Of a stretch of DNA of 64,000 nt, positions 1-64,000 are shown one piece after another. The translations under genes and the position numbers were made by a program. Positions within the stretch are counted from its first letter, which is position 1. Every line of letters begins with the position of its first letter. Location: contig ADNK01002379.1 in NCBI GenBank assembly GCA_000320545.1, positions 62,001 through 126,000 of the forward strand. The letters are read 5' to 3'. Source of the DNA: Bigelowiella natans CCMP2755 (taxonomy: Eukaryota; Protista; Cercozoa). Below the pieces are notes generated by a model. The model had not been told where the DNA came from. It did not search any database and saw only the letters and a list, made by a program, of their open reading frames with translations.

Positions 1-89
1 AGAGAGAAAAGGAGAGGGGGGAGAGAGGGCATCGATAAGAATTGGACCTTTTGTTCATCCTTTCTTGCCAGATTCCACACACATAGCAT

Positions 90-195
90 GTCCTTACGAA
101 ATCCTTCCGCAGTGATACAATGTTTAGAGAAATTATCCTGAAGTGACCACAAAGACAGTTTTACACAAGGGAACACACAGTCACAAACACACACA

Positions 196-256
<61 letters not shown>

Positions 257-557
257 AGAGAGAGAGAGAGAGAGGGATGCAGGTATTCAGTTCGATGCAC
301 ATCCAAAGTAAGGACGTGAGTCATCATTCCTGCTCCTCTCATCCATGACACGTCGTAATTTATTCACCTCCTTTGGCACAATGGGGCCTACAAGGTTCAT
401 CAAAACGATAAAGGGCTGGTCCCTCTGTAGCCAATTGCGCAGGGAGAGATCGTTAAATTTATATAACTTGCGATGATGATACTTCACTGCGAACAACCGT
501 GAAGGATAATCTGCGATGCTTCATATCCTCATAGTGGTACGATACGCACACATGTGT

Positions 558-597
<40 letters not shown>

Positions 598-643
598 TGG
601 CCTAAGAGATCAAGAGAGAGAAATGGAAGGGGAGGGGGGGGGG

Positions 644-682
<39 letters not shown>

Positions 683-1660
683 TCCTACACATCCATCCCG
701 CCATATCATGAGCTGAAGCTCGGGCTACAGAGATAATCATTCACTCATTTACACCTACCTTCCCATCACCATCCAAGCGAGTGGCGGCTTGATCACGCAT
801 ATTCCACATCATCTTTTGTAAGAAACTTAGTGCGCCGGCGGTCGAAAAGCCAAAGACAACGACCTTTCCGACTCGCTGGTAGCTTGATGCCGCAAATATA
901 ACAAACCTTGTCGTAAAAAACGACGCTGACTTCCTCCTGGTCCTACGTGATCTCGATGACCTCGAAAACACCTGCATCATATGATTGTTAAGCCAATCAT
1001 TTGATATTCTCCCCACCACGAAAGATTTATATATCGCCTCTTCCTCACTTCCTTCCCTTCCCCCCTCCCTTCCCCTCTCCCTCCCTTCGTATCCCCACGT
1101 CAATAAGATGATCCGTACGTTTCTGGAGGGCGGTAGAACGCGCCGGAAAGCTCTTCGGAGCCTGACGAGGGAAGGAGCAATTCGCAAGCTCTGCATCGAC
1201 GTGTCACTGGTGGTCAGATCGGGTTGTGGTTCCGATGGCACGGCCGATCCCGAATAAGGCGCTTTTACATGGCAATACGATGCTGCGACAAGGGATTCGT
1301 AGGCGGTTTTCTAGATTTTACGATAAAAACAACAACAAAATATCGATAGTTTGGATACGAGTAGCGGGGAGCAGACGATTCCGATTATATTGGGATTCTT
1401 ATCGTTGCGACATGGAATTTAGGTTGTCGCAGGTTGTGGTTCCCATGGGTTGCGTCAGACTCAAAACCCATTGAGACCTCCGCTGCTAGATTAGGATTAA
1501 TGAGGGCTTTTGCCTGGAGCGTTCCAAAGTCCTCACGCCACACCCTGTGCTGTCATCATGATGTTCACGCTTGGCGGAAGGGGGATATGCTTCGTTTTGA
1601 TTGTCTGAGCGTGTTGTTGTTCACGATTTCTTCAGACGGTGGTAAGGAGCTGCGTATCAT
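90..1660 (-). CDS. Probable spliced hypothetical gene, runs off the left edge; boundaries uncertain
   Basis: Minus-strand open segments bounded by AG/GT-like sites between microsatellite tracts (VWREDFGTLQAKALINPNLAAE; KVVVFGFSTAGALSFLQKM; KLYKFNDLSLRNWLQRDQPFIVLMNLVGP). No recognisable family. Confidence 0.3.
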
Positions 1661-1719
1661 CTTCAAGTTTTTAAGTAGAGCTGCAGATCATTCTTCGGAG
1701 TCCACCAGGAGCGCAACAA

Positions 1720-2190
1720 ATGACGCATTTATCCCTCCCTCTACCATCGAACCGACCTTTATTTCTTCGAAGACGCCGCCGTACACGCTGCTGGCTATTT
1801 CCCCTCGGGATTCTTTTCGTCACGGTAATAAACGGTCATATGCTAGAGGTGTCCCTCAGTTATAATTGCAACAACCCCCCCTCCCCCCACACCCATTCCA
1901 ATAGATCGTTGTGCCGAGATCAAAAGTTCGCTTTCTACTGGCTTCACAAAATTTTCGCTCTAGTTCCCCGAAATTTTCGGATAAATCATGCGTAGCAGTT
2001 GATGAGGTTATCGGTCGGGTTCGGGGGGGCAGCGGAGCTTCAGGTAGTATATGATATAATAATAATAATAGGCTCTGCTTAACAACAATCTGGTATAGAT
2101 CGAACAACGCTTACGTATTTTGTGGACAGTTTTCTGTCCGCATTGACTAGGCCACATATCATCATCATCATCACCATCATCACCATCATC

Positions 2191-2221
<31 letters not shown>

Positions 2222-3426
2222 TATCATCATCATAATCATCACCGTCATCATATCCTCCTCATTATCATCATCATTATCATTATCATCATCATTATCATTA
2301 TCATAATCGTTCCACGATTCCGAACAAAAAGACTCGAGGATGATTAAATGTTTTTCCAAGTTCAATACTAATCCAAACGGTTTCCACTAAAGGGGGGCCC
2401 AGACTGAGCGCCTTCAATTTTTCGTCGCAGTCGCCCTTTCAACTCACCCCCCCGCGAATCGAAGGGCTTCCTTCTCCCCAGGCAGCAGGTGAGGCGGGAA
2501 GGCAGCTTGGGGAGCATCCTGATCCTCGAGACCCACGATATGGCAATGTCCATATGCCTACATCTGAGCAGGTGCCATTACATGCGAAAGGCCATATGTA
2601 ACAATGCCGAACCCGGGTTTTACAATTTACCATGGCGCCCATAGAGCTTTGTCCCTTTTTGCTACGTTATGCAGCTCATAATGGTGCATCTGGAAAGATA
2701 GATGCATTCTTCTTCTGCTTCTTCTTTTTCTTCTTCTTTCGCTCTCTTTTATGATCTCTCTATTGTTATCGTAGACGGAGACAGAACTGCAGGTGGCGGA
2801 GGATGAAAGCTACTTTTGGAATCAGGTTGTTCTCTGATGATGCTGAATTCGTAATCCTGCAGTAACGATGACCATGTTGATGAGTTTGTACTAAATGGAG
2901 ACAAGGAGATGCTTATACTTTGATGAAACATTTTAGCCTCGTGCAGATGTCAAGTTATAAACTAACATGATTCTTCCTTTTTTCCTTGTTCCTCTCAGTT
3001 TTCCTCATTTTTTTTCCCCCTATTCTTCTTCCTCTTCTTTTTCTTCATCATCATCATCTTCTTCTTCTTCTGCTGCTGCTGCTGCTGCGCCTACTCGTTG
3101 TGATGGCATCCTGCGAATTGTCAACTACCAGGGCTACGACGTGCCAGAAGTAACAGCGCTAGAAAAGGACCAATTCGAGTGGGACTTTGGCTGTGTGCAC
3201 CTGTATGTGTGCGTCCCGAACAGCACACTTCCACGAGATGTCGATGTCACCTGCCAAAGCCATGTAGGGCAAGGAAGAAGAAGAAGAAGAAGAAGAAGAA
3301 GAAGACGAAGAAAGAAAAAAGAAGAAGGAGAAAAGAGGATGGGTGTTGATGATGCTGTTTACAGAGCCTGATGTTTGTGTTAGGAAGACTCATCTTTCCT
3401 CTATGAATTGCTGTGTGCGTGCGTGC

Positions 3427-3462
<36 letters not shown>

Positions 3463-4843
3463 TTTACTGCATATGTGCGATGATGCGCAGTTGTATCTTG
3501 ATGATGTATCGCCCTTGCATTGTTGCCAGGCTATTTTGGTGGCTGTCCGTGACCGCACCGTGTTGAAAGGAGAGCTTTGGAACCAGATTCGTCCCGACGA
3601 CATCGAGTGGGAGCTGACAACCAAGCTCGACAAGTAGCAGTAGTAGAAGTAGAAGTAGTAGTAGCAGTAGTTGTTGTTGTAATTGTTGTAGTTGATGTTG
3701 CTGCTATCGTCGTAGTAGCACTGAGAGAGCTGTGTCTTGTGAATTGATGGTGTTCTTTCTTCTCATCATCGTCATCATCATCATCACCATCATCATTATC
3801 ATCACCACCACCACCGCCGCCATTGTTTTCCACCACCGTTGTTCCTCCCTGTTATGACGTGCTCCCTCCTCCAGGCCTGTCGTCCACATCCTCATGCCTA
3901 AGGCTACGAAAGGGCATTGGGTGTACTGCCTCAAAAGGTTGATATTTGTTTTGTCAAGAGATGCAATGTGTTATTACCTTTCTCTCTACTCGTTCGTATC
4001 CACACGGTCTTGGAAAGATGCACAATATACTTGCTTGATGCCACGTCTGTTCACCACAGCGGTTGCTTTCGTTTGTATCGATGGTTAGCGAGGAGGTCTC
4101 TGCTCCCAACTGGGCCGTGACCAACCGCGTGTGGATGGAGTTTGAGGCCGATGGATGTTTCGTAGGTTGATATGAGAGACTATAGAGGGAGGGGGGGGGT
4201 TCCATATCCACGATATAAACTTGCGACGGAAAGGCAAATTACATATCTCGATGCAGCTGATGACAGATCACTACCCGTTTGGCCAACCCCCTCTCTACCT
4301 CTCCCTCCCTCCCTCCCTCTTTGTCCCCCCTCCCCCACCCTCAAGGACGGGTTGTCTTTGGCCTCTACGGTAATGCGAAGACTAAGGCAGTGGAGAACTT
4401 CAGAGCTCTCTGCACCGGCGAGAAGGGGCGTGGTAAAGCAGCTCCGAACCTCTGGTCTGCCTTAGTAGCAGCGGCTGCTGCGACAGCAACATCTAACCCA
4501 ACAGCGCATAAAACGGCAATTGGTTATTACCAATATGTGGTGTGATTGACACCGCCCTGACGCGTTCCATCAGCGATGACCAGTGCCGCTACTTGTCCCC
4601 CGTTTTGGCAAAAATATGCAGTGTCATTTGCCATTGTGCTCGTAACAGTGGCTTTACGTGCTTCTCAACACCCCCCCCCCCCCCTTGTCCCCCATCCTAT
4701 CTGCTTCTTCTGCGTAGGTACAAAGGGAACAACGAGCATCTGATTCTGAGGAACGCCCTTCTAGCAGCTGGAGATATTGTTAATGGGACAGGAGATGGAG
4801 GGGAATCCATCTATGGGGCTTCATTCCAGGGATCATCTAAGAA

Positions 4844-4883
<40 letters not shown>

Positions 4884-5811
4884 CATATATACATATAGAT
4901 TTTTTGTGGAGAGGGAGAGAGTGCAGTCGGAGTTTCTATGAAGTGCGCCCGAATCCTCTTTTCCTCAATGCAACACCTCTTGATGGATGTTCATATTTTT
5001 CTTCTTCTTCTTCTTCTCCTTTTTCTTTTCCAAAGGACCGGCTAGATAGTAGCTCCTCGCACTGCGAAAGAGGCATGCTCTCTCTCGTAAGCATGCCCAG
5101 GGAGGATCACGAGCCTGAGGTGGCGACTGTATCGTGTTGTTGTTGACGATGATGATGATGATGATGATGATGATGATAGAGCGCTTATTGATGGCCGTGA
5201 CATATGATATAACTGGATGATGATGTTGGCGATGAGGCTGCTTTGATTCAACTCGTAATTGTCTGTTCTTGCGATGGTAAAACCTGCAGAAATTCGGCTC
5301 CCAATTCACAGTGACGCTTCAGACTATGCAGTATTTGGACCGCCATCAAATGATCATAGGAAAGGTTGCCAGTGTGTATATTGCTACATTACACACACAT
5401 ATACACATATGATCTGTATTGATGTGCACACCTAGGTTCTGAGCGGCATGGATGTGCTCGAGAAGGTTTCCCAATATGGGCGAAACCGTACCGAGCTGAG
5501 ATCCGCCGATGACCTCTCCCCGACAAAATGCGTGCGAATTTGCGACTGCGGAGAGGAGCAGGTAGCTGTGAACTACATCGAGGAGAAGTCACTCGATCAG
5601 ATGGAAATGGAGCAGGTTTGTGTTGAATTTCTGCTTTGTTATGTCCGAAAGTGCAAACGATTGGTGATGAGATTTAACAGCGTATTGCGTGTAGTTATTT
5701 TGTTGGATTGATACGGTGTGTGTCGCTGGCTTCTATGAGTCTCATTATATTAAGAATGGCCTGCGTGGGCACTCACGTTACAAAAACAGTCTTGTCTTTG
5801 TGTTACAACTT

Positions 5812-5850
<39 letters not shown>

Positions 5851-5970
5851 GTGTGTTCGTGTCCAAGTTTGTATCATCCTCTTTGTCTTCATGACGATAG
5901 TTATAATTTTCTTTTAATGGCTACTTCGTAGGTACAATGGGAGCGTGAGCAGAAGGATACTAAGCAATGA
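1720..5970 (+). CDS. CS (p23/NudC-like) domain + cyclophilin-fold fusion protein with a putative signal/targeting leader (multi-exon)
   Basis: CS-like exons YFWNQ / [21 protein letters not shown] / [28 protein letters not shown] / [14 protein letters not shown]. Cyclophilin exons VTNRVWMEF / [24 protein letters not shown] / [19 protein letters not shown] / RGMLSL / FGSQFTVTL / [16 protein letters not shown]. Stop TGA at 5968-5970. The 5' exons (1720, ~1904, ~2486) are less certain. Confidence 0.85.
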
Positions 5971-6982
5971 AACCTTGTTTCATGTCAGTGGAAAGAATCG
6001 ATGTGTTTCTACATTATTAGAATGTGGCTCTCGTTCAGAGCAGATTTATTTGCCTGTGCGTACGCACAGCTTGCATGCAAGCATTTATGCGCGCAACCGT
6101 GGAAAGAAGTGACATTAGTTGCTGTGGCATTGTCGCATCAGGAATCATACCGTGCGCTTACAGGGCATGTAGAACAATGAATAGCTGATTTTTGGCGCTG
6201 GCCAAATCATTCCATGCAAATCATGATGATACGATTAGAATTGGTGTCGCATGTCAAGATCAGTGGAAGAATGCCATGCTTCCTCAATGTCACCATTCTC
6301 CACGTTCTTCTCACGATTTTCATCGTCTCCATCGCCGGTATTCAAGCGCGGCTGTTGAGTGTGAACGCATTTCAGATGGAAGTTGAAAATCAGAGACGAA
6401 CATAACAGCAGTCTCATTCGCACACAATAAAAACAGGTTGCAGAGGAATCTCAAAATGCAAAACTATTCCGAGCTGACGTCATTAGAACCACCGACGCTT
6501 TTCTACCCTGGGAGGCAGCTATCGCAGCTATGCTTTCCCCTTCCCATGTTGGTATGATAGTATTAGAGGTGTGTAAAAAGGACAGCTTTGGTCAACTCCA
6601 TGAGGGAGAGCTGTGAAAAACTTGTGTACAGAAAGAATGTATGTGAGTCCAATCGCAATGGAGCTTGCAGTCAGCGCGTGAGCTCGCGTACATACACTAC
6701 TACTACTACTACTACTACTACTACATGTGAGTATTACATCGTTGTAAAAGCTTTGTTGACACCACTCACAGAGCTGTGATATCCGCCATTCTTGACGGCC
6801 CACCTATTACAAACGACGCCCATATCCAAGGGAAAGCAAGGAGAGAAACAGTAAGAATGCAAAAATTGTGAGTCAGTGATCTCTGTTGCACGCTACCGCA
6901 TTAGAACTCGGTGTTTTATATGAAATATTAGAATATACTCCCCTCCCCCCCCCCCCCTCTCACACACATACACACATTTATA

Positions 6983-8349
6983 TTATAAACGAGCATCAGC
7001 AAATGTGCCAACTCGCACGTTTTCACACACATCAGTCTTGAAGTCGGCTGGAGCAACCATCATCCCACAACTTGCGCACTGTGCACGGTATCCGTCGAGG
7101 AGGGGGATAGGCATAGGACCACGCCCCTCTCCCGACGCTGCCGCCTCCTCCTCACTGCTCGAGCTTTCCTGTAGTATTAAGGTGAAACGGACAGGGCTCA
7201 CCAAACGCCTCTTAAAATGCTTTGAGTTGTGGACGATGTGAGGTCGTTTTGTGTGGAGATTGGCTTGTAGCTTCTACGTCATGCGCATGGGTGCTTTTTC
7301 GTCGTTGTTTCGCTTTGCTCTTACCACCAATCGAGCAAGCGTCTCCCATTTGCTATACTGTTGCATCAAGTCCTTGCTGTGATCTGACGTTGGCCAGGGG
7401 ATACAAACGATTTAGCAGGTGTAAGAGGGGGGGGGGGCGAACGAGATTTTGGTAATTTGCATCCCCCTCCCCGTCGGCCTACTTCTCATCACTATATTAT
7501 GCTCATAGCTATTGAAATCGTGGATGTTTATTGATGACCGTCTCGGGTGTCCTCATGATCCTTCTTGCGTGTGAGGTTCTCCTCGAGGAGCTTAGCTCGC
7601 CTGGATCTTGCCTTCTTTCTCTCCTTTGGGTCCTTAATAGTGCCATTTAAAAAGAACAACAGCAATAACAACAACAGCAACAACAACATACGAGCGCTCA
7701 TGACCATTGCCTGCGGCCTTTTCGTAAATTTTTGCTTTCCCTCTCTTCTACTTTCTTCTGCGACTACTACCACGGCATATTTCACGCTGTGAGGCGATGC
7801 ACGTCCGCGGATGTCGAGATGCAGGTCTCCGGTCCTATGAACAGTTATCACCTGCACCCAAGAACGATATAGCGTTGGAATCAACGCATGCTCTCTGCCT
7901 CATCAAAATGGTGAGCAATATCGAGCTATGGCACGAATGCAAAGGATGAGACGAATCGTATCTACAAACAGCCAAGACGCGGTCGTGCAGATGCAGCAAA
8001 CACACAAGCCAACACGTGACTCTGAAGCCACGCTAGAAGACATCTCGTATATAAAGCATCATCGCTCGAGCTCGAGGAAGCAGCAGGGAATGCGAAGTAT
8101 GCGACTCAGTACCCTGGCCGGGGTCCACCCAAACTTGCTCGAGTTGTACAGCACCTAATCACAAAACGTATCCCACAACAAGTGTTTTTGGAGTGTGGGC
8201 AGTTGTTCTTGCTTCTCGAATCTTGCCACAAACATATATGAGCCAGCTTCCATGATCTCTCTCTACAAATATGCGCATACATACGTCATCTCCTGGAAGG
8301 AACGTGTGGTTCCAACCATACTCTGACTCTTTTCCTTTCTTCGCCTGGG

Positions 8350-8401
<52 letters not shown>

Positions 8402-8650
8402 AGCTTTAGCGTGATGATAAACATATGCTACGAATATTACGGTACTGTTTCTATCACCTGATTAGAACCAAGGGTGGCTCCCCATCCACCACCATCTTCA
8501 TCATCTGCATCGTTGCCAAGACTCTTCCGCTGCGTCTCTTCCTCCTTCTTAACCCGCGCAATGACCTCTGACAGGCTTTGGTTGAACGTGGACATTTCTC
8601 GACTGATATAATCTCGCACATACTTCTGATAAACACTCTTCGTGGTGGAC

Positions 8651-8697
<47 letters not shown>

Positions 8698-9483
8698 ACG
8701 AGAGAGAGGGAAGGGGGGAAGGGGAGAATTGGAGGGGGGTAAGTAGAGGGATGGATCGCTAGCTGTAGCAAATACGAACAGGCACACTCATTACGAAGGG
8801 GGTCATGTACTAATGCAACATGTTACTGTGGTATTGCGTGTCGCTGATTGTGCGATGGGGGCTATCCTCCTCCTTCCTACCTACCTCGTTGCCTCCCATC
8901 TGTGGTTTCATATCCTTCAACACCCCCTGGTCGCAGCAGAATACGCATATATATAGAATATACACACACAGACACGCAATCATCAACCATCAAGATTTCA
9001 TATGCTAGCAGAGAGTAGAAAAGGCTATTCAAGTCGAATACAACGATGCTGTTCCATGCAATTGATATCGGAGGAGAAGGGGGGAGGCTAACACCACGAA
9101 TGCAAGGATTAGGAAAGAATCCATGACATTACTGGCGCATGTATAGCATTTTCTCCATAGCACCATGCAGATTCTGTGTCCATTTTGTTTTCGAAACGCG
9201 AAAATAAACAAAAGTAGATGCCACGATGAGCAGCACCTAGCTTAGATGACCTTTTGCTGTGCGTAGGACAAAAATTCATCAGCCAACGACGAGTCGTTGT
9301 GATGACCAGATTTCGTTGGACCTTTCCTCATTCTCTCTTGCCTTATTCGTTCGGTTATCAGATCGATTTTGTCAAAGAGATTCGAGTCATTTAGGAGTTT
9401 TGCGGCCTCCTCATTATTCTGTTTAAGAGAGAGAGAGCGTAAGAGAGGGAGAATGTCGGGTAAGAGGGCAGCAGACGTCGTAC

Positions 9484-9538
<55 letters not shown>

Positions 9539-9903
9539 ATTTGGATGTTTGATTCGCGGCGTATTAGGACATATGAAGAAGAGGGAAAGATAATGGCTAA
9601 TATGCAGGTAATAACCTTCGGTAGAAGATCATCAAAAGGATTCCGCCCCTCTGCCCTCTCGGTCTTTTCGTCAACGTCGATGGCGCTTTTAGTCAAACCA
9701 CCACCACCACCTCGGAACTTGCTCATAGATGAGAGGCAACCCATTCGGCGACGTAAGACTCCAGAGTACTCCTGTTCGAAAGCAGCCCTCTGCAACAACC
9801 CTTCTGGCCTCCTTGCATCTCCCTCATGGGACGAGAGAAGCGTCCACCATCCATGCAGCAGCAGCACCGCAACAATACCCGGGTTGGCTGTGAAGGTCAC
9901 CAT
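6983..9903 (-). CDS. Hypothetical protein with an N-terminal hydrophobic leader and a small SH3/Tudor-like beta motif (multi-exon)
   Basis: ATG at 9903 (MVTFTANPGIVAVLLLHGWW...). Exons SVYQKYVRDYISREMSTFNQSLSEVIARVKKEEE, GWNHTFLPGDD|VLYNSSKFGWTPAR|VITVHRTGDLHLDIRGRASPHSVK, and a last exon ending VRVGTFADARL*. Confidence 0.6.
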
Positions 9904-10436
9904 TATGTATCCCGTCTATTCTGTCTCACTCGCCCTAGCCACGAAGCAAAGAAGGGAGGAAGAAGAGCGAGAGTAGGAGATGGACAGCCGGCGCTGCTTT
10001 TCTACTTCCACTCGGGTATTCTCAAGTATTCGTATCGAGTCTACGTTCCCTAGGACTGGTGCCATTGTGTCTCTGGTTCCATTGGAAGCCGCTGTGTGCC
10101 TTGTTGCTACGTACGCGATATTATTTTAGATATGTTATCGATAAAATTCGTTCAATAATGTATTGGATCCTGCATTCTGCGACTGGTGGACAAGGCCTCG
10201 GCAGCACCAACACAACTCTTCAGATGTTTCTAGCCGGAATAAACGCCTACTATTCAACTCCGTTTGAGCCCACGCGACATCATCACTCGCGCGTTTTTTG
10301 GTAAAATCCATTGCGTTTTTATGATAAAATAGGAATTTTTCCATCGGTTCAATTTCCGAACCGGCAATGAGGATACGGCTTCTTCTGGTTCCGTGCCCTC
10401 CGCTCTCTCTTCGCCCCCTCTCACAGCATCACATCG

Positions 10437-12846
10437 ATGCACTATACATATTTTTGCGTATGTTTTTGGTGTTCTCAGGCGGAGATAGCGGCAGTTGTTA
10501 TGGTGCTACTGCCGGTTTTCTCTTTTTCGGGTGCGCTGGGAGGGGGGCTAGCCCGGCTCGGAGCAGCTGGTAGTTCCGATAAATATGTATCAGCTCCCAA
10601 TATTCTCGATCAGCTATTTTGACTCCTCGTTCTTTAATGTTACAGGCATCAGAACTACACAAACTTCAACTCGCAGCTTCTTATCAATGAGGAAAATACC
10701 AGTTGGAGCTGTGTCCTCAGAGAAAGTCGTTGACTGCCCCCACACAACCCCTTCCCAATGGGCAGTTTCGAGCCACTTCCTCCCTATTTATTATGTAGCA
10801 TTTGTGTTGCCTTCCATTCCATCCCGTCCTCCTTTTCCGTACTTTTCGATGTAATATCCCATTCTCGACCAATCGTAGGGTAATGCCTCCTCGCCCCCCT
10901 CCCCACCTTGGAAGAGAGTAAACGCGCCCGTGTACAGCGTATCCACGAAGGACCCCCAGGTTGGTAGGCTAGATGAACGCAAAATTTATCACCCACTTTG
11001 TCTTCTTATACGTGTTAATGCATACTGCATGGTGTTCCGATGCGTCGTAGAGGAAGGGCAACATGAACATAGCGACGTACGTGAGCGCAGCGAGCTTGGC
11101 CAGAGCCCCAGGTGAAACACGCGAAGCCCGTGGAATTGGCGGGGAGAGAAAAATGAGAGTCGTGCCATGCACGATACTCTTAAGTAGCGTAAAGGCGAAT
11201 GAAGAGAAAGGGCGGAAAGGAGGGAGGTGGGGAATAGAATATGATTGTGTGGGCATTCACCTTTTGCAGAATCGAAGAAGTACTATTCTGTAGCCCTCTT
11301 CAAGGACACTCGAACGTACGTAGTAGATCGTCGAAGTGTTCATTTTGTCATAGTAAGTACTTCCTACATTTAGTCTATCAGGTTCGAAAGGTTTCCCTTT
11401 TTTTGTTTTTCATTTCCTCGTTTCAATGCCGCCGACACCTCCCCGCTCTGCGGTCAGCTATTCGTAGGGCACATTAACGATCAACACAGCATTTCCTCGA
11501 AAACCGCTCTTGTCCCAGCCGCACTCTTGCTGTGCTTACTTTGACCGCCAAACGCATACACCTAGGCACGAAAACGTAAGGAGGGACAATCGGTTGCTGC
11601 TTCAGTTGCTCAATACTGGACACGCAGAGCTGGTAGCACCCATGCACTTTCACGATTATGTGAGGTGTGCCTTCCGTTGTGATGTCCTTTTGTTTCGCCG
11701 TGTCGATTTACTTCATGGCTAAAAAATGGCGAGTCTCTTTGGCGTTGTCTGTGATTGTGCTCGTTGCATTTCGCCTTCCCCCCTCACAATCCACTTATGA
11801 ACTACAGGTCGAGATCCTTGGTCGCCAGTCGGCGAAGGACATCGATAAGATATCAAAGCTGGAAGAAATTGGAGAGGAGGTGTTATATAGTACAAACCAA
11901 CTGTTGTATCAACACAAACGGCTATGCTCTTGCACCGAATACGCGAATAGTCCCGTCGTTCTGAATGCTTGCGCCTGCGCGTGGTTTGAGTGCGTGTAGA
12001 ATCGTGGACATGCCTGATCTCCACGTCTCGTGTCGATAACGATTGCGAAGTGAAAAAGTTATAAATGTGGCAGTAGATGTTGTGGTTTTTCCTGCAACTG
12101 CTAAATGCGTCTGCCTATGTTCGTAGATTGCATGGAAAGATGGCTTCCCATACCTATCCTCCAGCACCGCTGTCCGTGAAACCCCCTCTCCCTTTGCATA
12201 TAAATTATCATAAAATGTGGTCGGGGAAGTTAGAGGAAGCATCCTTGAATAGAGGAACGCATATGAAACGAATAACCTCTTTGTAGGCGGCACGATCCTA
12301 AGTCTAAAATGCATTTATCGCTTATCATTGGAATCATATTGTTTGACTTCTTTGTCATACCGCCAGGTGTGTGATCTTCATAATTGTGGTTGGATCGACG
12401 CTGGAGACCATGAGTTAGGTAAGGAAACTCCACATACTATGGCGAAAACTACCCAGAGGCGCTGAATAAGAAAAGAGAGGATTCCCTCGTATCTGAAATG
12501 AGCTCCGTCCTGTGAGCATTCACAGATCTTGGTTCAAGACTCCAAGCATTATCATGAGCGAGAGCTTGTTTCTTGTTTCTATATCAGGTTTATTCGAAGT
12601 ACGGGATTGGTTTGTTGGCAGTGAAGGTTCGGTTTCTTGCTTTATAATTGATTCAAACCCTTTCAGATGCATCGTTCTTCCGATCCTGGTTCGAAACTGA
12701 ATACATATGTTTATTGGTGTTTTCACTACAATTTCACTTACTACTGCTCGCTGTGGCTGTTGCTGTTGCTGATGCTGGCATTGCCAATACAAGACACCAA
12801 AGCAATTCTGTATACGGACGACTTAAAAGAGATGGGAATTCTGTGA
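10437..12846 (+). CDS. Flavin reductase-like (DIM6/NTAB, Flavin_Reduct fold) protein with a bipartite-type N-terminal extension
   Basis: Spliced reading PWKRVNAPVYSVSTKDPQ|RKGNMNIATYVSAASL...HENVRRDNRLLLQLLNTGHAEL|VEILGRQSAKDIDKISKL|IAWKDGFPYLSSSTA|VCDLHNCGWIDAGDHEL|GLFEVRDW|DTKAILYTDDLKEMGIL*. The GDH motif is the family hallmark. Start codon uncertain (10367 or 10437). Confidence 0.8.
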
Positions 12847-14154
12847 GAAGCACATTAAATAATGTGCGATGTTTGGCAGCGAAGGGTGGTTTTTTATCGT
12901 CGCATAAGGCCTATTTGTTTGGCACAAATATTTTTTGTACAGAATCCACAGAGACGTATGTGCAACATGCCTAGCTCTCATGTCAATTAGTGTATGCTAG
13001 TAGCATGCGAAAGATGTAATAAGACGGGTGGCATGAATTAAATTAAATTTGTTATTCAATTACAATCCTCAGGATGTAATTCTTGCCACTGCATTTGTTC
13101 CTTTTACGCGCGCATGCATGTGGTTTGCCCCTATACATGTTTGTGTACAGCTCAGAATTCACGTACATATGTATTACACACATCACAAAGCACGCCTTGT
13201 CAGTGTGCTATGTCGCGTGCAACACAGCTCCGTCAAACCCGGCAACGACGGGGTTGTGAACAGTGCAGCGCTTTGCGACGCGCTTTGAAGTCGCAGGTAG
13301 TTGCAATTGGTCAAAGAAAAGTCATCAGAACTCGTCCGATCGCGCAAAGTGTGAAAAGTTCACACCCGTTGTGTGGAGGATGCACGCTGCGCGTTTGTTC
13401 TCTGCCACATTTTGAATGCTTTTGCGCGTGTGTTTGACCAAATGTGATGTGCACGAAAAATTTCAAAGAAATGCGAGCAAATCCAATGTCCACCACATCA
13501 CTTAACGCGCTTGGTCGCGCGCAAAAGCTTCCAAATGCATGTTCTGGCGATTCGTTACAGGTTTGACGGAGCTGTGAATGTACACCCATTGCTCCTTGTC
13601 CGGCTAATGATAAGTGTTTATGTAATTGCGCTGGTCGCCATGCGTCGCGTGCATTCTAGCCACACAGTAAGCGCAATGATCAGCGGTACATGCACTGCTG
13701 CATATGCATGCATCCCTGGACACACTCGTCTCATAATAAACGTGGGTGGCTGTGCACCGATTCTTAAAGAAAAAACAAATGACCTTTATTTCATTGCTGC
13801 TCAGAGCATTGCAGCAAAACCGTTATTTTTATCTATTATCTGCATCCCGTTGTTACACTGCATGATGTGCACTTAGTTTTGACGATTGTTGGCTATCTTC
13901 TTGTTCTAGCTGTGCATGCACGCATAGAGAGCGGCGTTGTAGAAACTAACTAGTCTCATTCGTCCTGGAGTGAGGAGTACGAGAGACCTATGATCAATAG
14001 CTAATCAATGACTCAAAATTGATAAACGATTCAGCGGTGTCATGCTCTCTCACCGCGGGTAAAATATTGCCCATGCTTGTAGGGTTTCGATTCATGCCTT
14101 ACTCTAGGTCGATATTTACGCACCATTACCACACTTCGCACAAACACACCCACC

Positions 14155-14197
<43 letters not shown>

Positions 14198-14232
14198 CAT
14201 CTATTCACAGTTCCCCTTCCATCTTTACCTGC

Positions 14233-14457
14233 TCAATTGTTGTTGTCACCGTTGTCATCGGAAGACTTGCACGCAGCTGGGTCGGTCATGCAGACAGCGA
14301 TTGTGATGATGACAGCAAGAATGACGACAATGGTCGTCACAAGGATGATAGTCCACTTCGCGTTTTGCCAGCACATCTTCCACTTGAGCGAGATGGAGGT
14401 ATCCTTGAACTTCTTCGCGTCCTCGTCCAAGTCATCTATGTTATGATGATGATTCTA

Positions 14458-14495
<38 letters not shown>

Positions 14496-16196
14496 CGTGT
14501 GCGAGTGCGTATCTATACAATATTGTCGTTATCATCGTCGGTCACTCACTTGCTTTCTGTTCGGTCATCTCTAGGTTTTCCATGTTGTCGAGTTGCTGCT
14601 CCACGTTCTGAGCCATCTGGTTCTTGATGACCTTTAACTAAGATGGCGGGGAGGGTAGGTAGATGAGGCAGGAGGAGGGGGGAAGGGGTTAATGATAGCT
14701 GATCCTTGACTAAGATTGGAGGGATAACGTTAAGGGTGTTGACGATTCGATCGGTGTGATTAATAAGCTCTAATAAGCTCTAATAAGCTCTTAGTCGCTG
14801 TTAGATGTCAATGGCAACGCGAACGCCTCGTTACCTTTGCGTTAGTTTCTGCGACCTTGTCTCGACCGTGCCTGAATGAAGCAAGGGGAGGGGTAAGCAA
14901 AGTCATGAGGGTTACCGATGAATACCAGGAGCATCAAGATGCTGCCAGGAGTATATTATCTGCTTTACACCTTTTCGAGCTTTCTGCTCGTTCGTACACG
15001 TGCATGCAATCTATGGCACGTTAGGGTGTACGCACTTTTTTAAGACTTCCTTGAAGACTGGCTGGCACTTTCGGGTCAAGCTACTTTCTTGAGCGCTCGT
15101 GAAATCACTAGGAAATAAAAGATGGAAGAAAAGGGAGAACTCACGGCGGTGGCAGTGTTTTGTTTTGGAACGGGGAAGCGTGACAGTCTGCATACACAGT
15201 CTACATTTAGATAAATACTGCCTCGTAAGCTACCTCTCCGATGTGACAGTCTTCCAGAACAGAGAAACAAAATCGCGAAGCACAAGCTTTGGACTGAGAG
15301 ACTCACTTTTTGTTACGCCTACAGTGTGCAACAATCATCATCATTATCGGCATCACACGCAGACAGGCATATACCATGCTGACAGGACACAATTATGTTG
15401 TTCTTACAGATAAAAACAGCCGGAAAGTTGTCGATCTTCTTCGAGAGTTTCGCCATGTACTTGACACCTTTCGACTCAAGAATGTTTTCCCTTAATTTGT
15501 ACGTACATAACAGAATAGTTGAGTTAGATCTCGGTTGCAATGATAACTACCACAGCTAAACTGAACTTGTAAGCCTCTACTTCCCCCACCAATACCATCA
15601 CTATTTTTTATTTTATTATCATCCCCACTACTACCCTGCCTTCAGATGCAATCCTCTCTTGCATATTCTTGAACAAGCTTTAGCAAGCTGACGGAGGGTA
15701 GCCCAACATTAGAATGCGAGTGAAGACGAATCAAGAATAGCTTTTCCGACTTATGTCATTGATATGCACAATATGCACATCGAGAAGGGGTAGAAAGGAC
15801 ATACATATGCTCCGAAAACTCGCTAATGTAGATGTGACAACACCTTCTCGTCGTCCTGTTCCTCAGGATTGACATTCTCAGAGGCCACAATTACCCCTGT
15901 TATGGCACGTGGTTTGGTCTTAGCGTTGGCAACAAGGAAAAAACAAAATCCCACCTTCAAGATTTCCTACACATAGATACTGGATCCTGGACTGCTGAGC
16001 CTGAAAATGGGGTGAAAGCGAATTATGAAGCGGAAGCAAATCACTCTTGAACACACAATCCGGAATGTAAATGCTCCACAAGCATCGTGTCATTTTACAA
16101 ACCAAATTCTGGTATCAAGAATTCATCTAGTTATGGGTGTCTGCATCTAATCACAACCGCAACCCCCGAAAAGGATAGTCATCTCATAATTACCAT
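14233..16196 (-). CDS. Longin-type R-SNARE (VAMP7/VAMP72-like synaptobrevin)
   Basis: SNARE motif VIKNQMAQNVEQQLDNMENLEMTEQKA|DDLDEDAKKFKDTSISLKWKMCWQNAKW followed by a C-terminal TM helix (TIILVTTIVVILAVIITIAVC). N-terminal longin-like exons (M|AQQSRIQYLCVGNLEG). ATG-only first exon at 16194-16196. Confidence 0.8.
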
Positions 16197-17260
16197 CTTA
16201 TCTCTTCCTTGAATCCAGAGGGGCGGGAGAGCGCAGAAATTATGATTCAGAATAAGTCTGTAGCAAAAAAATATAGAAGTTACTCTAAACATAATTGATT
16301 TAGTCTCATTTTACACCCTTCATAGCCAGTTTAATGTATTTATTCGTAAAAACTGGGTGTTCTTCGTGAAAGTCGTACTTAGCGAAATCGCCAAGGCCAA
16401 CGACGGAACACAGCTTACAGGCCAGGGGGATCAAGATTTGAAAATATACCTTTTTTCATAAAAGTATGAAAAATAGGATCCATTCCCTGATTATGATTGA
16501 GAAAAATGAAATCACAGTGATCCTTATTGCTCTGATCTAAATTTCCGGAAATGCTCCATTTTCAGTGTGGAAAGCCGTGTGATTGTGATTATCGACATCA
16601 TATATTTTCAGATGTAGATCAAAGATGCATGTCATTGTCCATTAGAGACACAAACTGTCAGAAAATTCCTCTAAGAGCACCTCCGCAAAAATATCAAGAA
16701 AATAATTTAGCGTAGGGTGTTTTTACCGAGAAACAAATACAGGCAATTTCGTTCCACATTGGAGCGGGGGATTACATTCTGGTCATATTTTCACGGTGTG
16801 ATGACGAAAGCTGCCTTCATTATTGGAGGGCATTTTCACCAAATAATGCCTTCAATCTTTGGAAAAGATGAAATAAAAGCACCCAAAATTTCTCGGCTCT
16901 CTCTGTCTACACTCCCGCCGCAGGGTTCCCCCCCCCACCCCAGCTTCCTTAATGCTGCATCGAACTTTATTTGATGACATTTCAAAATTAATAGTTATTG
17001 TTGTATTTTGGCAAGTCTATATTTATTTGCCATCCCATAACGTAAACGTTGTGTCAAAATTCCTCTAGTATTGGGATTAGGAAATTTCCTCTGCATGCTT
17101 TAATGCGTACTCACTCAACCGGCATCTAGACCATATAATTGAGTTCTATGACCAACACCCTTCTGATTATGCGTGTATGTGTCTGTGGGTATTTTTCCTT
17201 CTTCCAACTGTGCAGGTGAAGTACTCGGTAACCTGAGCCGATACCTCCATCTCACCCAAG

Positions 17261-17605
17261 ATGTTTCCGAATCTCTTCATCTTGAATGGTACCGGCGAGG
17301 TCCTCATCGAGAAGCACTGGGAAGGTAAAGTTCCAAGGAATGTCGTAGATTTGTTCATGGAACAGCAGCTGAAGAAGGAGCGCAAAGTGGATGTGTCGCC
17401 TGTAATCGAAACTCCGAAGCTCTACCTTGTGCACACCAGGAGAGGAGACGTTATCCTGCTCACCACTGTAAAGAAAGAGGTACTGCACTGTGGAATGATG
17501 ATCTGTGACAATAAATCTGGCTACGATTCTGCCTTCCTGTTTACTTAATATCGCCCACTTTCCGCGTTTTCTCACATTCATATTACTCTAACATATATAT
17601 ATAAA

Positions 17606-17638
<33 letters not shown>

Positions 17639-19113
17639 TTATATGTATATTTGATTTCGCATCAATATAATGGTTGATTTCGCACTACCTCGTAGACCGC
17701 ACCGCTCTTTATACTAGAGATACACAACAAGATCATGCAAGTTATGTACCATTACTTTGGGCCCTCCGTCAACTCTCGGACGATACGTGACAACTTCACC
17801 CTCATCTACCACCTCCTAGACGAAATGGTGAGTGGTTGGCAGGGTTAGGGTCGGAGGCACGCTCAGTGAAAACAAATCAATTGTAGAACGATTTTTCCAT
17901 TTCCAGTCAAATTGATCTCGTTTGTTGCACATTGCGTTTGAAATGGAGAATCGAGGGGGGGCACAGATGTATTTATCATAAGATCTGTATATTTTCCAAA
18001 TTTAGGTGGATGGCGGCTTTCCCTTCACGACAGATATTAACCAGCTCCAAGCAATGATCCAACCTCCTACAATCGTCAATAAATTCATGTCGACGTTCTC
18101 TAACAGCGACCAAGTGAAGAAGGCGCTTCCCGAGGGCATGCTCACGAAGATCCCCTGGCGAAGAACGGGCGTGAAGTACCACAGCAACGAGATCTGCTTC
18201 GACCTGCTCGAGGAGATCAACTGCATTATAGAGCGCAACTCCAACGTGGCCGTGTGCGAGGTCAAGGGCTCGATCGTCTGCACATGCCGTCTCTCGGGCA
18301 TGCCGGACATCGTCCTGACGGTATCCCACCCCTCCCTCATCCAGGATGCCGTGCTCCACCGCAGCGTCCGAATCAACCGCTTCCGCAGAGAACGCGTCAT
18401 ATCGTTCGTGCCGCCCGACGGGCGCTTCACGCTGCTGACCTACTTTCTCCGGGGCCCCTGCCAGATGCCCATCTTCGTGCGACCCTCGATCAACTACACC
18501 AACGGCACCGGCAACGTCAACATCTCCATCGGGACCAAGATGAGGGAGCAGAAGCCGATCGAGGACGTGGTGCTTGTCATCCCGTTCCCAAAGGAAATGC
18601 TGTCGTCGAATCTGACCACTAACGCCGGCTCCGTCAACACGGTTGAGACAGCGATGGGAGCGCACAAGGTGACGTCTTACCTTTTTTTTTCCCCTTATCA
18701 TATCCAAACGCTACGTGTTGGAGGAGATAAAGGATAATAGAGGGTTTATCACTGAACACTTACTATCGTGTAGGAGGTGCATTGGACCATACCGCGTTTG
18801 CCTAAAGACAAAACGCCTGTGCTAGAGGGCAGCGTGCTCTTCCCTAACGGATTCAAGCCCACATATAGACCCACGCTGGTGCTTCAGTTTAACGCCAAGT
18901 CGTGGAACACCTCAGGATTAGCGGTGAGAGGAGCTAGCTAGTAGCGATGCAACGACAATATGACTCGTGCCTATATTTAAATTGGGATGTCGTCACTGAT
19001 GAATTAAATCTTTGAATCAGGTTGAGGGATTAGACGTCGTAGACGTGAAGTATAAGCCGTTCCGTGGTGTACGCACGGCGACAAGGGCAGGGAAATTCCA
19101 CATCAGATGTTAG
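17261..19113 (+). CDS. AP3M: AP-3 adaptor complex mu subunit
   Basis: MFPNLFILNGTGEVLIEKHW; IRDNFTLIYHLLDEM|VDGGFPFTTD; IPWRRTGVKYHSNEICFDLLEEI; SGMPD; LHRSVRINRF..ISFVPPDGRFTLL; YKPFRGVRTATRAGKFHIRC*. Five exons with canonical GT-AG. Confidence 0.93.
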
Positions 19114-19766
19114 TTGGACGATTGCTTCAGCAAAAGACGACGAAGCTGCAAGAGTGATGCTGTTGTAAAGCGATTTTACATATGCGCTTTCAAGTTTTGT
19201 AATTATTAGTATCATCGCTAGAAAAAAAGTCTACTTCTTTGTCGTCTTGCGCATCGCTGGACTCGTACATCAATGATGCGCTGTGTGACTATGCCCTACT
19301 AGCCTGGTGCTCATCGTCGATAGTTGTGGAGCGTAGGCATAGCTAGATAGGAGCTTGCTAGCTTGGAATGTACTAGCTAGCTAGTCTAGTAGTTCTAAAG
19401 TTGCTTAATTGACGCATGCATGACATCTAGGATGTGACATCTACACATGCGCAACTTGCTAGTTCTAGAGTAATAAGCCGCGCTAGCTAGCTAGCACTTC
19501 TAGACGCACAGTTCATTGATATCGGCTAGTCTAGTAGTCTAGTAAGTGCCTAGCTAGCTGGAGCATGCTAACATCTAGACATAGCTAGATAGACGAGTAG
19601 TGCAGCTGTGCTAGGCTAGCTCAAGAATGGGCCAGCTCTAGACTAGTAGAGCTTGAGAATCGTAATGTGCTAGTGTGTTGCTAAGGCTCTAGAAACATCC
19701 GATTTTGCAATGTCAAACGTCGATGTCAGCAAATTACTCATGCAATGGTGCTCATCTTGTACGTAG

Positions 19767-21723
19767 TCATGCCTGTTCCTTTGTGTAGTAAAGCTGGTAA
19801 GCAGCACATATCAAACTCACCCATTGTCCTATTTCAAACCTAAAAAGCATCGACATCGCTTTCAAAAATGATTGCAGCGCCGCAATGCTAGAATAGGAAG
19901 GCCATTGAACGATGAGATGCCCATAGACATAGTACATTGTCTAGTTGTGCATGAAAGCAGCGTTTTCTAAGTTCTATAATTACCTTGGGTTATACCCTAA
20001 AGATTGCTCCTTCACTGTTTCCTCATAGCTTCCTGTTTCCATTGCTTGCTGAATCGTGGAGTTTGCAAACAATCCGACAATCGTAGGAACAAGGATGTAA
20101 CTACCAATTTGCAGCCATAGGAGTTTTCTTACGAGTTTATCCTCTTTTCGGTGAGCTATCTCGGTAGGAGTTCTTTCTCCACCAGAACTTATCTCGTGTT
20201 TGGGAAATTGTGGAACGGAAGCAGCTGGGCGTCCGCTAAGTGTTGCTCGATTGTTGATATCTAGACGCTGAATTTTTACAATCGATTTCTCTTCGTTCTC
20301 TTCATGAAAACCACTATTCTCGATGTCATCAGAAAACGCTTTCTGATCCTTTAGAGGGTTTTCAACCGACAACGTCTTACTGGTTGAAAGTCTTCCAAAC
20401 ACGGCCAATTTTGTCGTCTGTCGAGCTTCAATTAAGTTCCCCGATAAGTTTTCACGTGGAGAGTTTAAAGTCACGCTGGAACCTCGAAATGTTAGTGGAG
20501 GTGGATTACAGGCTGATAAAGGAGATGGTGTTATAGTAGCCTGGTCCAATGAATAGTGATTTAACTCCTTCAGATGGCTTGATCTTCCAGAAAGTTCTAC
20601 CACACCCTTCATAAGCTTGATTTCTTTTGCACGGGATCGAGATAGACTTCCGGCATCAGCAGTCTCCATAGTCCAAATTCCTTCGCGTACTTGCTTTCTA
20701 TTTCGGAGTAGGAGATGACGAAGGTGCGAGACTGAATATGCGTAAGTACAGCCTGATACAGTTTGTATTTTACGTAGTTAGGGAGCGTCTATGAAGTTGG
20801 ACAGTTACTTCATTCAACTGACGGGATTTTTCAACCTCCGGTCATCCCTGCGAATGCAATAGTTCCAAATTGAATTGCAAGCCATGCTCGATCCTTACTG
20901 GTCAGCAAGAGAATGAACGAAATTGATTGAGAGATACAAATCAAAGCCATGCCTGAGCAAAACGTTAGAAAATTAATGGAGAGGAGGCTTTGGTAAATGA
21001 CTGAACTTTCACATATTGTTTTATTGTTTTGATGCTTTGATTGATGCAACCTGTGTATATAAAATGCGGGGCCCACTTTGGAGGATCTCTTGTCAGATTT
21101 GCGACAGAGTAAAGTGTTTTTACAACTATCAAGCTCAAGTACAGCGTAACATTCAAGAGGATTATCTGATTGAGTATTTGGACGTTACGGGTTATGGGTT
21201 ACGGGTTACAGGTAGGTGAGTAGGTGAACTTTCTAAACTAGATACAAGCTTACTATTGATAATGTGAGTCCAGTCACAACAGCTTCATAACCAGCAAATA
21301 GAGGTTCGTGTGTCACCTACACGTAGATAATGCGATATTTTTCATTATAAATGGAAATGGATAGCGGCTCATTCAGTCAGCACATTGTTTTTGTTTTTAG
21401 TTTTTTGTACCAGATTCAGAGAGAAGAGCACCAAAGAATTGATAAACACTGCCCTTTGTAAATATATATTTTAGCAAATGTTATATCCTGGGCACATAGA
21501 CAGGCATTGCATCATTACATATTGACTATGTGTGCAGAACAGCTTGTAAAAGGCAACAAGCAACAAGTGGCAGTTGACTTTGAACCTACCACGAGATACG
21601 CTTGTTGTTCGTATTTTTGTTCCTCCGGATCGATATGACTGCAAAGTAAGACAAACAAAGTGCAGCGAGACATCGAAGAGTATCTGTCACTATGACCAGG
21701 ACACGGTTTCGTTGTCCGCTCAT
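19767..21723 (-). CDS. Multi-pass (7TM-like) membrane protein with a long cytosolic loop
   Basis: Several hydrophobic exons (LRCLAALCLSYFAVISI; LYLSLIVVKTLYSV; FLTFCSGMALICISQSISFILLL; KLLWLQIGSYILVPTIVGLF; FEIGQWVSLICAAYQLYYT) flanking a ~200-aa Ser/Arg-rich loop (ORF 19980-20669). Confidence 0.6.
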
Positions 21724-22424
21724 TTCATCAAAGGGACATGAATGGAGCTTGAGTTTGACCAGTCTCAAACGATTGAGAATGGCATGCGAATGGCAGATTT
21801 TTGGTGAAACTGGCCCGTCAGCAAATTAGCATTGAAAGGGATACCACTCTAGGCCTAGTTCACATTCCCGCAGGAAACTCGTGCGCACTCACGAACTTAG
21901 TGCTGCACCTTTAAGCTTTTCTTCGGGACACACAGCTTTTTATTCCCGGAATGTTGGGTCTCGCGCGGAAAAGCATGCGATTTATGCTAGGATTTATGGT
22001 TAAAGAGCGGGGAAACGGAAAAAAGGCAGGCCTGCGCGCATCGAACACACATTTCCACGCGTACACCACAGCCCGAAAAAGATCCTAAAAATAGTTGCAG
22101 CAAAATGTGAGCCAAATTCGAAATTCGAATTGTTGTCTTGTCGTTGCAGGCAGAACATTATCTGAACCAAAGACTTCTGCAAATGTCCGTTGAAGCACTC
22201 CACGTCTCCATTTCTAGCATTCTGCAAATTAAGTTGTGACGCTCAATAAAAATCGCATGTATTTATACCCTTTTCCTTTGAGGCATCGATCGTGCTCGTA
22301 ACGCTCCAAACAATGGCTACCAAATGATCATCTGTCCGTAGTAACAGGCCGCAAAGTATTGGCGTAGAGTCTCCGGAAGATGAACAGATAAACTCCTTCT
22401 TGGAGGAAAACTAGGAACATTAAA

Positions 22425-22832
22425 ATGAAATCCAAAACTGAGATAGATTGCATGAGCGCGGAGGCAGTGAGGGAGGAACTCAAGAAGCTCGCGGCAGGAG
22501 ATGTGAAAGTTAGCAAGAGTCCCATCGCACCTACCATTGCCGATCCGCCGAGCATCTCCTCTCTAAAGACGCCCGCTAAGATAGAGGCCCTACAAAAGTA
22601 CATTAACTCCTTTAAGGTATCTATGTTCAATGAGAATGAAAATGAAAGTTAGTTTGACGCAGTCTCTCTCGGAATGATAAAATGAGGAAATGTTCTTTTA
22701 ATGTTAGTATAATCACATTGGGAAGGAATACTTCAACCCAGACAAACGAGTTCCATTGCTACGGTTCTTTCCTTCTTGATTTTCGAAGATTTAGTTATAT
22801 TTTTCTTTCACCAATATGAAACGGATTCGTGC

Positions 22833-22881
<49 letters not shown>

Positions 22882-23579
22882 AGATTCATCGCAGGAAGAT
22901 AATCAACCCAAAGAACTGCATCAAGAAAGACAGAGCATAAAAGAGATCTTCCGAGAGAGGAGGGGGGGGGGGCGAAGAGAAAGAGACGGCAGCGAGGGAG
23001 AAAGAAAAGTAGGAAGAACAAAGCGAAAGAGGGTCGAGAAGAAGGACAGAACAATCTCCAAATTACCTCATTTATGAAGAAGTACAAATACAATTTAAAA
23101 TACGACAGAGTAATGAACTGTGCCAAGACCATAATTAAGGAATCTCTTCCCATCAAGTGCCTTGAGGTGTGACACATATACAAATCCTGGGCAACATATA
23201 AAACAAATACATATATAATCCAGGCTACGATGTTGGCGATATATCTTACGCGTGATATAGCGAACCTTTCCCGCGTCCCTCTCCGGTTTGCTTCATCTGT
23301 CCATGGTATTATAATAGTATACTCCAATGAGAATAAGTTAGTGCACAATTCCATGTCTTTACTTCGGATAATGAGAGAATTGTGTTTCCAAGCATTTATT
23401 TGAACCCATATTCGCTGCTGGATTTGTGCTGTCTCAGGGCACATCTACTGGCATATTGTGCTTGCTCTTCGAGGGAAATGCGGCCGCTGGGGAGCGTTAG
23501 GGTTGTCGCGTCGGCCCGATTTGGGATTCAAACCGCTTAAGTTCAGCACGCTTCCGGCGTTGGTGAAGAGTTATAAGGT

Positions 23580-23620
<41 letters not shown>

Positions 23621-24093
23621 ACCCCCCTCTCTACACTCAAAACCCTTTGAAGGTCACCTTCCTTTCATAGCCAATAGCGATGGCTAACAGCTTTGGCCTC
23701 CTGCTATGCGGGTTTCAGGAGGCATACGAGGGAATCGGCCACAAGATTGTCAAAGTAACCGTGGGCCTCCCTGTCGGCACCAAAGTCGAGTCGCATGAAA
23801 AGGTAGTAATAGCAGCAGCAGCAGCAGCAGTAGTAAAAACAGTATTTGTAGGAGAGAGGATACCAGGTTTTAGGCCTGGAGATATGTAGATAATGCTGAT
23901 ATGGTATTGCCATGGACAGGTGTACTGGCAATTTATGTCCATACCAGTTTCGAAGGCGAAATGGCCTGACGTCGAGGCGGTTCGTGACAAATATTTAATG
24001 GAAATATTATGTAGTAGCTCGTAAACTATAGAGACCAGGGGTGGAAGCAAGCAGACACTTGCACAAATGTGTATGTGTAAATCTCTCTCTATC

Positions 24094-24157
<64 letters not shown>

Positions 24158-24892
24158 TGCAAGTGTGCAAGTGTGCGTACGTGCCACGTCGATGCCTCCA
24201 GTGACGCTTAAGAACGCGCTCCATAGAGATATCCTCATGGGATCGACACGACTAAAGATGGAAATCTCACATCGTCCAATTTTTATATTGCTCATTCTTC
24301 CGATGAGCAGGTAATGAGGAGGTATTCCAAGACTATGGAGAGATATGCGAAGCAAGTACGAGGAACAGGGATCTATAACACACTTGGTGGGTGCGCCTTA
24401 GATACTATCACACCCAAAAGTAATCATGTTATATGCCGAAAATTGTATATAAGTTGGCGCTGAGCCTGTGACGGCTAGAAGCACGTGAATACACAACGTG
24501 TGCTCACTTACTCACTAATTCCCCTGCCCCTTCCCTCTCCCGATTCCACTTCTCTGCTGAGAGCAGAGAACACGGTAAAATGTCGGTGTTTGGAGCTAGG
24601 ACATCCAGGTCTTCTATTCAAACCGCCTCCAGAGGAAACGGAATGTGATGCCGACACACAGCAACAGCAACATCAAGGCACGGAGGGCAATAAAAAGATC
24701 GATGAGCCTCGTCGCAATCTCCCTAGCAAAGACAGCAGTGACCGGCCCCACGACAGAAGTACCAGCTGCACAAAGAACAGTGAGACGCCAGCTGTCGGGA
24801 CACCAAAGGAAGCACGCTCGTCAGTTCCTGCCGCGCCGACGACATCAGGAGGGGGCGCAAAGAGCAGAGAAAATAGTAATGCCGCGAAGTAG
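22425..24892 (+). CDS. VASH: Vasohibin (tubulin tyrosine carboxypeptidase)
   Basis: IEALQKYINSFK|YNHIG; IIKESLPIKCLE|ATMLAIYLT (catalytic Cys); HIYWHIVL (catalytic His); WGALGLSRRPDLGFKPL; YKEAYEGIGHKIVKVTVGLP. Confidence 0.92.
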
Positions 24893-26556
24893 AGGGAGAA
24901 AAACAAGAAAATGCATTTCGATGCCTAGTAGTATTATAGTGTCTGCTGTGTCAGTGTTGTTTGACTTGCGTTGCGTTTTGAGTTCAATATTTCGTGTGGA
25001 AGGACGTGACCTTGTGGTAATGCGATTTCAACCATTTCGCGTTTGGCATTTTGTGGAAAGCTGTGAGTCTCGAAGGAGAAAAGTCTTCTGCCACCCCAAA
25101 ATTATGCGAATTTCAAATTTGTAGGCAAAGACAGACGACGAAGCGTTGGTAGCAGTAGCTGTGGACGAAAGAAAGTCTTTGATCCGTCTCGCCCAGCAAC
25201 TAGAATCCGAAACAAAGACAGATTAGCGTCTTTAAACCAAAAAAAGTAACAAATGTGTTCGTGGTCATGAAATTAAAAAATCATCACATTCTCTCTTGGT
25301 TAAGATAATCCAATCACACGAACGAATGGTCTCCAAACGTTTTGTTGCCGCGTTGAGGACATCAAAGCGTGTGCACAGAAGAGATCCCAGATCAAACTAA
25401 ATCTCAAAAATGAAATTAAATTTTCTGGCGGCACTTTTACCTTTTCATGGTCGGCTCGAAAGTTCATATTGACCGCGGCATTTCGTGTTTTCTTGCCCCA
25501 GTTGGTCCGGTAAGGATGCTCGCGCCCACCACATGCGCGCGGTCGCACATCGTCGGGTGGTCTGGCCATTTTAGCGGTGCATGTCGATCAGCACGAATGC
25601 TTGCTTGCTAAACATTGCTACGCCAGCATGAAAGTAGCGGCAAACAGGCGGGGCTGTTCAAAGCCGCACGTTGATTTTTGATGTCTCCCCAACTATATCA
25701 TCTAGCCTACCCTGCGATGCTAATACAGCACCTCACACCGCCGAAGATTAAAAAGGGTGTAGCTACAGCGCGCAAGCTGCTGCTGCGATGCGCGACGGTT
25801 ATGACAACGCAGTGGCAACTGTTTTTGTGGCTAGATGCTAGCATCGCTCTAAGAAGCACCTGTGGAAGCTCTGATGGTTTCACTGCGCGCTCTCAGCGCT
25901 GTGCGTCACATGCCACTGCACCAACTGCATCGATCAATGTGCTTTACCTCAGTTGTCGCTTTGACTTTTCTGATTGAAGTCACTTGCACGCATGCTAGCA
26001 TGGCTAATGATGCGACACGACGACGCGATCAAGTTCTCGGATTACAAAGATGCGTTTTCCAGTTTCTCTTGGTTTATTATGTTTCATCGATCCTTCACAG
26101 TCCTTGTCTCATCGAGTCGAGTGCATCGATCGAAGACCCTCCTTGTTGAGCTGAGTTTGACGTTTTGGCATGGATGGCATGTGTCGCCAACGTTATAGTT
26201 TTTGTTTTGCATTTGTGATCCGGGCATCACGTACTAGCTTGACGTTGCGATGGCAGCAATTATTTGCGTACTTTGGGCAACTGTGAGCGCAGCAATGGCC
26301 TCGATCGCCTCGCCTTGCAAGCTAGTTCACATGAGTGAAAGCGGTTTCAATTTTTTAAAGGAGCGTGCTCGCGTGGTTGACTGGGAAGGAAGAAGGAACA
26401 TTGAATTTCGCATTGGTGCAAAAACTGCACGCGCAAGAACCACATGGGAAACACGTTTATGCAGGGCCAGCAAGCGATAAGTTTCAGATCAAGAGGGAAC
26501 ATTGCTAGATTGCACCATACGCACATCATCATTCAGATTAGTCCATGCTAAATTCA

Positions 26557-26854
26557 CTATCTCCGTCCCCCTCGTCCACGTCCACGCCCGCGTGCACCCC
26601 GCCTTCCTCCGCCGCGTCTCCGTGATGAGGATGATGATGACGTGGAGGAGATGGACGAGGATGCTGCCGTTTTCTGGGATTGTCGCGAGCTCGACTTCTT
26701 CTCAATCGTTTTACTATGATACCATGTGCAGATAAAGAACTCATTATTTCGTTTGAAACAATATGATTCGCTACATAGCTTTTGGATTTGAAAACAGCAT
26801 GCTAGACTCTCGGCAAATCTTACAGCATATACACCATAACTACCACAAAAACAG

Positions 26855-26896
<42 letters not shown>

Positions 26897-27469
26897 TATA
26901 ATATTAAAAAATAGGTAATACTTGAGTTTGGCCCGAAGTCGATCCCTCCGCGCATCCGTCATCTTTGGCTGCCGACGCTCCTATAAAGACAAGTCCAAAA
27001 TGAAGGAAGATAGGCATAAATATACCATAAATTCACCGCCAACCCACAAGCATGCTCATCATCGATAGCAGCTACGGCGAATGAGGTACTTTCATGCTTT
27101 GTAGTGATGCTTTCTGTGCTTCCTTAGCGCACCTGAGGCCGATACAAATGGGGTGATAATTATAGGCATTTATTGTAGCTGTTGCGTAGTGAAAACAGTT
27201 TGATCTGAATTCGGTCGGGTTGGTATCTAAGAGAGAAGGCATTTCTATGAAATCTTTCATCAATACTGCAATTGTGCTGCTGCTACTACTACTACTACTA
27301 CTACTACTCCTCCTCCTACTACTACCACACACTGCTAATCCCCCCCCTTATTTTCACCCATGCAACGCTGGATTGAGATGTTGGGAGCAATAGCGACGCT
27401 TACAGTGCCTGGGATATTATTTGAGGAAAAATGTATAAATTCAGACACAAACACATGCAAACACACACA

Positions 27470-27512
<43 letters not shown>

Positions 27513-28889
27513 AAACACACACCGGCAAATGAACGAAGTAAAAGCATTCATCTTCGCTCGGCACTGAGGCGTTCCGCAACGGCCTATTCGCAGCTCGGAT
27601 TTGGCTTGTGACAATCTGCGACAAATAACAAGCGACAAATAACAAGCGACAAATAACAAGCGACAAATAACAAGCGACAATAAGAACAGGGCAGGTCATG
27701 CAGCCCCGCCCTCCTGTTTTCTCTCCTCCCCTCCTCTACCCAAAATCGAAATTTGTTGAACGGTGCGGAGATAAAGGGAGATGCGCGGGGCGCGGCCTAC
27801 AGGTTGTCGAATGCCATTGCTCCATCCTTATCCTCATCGTCTTCTCCAACCGCAGCAGAACTCTTCCCACCACCACCACCACCACCACCACTACTACTAC
27901 TGCTACGAATGTTTTCTCTTTGGCCACGTTTCTTGGAATCTATTGCATCCTTGGCTTTGCTGCGCGTCGTCGGGTTGCTTATTGAGGGCTGCTGATTCAA
28001 CCCAAAGGCCTTGCTCCTGTCATTGAACGTGCCCCTGCTGCTTGTTGCGGCATCACCCGCTGCTATTTGCCTCCCAGATACGCCTGCTTTCTCTACTACA
28101 TCTTCAGCCAAAAACACCACAATGATCATCGTCCAACAGTCACTCATCACCACCACCACCACCACCACCACCATAATCATCATGATCATTGCTAGCTCAA
28201 AGTCCCATGCGCATCATATCAGCATCGTTACGTAAGACCCACCTGGCTGGGCGGTGGCATCGGGCCGTGCATAAATGATGACAAGACGGCGGCGGGGCGG
28301 CACACCCTCGGATCGATGTAGAACAGGCAATCTCAACCTAATTTGGCCAAGACACCGACGTATTGTCGCAGACGAGCAACACGGTGAGACACTGCATCGC
28401 CAACCGTGTTAGTATTCTCAAACTCCAGAAAACATATACAGCCCCCCCCGGGTAGTCGGCCATTTCACACGTGATTGATGATGGCCGTTGAGTATAAATT
28501 TGAGTTCAAGCAGCAAGTGCGTATACAAAAGGCATGTATGGGTATGGTGGAAAGACGTGCTCCGCACGGTGACAACGCCTACCTCTCTATAGCATCGTGC
28601 ACGCGTTTGCGGTCTCCAGCACACAAATAGCACGGAAGTTCCATTCTTGGAGGAAACTGTGAGGTGTTATTACTGCTACCACTGCTTCCTCCCCCCGACC
28701 GATTCTTCCCCCTCTTTTTCTTCTTCTTCTTTCCGCGATTGCGGCTAGTACTCGCCGTCTGCTGACCCCTAGCAACCGAGTGTCGGGATTTCTGTACAAA
28801 GTCTAGGAGGGGGGGGGGGGCGGTGGAGATACGGCGTCTGTTGTGTTGCGGCTTTTCGAGATTTTTCAATTCCCTACATGTATATGCAC

Positions 28890-28931
<42 letters not shown>

Positions 28932-29356
28932 CCCATCACTTACCTAACAGTGTTTTCTCGATTTTCTGCTCACTCCATTCCTCCTCAGCTGGCTGCTGGT
29001 CTCCCTTCTTCTCTTCGGTGCGCCGTGCTGCATCTTGCTTGACACTGCGACAGCCTCCTCTCCCACTGTCCCCCCCCCTGCCTTTTCCGAGACCGCCATC
29101 ATCGCTAGGAGGGAGATGGGAACGAGGGATGTACAACACGAGGAAGGATTTGGATCCTGGAGTTTCTGCTCAAATTAGCAGAAGACGCACACATCAGCCA
29201 TTGAGTTTTTGTCGTTTGAAATGCCAAATAAGGTGAGCAAATGGCTGCTGAGGGATTTCCTTGCACACATCAGCGAGGGGATTGATGCAACGGAAGAAAA
29301 GATAACGAGCCGCTGCGCAAACGATGGCTTGGTTGATGGACGCCCAGCACCAATGC

Positions 29357-29409
<53 letters not shown>

Positions 29410-29479
29410 GACCAGACACACAAACACACAAACACACATAAGTATATGTATATATTTGTTATTTATATTGATAAATTTC

Positions 29480-29520
<41 letters not shown>

Positions 29521-30024
29521 GAAAGGGGAAGGCTCACTGGATACAGTAAGACCAAACTGAAGGAAGAATTTGCTAATAAAACCGGTCACTACCTGGGATT
29601 ACTTCACTGTCTTTGATCTCCTTCCCCCGCCGTAGAATACGCACCTTTGCGCCGGGTTTTACCCTTTGAAAAAAATAATCGATTCACACGCTTGATGATA
29701 CTTCCATACGCCTTAAATTTGTATACATGTGCGTGCGTGCGTGTGCATGTGTGTGTGTGTATGTGTGTATGTGTGTGTATGGGTGCGCGCGCGCGTGTGT
29801 GCATGGGTTTATCCGCATAAGCATAGCGGTGGGTGCAAGAGGTAGCTGCCGCTATTGTCCTTGTAGCTTCCATGTGCGTGCAACCGAACATATGAGGTGT
29901 GTGGTATGTGGTGAGGGGCACGAAACTAACTTGAAATGCTTCATAGCACGCTCCTTTACAGACCCAGCGGTCTCTGTACTCTCGACCTGTAGGCTACACA
30001 CACACACACACACACACACACTAC

Positions 30025-30055
<31 letters not shown>

Positions 30056-31200
30056 GTCGTCGTCATCGTCATCATCATCCGTACTATGGGATTGGTCAAT
30101 ACTACTGCTGCTACAACTACTACTACTTCTCTCACTTACTTGCACGTCTCTCCCTGCAATGTCTTTAACCTCACGGTTCTCTTGGGTGATGAGGAGGCGG
30201 AGTCGGTAGACAAAGACGCGCCCTCATTCTTGGACGATTCATTGCCAGGAATAAGCGATGATTGGTTGGAAGAAGAAGCTCCTGATGTCGTCACTGCTGT
30301 CTCTGAGGCTAATACTGTTTTATGCGTGCTTCTCTCTCCCCCTTCTCCTTCTCCCCCGACTCCCTTCTCTCTCTCCTTAACAGCAGCATCGATTTGGATA
30401 TCGCTTTGGAGGTTGTCTTTGCAATCTTTTAGAGCTTTCTGCCCCCGTGTTTCTTCTCTCACGGCTGCTGCTGCTGTTGGTGCCGTTTCCTCAAAATTGA
30501 CTCCAGTAGCCCCTTTCGTAACCTCGTCCTTATTCTTCACATTACCGACACTGTCCTCCTCCTCCTCCTCCTCCTCCTTATTTAGTCCCTTTTCTTCTTC
30601 CTCTTCTTCTTTTTCTTCTTCTTCTTCCAGCTCATGAGTAGCATTGCGGTAGTCTATTTGTTGTTATTTCCGGTATTTAAAGACACAAACACACACACAC
30701 ACACGCACACACACACACACACACAACTCACTACCCCTCTGCCCCTTCTCATACTTGCTATCACCCGCTCTTGAACATATACATACGCATATACACACAT
30801 ACACACACATAAGCACATAACAGCTCATAAGAGAACAAATGACACAGTCCCCACCCCTCTTTACACAAAAATAATCGCCTCGTTTGACCTCTACCACTTC
30901 TACTACGCACATGCGCCACTTGCTTATCATCCATGCCCATCAACTCACCAGCATGTTCTTCGCAGTAGGAAAGGAGTCGTGATAAGAAAGGATCCGAGCT
31001 CACGGTAGTCGAATCCTACCAATAATAGCCAAAACACAACACAAACAAGTGGGAACCAAGGTGAGACTCACCCACATACTCCTGCCGACTTATAATAATT
31101 TTTCCAATTTTTAAAAACAAAAGGTGCAATACCAACACACAAAAACACAAATACACACACATATATACACATGCGCGCGCGCGCGCGCACACGCACATCC

Positions 31201-31242
<42 letters not shown>

Positions 31243-31380
31243 TGTGTGTGTGTGTGTGTGTGTGTGTTGGTAAGTCGTGTAGCAAACTTAGAACCCACCG
31301 CAATGATGGCGACGTGTCGTTTGGCCCTCGTAATAGCGACATTTGTGCGCCGATTCTCGCTAAGGAAGCCAACCTTGATA

Positions 31381-31427
<47 letters not shown>

Positions 31428-31603
31428 TGGGGGCGGAAAAGGGTGAGCTCACATGGATGTAGCTATGGCACTAAGATAGTGTTAAAATATGCATCCTGTA
31501 ACGACCTTTCGATCTACGTTGCTTCTAACCATAGAGAGTACTATGCACTCCTTTTCTCTTCCTGAGCGGCATATATTCAAACACGAATATATACATATTA
31601 TAT

Positions 31604-31647
<44 letters not shown>

Positions 31648-31876
31648 TATAGATTACATGTATTATATGATACCAACATTTTTATTTACCCATTGACTTT
31701 TTAAAAAAACCGAACATGCGCCAAATTCACACATATACGAGGCATGACGACCTTGAAATCCGTCAACAGTTCCGACCTCGAGATCTCTGAGAGACTCTCC
31801 GAGCATCTCCCGGAGCAGCGTCACCTTGACGAAAAATCATTTTTTACGGTAAAAGAAACATCTGCTCAATGGGCAC

Positions 31877-31920
<44 letters not shown>

Positions 31921-32239
31921 ACACATGCATACACTATCGATGGCGGGCTGTGTGAGCAACTAATTGTTCTGTTAAAGCGCCTCATCAAATTCACCACGGA
32001 AGATCGCAGCAAGTAGAGACACTTGATCTAAGAGAAAGACTCCTCCGACCTGTGCGTTGTATGGCGTGATGATGCCGATTTCGTGGGACCGCAGCCCTGC
32101 ATCGAGCAGTTTCGTTGCATATCGCTACATAGATATTTATTATATCAAATTTCGATCACGATTGGAACAAGACAACGGCAGATATTATCTGCACACGTGC
32201 AGGTTCATAACCATCAAGATAGGCGTGGATTGCGGTCTT

Positions 32240-32272
<33 letters not shown>

Positions 32273-32590
32273 ATCATTATCATTATTATCATCATTATCA
32301 CTATTATTCGTAGCAGTGCTTGAGACGCACGCACCTTCACCAGCTCGGCCTCGTCCCGATTTGATCTGCGCGGAAGGATGCCATAACAGATGGTTGAACG
32401 ACATCGTCAGCACTCAAATGGGTGATAATAAACTTCAAATTGCATGTAAAGGGCGCAGTCTTTCTAGCAAGCAGGGAGGCTTTTGTTGATAATTGGAAGT
32501 ATGAATTAACAACACGGCGATAAAAGGACCTTGATTCTCCCTCTTCAGTGGAATCCTGTGGGCAAACCGACACAAAGATAAACACACACA

Positions 32591-32621
<31 letters not shown>

Positions 32622-33203
32622 CCACACGCGCACACGCGCTGAGAAAGCTTTTGAGCGCTAAAATGTGAGATGAGCGGATTATCGTTCCAACTACATGATG
32701 CGGGTTTTCCAACTGCGTGCGTGCATCTGTGTGTGCGTGTATGTGTTTTGTATTCAAGTGATTCCGACCTCCTCAAAACCGCATCCAGCAGTATCGATGA
32801 GCACCATGGCCTCCCTAGTCCGGTTGATATGAGAGAAGGGGGGGGGGGGGGGGGGAAGGGAGGGGAAGATTTTACTGTCTTACGATGAACGTTGCTCACC
32901 ATTTCCTTACACAGTAAACAAGGTTTGGAATAGGCCAGTAAGAAGGCAGGGAAACTCACCTTGTTTCCTCCGTAGATCTTACCTGCGGCAAATCTGCAAG
33001 CAGCCGGGATTTGACGCTCTCAGCCGCGACTAATCGGCCGTCATAAAGCTCCTCACTGGAATAATACACATACACCACCCAGGACTTACGCTTGGGAAAT
33101 TCAAAACCAATGTATCATCACCATAACCAACGGCATCAGCATCCTCAGTAGCAACCGTAGTAGTATTAATACAGTAAATAAAGTAGGTGTGTGTGTGTGT
33201 ATA

Positions 33204-33240
<37 letters not shown>

Positions 33241-33738
33241 TTAATATTGCAAGAGAAAGTTGTTACACCTTGACCACCGACAGATAGTCTCATTCATACG
33301 ATATTGCATCGTTAGCATGTGTGCTGCTGGAGATTTCGCCTCCTGTAGTTGTTCGTACAAAGCAGTGTGTTCTCGATTCTCCTTCCCCCCCCCCTCTCCC
33401 CTCCATTTCTCTCTTGTTGTCCTCCTCCTCCTCTTCCTAGTGAGAGAGTGCAGCCAGAACGCACATGCGCGTTCCACAGTCAAAAGAAAATGGTGAAATC
33501 TTGATATATCCACCAGCAACCACCTCGAATTTCCCCATTAGCTTCTCGAAGAGAGTGTGGCCAAGTCCTCGTTTCAATGCCTCGTCAGAGGAGACGACCT
33601 ATGGGAAGGGGAGGGGAAGGAAGGTAGAGGAAGAAGAAAAACGAAGAGTATGAGAAGCAAACAGCAGGCTAACGAGAATACGATTGATCTTATGTTTGTA
33701 TGTGTATATGGATAGGTGTGTGCGTGCGTTGTTCCCCG

Positions 33739-33781
<43 letters not shown>

Positions 33782-33894
33782 TTTATGTATATAATCAAGT
33801 TGATCATAATTTTGTTGTTCTTGCACTGACCGGAGGAAGCTGCTTATGGTCTCCAGCTAGAATCACATTCCCTCCCTAAGTTAACATGAGCACA

Positions 33895-33952
<58 letters not shown>

Positions 33953-34184
33953 AACACATACTGCACGTGTGTGCATGTGTGTTGAAAATAAGAGCTGAAT
34001 AAGAAAAGATATGCTTAAATGTGCGCAATTCAATGTGTGGACAATTGCATGTGCATGGGCCATCCTATTCACGTGCTGTTTATCTGCTGCTCATCATGTT
34101 CAAATCAAATGGAACCTAGCTTCCAACATCGTCAATCTTAGCTATTGCTGTACACTAACCACACACACACACACACACGTATTT

Positions 34185-34224
<40 letters not shown>

Positions 34225-34836
34225 GCACCTTTAACATTGGAATCCAAGTCGAAGGTTCCAAAGACCTTGCGTATCACACGCATTTGTCCATTATATGATG
34301 ATGATGAGGAGGAGGGGGAGGATGAGGAGGAGTCATGGGAGGGGAGGGCGCAGGAGGTAGGAGGAACTTACTGTGCTGCTTCATCAACAACGATGAGATC
34401 AAATCTGATGAGGCGAGGGAGGAGGGTGAGAAGCCAAGAAAACAAGCCAGAAACATTGGGAAAGCAATGCAGATGCCGTACCCCGGTCACTACTACACAT
34501 GCGCATATTCTCATCCAAACAACGCGACGAAGGGATGCAAACCAGCAGGGTGGTCCAAAGACTACAATCGAGAGAGAAGTAGCACTACAACAAGCTCAGT
34601 CGAGGCCACCTTTTATTCCGCAGCTCTCTCCCAGCCGCACCTAGTATCAAAGGCACCACCCGTGTGTTATCACCTTCGCATGGCCGCGTGTTGCGTACGC
34701 TTGCGAAGTGCGAATACCATTCATTCACATCCATGCATATCGAAGTGCAGGATGCTGATTTGATTCAAAGACAGCACCTGCGTTGGTGGAGAGTACGACA
34801 TCTGCGCCGTCGATGGACCTATGATACACACGGCAT

Positions 34837-34888
<52 letters not shown>

Positions 34889-34967
34889 ATAAATTTACAA
34901 TAAGCACATTTAAAGTAACTAAGAGAGACCTTTAGGTAATGAATATATTGTACTGCGAGTGAATGTA

Positions 34968-35004
<37 letters not shown>

Positions 35005-35341
35005 ATAATATCACATACAATCCAGCGGCCTTCCGCTCATGGTTTCGAATGTCTTTTCTGGTATAGTAGCAAATACACATAACTTACACACACACACACA
35101 GAGACTTCGCTTTTATTTTATTGCACTTCCCCTTTTCATCTCACCCTCCCCCCCCTCCGTCCGCCTAGTACTACTACTACTACTACTACTACGACTACTA
35201 TTGTTAATGGCCCTATTACCGCAAGGCCTTGGCCTCGAGCCAGAGCTCTCGCTTTTCATTGCGAGCAGCAGCCTTGATTAGTGTTGTTTGTTTCCACCAT
35301 CAGGCATTTGGTGATGATGACGACGATGACGACGACGATGG

Positions 35342-35374
<33 letters not shown>

Positions 35375-35601
35375 GGCTGATAACAGTAAATCTGCAGCCC
35401 TTCGCAGCCCTCCCCGCCCCGCGTGTCTTTCTCCCCTCCCTTTTTACGCGTGAAGATTCTTGACTACGAAAAAGGCACGGGTTGTATCCGTTGGTACCAC
35501 CTTCTCCTCGGATGTCGTAGCTCTTCGCTTGCTCAAGTTTTGTGAGTTTAACCTTGCTATGCGCTTGAACGTTTTGTCGAGGTCCTGTGGGGCCAGTCGG
35601 G

Positions 35602-35635
<34 letters not shown>

Positions 35636-36231
35636 AGATGGGGACGAAGGTGATGATGATTGGTGATGATGAGGATGGTGGCGGTGGTGGTGGTGAAGGC
35701 AAACTAGCGGTGACGATGTCATTATAGGAATTCAAGTGAGGAGGAAGTGGGGCATGTATGCTAATGATTCTGCTGGATAAGATCCCATATAATGCTAGGT
35801 GTAAAAATAATGGATTGAATTGCCAACACATATCAGCAGCACCTCTCTCAGCGCCCTGGCCACAGAGGCACCTTTATATTGTTGTTATGGTGTGCATAGA
35901 TATTCAGATCTCTCTCCCCTACACCGAGCCGAGAGAATAGGGGAGGAGTGGGTTGATGCTTTTGTTGGGTTGTGAGAGAGCTCGGTGCTCGCAAGTGCGA
36001 ATGGCGCTGACACGCTGTGTGTGCGAGCGTGTATGGTATGTGGGTTTTTGTGTGTTGTGTGTTGTGTGTTGTGTGTTGTGTGTTGTGTGTTGTGTGTTGT
36101 GTGTGTGTGTGTGTGTGTATGCTTTATGTGAATTTGTGTGTGTTTTTGTTTGTGTGTGTGTGTGTGTGTGTGTGGTATGTTGTGAGTTATGTACTATCTG
36201 AATCCCGAACGACGGAATCTAGCGAATGCCT

Positions 36232-36273
<42 letters not shown>

Positions 36274-36765
36274 ATATATTTATATATATATATATATATA
36301 TATATACATTTATCTATTTCCAACCCCCTCCACGTTTTGGTGAAAAAGATATCTTTGAACACCGATGATTCGAAACATATTGCTCCCATGTATGCTAGCG
36401 TCCCCCCCTTGTATGTATTCATTGCCACGTTAATGCCATCAATGCTACTTTGCTTTGACTGAGGGAGTCACTGATTGATGAAAATGCTTAAGATAGCGTC
36501 TCCCCCCCCCCCCCAATTCTTCATCTCAACCTTCTTTTACCTTACAATACTAGGAAGCATTCTTGCGGGGTGTCCTATATACATATTATCGTACGTTTGA
36601 AAACCATTGATGATCACGCATATATTTTGTCTAAAAGATACTATTTGCGTATTGGTGCTGATTTCCCGGCTCTGCGCTCAAACTGTGTATACGCGAATGA
36701 ATACAGTCGGTGCGGCATAGATGCTGTCGGATCACTGTGCCATTGGAGAACCATGTGTAGTAGTG

Positions 36766-36798
<33 letters not shown>

Positions 36799-37764
36799 AT
36801 AGTAGTACCCACGCGGACGACTTTGATATGGCGTCCTAGCCTCTCGCATAGGTTGTCCACCTGCAATGAAAGAGAGTCTCGCATAAATAATGTATAATAT
36901 CATATACAAAATACTTCGTTTCCTCAGCTGTCCACCCCCCCCACCCCCCCCACCCCCAAGTTCTCTCCTCGAAGCTCAATTACCGCTATATTAGACGAGG
37001 CGCATGCCAGCACCCTTTTACCGTGCGCGACAGCCTATAAATCATACATCAGTGAGGGTACCAGATATTACGCACCATCCAAGGCAAACCGCGCAAAACA
37101 CGCTATTGTCAAACAGGAAGAGATAACTGAAACCCAAGAAAATAAGTCTCTTGGTTTCTGGCTGGGCAAAAAGGAGGGAGGGGGGGGTTGGGAGGGGGAA
37201 GCGATTGGAGGCACAGAAAAAGACATATAAGACTGTGGAGGCGTCTAAGAAGGGATACGCTACATATGATAAAGACGACCTGATGAATGCACTCTACCAC
37301 TGTAGTCGTTTTCCCCGTCCCTGGAGGGCCATGGATAAGCAGCAGACTCTCCTGATGAGATAGACGACGCAATAACGTTAGCCCATATAAGCGTGCACTC
37401 TCTTCAAAGGGCACATGGAGTGAGCAGAGGGGCCTCATCCGTTCCAGCCGCGAGCAAACGTACACGCGCATATCAGTGTGTTTAGCTCGGAAAACCCACC
37501 GCTCGCAGACTGAGATTGACCGCTTGCTTCTGCTGGTCATTCAAGCCCGTGTTAACGAATTGGATCTTCGGAGCCTTCGCTTCCTGCGGAGAACGGCCGC
37601 CGGCTGCTGAGTGCTGGCGGCGCGGGGGGGGGGGCAGATCTTGGGAGAATACGGGCAGCTTTCCAGGCACAAAGCGGATGTCAACGATGCGACGTGTGAG
37701 CTCCGATATTTCTGTTTTGTACATTTCGGAATGTGCTTACGGCATTCAGAGTGCACAGGTTGGT

Positions 37765-37817
<53 letters not shown>

Positions 37818-38341
37818 ATTCGTTATATCACGTATTCTATTAGTTTATCTAAGAAATGTGCAGAAGGCGCTCTTCTTCCCTGGCCGCCGGCCCTCTCCTC
37901 ACCTCTGTCACTAGACGCTGATGATGACACCCGGGAGAGGTCTTTAAGAGCTTTACTGTTTTGATATGGATGGGGAGCGTAAATGTACCATGCGAAGGTA
38001 TTTATTCTACTGCCACTCTGCATTCTCACATGATTAACTTTTTGACGAATAACCTCCTAATTACATGAAACCAACCCCCCCCTACCCTCCCCCCGCTCAA
38101 AAAAATCTCTCCATTCCTCTTTCTTATCGTACGTCAATCTTCCATATGTGACATCATTAGAGAGCTTGACGAGCGACACGGAACGACCAACCAAATCCTT
38201 CAAGAAAGGGGGGGGGAGATAGATTGGATGATGCTTTCAAATTAATAGCAGGAGCATGCGTGAGAAACAAGCTGCTTTGTGCGTTGAATTTTGAAGGTGC
38301 GTCTTGTTTGTGTGGGAGAAAGAGAAAAAGAGAGAGGGGTG

Positions 38342-38378
<37 letters not shown>

Positions 38379-38430
38379 GAATATCCTCTCTCAGATAGGT
38401 TTGTCAGGTATGAATTTCACCCTCCTCCTT

Positions 38431-38474
<44 letters not shown>

Positions 38475-39159
38475 GCCACCTGTAACATGCCGTGCGCCTC
38501 CCCGTCAAAAGCGACCACGAGCTCCGTCTGGCTTCGTCTGTAGATTATTCCTCGGTTCTCGTCCGAAGACGAAGAAGCGGCGTCGTTTCCATTGCTGCTA
38601 CCTCTACTCTTCAGAGAACCACCTCTGCCGCCGCTGCTTCCATTGCCTCCGCCTCCTAAGCCATCGGAAGTGCTGTCGAGTAGCCGAACTCCCCGGTTGG
38701 TAACCTTGCAAAGCTGCACCAAATCTCGGTTGCGGAAGGAGGTGCTGGGCAGGAGCTTTCCTTCTTGCATGGGCGTGACGGACAGCATGCACCGTCCATA
38801 CAAACCCGTGTGGATTCCCGAAGCACGCAGCTTCGTGAGGCAAACACCCTTCGCCTCAAGTTCTTGCACTGTTTTAAGCTGCCTGTGCGACTGAGGGGAG
38901 GGGGGGGGGGTAAACAGCAGCTCAGTTAGGGGGGAAAAGGTCAGAATGGATACAGTCGTTTGGCATTTAAAAAAAGTGTAAACCGCCAGCGAAAGAAGGC
39001 ATCATCGGTAGAAGAAGAACCTCAGCAAGTCGTATCTCCTCCTGCCTCTCGAGCTCCAGCAGCTTCTGAGCCTGAGAGAACAAGCTGGTGTCAGCATGGC
39101 TAGTACGCATTGCACGAGTTCCTGTTGTTGAGGCAAACCTTTGCTACGTATTTCTCCAT
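26557..39159 (-). CDS. IGHMBP2: IGHMBP2/Hcs1-like Upf1-family SF1 helicase with R3H and AN1 zinc finger
   Basis: MEKYVAK|AQKLLELERQEE; GLNDQQKQAV; LIHGPPGTGKTTTVVECI; LACASSNIAV; LAGDHKQLPP; LTMQYRMNETI; IGIITPYNAQV; TVDGFQG; VGFLSENRRTNVAITRAKRH; R3H (DRKRVH..LHRSEG); AN1-type C..C..C..YCSQH...HGC; RG-rich tail ending at TAG 26557-26559. Confidence 0.92.
27618..27680. repeat. 14-bp minisatellite (GCGACAAATAACAA) x ~4.5 in a helicase intron
   Basis: Exact tandem copies visible in the sequence. Confidence 0.9.
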
Positions 39160-39644
39160 CTTGGTCGCCGTTCCTATTCCGACGTGGTTTGTTTTTAACT
39201 GCTCTGCTCAGCTCGACGAGCCGGCGGCTGCTAGTTTCAATTCGGAACGTGGGGAGGACAAGAAAGCTTTTTCTGTCGGGAGTACGAGTAGTGTCCTTTT
39301 ACAGGCCGTTATCATATCTGCGACAAACAAAAAAGAATGGGCACGTTTATGGGTGCTGTTTCATGGCTGCGACATGATCTCAAACCCATTTGACCTAGTG
39401 ACTCAATCATTGGCGCATGTGAGTCGTCTGGCCTTCGTTTTTTCCTTGCGACATCAAAAAATAAAAAATTACTGGAGAATCAGAGGAGATTTCTTTCTTC
39501 CCATTTGAGCCGCATTTGAGTTGTGTCTGACATCGTGTCTGATACATCTTCCGATGTTTCAACCGCGAAGAATGCACTGTCCATACGGTGTGCTACCAAA
39601 ATTGTGAGCAAGGGCACAACAGGCGAAGGCAGTAAGAGCTAGTC

Positions 39645-40016
39645 ATGTCAGCAGATGTAATTGGAAAATCCGGTGGCTTGCTGGTGACGTTCTCGGACCG
39701 CAAAACACCGCTTAGGATGACAAAAGCCTCAATCAAAGTGTTTGTGAACGGAATGCACATCGAGGTAGCAAATAGTTGCTGAAGGAGGGGGAGTGGGTTG
39801 ACGATTGTTTTATCGAGAATGTTGATAAGTAATATTTGCATGTTCGACGCTTCCCAAAGGTTCGCCAACGCTTGACGTTCTTCAATCCACACAATAAAGC
39901 TCTCGAGGGAGAGCTTGTGCTGCCCCTTCCAGAACGAGCCACCATTTGCCGCTTCGGTGCGTGCGTGTGTGTGCACATAGTACATTTGCCTTTTCGTCAC
40001 AGTAATGTTGGTCCAA

Positions 40017-40067
<51 letters not shown>

Positions 40068-40069
40068 TC

Positions 40070-40123
<54 letters not shown>

Positions 40124-42725
40124 CAACCCTTGCCCCCCTTCATTAGGCAAGATAGACCCGGAAACCAATAAGACAAACTGGGCGACTGTCGTCACAAAGG
40201 AAAAGGCTCGAGTCGTATTTGAGACAGAGGTGCGGACCGGCAAGAAGGCGGCCATGGTGGAGAAGATAGAATCTGCTGGGAACCTCTATAAGACACGTAT
40301 TTACCCCATCCCCCCCCAATGTGAGCTCACAGTGGAACTCTGGCACTTCGACTCCCTCGACTACGGGCAAGTGGCATCCTCCTCCATCAGTAGTTCCAAA
40401 GCGGAAGACAACGGATATTGCTCATTATCGAGGAGAAGGAGGCCTAATGGCACCGCCGTCGCCGCTGCTGCTACTGCTGCTACTGCTGCTGCTACTACTA
40501 CTACTACTACCACTACCACTATGGCATCATGGTTTAACCTCCCTGACTCACTCGTCGGCCACATAGCTTGCTTTCTCGGACCTAAGAGTATCTCCCGCTT
40601 ATCTTGCGTGAACAAGCGTGTGCTGAAGGTAATGAGCCCGGCACTTATCAGGCTCCCGCTCTATTGTGCTGGGCTCGCGCAATCGGTGGAAGTGACCGTC
40701 ATTGCGGGATCGGTGGGGGGGATCGGGGACGAAGAGATCTATGCCTTGAAAGCGGGGTCTGCTTCGACGTCGTGTCTTCCGCTCATTAGGTCAGATGATG
40801 CGAAGAAACAGCTGTTCTGCTCAGTCAAAAAGCCGGGCGCGGCCGCATGTATCGGCGTGGCCGTCCCGTTTTTAGTGGGAAACCAAGCATTAGTCAATGT
40901 GCAGCGCCTCGAACAAAGTGACAGCGACGATGACAGCGAAGCAGTAGCAGCAGTTGCAAAAGCAGCAACCGAGGGAAAAGTGGCGCCGGAGACAATGACG
41001 GCTGCCGTGAATGGAAACAAGAGAGGGCACAACAGAGAACTGGAAATGGTGGTGGATGATAATGACGAGGATCAAAAAAAGGGATTGGGGCGAGGAGAAG
41101 AAGAAGAAGAAGAAGATGATGATGATGATGATGAGCGAGAGGAAGAAGAGACCTACTTCTCCATCCTGGACCGCCCCCTTTCCGTACACTACGCTCCGGA
41201 AAGAAGCAGCAGCAGCAATAGCAGCATCGGGATTATCTGGGACACGTCTTTAAGCCGCGACATAGATTCTGAGTCAGAAAAGGCGCTTCTGCTCGAACGC
41301 AGGGTCCTCGAAGCATTTCTCCTTAAAAACACTAGTAGCAGCACCAAAATGTCGCTCTACTCGTTCTCAACGGCCGTCACGCCTTGCGAGGGCGTGCAGG
41401 GCGTCGATACGAAGACTCTACTTCAGGCCGTGGATGCACTTAGGTATAGAGGAGCAACGAAAATGGAGGCGCTGGCCACGGTGCTGATGAACGAAGAGAC
41501 CAATGGCGATTGCGACGGCAGGGCCGAGATGTCTGCTACCACTACTACCACCACCACAACGACGATGGCTACTGACCACGACTTTTGGGTGATATTTACG
41601 GACGGCGTGGACACGCTCGAACTGCTGCCCGACGCTATGGCGCCAACGGCTACAGCAGATCCAACGCCTGCAAAGCCCTGCTACATCCTCACCGCCTCGA
41701 GCACGGCCGACCGCGCCTACCTTCGCGCTCTAGCGCTCCGCTCAGGTGGGCGGTTCTTTGATCTCCTGAAGGCAAGGGAGGTGGCAAGGGCCCCGCAACT
41801 GATAGGCCAGGCTTGGTTTGGCTTCCTCGGTGCAGCGTACGACGCGCGGCAAATCTCGAGCCTACACCCCAGCGGTGCACGGCCTATGGCCCTTAACGAG
41901 AGGCTCGCCGTAACTGGCAAGCTTGCCAGTGGCACCAAGGCGACCAGCGTTGTCCTTCATTACGGGGTATACGGATTAGAACCAGTTCTAAGCCGCAGGA
42001 TCACCATAGTTGCATCCTCTCCCTCCTCAGAAAGGAGAAGAAGAGGAGGGGCGAGGGGGGGGAGAGGCACTAATGTGGCAAGAGCCTGGGCTGCAGATGA
42101 GGTGCGGCGCATCGAGGGGGGAGGGGCGCTACCGGAGCGATACGCGAAGATGGGCGTGGAGAAGGGGAAAAAGAGGATCTTCATCGACCTCGGCCGCAAG
42201 TTTAAAATCGTGACCCCAGGGACTTCAATGATTATGCTAGAGAAGCTCTCACAATTCATACAACATGATGTCACACCTCCCACATCCTCGGCATTCTACA
42301 AGGAGTTCATACAGAAGCAGAGGGCGGGGACTGAGGCTGAGGAGGCACAGGTACACTTTCTCATGGGATGACCCCTGTCGTTGTTGCTGCCTTTTTCAAA
42401 TTTTCGCAGCTCTGTCCTCCATCTTCCGTCGACAACTCTCCATATAAGTTATAGTAGACCTCATCACTTGGCAGTATTAGGGGGGTGCGTGGGATGACTG
42501 AATGATGACAACTACGAAGCATGATAAAGATGATGTGATGACGGCGATGATGGTGGTGGCGGTGATGATGATGATTCATCGTAACAAGGAGGATCAGGAT
42601 GGCCTCACATGTTTTGTGTTGTTTTCTCGTTTCTATACCTCTAAGGTCAACGATGATGATTACTATACCAATATCAATTGCTGATATGATACTTTCCCCT
42701 CTCTTTCTTTCTTGGTTTCCTTCTG

Positions 42726-42772
<47 letters not shown>

Positions 42773-44615
42773 TCCCCCCCCCCCTCCATCCCCCCACCCC
42801 CCATATTCCTTCTCCTTCTCTGTCTCTGGTCCTCAAAGGTCATCGGCAAGCTTGCACAGGTACGAGTATGGTGGCGCGATCGTGTCGCTTGGTGGGAGAG
42901 AGACTTCCTGGAGGAGCAGAAGAGACCGTACAAGCGCGTAAAGCGAGGTTAATCCTTCTTCACTCCCTTGATTCGCCAAGGCAGATAACGACTGAGCACA
43001 ATGGTTTTATAATACATTTATAGGTGGGTTTGGCTTCGGTGTAGGGTCTGCTAGGTCCTCGGGGTTTGGTGGAGGAAGTGGAGGTGGATTTGGTGGAGGA
43101 GGAGGAGGTGGATTTGGTGGAGGAAGTGGAGGTGGATTTGGCGGAGGAAGTGGAGGAGGAGGAGGTGCATTTGGCGGTGGAAGTGGAGGTGGATTTGGTG
43201 GAGGAGGAGGAGGAGGAGGAGGAGGCGGATTTGGCGGAGGAAGTGGAGGTAACTCAAACTTTGGTGGAGGAGCTGTTAGATCCTCGGGGTTTGGCGGAGG
43301 AGGTAACTCCAACTTTTAAGTGGTTTCGACCGAACATATATTGAATGAACATAATGTTTATGATACTACATATAACAGCTCCTTCCTACGCTCCTACGTC
43401 TCCTGCCTACGCTCCTATGTCTCTTTCATACGCTCCTACTTCTCCTTCATACACCCCTACTTCTCCTTCATACACCCCTACTTCTCCTTCATACACCCCT
43501 ACTTCTCCTTCATACACCCCTACTTCTCCTTCATACGGTCCCACGGCTCCTTCATACAGCGCCACGTCTCCTTCCTACAGCCCAACGTCTCCCTCTTACA
43601 CACCGCATTCATCGAGCAACAACAATAGCGTCGGTTCTGGGGACAACGTAATCAAGCTTTCCTCTTACACCGTAAAAAACGCAAACGCCTCCGTGCTGCT
43701 GATGCGAAATGCCCTCGAAAAGGGAGGACTTGCTGAGGCAATGGGCGCTTTTGACTGCGAGCGGAGGAAAGATGGTTTCAAGGCGAGTGCCGCGCCCAGC
43801 TTCTACTTCGCCTGTGCTTCCTTCCTCTTCGAGCAGGCGCGCGGAGTGGGGGTGAAAAGCGGTGTGGCAATGGATGAGGAGAAAGAGGAGGTTAAGAAGG
43901 GTGGTGCGAACCGGAGGCGAGCAACTCCACCGAATGGCTCTGTCCCCGCCCCCCTGCTCCAAAAGGCGGCGTTACAGGTAATTCTCTCTCCGTTAGAACT
44001 GGGACTAGAAGACCCCGTCCTGCTGCGTCTAGTGGCATACCGCCTCCAGATTGAGTCGGAACAAGCGAAGAACGGCAGCTGCAGCAGCAACACCTCGAAA
44101 AGCGACTGCTACGATAGCGGAGAAATGGCTACGGTCATAGCACAGGTGGCGTTAAGTCTTTTCGAGCGCATCAAAGTTCTGAGGCCAGAAGAGCCTCAGT
44201 CGTATCGAGACTTGGCGCTATGCTTGTCCGACAAGGCCTTGCGGATGGCCAATAAAGCTGCGGCTAATGAAGGCGACAAAGACAGCGACGGTGATAGCTG
44301 CGAGCGCAAAGAGGTGCGCCGCATCGTTGCGAGGGCTCTAAGTCTCTTCGCGCGTGTGGTTACGGGTAAATGGGATAAACGCTTCATAGAGATCGAAGTC
44401 ACAACGCTGATGGAGTTGAACGCCTTTGTTCATAGAATGCGCACGTTGCATCCCTGGATTGAGAAGGGGGTGCGAGGCGGCGGGCCCAACGGAGAGAGGA
44501 CGGCTAATATTTTTGCCTTGGATCAACGAACGGATATCCGCGAGAAAATCCCCAAGGAATTCCTTCGGAACTTGCCGTGTGATTTACGTGTCTCCCTTGG
44601 GTGCGAAAAGCGATT

Positions 44616-44648
<33 letters not shown>

Positions 44649-44894
44649 GCGCCTTGCATACTGGTATATACCGGCCTAGGAGAATAATCGAGAGTTCTTT
44701 CTCCCTCTCCCCCTCTCTTTTCCTCTTCATCATCATCATCGGCATCATCAGCAGCAGCATCATTATCCATTATTCACACGCGACCATTCAGTTCTGCTGT
44801 GTTCTAATTATTCGTCATGAAATGATTCTCCTCTCCCTTTGCTATCCTGTCTTCTCGCAAATGACACACGCACACACACACGCACCATTAGATG

Positions 44895-44929
<35 letters not shown>

Positions 44930-45551
44930 CACATATATGCTAATTTATAAATGATTTCAGCTGGGACACAGATATGACCGACATTGACCTGCATGTCATA
45001 GAGCCAAGCGGCGAAGAAGCTTATTATTCCAACAGGAGAACTCACATCGGCGGCCAAGTTTCAAGAGATTTTGTTTCAGGTGAAAAAGAGAGCAACAAAG
45101 AGCTGCTTTCTTAGAGTCTGAATATTTTTCGAATACACAAGACGACAATGATGATTGCAATGATGATTATGGTGACAATAACTGCGATGGTGATGATGAT
45201 GATGATGACGGCAGCATTGAGACAGGGTAGGCACACTCATATAACGGATATTTGGCAATCGTAAGCCATAATGTCCAATCGACGAAAATAATAATCCACG
45301 TTCACACCCTCTTTTCTATCTGCCTCCTTGGGAGGGATTCTATGTGCGAAGTTGACAGGGTTTAATATTTTCTTTTCCATTCCTCTTTTTTCAAAAGGAT
45401 ATGGGCCCGAGGAGTATATGATCAAGAGTGCGATTGGAGGAAAGTACCTGATAAAGGTTACTGCTGCCTGCATAGCTTGTTGTTATGTCTGCAATTTTGG
45501 AACCCTCCCCTCCCCTTCACCTCCCGAGAGTTTTCTGCTTGTGCTGCTGCT

Positions 45552-45588
<37 letters not shown>

Positions 45589-45974
45589 CTCGCTCTCTCT
45601 ACTTGTCCCCGCACCGTTTTCGACGATATTGTCTTTTACCTAAATCGAATCTTCTGATGTACTGAGTTGGGTGATTTGAATGTGGCTGCTGGGCGTTGTT
45701 ATCGTCGATCCATCATACATCTTCCTTACCGCCATCCAGCATACACATCGTTAAAAAACGTCCACGAAGTGATGAACTCATACATTTTAAGGCCAAGTAC
45801 TTCTCGTCCCATCGCCAGGATTTCTCTGGAGCAACAACAATTCTACTTCGGCTGACCACCAACTTTGGGCGTTCGAGCGAGAAGAGTCAGGCCATTGCGT
45901 TGCGTCTCGACACGAACAAAGAGATGGTCAAAGTTGGAGAAATCAAGATGCCGACCTTGCCGTGGCAGCAGTAG
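39645..45974 (+). CDS. VIT + vWA-like + TPR-like + DUF2135/YfaP-type protein with F-box-like, Gly/Phe-rich and YxPTSPS-heptad insertions
   Basis: VIT: [56 protein letters not shown]. vWA-like: [47 protein letters not shown]2135-like: DLRVSL|[33 protein letters not shown]|GYGPEEY. Stop at 45972-45974. Confidence 0.88.
43387..43617 (+). repeat. 21-bp coding tandem repeat encoding 11 CTD-like heptads
   Basis: [21 protein letters not shown] (YTPTSPS)x4 [28 protein letters not shown], in frame with ORF 43345-44619. Confidence 0.95.
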
Positions 45975-46638
45975 AAATGAAAGAGAGAAATCCACAAAAA
46001 TGGTGTAGCGATCGAGCGAGCCATCGCAGTGCCAACATGTTTAGATGTCATCGTCGCTAAGAAAGCTGATGCGACAACGTGTTCATCAAATGAATAGCTA
46101 GATGACTCATTGTGCCGCGCTGTCGGAGCTGTCTTCGCAAAATTTAGGCATACTGGATTGTAGCGCAACACTGAGCATGCTAGCATGCAAATGGCGCGCT
46201 CGCGTGTGGAGGTCATTGTGTGGTCGCACATCTCTACTTCTCGGCTGCATCTTAGGCATTCAAATGCGTGCAATGCAAGCAAATGCAGGCCTCGATTCGT
46301 AACAAGGCTGATCCCTTGCAGTGCGTTCAATCGCGTGCGCACCAAGCTAGCAAGAGATCAAAGAAAGCAAAAAAAACTTCCGAAAGCGTAGCAACACTGT
46401 GAGAGAACAACGCGAGATGATGATGGTGATGACTTAAATGTTGAAGGTTAGATTGGTGACACGTGCCTGTTTGGTTCGTCCCGCCACTAGCATCAAAGTA
46501 CTTTGGAGGATCTTCCTAATGGCTAATGGCATCTGTCACCGCAGACACTTCTATTTTCATTGAAGACCAACACTTGATTTCTACTCGTTAGGATCTGAAA
46601 AATGAACCAAAAACGACAGACATCAGGAAGGAGAGAGG

Positions 46639-46679
<41 letters not shown>

Positions 46680-46741
46680 ATTGGCTAGATTGGTAATCCC
46701 TGCGCAGTCGTGCTAGAATAAATACACATACATGCTGACGA

Positions 46742-47820
46742 TTAATTTTTGTTCTCACTTGTGAACTTGAACTTCGAAGTGCCAGCAAGGCTCATGATAG
46801 TGTCGAAAATACCGAACTGTCCTGCAGTCAAGGACCCAATCATGGCACACCGCGCCCCAAGACCAGTGACGCAGAGCTTCACAAATCCTGTCTCGTAGGC
46901 TAGACGTCCAAGACGGGTTATGAGGGTTCCTTCTCCAACGGCCCCCTCCTTGTTGATGAGGAAGAGCAGGGTGTCTGCGGGGTGAGAGATGATAGCAGAA
47001 GCCACACCTGCAATTGCACCAGAGGAAAGAGAAATTGCGAGCTTGGTTCTTTCAGAAGCAGTGTTGGTGTTGACTCCAGTTGCTGAAAAGGAGAAGGGTA
47101 AGAAGGATGACGTTCATAACGGAGGAGAGGATCGATGAATTCCCAAAGTTTAAAACTAGAGCCACTTCTAGTACTAAGACTAATACCTGCACAAATGTTC
47201 TCAACTGCAACACCCTGTACGGTAAACTTAGCCATGGTGTAAGGAATCTGCTTCAGGAGTATAGGGCCGAATCCAGAGTAGAAACCCTTAATAAGACCGT
47301 CTTCTGATAGGATCTTAGGCAATGCACTAATAACACCGCTGGCGTATTCAGGGTTGGAAACCAGACGGATACGGGTTGTCTCAAGCGGACAGAGGAAGAT
47401 GTCCGTAATAAATTCAGTACAAATAGCTGCTCCGAGGTAGATTGGAATGCGAAGCTCCCACGCCCTCGCCTCTCCGAGTTGCTGGGCGAAGTTGATCTTG
47501 AAGAACTCAACACCTCCAAATTTGAACCATCCCTGTAAGAAGTATCCAACGACCGTAGGACCAAGACCAATGGTTAGAGCACTAACTCCTTCTTCAGCGA
47601 TGACCTGACGGAATCCAGCGATCATGCTCTCTCTGTAATTGAGGGCAATCCTCGTCTTTACGACGTCTACAGGGTGTAAGGCTCCGTGTGTGATTGAGCA
47701 GCAGATACCTCCAGCAAAAGCACCTTGGAGAAAGTAGGTGAGGTCAAAAGAGCCCTGGCTCTTCTTTCCGTGAATGTTAGGCCTTGGGATCATCATTGAT
47801 GCAAGAAGGGGTGCGGTCAT
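46742..47820 (-). CDS. Mitochondrial phosphate carrier (SLC25A3/MIR1-like), one intron, possibly a diverging duplicate
   Basis: AGGICCSITHG..PVDVVKTR; GLGPTVVGYFLQGWFKFGGVEFFK; PLETTRIRLVS; GFYSGFGPILLKQIPYTMAKF; SAIISHPADTLL; three carrier repeats. Confidence 0.9.
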
Positions 47821-49168
47821 CGACGTATCTGGAAACACGGATGCAGGAGTAAGCAGATTTGCAATAATCCATGATCCAGGACATGTTTATAAGTCCGGCT
47901 TTAATGAGAACATTTACTCTTGCGACTACCGTGTTATCTCAAAAAAAGGGAAGAAATCCTGGAGGGAAAATATTTGTTCTACTGCCCACCATCATCGAAA
48001 AATGACACCTCTCGTTGTAACTTCGCATGGAAACCATGTTGGATGTCCACATTTCTCCGTACTTTCTCAATGATAAACGAGAACTACACCCCCCAAAAGA
48101 GTCACATGTTCTTTCGAAAGAGGCGTCACGGGTAAGGCGTGTTCTAGCTGTTTCTGTGTTGTGACCACTGATGAGGACAACCGCGGTGCGTCGTCCATTA
48201 TGCAAAATCGTGTCTCACTGCGTGCGCACCAAAGCGCAAGACTTCGGCGACAAGGAGGACTGGGACAGGGGAAAATTGTTGCTGAAAGTCTTCCAAATTG
48301 GGCATTGTTGGCGACAAGGTGCGAGACTTTGGCAACAAGCGACAAGGAAGATTTGGACAGAAAAGACAAAAATCGGCAGCAACACAGCGGTGGAATTTCC
48401 GATCAGCAAAGATCAAAAGCACTGATGGGAGATGGCTTCGCAGCCTTTTCATGAAAAAGTGTAGGGAGGAGATCGGTGAGAAGAGATCTTTCCAAAGCGC
48501 TTTGAAAAATGACATCAAGAGAGGAAACAGTGGCCAGACATTCAAATGAATGAATCTGGCATCAAGGAAAGCTGCCGACCAACACTGCAAGACTGGTCCA
48601 GTGGTCCTCGGTTTTTGTCAATCACGTCTGGACACAGCTAGGCAGGTTTCAACGCGCACTGTCTTGCACCCACGTGAAGTTCAACGTTCAACAATGTTCG
48701 TGAAAGTTGGCCACGTTGACCATCTGATCGACGAGATGCAGGAAGAGACGTGCAAGCATGCCAGCATGCAAAGGTTGCGCACCATGCCAGCGTGGTGATT
48801 GGTCAAAAAGGGCAAAACAAAGAAACAGCTCTGGCGTGCACACTTTCGGATCATCAGCTAGAAGGTTGTGCGAAGACTGATCTAGCTGATGTCCAGGATG
48901 GGGCAGTTGCATTGCGATGCATGCGATGCTAGATTGCTCACAGTGATCTCTGGATCTTTTTGCGCACACACCTTCTTTGCACATTGTCATCATTTGCCAA
49001 TCGCAGAATATTGATTGTGCATGCACCGGCTAGCCGGGCCGTCATAGCAAAGTCGTTGTGCACTAGTACATGCATTGATTGTGATTGTGTGTGCTGTGCC
49101 AAAGTTGATGTATGAAATCATGCAGGTCTTCAGGTTGGTGCACAGTGTGGAAAAAATAAGCACTGCAA

Positions 49169-50941
49169 TCATGTGATGCACCGCATTGAAGCAGGTGTGT
49201 TATGGGTGGGGATATGTCCCCACGACATGCTCTGAATTCTGCACTGCTTCACGCTGTGCAGCTCGTAGTTGCACATAGTGGCTCCTTTGTCACGTTGGAC
49301 AAGTTTGTAGTTTCTCCTCTTTGATCGGTGTGCGAGATGAAAATCCAGGAGCCCGAGCCCTCGATCCTGGTCGCCACTCCTGCAAGCAAGGGCTTCCTCC
49401 GATCGGTAAATCTGCAATAAACCTTTAAAATATGGACATCGTGTTCCGAAATAGAATGATTATCACAACGAATGAAGAAACTCAGAACAAGTATTCTGAC
49501 GTTGATTTTCATGCATATTTCATAGCAGATACATCGATGCAATCTTTCTGCAAACCTTGTATCCTTCCTCAATTTTGCGGTGTCAGACGAGAAGAACGCT
49601 CCTTTCATAGGCTTTAAATTGGACACGTCGTTACCGAGTTGCATAATAATATGTACCCACACAAATAAAAAATTGTTACCATAATCAAAGGCGGGACAAC
49701 TGCAAGACGTCTCAGAACGTGCGGAAAGAACGATCGATATCTCTCCGTGAACGGCTTCACACAGGCATCATCCACATTTTCCCTGTCCAGGACTGAAAAC
49801 CAGTCATCTGACCAAATAAGCATATCACCATTCGTGTTGTAGACGACTCATAGGGTAAGCAGCCACATAATATACATTACACCCATAATAACATGTATGT
49901 ATACTATTTATTTGTGTATGTCCATCATCGTTGTTTTTATCATCCTCCTCCTCCTCCTCCTCCTCATTATCCTCCGCCTCATCATCGTCATCCTTTGTAC
50001 TTATCATAATAAATACCAAGGCCAATCATATTTTTTAAGCCGTCTGCGTTCAAGAGTTTTCTCGCCCCTGAAAACACCAATGATATCATTATTCAAGTAT
50101 TTGTATGCAAGAAAGCTGCTCAATAGACTACGAAAGTTAAGAAATAAAATGGATGGTATTTTTCTTGGCTGAACTGAAGATTTTCGAGAAATAGCCTATT
50201 TTTCGCGTGTTAACATGCTCCTCAGATCCCTTTCGCCTTTTACCATTGAGGGTCAGGATGTAAGCCACTGTCCAGTAGCTGAAACCAGGAATGCAGAGAG
50301 ACTTGGAAAGTCTTTGTATATCAAAAGATACAGGATACCTGGACAGATATAGCAGATCCCACGTGCCGCTATTGCACGCCTCGTCGACTACTTCGCGTAC
50401 GGCTTGCTTGAACGCGGGCGGGTTTACTATCTCAAAATCGTCTTCTAGGATGACCGCATATGGAATATTGTGTTCGTGCATGTAGAGCCAAATAGAGTAA
50501 TGTGACATGAAGCAGCCAGCCTCTCCTGTGGTGAGGCCGATCGGGTGCATATTATGCCCTACATACCTGCACGTCGAAGGTATTCGTGGAAGGATGTTAG
50601 TTAATACGGGAAATACGGAGGCAAACAGACATTTGGAGGGCATGGTAGAGACCAGGAACAATGCGCCCAATTGAACGAAATTGATGAGATGGGTCTATTC
50701 GTATCACGGATGCTGTGCTATTTTGAAAAAGCAGGCTGCTCTTTCACGCGAGTAGTACCCAGGAAATACACCGGCGTCCTTATCGTGCAGACTTTTCTGC
50801 GTAACGATCCCGTCGCCATCGACTGCGTTCACAATATAGCTCTCGCCTGCAGTCAAACCGCACTCCAATATCTGACTGTAGTGGAACAAAGGGAACGTTA
50901 AACATAAGCCAGAAGGGACGGGAAAAGGAGGGTGGCGAAGA

Positions 50942-50992
<51 letters not shown>

Positions 50993-51898
50993 TTATATAT
51001 ATGATCAATAGTATCATAGATTGCCTCAAGCATTAACTTACCGAATGGCGTGGTCGCGCTTCGAAGGCCGCCGTTCAAGGCTAACGACAAATATATTTCT
51101 TAATGGATCATTTGCTGCTGCTGCTGGCGATGGCATGTCCTCTGCTTTTCGTCGACTGTCTCTGATTCTAATTAGATCTCCCTCTTTCTTTGGATCAGTT
51201 GATAAATGGGGGAATCTCTGAAGTCGTTGCTTTGCGCGCCGCTTCCACTCGTTCTGCCTTCTTTCGTCCGCGCCATCCCACTCGCGTCTATTGAAGGGGG
51301 AAATCAGTAGAAGGATGAGTGAAGTTTTTAAAGCCAGCGCGGCTGTAATTTTTGAGTGAGCAAGCGTGTTCGGCTACTATCATATTGTGCCCGTATAATG
51401 GGGGAGGACGGTGATCCTACCTGGCCAATATATCCTCCGGATTCTCTCCGAGGTACTGCATATCACGTTCCTTAAACGTCTGAGGCGGGGAAGGCAGTCT
51501 TTGCATGAGAAATATGAATATTATACACGAGGAAAATGTTCTTGAAATATTTCAACTCCCCTGGAAAAGAGGGTTTGATGCCAAGTAACCTCGTAAAGCC
51601 TCATCGTCTGGAGAAAGCTATCCTCTTCTGGAGTGATGCTCCCCGTGAGGCCGAGCGTTAGATGGCGTTGGCTTTGGCTTTGGAGTGGATGCTGGTTGGG
51701 ATCATGATCGTCGCCGCCATAATATTTGAATTCGTCTCTCCCTAGCAGTCCCCCTCTTTCTGAAACTATAGCCCGGTAGGCTTTTCCCTTGCAGATTACT
51801 GCAACGATCACCAGCAAAATCCATGAAAACAACAGCTTCCGGATATGAAGTCCCCAGCTCTTATACCTTTGAAGGGAGGTATAAACCCGTCTATCCAT
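49169..51898 (-). CDS. Glycosyltransferase family 25 (procollagen galactosyltransferase/LgtB-like), type II membrane protein
   Basis: N-terminal TM (LLFSWILLVIVAVIC); VNAVDG; LTTGEAGCFMSHYSIW; AVILEDD; WDLLYL; FSYWTVAYILTLNG. The 3' end is uncertain. Confidence 0.85.
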
Positions 51899-53889
51899 GT
51901 CTCAGAGGATCCATTCAGGCAGATGGCCCAGCCCTTCCTTGTTGGTCGGCCAGAACGCACAAGAACGCGGAAGGGGAGTGGCCGAGCGCAGCTGCCATGC
52001 TTCTACAGCGACATGGGAAGGCACGCTGGGCTAAGGTGTTTTCGCAACAATTCCTATTCCTGCGACAACAATTTCAATACTTCCCAATTTTGCCGAAAGT
52101 GTGAAAATGAGGACTGCTTCTTAAATGATCGCAATGCATAACCGTTGTCGCAGGAGTAAACGGGCCAACACAACTACCGGTAGACAAGAAGAAATTGTTT
52201 TGCAAGGCAAACTGCAGTTGACGAAGGAATTTGCTCAGGGGGAGGGGTGGGTCGTTGAGCACAGGGGATGCTCACAACCTTTCAGAAACGTGATCATGAA
52301 GAAATTTCCTCCCCCCCTCCTCCCAAGTCTCTCTTCATGATCACTTGAACGTTTCCTCGAATGAGCAATGATGTCACGTCCCTTCTCAACTGTGCGCTGA
52401 GGTGTGTCGATCAAACACCCACAGCGTTGGGGATCTAGTCACACACGGTCAAAACTTGCATGAAGTCTCAACCCCCCCCCACCTCCCTCACAATCATGTC
52501 ACATGAGTCCCTAGGTTCACAGTCGAACCCAAGAGCAGAATCACAAGGTTGCAATCTTGCAACCGGAACTGATGGGTGTGTCAAGTGCCTGCAGTCTTGC
52601 AAAATTGAATTTGACAACCTTCCTCCATCCCCCCCCCCTTCTCACTGTCCCACCTTGCCACGGGAGGTTCCTGCTCAACGCAGAACCTTGACACATCATC
52701 AGTCATGCATGCGAGCAGCGCACCTGTGACCGTTCTGAGCTGGTTGCAAAAGCGGTTTTTGAGCGCACTGGAAGACTGGAAGTCACCAGGAGCTCGTCAG
52801 AGTCCACCAGAGTTGGCCACAAAGGAAAGAAAGAAAAATTCTTGAAAAGCAATTGAAGGATGAAAGTGAAAAAGAAGTTGAGGAGGCAAAAGAAAAAGTC
52901 AACAAGGTTGAAGAAACCCCAAAGGTTGCAAAAGCCCTTCCAGCCTTGCAATGCACGGAATGCAACGTGAGAATGGTTGGGGGAAGAAAAGGTTGCAACA
53001 AGTTGTTGTGAAATGATGGACACAGCAATGCACAATGTGCATTGCACACATGGTGCATTGCACGTCCATCATTGAAGTCCAGGAAGTGCAGAGCGTGATG
53101 CGAAGCAAAGAAGACACGAGAAAGCCGTGCGGACACAGGCAAAACTTGTCACGGGCTCACTTTTCATGGTGAGAACAGAAGAGGTTTGGGTGAAGTTGAA
53201 GTTCCTGAGGGCTGCAGCACGTTCCCTGCTGTCGTCGAGAACGCATTTGCAGGTGGCAGACCATGCTAGCATGCATGCTGAAAGCAAAAGGCGGTCTTTT
53301 GGAGGAGAAATTTCCTCGGAAATCTTTGGTGCTCGTCATGAACCAGCAGCTACGAGCTGAAATCGCAAGCTCGGAGCTGCCGACGCACCAGCTTTCATCA
53401 CAGAGCGAGCATTTGAAGACTTGCTGAGTTCTGCCCAGCCCAACTCCACAATAGACATAGTAATAGCATATATAATATATGCATGATATTACGTTAATGT
53501 CTATATGTGATGTTACGTGTCTATAATCTCCCGTTTGCACAGACAAAACATGCAGGAGTGGCTACAAGATCGCGAGTGTCCATGCTGGCTGGCATGCAGG
53601 GTTGTTGGGCAGAGGTGTGGGGCGCTGTGTCGTCCCAAGCTAGCAAGTGCCACAAGAGGCAAGTGTGACAATGCAGCAATCATGAGTGAGAGCAGCACGC
53701 AGCGTTTGGCATGTTTTCAATTTGAGATGCTCAAATTGTGCGCCTGCTGGCCAAGTGCGCGCGCGCAGACTCGCCAAAGCAGGGCTCACATGCGTGCAGC
53801 ACCAGCCAGTGTTAGCATCACGCATGCATGTGCACACATCGCACACATGGCCAAGACACGCGAGGCATTAACTGCAAGGACGAAATCAA

Positions 53890-54090
53890 TCTTGATCGAC
53901 ATCGTCGACGACATCGCTGTTGATCGCTCAAAGTTGACATCGTCGACGAGGTAGCATTTTGTCGACGATCAATCGCTTGACGTCGATTTTGTCGACGAAA
54001 TGGCCATTTCGTCGACGATGTTGACCTGAAAAGCAAAAAAGCTATTTCATCGATGTCGTAGTGCTATTAGACGGCGACATCGACGTGAAG
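53890..54090. repeat. GTCGAC/TCGA-rich palindromic cluster (MITE-like) containing a perfect 26-bp palindrome
   Basis: GTCGACGAAATGGCCATTTCGTCGAC at 53991-54016 is its own reverse complement; several more GTCGACG copies lie nearby. Confidence 0.7.
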
Positions 54091-54706
54091 TGCACTGCCA
54101 CGTGTGCGTGCACGCTCAGTAGGCGTGGCCATCTTTGTGCAAGCCTCCAGGTTCATGACAGGTTCATGACAAGTGCAAAACGTCACGCCGAATCTGTGCG
54201 TCAACTCATGCATCCAATTGTGCCGCTTGAACAAATACGCACCTAGAGTGCATTTGCCACAAACTAGCTTCGGTCTACATGCTTCTGTGGAACAAAGGTA
54301 AATTATGTCACAATTCATTTTCATTTGATTTCGAGTCCACAATCTGCTCAAGCGAGTAGAATTATGTTCCTTCCTGTCGCTTCGCATTTCAGCTGTTTCT
54401 GTTTTTTTGTGCTACTTGAGAAGTTCCCTTCTTTGGTGGTCTTTCTTCACCAACCCATTGCCTCTAAGCTCCATGCCTTTCATCATCTTGCCTAGTACAT
54501 TGATCTCGGTTTTGAATAGCCTTTCGCAGGATTCCGTGGGTGAATTAAAATGCTGTGCTCTTGTAAAGCACTGCACTGCGGCAAATCGCTGCATTGTCTT
54601 CACGCGCTGTGTTGTCGTGCTCTTTCGGTAAGAAAGCTGCCGCGATTGTCCACCCGGATTCGGCGATGGCTCTCCATTGGTGTCAATGACTTTCTGTTTG
54701 AGTACA

Positions 54707-54744
<38 letters not shown>

Positions 54745-54775
54745 TAATGTTTCATATATATAATATATGATATTT

Positions 54776-54844
<69 letters not shown>

Positions 54845-54903
54845 ACATCGTCGTCAAATAGCATAACAAACATCGTTAGTTCTGCCGGTCAGTTCCCAAC
54901 AAG

Positions 54904-55651
54904 TTAATGAAAGTCTTTCGTCCCCTCCCCCCCCTCCCCCAAAAAGCTCACCACAAACACAAACGAACACAACCAGACCGCAACAGGTGACAGGAGCTGA
55001 GGTTTCCGCCCACGAAAGATTGAAACATTAGTTAAGATTTTATCATAAAAAATCATTAGTTTTTGAAACCTTTTCTCGAAGTTGATCTTCCAGGGCAACA
55101 CAGTTTCTTGGGGAAGATGAGATCTTACGACCGAGCAGGGGCGTGGACAGAGGCCCTTTCGGCGGCGAAGCATTGCTTGCTGTCTTATCCTCTAGTTGAT
55201 CTACTGGGGCGTCACAGTTTCTTAAGGAGGATGGCAGCTTGCGACTGAGTAAGGGCGTGGACAGAGGCGCTTTCTGCGGCGGGGCATTGCTTGCTGTCGC
55301 ATCGTCTCCGACGACGACAATTCTGCACCTTGCAACTTTTTTATGCAAGGACCGACAGTTTTGTGTTAGACCTTCATCCAATCTAAAGTGAAGCAATAAG
55401 GCTGCAAGTGAGAATATCGAATCTCTTCGTCACGGCACTCATACATCCCTATTCTCATGTTCTCATCAGTTGTGTTGAACTGTCGTTGCTGCTGATCCTC
55501 TTGCTAATTCTTCACTTCTTTATTAAAACAAATCACATTCGCATCGGTCCGATAAAAAGGGATGTATGTATTCCTTCGGGCTTACGCTATTCTATTACCT
55601 AGAAGTTGAAACCAGCGGCTCTTTCTTGAACATAACACGCTGGTGACAAAA

Positions 55652-55693
<42 letters not shown>

Positions 55694-58335
55694 ACATATC
55701 AAGCACATATCAAGGGTTTGAAGTACGTTTAACATAATAATATATTTTCATTAATACACACACACGCACACACACACACACACATATATATATTGATGTG
55801 TTTGTGTGCATACATTTCACACTCACTTGCTTCCTGCAGTTTTCTTCCATTGATAGATGCCGAAGTCTATGGAAAGGTGGGGTGAAGAAACGGCTCGTGC
55901 GGTTACTGCATATACTCTCTAGGTACTCGAAGTACTGCACGAGTTTATTGGAATCTGGCCGAGTTGTTGGGTTAGGATCCAGCATCCTCCTCATGATCTT
56001 TGTAATTGGCTCTTCGACCCAGAAGGGAATGACCCATGTGCCACAACTATCATTCGAAAACAAACACAAGGGATTTCAATCTTCTACATCGGCGCTCTCT
56101 CGTTTAAGAAACAATTATTACCAGATTGCCTTCATCGTATCTACACTGTTGTCGAAGCAAAACGGGAGGAATCTAGCAACGACACGACATGTAGTAAAGT
56201 GAGAATAAATCTGCGAAGAATCGTGTATAGAATGTCCGAAAGCTTCCATTCTATACTGATAGTACCCGCAACTGAGAGTAAACGCGACGACTCCCATAGA
56301 CCATACGTCTACTTTGCGGTTGTATGGCTTTGATTTGCTCACCCCGACTATCTCGGGCGCTAAATAGTACAGCGATCCACATAATCGAATCCTAAATATA
56401 TTCAATAGATTATAAGATGAGTGGGATGCTCGGTAACGATTGTTTGGTTTCTTCATTCCTATGGTGCTGCTGCTACCCCCTTGTTGTGGGGGTCGTGCGT
56501 AGTTAAGAAAATCTACTGAAACAGAGCAGAGTGTTTATTTTAGGATGTCCATGATTCTTCAGCCCAATATTTTCATTTATGTCTAGATTCTCATTTTACG
56601 AGGATCGAGACGTGGTCGCGCAGCCAAAGTCGATGAGCACGATTTTGTATTCTTTATCATTGGATTTGCACTAAACAAAGGAACAACAGCAACGATGTTG
56701 CACTGTATGAAAACAAAAGTAAAACGATGTTGTATCGTGTGTAAATGCGAACATAAAACTAAAAAGTACTTTTGCCAGCAATGACAGTGACATCAAACAA
56801 TTGCTCTAGTTTTCAATTACGATCAGGATGTTCTCCAGTTTGATATCCCTGTGCATAATGCCTCTTGAATGCCTGAATTAAGTTTATATCCATAGCCGGG
56901 TAACGATAGATGAAGCAGACTGATACTCATTTCAGACTCCAAATTAAAGTAGTCCTTGGTAATAGGGATTAAGGTTATTATTACATGTATGCGACAGCGT
57001 TTGCTAATTGAAGCATAATGGTGGCCACAGTCTTCACATGAAGGCATTTTGCAGACAACAGAAATCTGAGGAAGTATATGTGTGCGTGCGTGCGTGTGTA
57101 TGTGCGGCGTGTATATTAAAATCAAACGTTCTTTCGCACAGACATCTTCAAACTATGATGCTTGCTGGATATTGGGAATATAGGGTACGGTTGCCTCTCG
57201 ATACTATCAAACGACGATAAGTTATATTCAGATCAATAAATACTCGAAAAGATCGCCTCCTGGAATGTAATTCATCGTGATTCCTGAATGAAAAGGGGCC
57301 CCGTATTATCATAAAGCGCATAGTTTCAGTCATTTTTTTGAAAAAAGGACGATTGGTGCAGAAAGTCGGCTGTCCAGTGCGTACATGCAGTACACAATCA
57401 GTAGAATTGACGATAGTATTATGGCATTACCGCATCTGGTATCTCCTTCCGATGGAGAGAACTTATCGCCCAATCGAACGATATTCTTGTGATTTAGCTT
57501 CCTAAAAAAGAGTGAGAAACTCGCCATCGTTATGTTTTTCCTTGGGCAGTACATTCGGAACTCTGTAGGCAATGTACTTCTCATAGGGAAAAAAAACTCA
57601 ACAACAAGGAATCAAACAGGAGGGAACAACCTTAGAATTTGGTATTCTGTCCATGCCAACTTCCTATGCTTCCGAGACATAAGCTTTACGACAATCTGGG
57701 TGTGGATAGAGATAATATACTTATATTGCGTCTTTATTCGCTGGCACATCCTCGCTCATGGCTCTCAAGCACAGCTCAAAGCGGTTCAGCAGAATATGTC
57801 TTACGAATCATTTGCTGGATCTTGGTGATCGATGAAAAGAACTTCTTAATTCTTTTTTCCAAGAACATATAGCAGGACAACTGTGAGAAATGTCTAGAAA
57901 CAAGCCTTCTTATAGCTATCGCGTTTGCATTGAAACAAAATGGCAAGGCATGTGTATGCTACACCTTGGATTTGGGATTGCCATTAGCGGTTGCAAGGAA
58001 GACCTGGTGGGATCATGAAAGTTAAACTAAATAGGAAGTCTGAATACCATACATCTCTAGTCCCTGCTGGCAAATGGACAGCAATATGTGTCATTGAAGG
58101 AGGGCACAGAACAACAAAATCTACAAATGGTTTCTCTTTCCGTGTCTATCACTTTTTCATTTTAGTCTCCAACACTTCCATGATATGTGTGAATAGAAAG
58201 CCTCCAAACCTTGGATGTAGAACCCTCTCCGAGTTTCATCTCGATCGTATATTCTTGCTCGCCGCACTTGAATTCGGGCATGGCTGGACGGCCGAGCATT
58301 CCATGCCGGGCAGTGATTGGTTCTTTCGCATCCAT
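54904..58335 (-). CDS. Ser/Thr protein kinase (CAMK-like), multi-exon
   Basis: LGEGSTSK|VFLA; IVVK; EYQILR|KLNHKNIVRL; IMHRDIKLENIL; IVLIDFG; CGSLYYLAPE; KVDVWSMGVV; MLDPNPTTRP. C-terminal end uncertain. Confidence 0.9.
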
Positions 58336-58976
58336 CTTATCCTATCATCCATCGTGGTAGTGGATGGTTCCTTCGCATCCATCTCATCCTTTCATCTTCC
58401 ATGGTGTGCGCGCGTGTTCTTGAGGGCTTGACCACGTGGACACGTGGATGCCGAGTCCGAGGGCACGGGTTGTGTCTCTCATCTTGATGAAACCCTAGGA
58501 AACCCTAGGAATCCCTTCCTTTTTGTCAACTGCGACAATGATCATGGGGTCCAACGGGTTTTTTTCGGTTTTTGCAGAAATTCTTCAAAAAAGAAACAAA
58601 TTTGGCCGGTGACATCCATTTCATGTCGCTCGCCAAAAGATTTGAAGTTCTGAAGTTGTTCAAAGTGTCAACCACCTCATCCATCATTGCACTCACTTGA
58701 ATGCAGAGAGATGCAAGCTTCTCTCGCACATGAGATCAGCTCTGGGTTCAGCTTCTTCCCTCCACTCTTCATTCTTTGACGCTCCAGACTCCTCCAAAAC
58801 CAAAATTCTGCTGGGGGCCCCCTCAGATGATCCAATCGTAGATCGTCGTGTGGACATGGCCTTCAGGAAGTTTTTGCTCAGAGTGGAGGTCTTGCGCCGT
58901 CAGAATTTTGCTGCTAGTGTCATTGCTTCTCAATGACCAAGTCATGCCATTTTGGCAAACCAGCTAGTTGATTTGC

Positions 58977-59080
58977 TAGTCACAGTCCTCACTAAAACCA
59001 GTTCGAGGCACTGCACTTTGCACACTGCAAGTGTCTTGCAACACTTTGGAAGTGCAGTTCTTCATCATTGTTTCATTGTT
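58977..59080. repeat. Dispersed repeat, copy A (homologous to 63540-63650; partial copies at ~63685-63740 and ~63770-63826)
   Basis: Shared TAGTCACAGTCCTCACT..CCAGTTCGAGGCACTGC..TGTCTTGCAACA.TTTGGAA.TGCAGTTC.TCATCATTG. Confidence 0.85.
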
Positions 59081-59405
59081 TCTGAACGAAGACTGGAGCG
59101 AGGAGACTGCAACATCTCGCTTTGGGGAAAGCCACATGAAACAGCACCTTTGAGAATCAAGTTCGAGGCAGCTGTTCTTGCTGATTGACTCCACTCCAAC
59201 GGACTGATTGACGGCTGCACGTTTTGCAGGCCCAGTTGCAGCAATTGCAACGTGTTTCTGCGATTTGGTTGCAATCAGAGCCATTGCGCATGATCACCAA
59301 CAGGGTGCTGACAAGTCCTTGCAACGAGTGTTGTTGAGGCTCTGCTGCATGCAAACGCCTGTCTCCCATGTGGTTCTGGCGCATGCAGATTTGATCAACG
59401 CTTTG

Positions 59406-59440
59406 TTCATTGTTCATTGTTCATTGTTCATTGTTCATTG
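59406..59440. repeat. (TTCATTG)5 heptamer array
   Basis: Five exact copies; the same unit recurs at 63632-63651 and 63803-63823. Confidence 0.95.
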
Positions 59441-60843
59441 TTCGCAACCCGTTCTGAACCTCCGCAGAATTCGTCAGATTTTCGGACGAAAAACCATGTC
59501 ACCCAAAGTGCCATCGGGGCTTCCGCATTCCTGAGAGTCCCTGGCAGAATGCCCGGTGTTCTGCAGGCAGAAGTTGGGTGTTTTCCCACACCAGAAAGGC
59601 AAAAATCGGGATTCTGCCCTTGCCTCCCCTGGGGTCAGCATCAAACTGTCCGACGCCAATCAGATGGGATCAGTCAAACTGTCCGGAGTCGGGATTCATC
59701 GATCTGGCGCGAACACAGTTGCTCCGCCCGTTGGCGCAACCGTCCTCCATGCAGTCTGGCACCCCGCAACCCACCTGCCATCGGAAACCTTGCGCCGAAC
59801 GGCACGGTGAAGCTGCACGGTTTGAAACATCACGTCCACCACCGGGCTAGCGGGTCGAGCAGTTTCATCCACTTTCGTGCACCAGCTGGCGTCACGTGAA
59901 CATCGCGATGTCCAGGCCTGCTTTCCCCTCCGCATCGCAACCTGTCGGCTCGTCTGCCCCTCTGTCCACTTCTCATCCTGTGCGGTGTGCCGGCTTAGCG
60001 TCGGCTGACGCTGTCGTCATTCCTTCCTCTGTGTCGGCTTCTGTGTCCCCATGATGCCCTGCGCGCACGCTGTCGTGACGCCGTCTCCGCATGTGGTTCC
60101 CGCCGGGGCTAGCTAGCTAGACAGCCCGAGAAAACGACAAACATCGCTGATGGAAAGTTTTTTCTCACAGCTGCTCCACCAGACAAGTTCTCTGATTTGC
60201 TCGAAGGAAAACCGAAAGGTGCAGCAGTCACCTCATTGCATCCGGTTGCATTGCGCAATGATGCAACCGCCCAATTCACACGCAAGTGTGAAGGACAGTG
60301 TTGGAAACTTTTGGCACAGCCAAAACCCGCTTGCTAGCTTGGTGCAACAAGGAAAACGTTGAGTTGCAAAAGGGAACTTTTGCAGCACAAGTTGGCGAAG
60401 TGATGTCAGAGAAAAGTGCTGGATTTTCAATCTGAAAATGGCGTGATGTGATATGATGTGACTGGGCCAGTCGTCACATCAAAGTGAAACGCGCGCGCAA
60501 AAGTCAAAAGACCCGCGTGCGAGCGGCAATGACACCTTGGGAGCTTGGTTTGGCACGCACATGCTCAAGCTCACAATGTGTTTTCATCGTCAGGGTTTCA
60601 TCATTGTTTTGCTCTCAAAAGCTTTGTCAACATTGACGTGCAATCACGAGCATCAGCAAGCAGCACGTCTGTGAGCCAATTGCACGTGTGAGAGTCCCAA
60701 GCACGCATTCAAGTTCAATGTGTCGCTATGTATCGCGTCTGGGTGCGTGCGGTGGCCATTCCAGCATGTGACATCGTTTTGCAATGATGAAATGAGCTTC
60801 CAGTTGCAATTCGAGCGATGCGCACCTCACCCTGGATGCATGA

Positions 60844-60893
60844 CCATCACAGTTTTCGTGCCATCACAGTTTTCGTGCCATCACAGTTTTCGT
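60844..60893. repeat. 17-bp tandem repeat (CCATCACAGTTTTCGTG) x ~3
   Basis: Direct tandem copies visible in the sequence. Confidence 0.9.
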
Positions 60894-61084
60894 TTGCGCG
60901 CAACTGGTTCTCGTTTTCACAATGTGCAATTCTTGGCAATGCCACACAGTATTGTCTGACGCCAATTGGATGATGGCAAGCTAGCTAGACAAACGACGTA
61001 GGTCATGGTAAGAGTTCTTTCAACAAGAGGCACACCATGCAGCTACATTGTGTGTTTGCACTGAGTGCCACTGTGGCATGTCTG

Positions 61085-62464
61085 TCAACCGAGCAAGAAG
61101 TTGTGTGCAATTGTATCTACGACATCCATGTGATATCCACCTTCCTGCACAACCAACAATGGGACATCGCTAGAATTGCTGCATGCATTTACTTCGCTTT
61201 CTCCATTACAATTTGCCCTTGATGCATCACCACTCCTATCTCCACATGGTAGGAAGAAACTACGAATAAGATTCCCCATTTCTTTAAAGTCATCAACCTC
61301 AAGTGCCATTCCTGCTGAGTCGATGGAGTCAGGATCCCCTTTTACTGTATCAGCTCCGAAACTCACAATTACCACATCCGGTTCAAACCTCCGCATTTGC
61401 TGCAATGCCCCAAGAAGTGCTTCTCTATATGATATATCATTGGTATCCCCACCCCCTCCCCCTTCAGCTATTCGCCCGCTGTTTACCCCCCCCTCTTTTT
61501 CAACGCTGCCAGCGTTCTGTTTCGAGCTGCCATTGGGCTTATCAGTTCGAGGAGATGACGCGGAAGTAGATAACCATTTCACTTTCTTCGGCAATGGGAT
61601 GTTAAGATTGCCGCAGGCTTTTGCTGCTAATGCTCGGTGTTTGGTAACCTGGCGTTTTTTCCAATCTTTCTCTACTCCTCGTGGAGTGCTATCCCCAACT
61701 TTCCCATCACTCTCTGCCATCACCAGAAACCCCTTTCCTGCACCACGTTCGTCTTTGAACCCAGAGAAATGCGGATAGTCGAAGCGCGGGTCCATGTGCA
61801 ACGATACCGTAAAAACGCTGTCGTCATCCCAGAACACGCTCTGTGTGCCATCGCCGTGGTGGTAGTCGACGTCCAGTATGCCGATCTTCTTCATCCCGCG
61901 CGACTGGAGCTCTTTTGCAGCGATACAGGCGTTGTTGAGATAGCAGTAGCCGCCGAATTGCCTCTGATGCATACATGATAAATCGGTAGCTAGAAGGTGA
62001 AAATAGCTCCAGTAGCAACAGCACTGTCTTTATCATCGCTGTCGCCGTAATCATCGTCACCATCATCATCATCATCAGTAGCAGCAGCAGCAGCAGCAGC
62101 AGCAGCATCGTTGTCATCATCACAGCTGATACCCTAATATGCACTGCTCTTACAACAATTGCAACTACCTGATGAGCATGATGGCCTGGATGTAAGGTTA
62201 GAGCGTATCTATTAAACATTATGAAAATAGAACGTATTAATGATGCAATGTTCTCGGTAGAGTCCCTGGTACATCGCTCTACTTGCATCAGAAAGCAACA
62301 TTTTGGTATTACGCATATGTAGCTTGCCGGTTAGCGATCGCATCCGCTGCTTTGAGGACACAAAGAACAGAATGCATAACTTCTGTGTACCTGGCGAGTA
62401 ATGATGGTGATGGATTTTTGATAACGATCGCATCTCAGTGTTCATTGGGTGAGTGAGTGAGTAA

Positions 62465-62505
<41 letters not shown>

Positions 62506-63153
62506 GGGCGAGGATGAAGAGAACAAATTCAACATAGGTTCGCGCACAACAAGCGATCTCATTTGTGTTAGAAGCAGCACTCTCATTTGCTGTTACGTGG
62601 TCTCGGCAAGCGGTGTAAAAGGGTCCGTCGCATAGAAGTTTACATTTAGCCACGTCACTGGAGACGGCTGGGGCGCAAAACAGCTCTTGTCTCTGTGATT
62701 GTTGTTGCGAATAGGCGGTCTGTGGTACGGAATGAGGTATCCGCTTGAATCACGATGGTCCAGATCACCGCTTTCCTTCCACGCAGTGTATGCTTGTTTC
62801 ATAAATGTTAGAAATCCTTCATCGTGTACTCTTGCGGCAGCGCTTTCAATTCTTCTGATCTCTTCCTCAGATGGTGCGGGGTCAACTTCAGAGATGTGGA
62901 TCTTGCGAATAGTGCGACTGTGAGAAGAGAGTGGTTTTTGAGGACCCCTCTCTTCATTCTTCTCGTCGCTTCTAGCTTGATATTCCATCTGACGCAGCCT
63001 CTTTGCTATTTTCCTCGCTCTTTCCTCCGGTTTGTTCGTGTAAGGACGTTCTGTGTGCTGTTTCACTTCCCCCCCTTCTCCAGATCCTTCCTCGTCGATG
63101 AAGGCTGGTATGAACGCCGTCAGCGATGGAGCTCTCGAGTCGCCTCGTCGCAT
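61085..63153 (-). CDS. Histone deacetylase family protein, acetylpolyamine amidohydrolase (APAH)-like
   Basis: PEERARKI; ARVHDEGFLTFMKQAY..W; FYATDPFTPL; YALTLHPGHHAHQ|RQFGGYCYLNNACIAA; ILDVDYHHGDGTQ; VSLHMDP..YPHFSGFKDERGAG; NLNIPLP; VSFGADT..GDP; VVQEGGY. Confidence 0.9.
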
Positions 63154-63539
63154 TGTACCTTTAACTTTAGAATTTGGAATAATTGATTCTGTCCTCCACT
63201 TCCGTCTCAGCAATAACTCAGGCCTCTGCCGCTCTCCAACTACACGTGCGCGTCTATGCAACTGCGACAATAAAGGAGGAGCAGGGGTGTGCGGGATGAA
63301 TAGTGTGGCTGATATCAATAAAATTCCTGTTGAGGTCAAAACAGCCGTCTTCATTGGGACAAGGCCGCCATGTGGAGGAGGTGAGGGGGGAGGAAAAGGG
63401 GCATTCCCTTCGGGTAGAAAGACCAAGCAATTGTTCTGACAAATGAGAATAAATACTTGCAAATTCATTGTCGCAACTAGGAAAACACAGGCGACTATTT
63501 CTAATTGAACTCTGCACAGTTTGATCGATGTACTGCTCG

Positions 63540-64000
63540 TAGTCACAGTCCTCACTGAACCCAGTTCGAGGCACTGCGTTTCGCACACACATTGCAAATG
63601 TCTTGCAACATTTTGGAAATGCAGTTCATCATCATTGTTCATTGTTCATTGCTCGTTCGTTCACTCTTTGCAAGTACAGAGGCATGCACTGCGTTTCGCA
63701 CTGTGCAAACCTCCTGCCAAACTTTGGAAATGCAGTTCTTTGTCACGTTTGTTTGTTTGTTTGTTTGTTTGCAACACATTGGAAACGCAGTCCATCATCA
63801 AGTTCATTGTTCATTGTTCATTGTTCACTCGCAGCTCGTGCTGGCATGCCAGCATGGCACGCACGTGCAGTGATTGCCAGATTGACAACAACGTCATCAC
63901 GCACACACGCACCACCCGTGTCAGCGACAGCGTGCTGGCGTGTTGTGTCATTGTCATTTGCACATTTGTCATGACAAGAGTCATGAAACAACACTCTGGC
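63540..64000. repeat. TA-depleted degenerate repeat region (copy B plus tandem partial copies)
   Basis: Homologous to 58977-59080. Only one TA (GTAC, ~63675) found in 63542-64000. Confidence 0.8.

What the first reader, a model, noticed from the sequence alone, without database searches (positions are those of the whole stretch)
43387..43617. RNA Pol II CTD-like heptad array inside a VIT/DUF2135 protein
Seen: 11 in-register Y-x-P-T-S-P-S heptads (one perfect YSPTSPS; position 2 mostly T/A) in the same open exon as the TPR-like/DUF2135 region, with synonymous divergence among outer units and no RPB1 domains nearby. Established: YSPTSPS repeats are the RPB1 CTD platform for CDK7/CDK9, capping enzyme, Pin1 and CTD phosphatases. 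Inference: a CTD mimic or decoy retaining Ser5-Pro6/Ser7, or a captured RPB1 fragment, on a scaffold architecture otherwise typical of bacteria.
Basis: partly seen in the sequence, partly recalled or inferred. Interest (0 to 1): 0.8.

Follow-up and report, generated by a model that had tools for sequence, protein, structure and literature searches.

The report
CTD-like heptad linker in VIT/DUF2135 gene
A nuclear gene of the alga Bigelowiella natans carries eleven real, coding repeats that look like the tail of RNA polymerase II, but they grew in place inside a floppy, fast-changing linker and were not copied from the polymerase gene; whether the cell's polymerase-tail enzymes act on them is untested.

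Summary
Window 43387-43617 (+) encodes 11 in-register heptads. Seven of them keep Tyr1, Pro3, Ser5 and Pro6, and one is a perfect YSPTSPS. The window is Bigelowiella natans nuclear DNA.

The array opens an exon that runs on into the TPR-like region. A 76-nt GT..AG phase-1 intron joins it to a Gly/Phe-repeat exon. JGI models 141423 and 141424 are one gene: VIT, F-box-like, vWA-like, disordered linker, TPR-like, DUF2135.

Capture from RPB1 is not supported. The organism's RPB1 has 27 in-register heptads, but its codons differ throughout, and the best unit match is 16 of 21 bases. A same-genome paralogue, three closer eukaryote-like relatives and about 115 mostly bacterial members lack heptads at this site. 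There the linker is hypervariable (101-266 aa).

The four central units are base-identical, which points to recent slippage. The outer units differ mostly at synonymous sites (P about 5e-5 naive, 0.03 conservative). This shows the frame is translated and the motif is constrained.

Best reading: a disordered Tyr/Ser/Thr-Pro spacer that evolved in place and is likely phosphorylated. A true CTD mimic remains possible but untested. No transcript data were available.

The parts
39645..39767 (+). Exon 1: start codon ([11 protein letters not shown]...) and start of the VIT domain. No signal-peptide-like N-terminus. Ends approximate to 2 nt.
   Evidence: JGI model P0001 mapped to the window. Collinear tblastn match to P0002 residues 19-52.
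39863..39958 (+). Exon 2: middle of the VIT domain.
   Evidence: Pfam VIT E=3e-5 on this piece. Mapping. tblastn 74% identity to P0002.
40149..42350 (+). Exon 3: end of VIT, the F-box-like motif (about 40530-40622), and a vWA-like region with a D-x-S-x-S motif. The proposed donor lies after 42350 (CAG|GTACAC).
   Evidence: Pfam VIT 31.7 bits and F-box 20.3 bits against a cut-off of 20.5. tblastn to P0002 83-653. The donor and phase are my reading of the sequence.
42842..42949 (+). Exon 4: conserved W-W-x-x-D-F helix followed by a basic patch ([10 protein letters not shown]).
   Evidence: Present in JGI model P0007. Homologous to the paralogue L055 and to P0002. AF2 helix with pLDDT about 90.
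43026..43302 (+). Exon 5: Gly/Phe repeat ([10 protein letters not shown]-type, about 92 aa), predicted disordered.
   Evidence: TRF periods 24/48/57. P0007 mapping. pLDDT below 50.
43303..43378 (+). 76-nt intron, GAG|GTAACT ... ATAACAG|CT, phase 1, 30% G+C.
   Evidence: Frame and phase arithmetic and splice contexts. G+C is 0.30 against 0.53-0.585 in the flanking exons. The same junction is used in JGI model P0007.
43387..43617 (+). The finding: 11 in-register Y-x-P-T-S-P-S-type heptads, the first part of exon 6 (the exon starts at 43379).
43618..44596 (+). Rest of exon 6: a short Ser/Asn tail, then the all-helical TPR-like domain and the first residues of the DUF2135-associated C-terminal module (…DLRVSLG). 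The 3' end is approximate.
   Evidence: Same open frame. tblastn 44% identity to P0002 789-1041. AF2 helices at pLDDT 80-97. Only weak TPR-type fold matches.
44938..45081 (+). Exon 7 (approximate): W-D-x-D-x-T-D-x-D-L-H-V...GG..SRDF block.
   Evidence: tblastn 67% identity to P0002 1032-1079.
45388..45456 (+). Exon 8 (approximate): GYGPEEY block.
   Evidence: tblastn 70% identity to P0002 1076-1098.
45783..45974 (+). Last exon (approximate start): Pfam DUF2135 and the stop codon.
   Evidence: PF09906 33.1 bits at G000:C1358:107789-107908, which is window 45789-45908. tblastn. Stop seen.

Best explanation
The heptads are a translated coding minisatellite. It arose in place by tandem duplication of a 21-base unit, inside the hypervariable disordered linker of a eukaryotic VIT / F-box-like / vWA-like / TPR-like / DUF2135 protein of Bigelowiella natans. 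It is not a copied piece of RPB1. Together with the Gly/Phe repeat just upstream it forms a structure-less spacer of about 185 residues. Aromatic residues (Phe, then Tyr) are spaced regularly along it, and each heptad offers two proline-directed phospho-acceptor sites: Thr/Ser2-Pro3 and Ser5-Pro6. Selection has kept the motif, above all Tyr1, Pro3, Ser5 and Pro6.

Inferred, not shown: the spacer is phosphorylated by proline-directed kinases, which in this cell include the CTD kinases. Phosphorylation would tune the reach, charge or self-association of the linker between the N-terminal and C-terminal modules of an intracellular protein.
For: Shown:
- The array is real and in frame with a homology-supported domain.
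- The GT..AG 76-nt phase-1 intron links it to the Gly/Phe exon, and exon/intron G+C contrast fits.
- Only one phase-compatible alternative acceptor lies downstream. It sits inside the ALEKGG|LAEAMG segment that aligns with relatives and follows a purine-rich stretch.
- Four central units are base-identical and the edges are decayed.
- The 38 base differences of outer units give only 13 residue changes, where simulation expects 22 +/- 2.2 (P about 5e-5). Counting distinct codon variants only gives 9 synonymous to 7 non-synonymous at core positions (binomial P = 0.03).
- Codon use differs from RPB1: Tyr TAC 11/11 here against TAT 22/27; Pro6 CCT 8/11 against CCA 21/27; Ser7 TCN 9/11 against AGY 23/27; best unit match 16/21.
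- The paralogue on contig C1499 has acidic and poly-Gln sequence at this site.
- P0002, P0023 and P0024 have no heptads. In the 119 of 141 retrieved proteins where both anchors could be located, the segment between them is 101-266 aa with varied composition. Across all 141 retrieved proteins only this gene's own model has heptads.
- AF2 gives pLDDT below 50 and no secondary structure for nearly all of residues 86-269 of P0007, between confident helices.
- The N-terminus is not signal-peptide-like here, in the paralogue or in the complete transcript P0002.
- CID-domain genes and a canonical RPB1 CTD exist in the genome.
Against: - There are no transcript or peptide data.
- Six of seven positions match the CTD consensus, which is unlikely for an arbitrary amplified heptad.
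- A second gene, the kinase-like gene on C2855, also carries Y-x-P-S/T-S/T-P-x units. That hints at shared selection or a shared source rather than accident.
- The order 'Gly-rich, then YTP units, then YSP units' resembles the RPB1 linker-CTD junction, so an old capture cannot be excluded.
- The selection test uses few, non-independent units.
Confidence: 0.55

Rival explanations
1. Working CTD mimic or decoy. The array is written and read by the Pol II CTD machinery (CDK7/9-type kinases, Ssu72/Fcp1-type phosphatases, Pin1-type isomerase, CID or capping-enzyme readers). This would bring an F-box-like protein to transcription sites or soak up those factors.
For: - Seven units keep all four letters that are essential in fission yeast (Tyr1, Pro3, Ser5, Pro6; PMC4574753), and variation is concentrated at the non-essential position 2.
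- Six consecutive units are intact apart from position 2.
- There are signs of purifying selection.
- The protein lacks a signal peptide and has a basic patch and an F-box-like motif, so it is probably cytosolic or nuclear.
- The strict double-heptad pattern is otherwise exclusive to RPB1 in this genome.
- RPB1's own proximal units here are YTPASPS, so Thr2 is native to this organism's CTD.
Against: - Nothing here shows binding, phosphorylation or nuclear location.
- Ser2 is present in only 2 of 11 units.
- Four of 11 units are broken at Pro3, Ser5 or Pro6, against none in 27 RPB1 units.
- Paralogue and relatives do without the array, so it is not part of the family's core function.
- CTD mimics found in my literature search are single short motifs, not arrays (PMC4186968 and PMC7110113, titles and abstracts only).
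Confidence: 0.2
2. Neutral low-complexity expansion: a slippage-prone CT-rich 21-mer that happens to encode Ser/Pro/Thr/Tyr, tolerated in a linker where any flexible sequence will do.
For: - The linker is hypervariable across the family.
- Four identical central units show ongoing slippage.
- The genome is rich in microsatellites.
- Four edge units are degenerate at core positions.
- The scan covers very many windows, so one look-alike by chance is not surprising.
Against: - There is an excess of synonymous change among outer units.
- Unit 10 differs from the core unit in 5 of 7 codons yet changes only position 2, and that change produces the perfect consensus.
- Tyr1 is invariant in 11/11 units.
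Confidence: 0.15
3. Captured piece of the RPB1 gene (its linker-CTD junction), later diverged and re-amplified.
For: The best BLASTP alignment is to the proximal YTP-type CTD units, preceded by Gly-rich sequence in both proteins (51% over 70 aa). The motif match itself also fits.
Against: - Codon families differ, and identity is no higher than the shared amino acids impose.
- An intron separates the Gly-rich part from the heptads here, while RPB1 has one open frame across that junction.
- No RPB1-specific flank is shared.
- The paralogue and relatives lack any trace of it.
Confidence: 0.05
4. Not part of a made protein: pseudogene, mis-assembly, or a segment removed by splicing.
For: The only gene model for this exon is ab initio (Augustus). 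JGI split the locus in two models. No transcript was seen.
Against: - Every homology-supported exon is open and collinear with a complete transcript-derived relative.
- There are no Ns.
- Splice sites are canonical and their phases fit.
- Third-position-biased divergence indicates translation in this frame.
- No good in-frame alternative acceptor exists.
Confidence: 0.05

Closest known systems
RNA polymerase II RPB1 C-terminal domain (Pfam PF05001 repeats)
   Same: Tandem heptads in strict register. Tyr1 is invariant, and Pro3, Thr4, Ser5, Pro6 and Ser7 are kept in most units. Units vary at synonymous sites. The segment is predicted disordered. It passes the Pfam repeat model's cut-off.
   Different: It is not at the end of an RPB1 core but internal to an unrelated protein. 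It has 11 units against 27 or more. Ser2 is replaced by Thr, Ala or Gly in 9 units, and 4 units are broken at core positions. Codon use differs, so descent from this organism's RPB1 is not supported.
Short CTD mimics and CTD-like regions of transcription factors (Trf4 and Sen1 Nrd1-interacting motifs; Spt5 C-terminal repeats)
   Same: These are non-polymerase proteins with sequence that CTD readers or kinases can use. My source is the titles and abstracts of PMC4186968, PMC7110113 and PMC4066402 plus general knowledge.
   Different: Those are single short motifs, or repeats with a consensus of their own, in proteins with known roles in transcription. Here there is a near-consensus heptad array in a protein with no known link to transcription, and no binding data.
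VIT-vWA-TPR-DUF2135 proteins of bacteria (e.g. Planctomycetota, Verrucomicrobiota, Myxococcota) and their few eukaryotic relatives
   Same: The host protein is collinear with them from VIT to DUF2135. The same two anchor motifs flank a variable linker.
   Different: The B. natans genes have spliceosomal introns and an F-box-like insert. This copy's linker is among the longest seen (249 aa between the anchors). It is the only one with Gly/Phe repeats plus CTD-like heptads.
Low-complexity 'sticker and spacer' regions with regularly spaced aromatic residues (FUS/EWS/TAF15-type Tyr-rich regions; Gly/Phe-rich tails)
   Same: Regularly spaced Phe and Tyr sit in a Gly/Ser or Pro/Ser/Thr background, and the region is predicted disordered. 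This is a comparison by composition, from general knowledge.
   Different: There is no sequence relationship, no RNA-binding domain, and self-association is untested.

Membership tests
RNA Pol II CTD repeat (PF05001) | Tandem heptads matching the YSPTSPS consensus | tested here: met
   25.6 bits against a cut-off of 20.3. 11 in-register units, one perfect, 7 with Y-x-P-T-S-P-[S/A].
RNA Pol II CTD repeat (PF05001) | Lies at the C-terminus of an RPB1 core (Rpb1 domains 1-7) | tested here: not met
   Rpb1 domain 1 matches only contigs C3231, C257, C1238 and C1606. The array here is flanked by VIT/vWA-like and TPR-like/DUF2135 regions.
RNA Pol II CTD repeat (PF05001) | Ser at position 2 in most units | tested here: not met
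   Position 2 is Ser in 2 of 11 units, Thr in 5, Ala in 3, Gly in 1. RPB1 of the same genome has Ser2 in 23 of 27.
RNA Pol II CTD repeat (PF05001) | Letters essential in fission yeast (Tyr1, Pro3, Ser5, Pro6) kept together in a unit | tested here: met
   All four are present in 7 of 11 units. Tyr1 11/11, Pro3 10/11, Ser5 10/11, Pro6 9/11. The criterion is from PMC4574753.
RNA Pol II CTD repeat (PF05001) | Phosphorylated by CTD kinases and bound by CTD readers | not testable with these tools
   Needs kinase, binding or phosphoproteomic assays.
Descent from this organism's RPB1 gene (captured fragment) | Base-level identity above what the shared amino acids impose, or shared flanks | tested here: not met
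   Best unit match is 16/21. Codon families differ at positions 1, 4, 6 and 7. Flank similarity is low-complexity only.
VIT-vWA-TPR-DUF2135 protein family | VIT domain at the N-terminus | tested here: met
   PF08487 31.6-31.7 bits on exon 3 (cut-off 26.5) and 24.6 bits on exon 2.
VIT-vWA-TPR-DUF2135 protein family | DUF2135 (PF09906) at the C-terminus | tested here: met
   33.1 bits against a cut-off of 22 at window 45789-45908.
VIT-vWA-TPR-DUF2135 protein family | Collinear similarity over the whole length to full-length members | tested here: met
   Eight collinear tblastn segments to P0002 residues 19-1152, interrupted only at its linker.
F-box proteins (SCF substrate receptors) | F-box motif passing the family threshold | tested here: inconclusive
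   PF00646 20.3-20.4 bits against a cut-off of 20.5. The same place matches in P0002 at E=0.0029. Skp1 binding is untested.
Coding minisatellite in a disordered linker | Head-to-tail units with identical central copies, predicted disorder, and non-conservation of the segment in homologues | tested here: met
   four identical units; pLDDT below 50; homologues differ.

The most novel reading that the evidence does not exclude
A selectively kept 'CTD in trans'. An F-box-like, probably nuclear or cytosolic protein carries a working stretch of Pol II-tail code. The cell's CTD kinases, phosphatases and readers act on this stretch. It would couple an SCF-type ubiquitin ligase (or whatever the VIT/vWA/DUF2135 module binds) to the transcription cycle, or buffer CTD-modifying enzymes. 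Bigelowiella also runs a second Pol II in its nucleomorph whose Rpb1 has no heptads (PMC4822330). A detached CTD-like module would be of special interest there, but the lack of any targeting peptide argues against delivery to that compartment.
Probability: 0.12. Interest if true: 0.8.

Novelty: new variant of a known kind. Interest (0 to 1): 0.4.

Why it matters
If the array is only a linker, it is a clean example of tandem slippage in a disordered segment reaching a famous motif independently. It also warns against reading function from repeat look-alikes.

If CTD enzymes do act on it, it would be a natural non-polymerase substrate carrying near-consensus heptads. That would give a handle for asking what the heptad alone, away from Pol II, is enough to recruit.

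The work also corrects the annotation. JGI models 141423 and 141424 are one gene, with three further 3' exons.

Tried and rejected
- A genome-wide search with the Pfam repeat model PF05001 found nothing, even in RPB1. The 14-position model is too short for that tool, so I used patterns and a protein query instead.
The 30 best zinc-finger loci (about 1.5 kb either side) held no heptad run. It was not located and is neither confirmed nor refuted.
- A JGI metagenome scan for close relatives and one for the exact double unit found nothing.
- An ESM Atlas search with the heptad part, leaving out RPB1 families, gave no usable hit.
- Foldseek of the model against the PDB gave only weak generic TPR matches, E >= 5e-3.
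- I did not run the large representative search. Its 50% clustering would hide the close orthologues that matter, and the word searches had already placed the family.
I searched exon by exon and used JGI's own model P0007. That model has a doubtful first exon (residues 1-49) and reads into the intron at its 3' end.
- Nucleomorph targeting was considered and set aside. The N-termini here, in the paralogue and in P0002 have no signal-peptide-like start.

Full report
**What is there.** On the + strand, 43387-43617 reads as eleven 21-base units in one register: [21 protein letters not shown], four base-identical [35 protein letters not shown]. Tandem Repeats Finder gives period 21, 10.6 copies, 87% matches and no indels. 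The Pfam model of the Rpb1 C-terminal repeat matches above its cut-off (25.6 against 20.3 bits).

**Whose DNA it is.** The big upstream exon is 100% identical to JGI model Bigna1/141423. The heptad exon is 100% identical to Bigna1/141424. The window is therefore Bigelowiella natans nuclear DNA, from a 91-Mb assembly.

**The gene.** The two JGI models are one gene.
- A complete transcript-derived relative, P0002 (1152 aa; VIT, F-box-like, DUF2135), aligns collinearly from 39666 to 45950 in eight segments. The only break is across its own linker.
- My exon reading is 39645-39767, 39863-39958, 40149-42350, 42842-42949, 43026-43302, 43379 to about 44596, then about 44938-45081, 45388-45456 and 45783-45974.
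- Pfam finds VIT, an F-box at the threshold (20.3-20.4 against 20.5 bits), and DUF2135 at 45789-45908.
- Introns are GT..AG.
- The intron between the Gly/Phe-repeat exon and the heptad exon is 43303-43378: 76 nt, phase 1, 30% G+C. Flanking exons are 53-58% G+C. Joining 43302 to 43379 makes an Ala codon and continues straight into the heptads, exactly as in JGI's ab initio model.
- Only one other phase-compatible AG lies within about 350 nt downstream. It sits inside the ALEKGG|LAEAMG segment that aligns with relatives, behind a purine-rich stretch.
- There are no Ns in the locus.
- I did not build a joined full-length protein. All searches were exon by exon or used database proteins.

**Is it a piece of RPB1?** The organism's RPB1 lies on contig C3231, with a near-identical copy on C255. 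Its CTD has 27 in-register units: YTPDSPS, three YTPASPS, 22 YSPTSPS, one YSPTSPT, and a few more after a break. Codon choice is systematically different:

| Position | This array | RPB1 |
|---|---|---|
| Tyr1 | TAC 11/11 | TAT 22/27 |
| Thr4 | ACT/ACG 9/11 | ACC 16/27 |
| Pro6 | CCT 8/11 | CCA 21/27 |
| Ser7 | TCN 9/11 | AGY 23/27 |

- No unit here matches any RPB1 unit at more than 16 of 21 bases, which is what identical amino acids alone give.
- BLASTP aligns the array to the proximal YTP-type units, with Gly-rich sequence before them in both proteins (51% over 70 aa). The similarity is low-complexity and does not extend into anything RPB1-specific.
- RPB1 has one open frame across that junction, while here an intron intervenes.
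- A recent capture is therefore not supported. An old one cannot be excluded, but nothing calls for it.

**Where it sits in the family.**
- A paralogue on contig C1499 has the same architecture and is 50-62% identical in the TPR-like part. At the corresponding place it has an acidic stretch and a poly-Gln run, and no heptads.
- P0002, P0023 and P0024, the closest relatives found, also have none. Nor do any of the mostly bacterial members retrieved.
- Both anchors, the W-W-x-x-D-F helix and the S-F-Y-F-D-C-A block, could be located in 119 of the 141 retrieved proteins. The segment between them is 101-266 aa (median 132) and varies in composition: Ala/Pro-rich in bacteria, acidic/Lys-rich in P0002.
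- This gene's segment is 249 aa and is the only one with heptads.
- AlphaFold2 on a 50-sequence alignment gives pLDDT below 50 and no secondary structure for nearly all of residues 86-269 of P0007 (the Gly/Phe repeat, the heptads and a Ser/Asn tail). This stretch lies between a confident helix and a confident all-helical domain. The helical domain has only weak, generic TPR-type fold matches.
- The array is thus a lineage-specific filling of a family-wide disordered, hypervariable linker.

**How it evolves.**
- Four central units are identical base for base, the mark of recent slippage or unequal exchange.
- The seven outer units carry 38 base differences from the core unit but only 13 residue differences. 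Random placement of the same number of changes gives 22 +/- 2.2 (P about 5e-5). At the six positions other than position 2, there are 26 base differences and 7 residue differences against 15.2 +/- 1.9 expected.
- Units share ancestry, so these counts are inflated. Counting each distinct codon variant once gives 9 synonymous to 7 non-synonymous at core positions, against about 31% synonymous expected (binomial P = 0.03).
- Unit 10 differs from the core in 5 of 7 codons, yet only position 2 changes, and that change makes the perfect consensus.
- I read this as modest but real evidence that the segment is translated in this frame and that the peptide motif is under constraint.
- The constraint is far weaker than in RPB1. 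Four of 11 units are broken at Pro3, Ser5 or Pro6, against none of 27.

**How CTD-like it is.**
- In fission yeast, Tyr1, Pro3, Ser5 and Pro6 are the essential letters, while Ser2, Thr4 and Ser7 are dispensable (PMC4574753). Here Tyr1 is kept in 11/11 units, Pro3 in 10/11, Ser5 in 10/11 and Pro6 in 9/11. All four occur together in 7 units, and the variation is concentrated at position 2.
- Thr at position 2 also occurs in this organism's own proximal CTD units.
- The genome encodes CID-domain proteins.
- The protein starts without a signal-peptide-like sequence, as do its paralogue and P0002. It also has a basic patch just before the Gly/Phe repeat. An intracellular, possibly nuclear location is plausible but inferred.

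**How unusual it is in this genome.** The strict double-unit pattern occurs only in RPB1 (two contigs) and in this gene, and the reversed control gives 0 hits. A looser pattern adds one more gene, on C2855. There, units such as YRPTTPN and YAPSSPA, again with identical central copies, precede a protein-kinase-like domain in one open frame. Its codons differ from both other arrays. I could not locate it.

**Literature.** Searches for CTD mimics returned only short single motifs (Trf4, Sen1) and the Spt5 repeats, judged from titles and abstracts. I found no description of near-consensus heptad arrays in non-polymerase proteins, but the search was limited. Nucleomorph-encoded Rpb1 of chlorarachniophytes lacks heptads (PMC4822330; PMC3646058). 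That makes a detached CTD-like module tempting to speculate about, but the missing targeting peptide argues against it.

**Verdict.**
- My best reading (0.55) is a translated Tyr/Ser/Thr-Pro heptad spacer that evolved in place in a disordered linker. It is under modest constraint and is probably phosphorylated by proline-directed kinases.
- A genuine functional link to the CTD machinery gets 0.2, a neutral expansion 0.15, an old capture 0.05, and a non-expressed artefact 0.05.
- No transcript evidence could be obtained. Records of this genome appear to be withheld from the look-ups, so that absence carries no weight.

Noticed in passing
window 39645-45974: JGI models Bigna1/141423 (813 aa) and 141424 (590 aa) are two halves of one gene. 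Model 141424 has a doubtful first exon (42502-42648) and reads into an intron at its end (…LGCEKRL), missing three 3' exons that hold the DUF2135 module.
   Followed up: yes
G000:C2855:32032-32208 (L014:1387-2574): A second non-polymerase gene has CTD-like heptads (YRPTTPN, YRPTTPT, YSPSSPA, YAPSSPA x3, YAPSSPS). They lie in one open frame with a protein-kinase-like domain (Pfam Pkinase E=1.5e-8). Its codons differ from both RPB1 and the window array.
   Followed up: partly
G000:C1499:1-9468 (L055): A paralogue of the whole gene (VIT, F-box-like, vWA-like, TPR-like, DUF2135) fills a 9.5-kb contig. Its linker holds a short GGGGGGF, an acidic stretch and a poly-Gln run instead of Gly/Phe repeats and heptads.
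   Followed up: yes
window 40530-40622: The F-box-like motif between VIT and the vWA-like region scores at the Pfam threshold. It recurs at the same place in the paralogue and in P0002. P0023 has a similar L-P-D-x-L-I-G segment there by eye, but Pfam reported no F-box for it. No such motif was evident in the two bacterial members read, P0003 and P0004.
   Followed up: partly
G000:C3231:125800-126450 and G000:C255:126570-127200: RPB1 with its CTD is present on two contigs with near-identical but not identical heptad coding sequence (alleles or an assembly duplicate). The window gene has only one copy.
   Followed up: no
window 43007-43312 (-) and 43320-43628 (+): The long ORFs in other frames or on the other strand of the two repeat arrays (a poly-Pro one opposite the Gly/Phe repeat, an FSFIHPY one over the heptads) are by-products of the repeats, not genes.
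   Followed up: partly
window 39960-40150, 42351-42841, 44600-44950: Introns of this gene are packed with (GA)n, (TA)n and trinucleotide microsatellites. The paralogue's introns hold (CA)n and (TA)n at the matching places.
   Followed up: no
P0024, P0032, P0035 (relatives from metagenome or transcriptome data): Other eukaryote-like members of the family are fused to different extras: CCCH zinc fingers and an SF3b1-like piece in P0024, and ZZ zinc fingers in P0032 and P0035. The family seems to pick up eukaryotic modules repeatedly.
   Followed up: no
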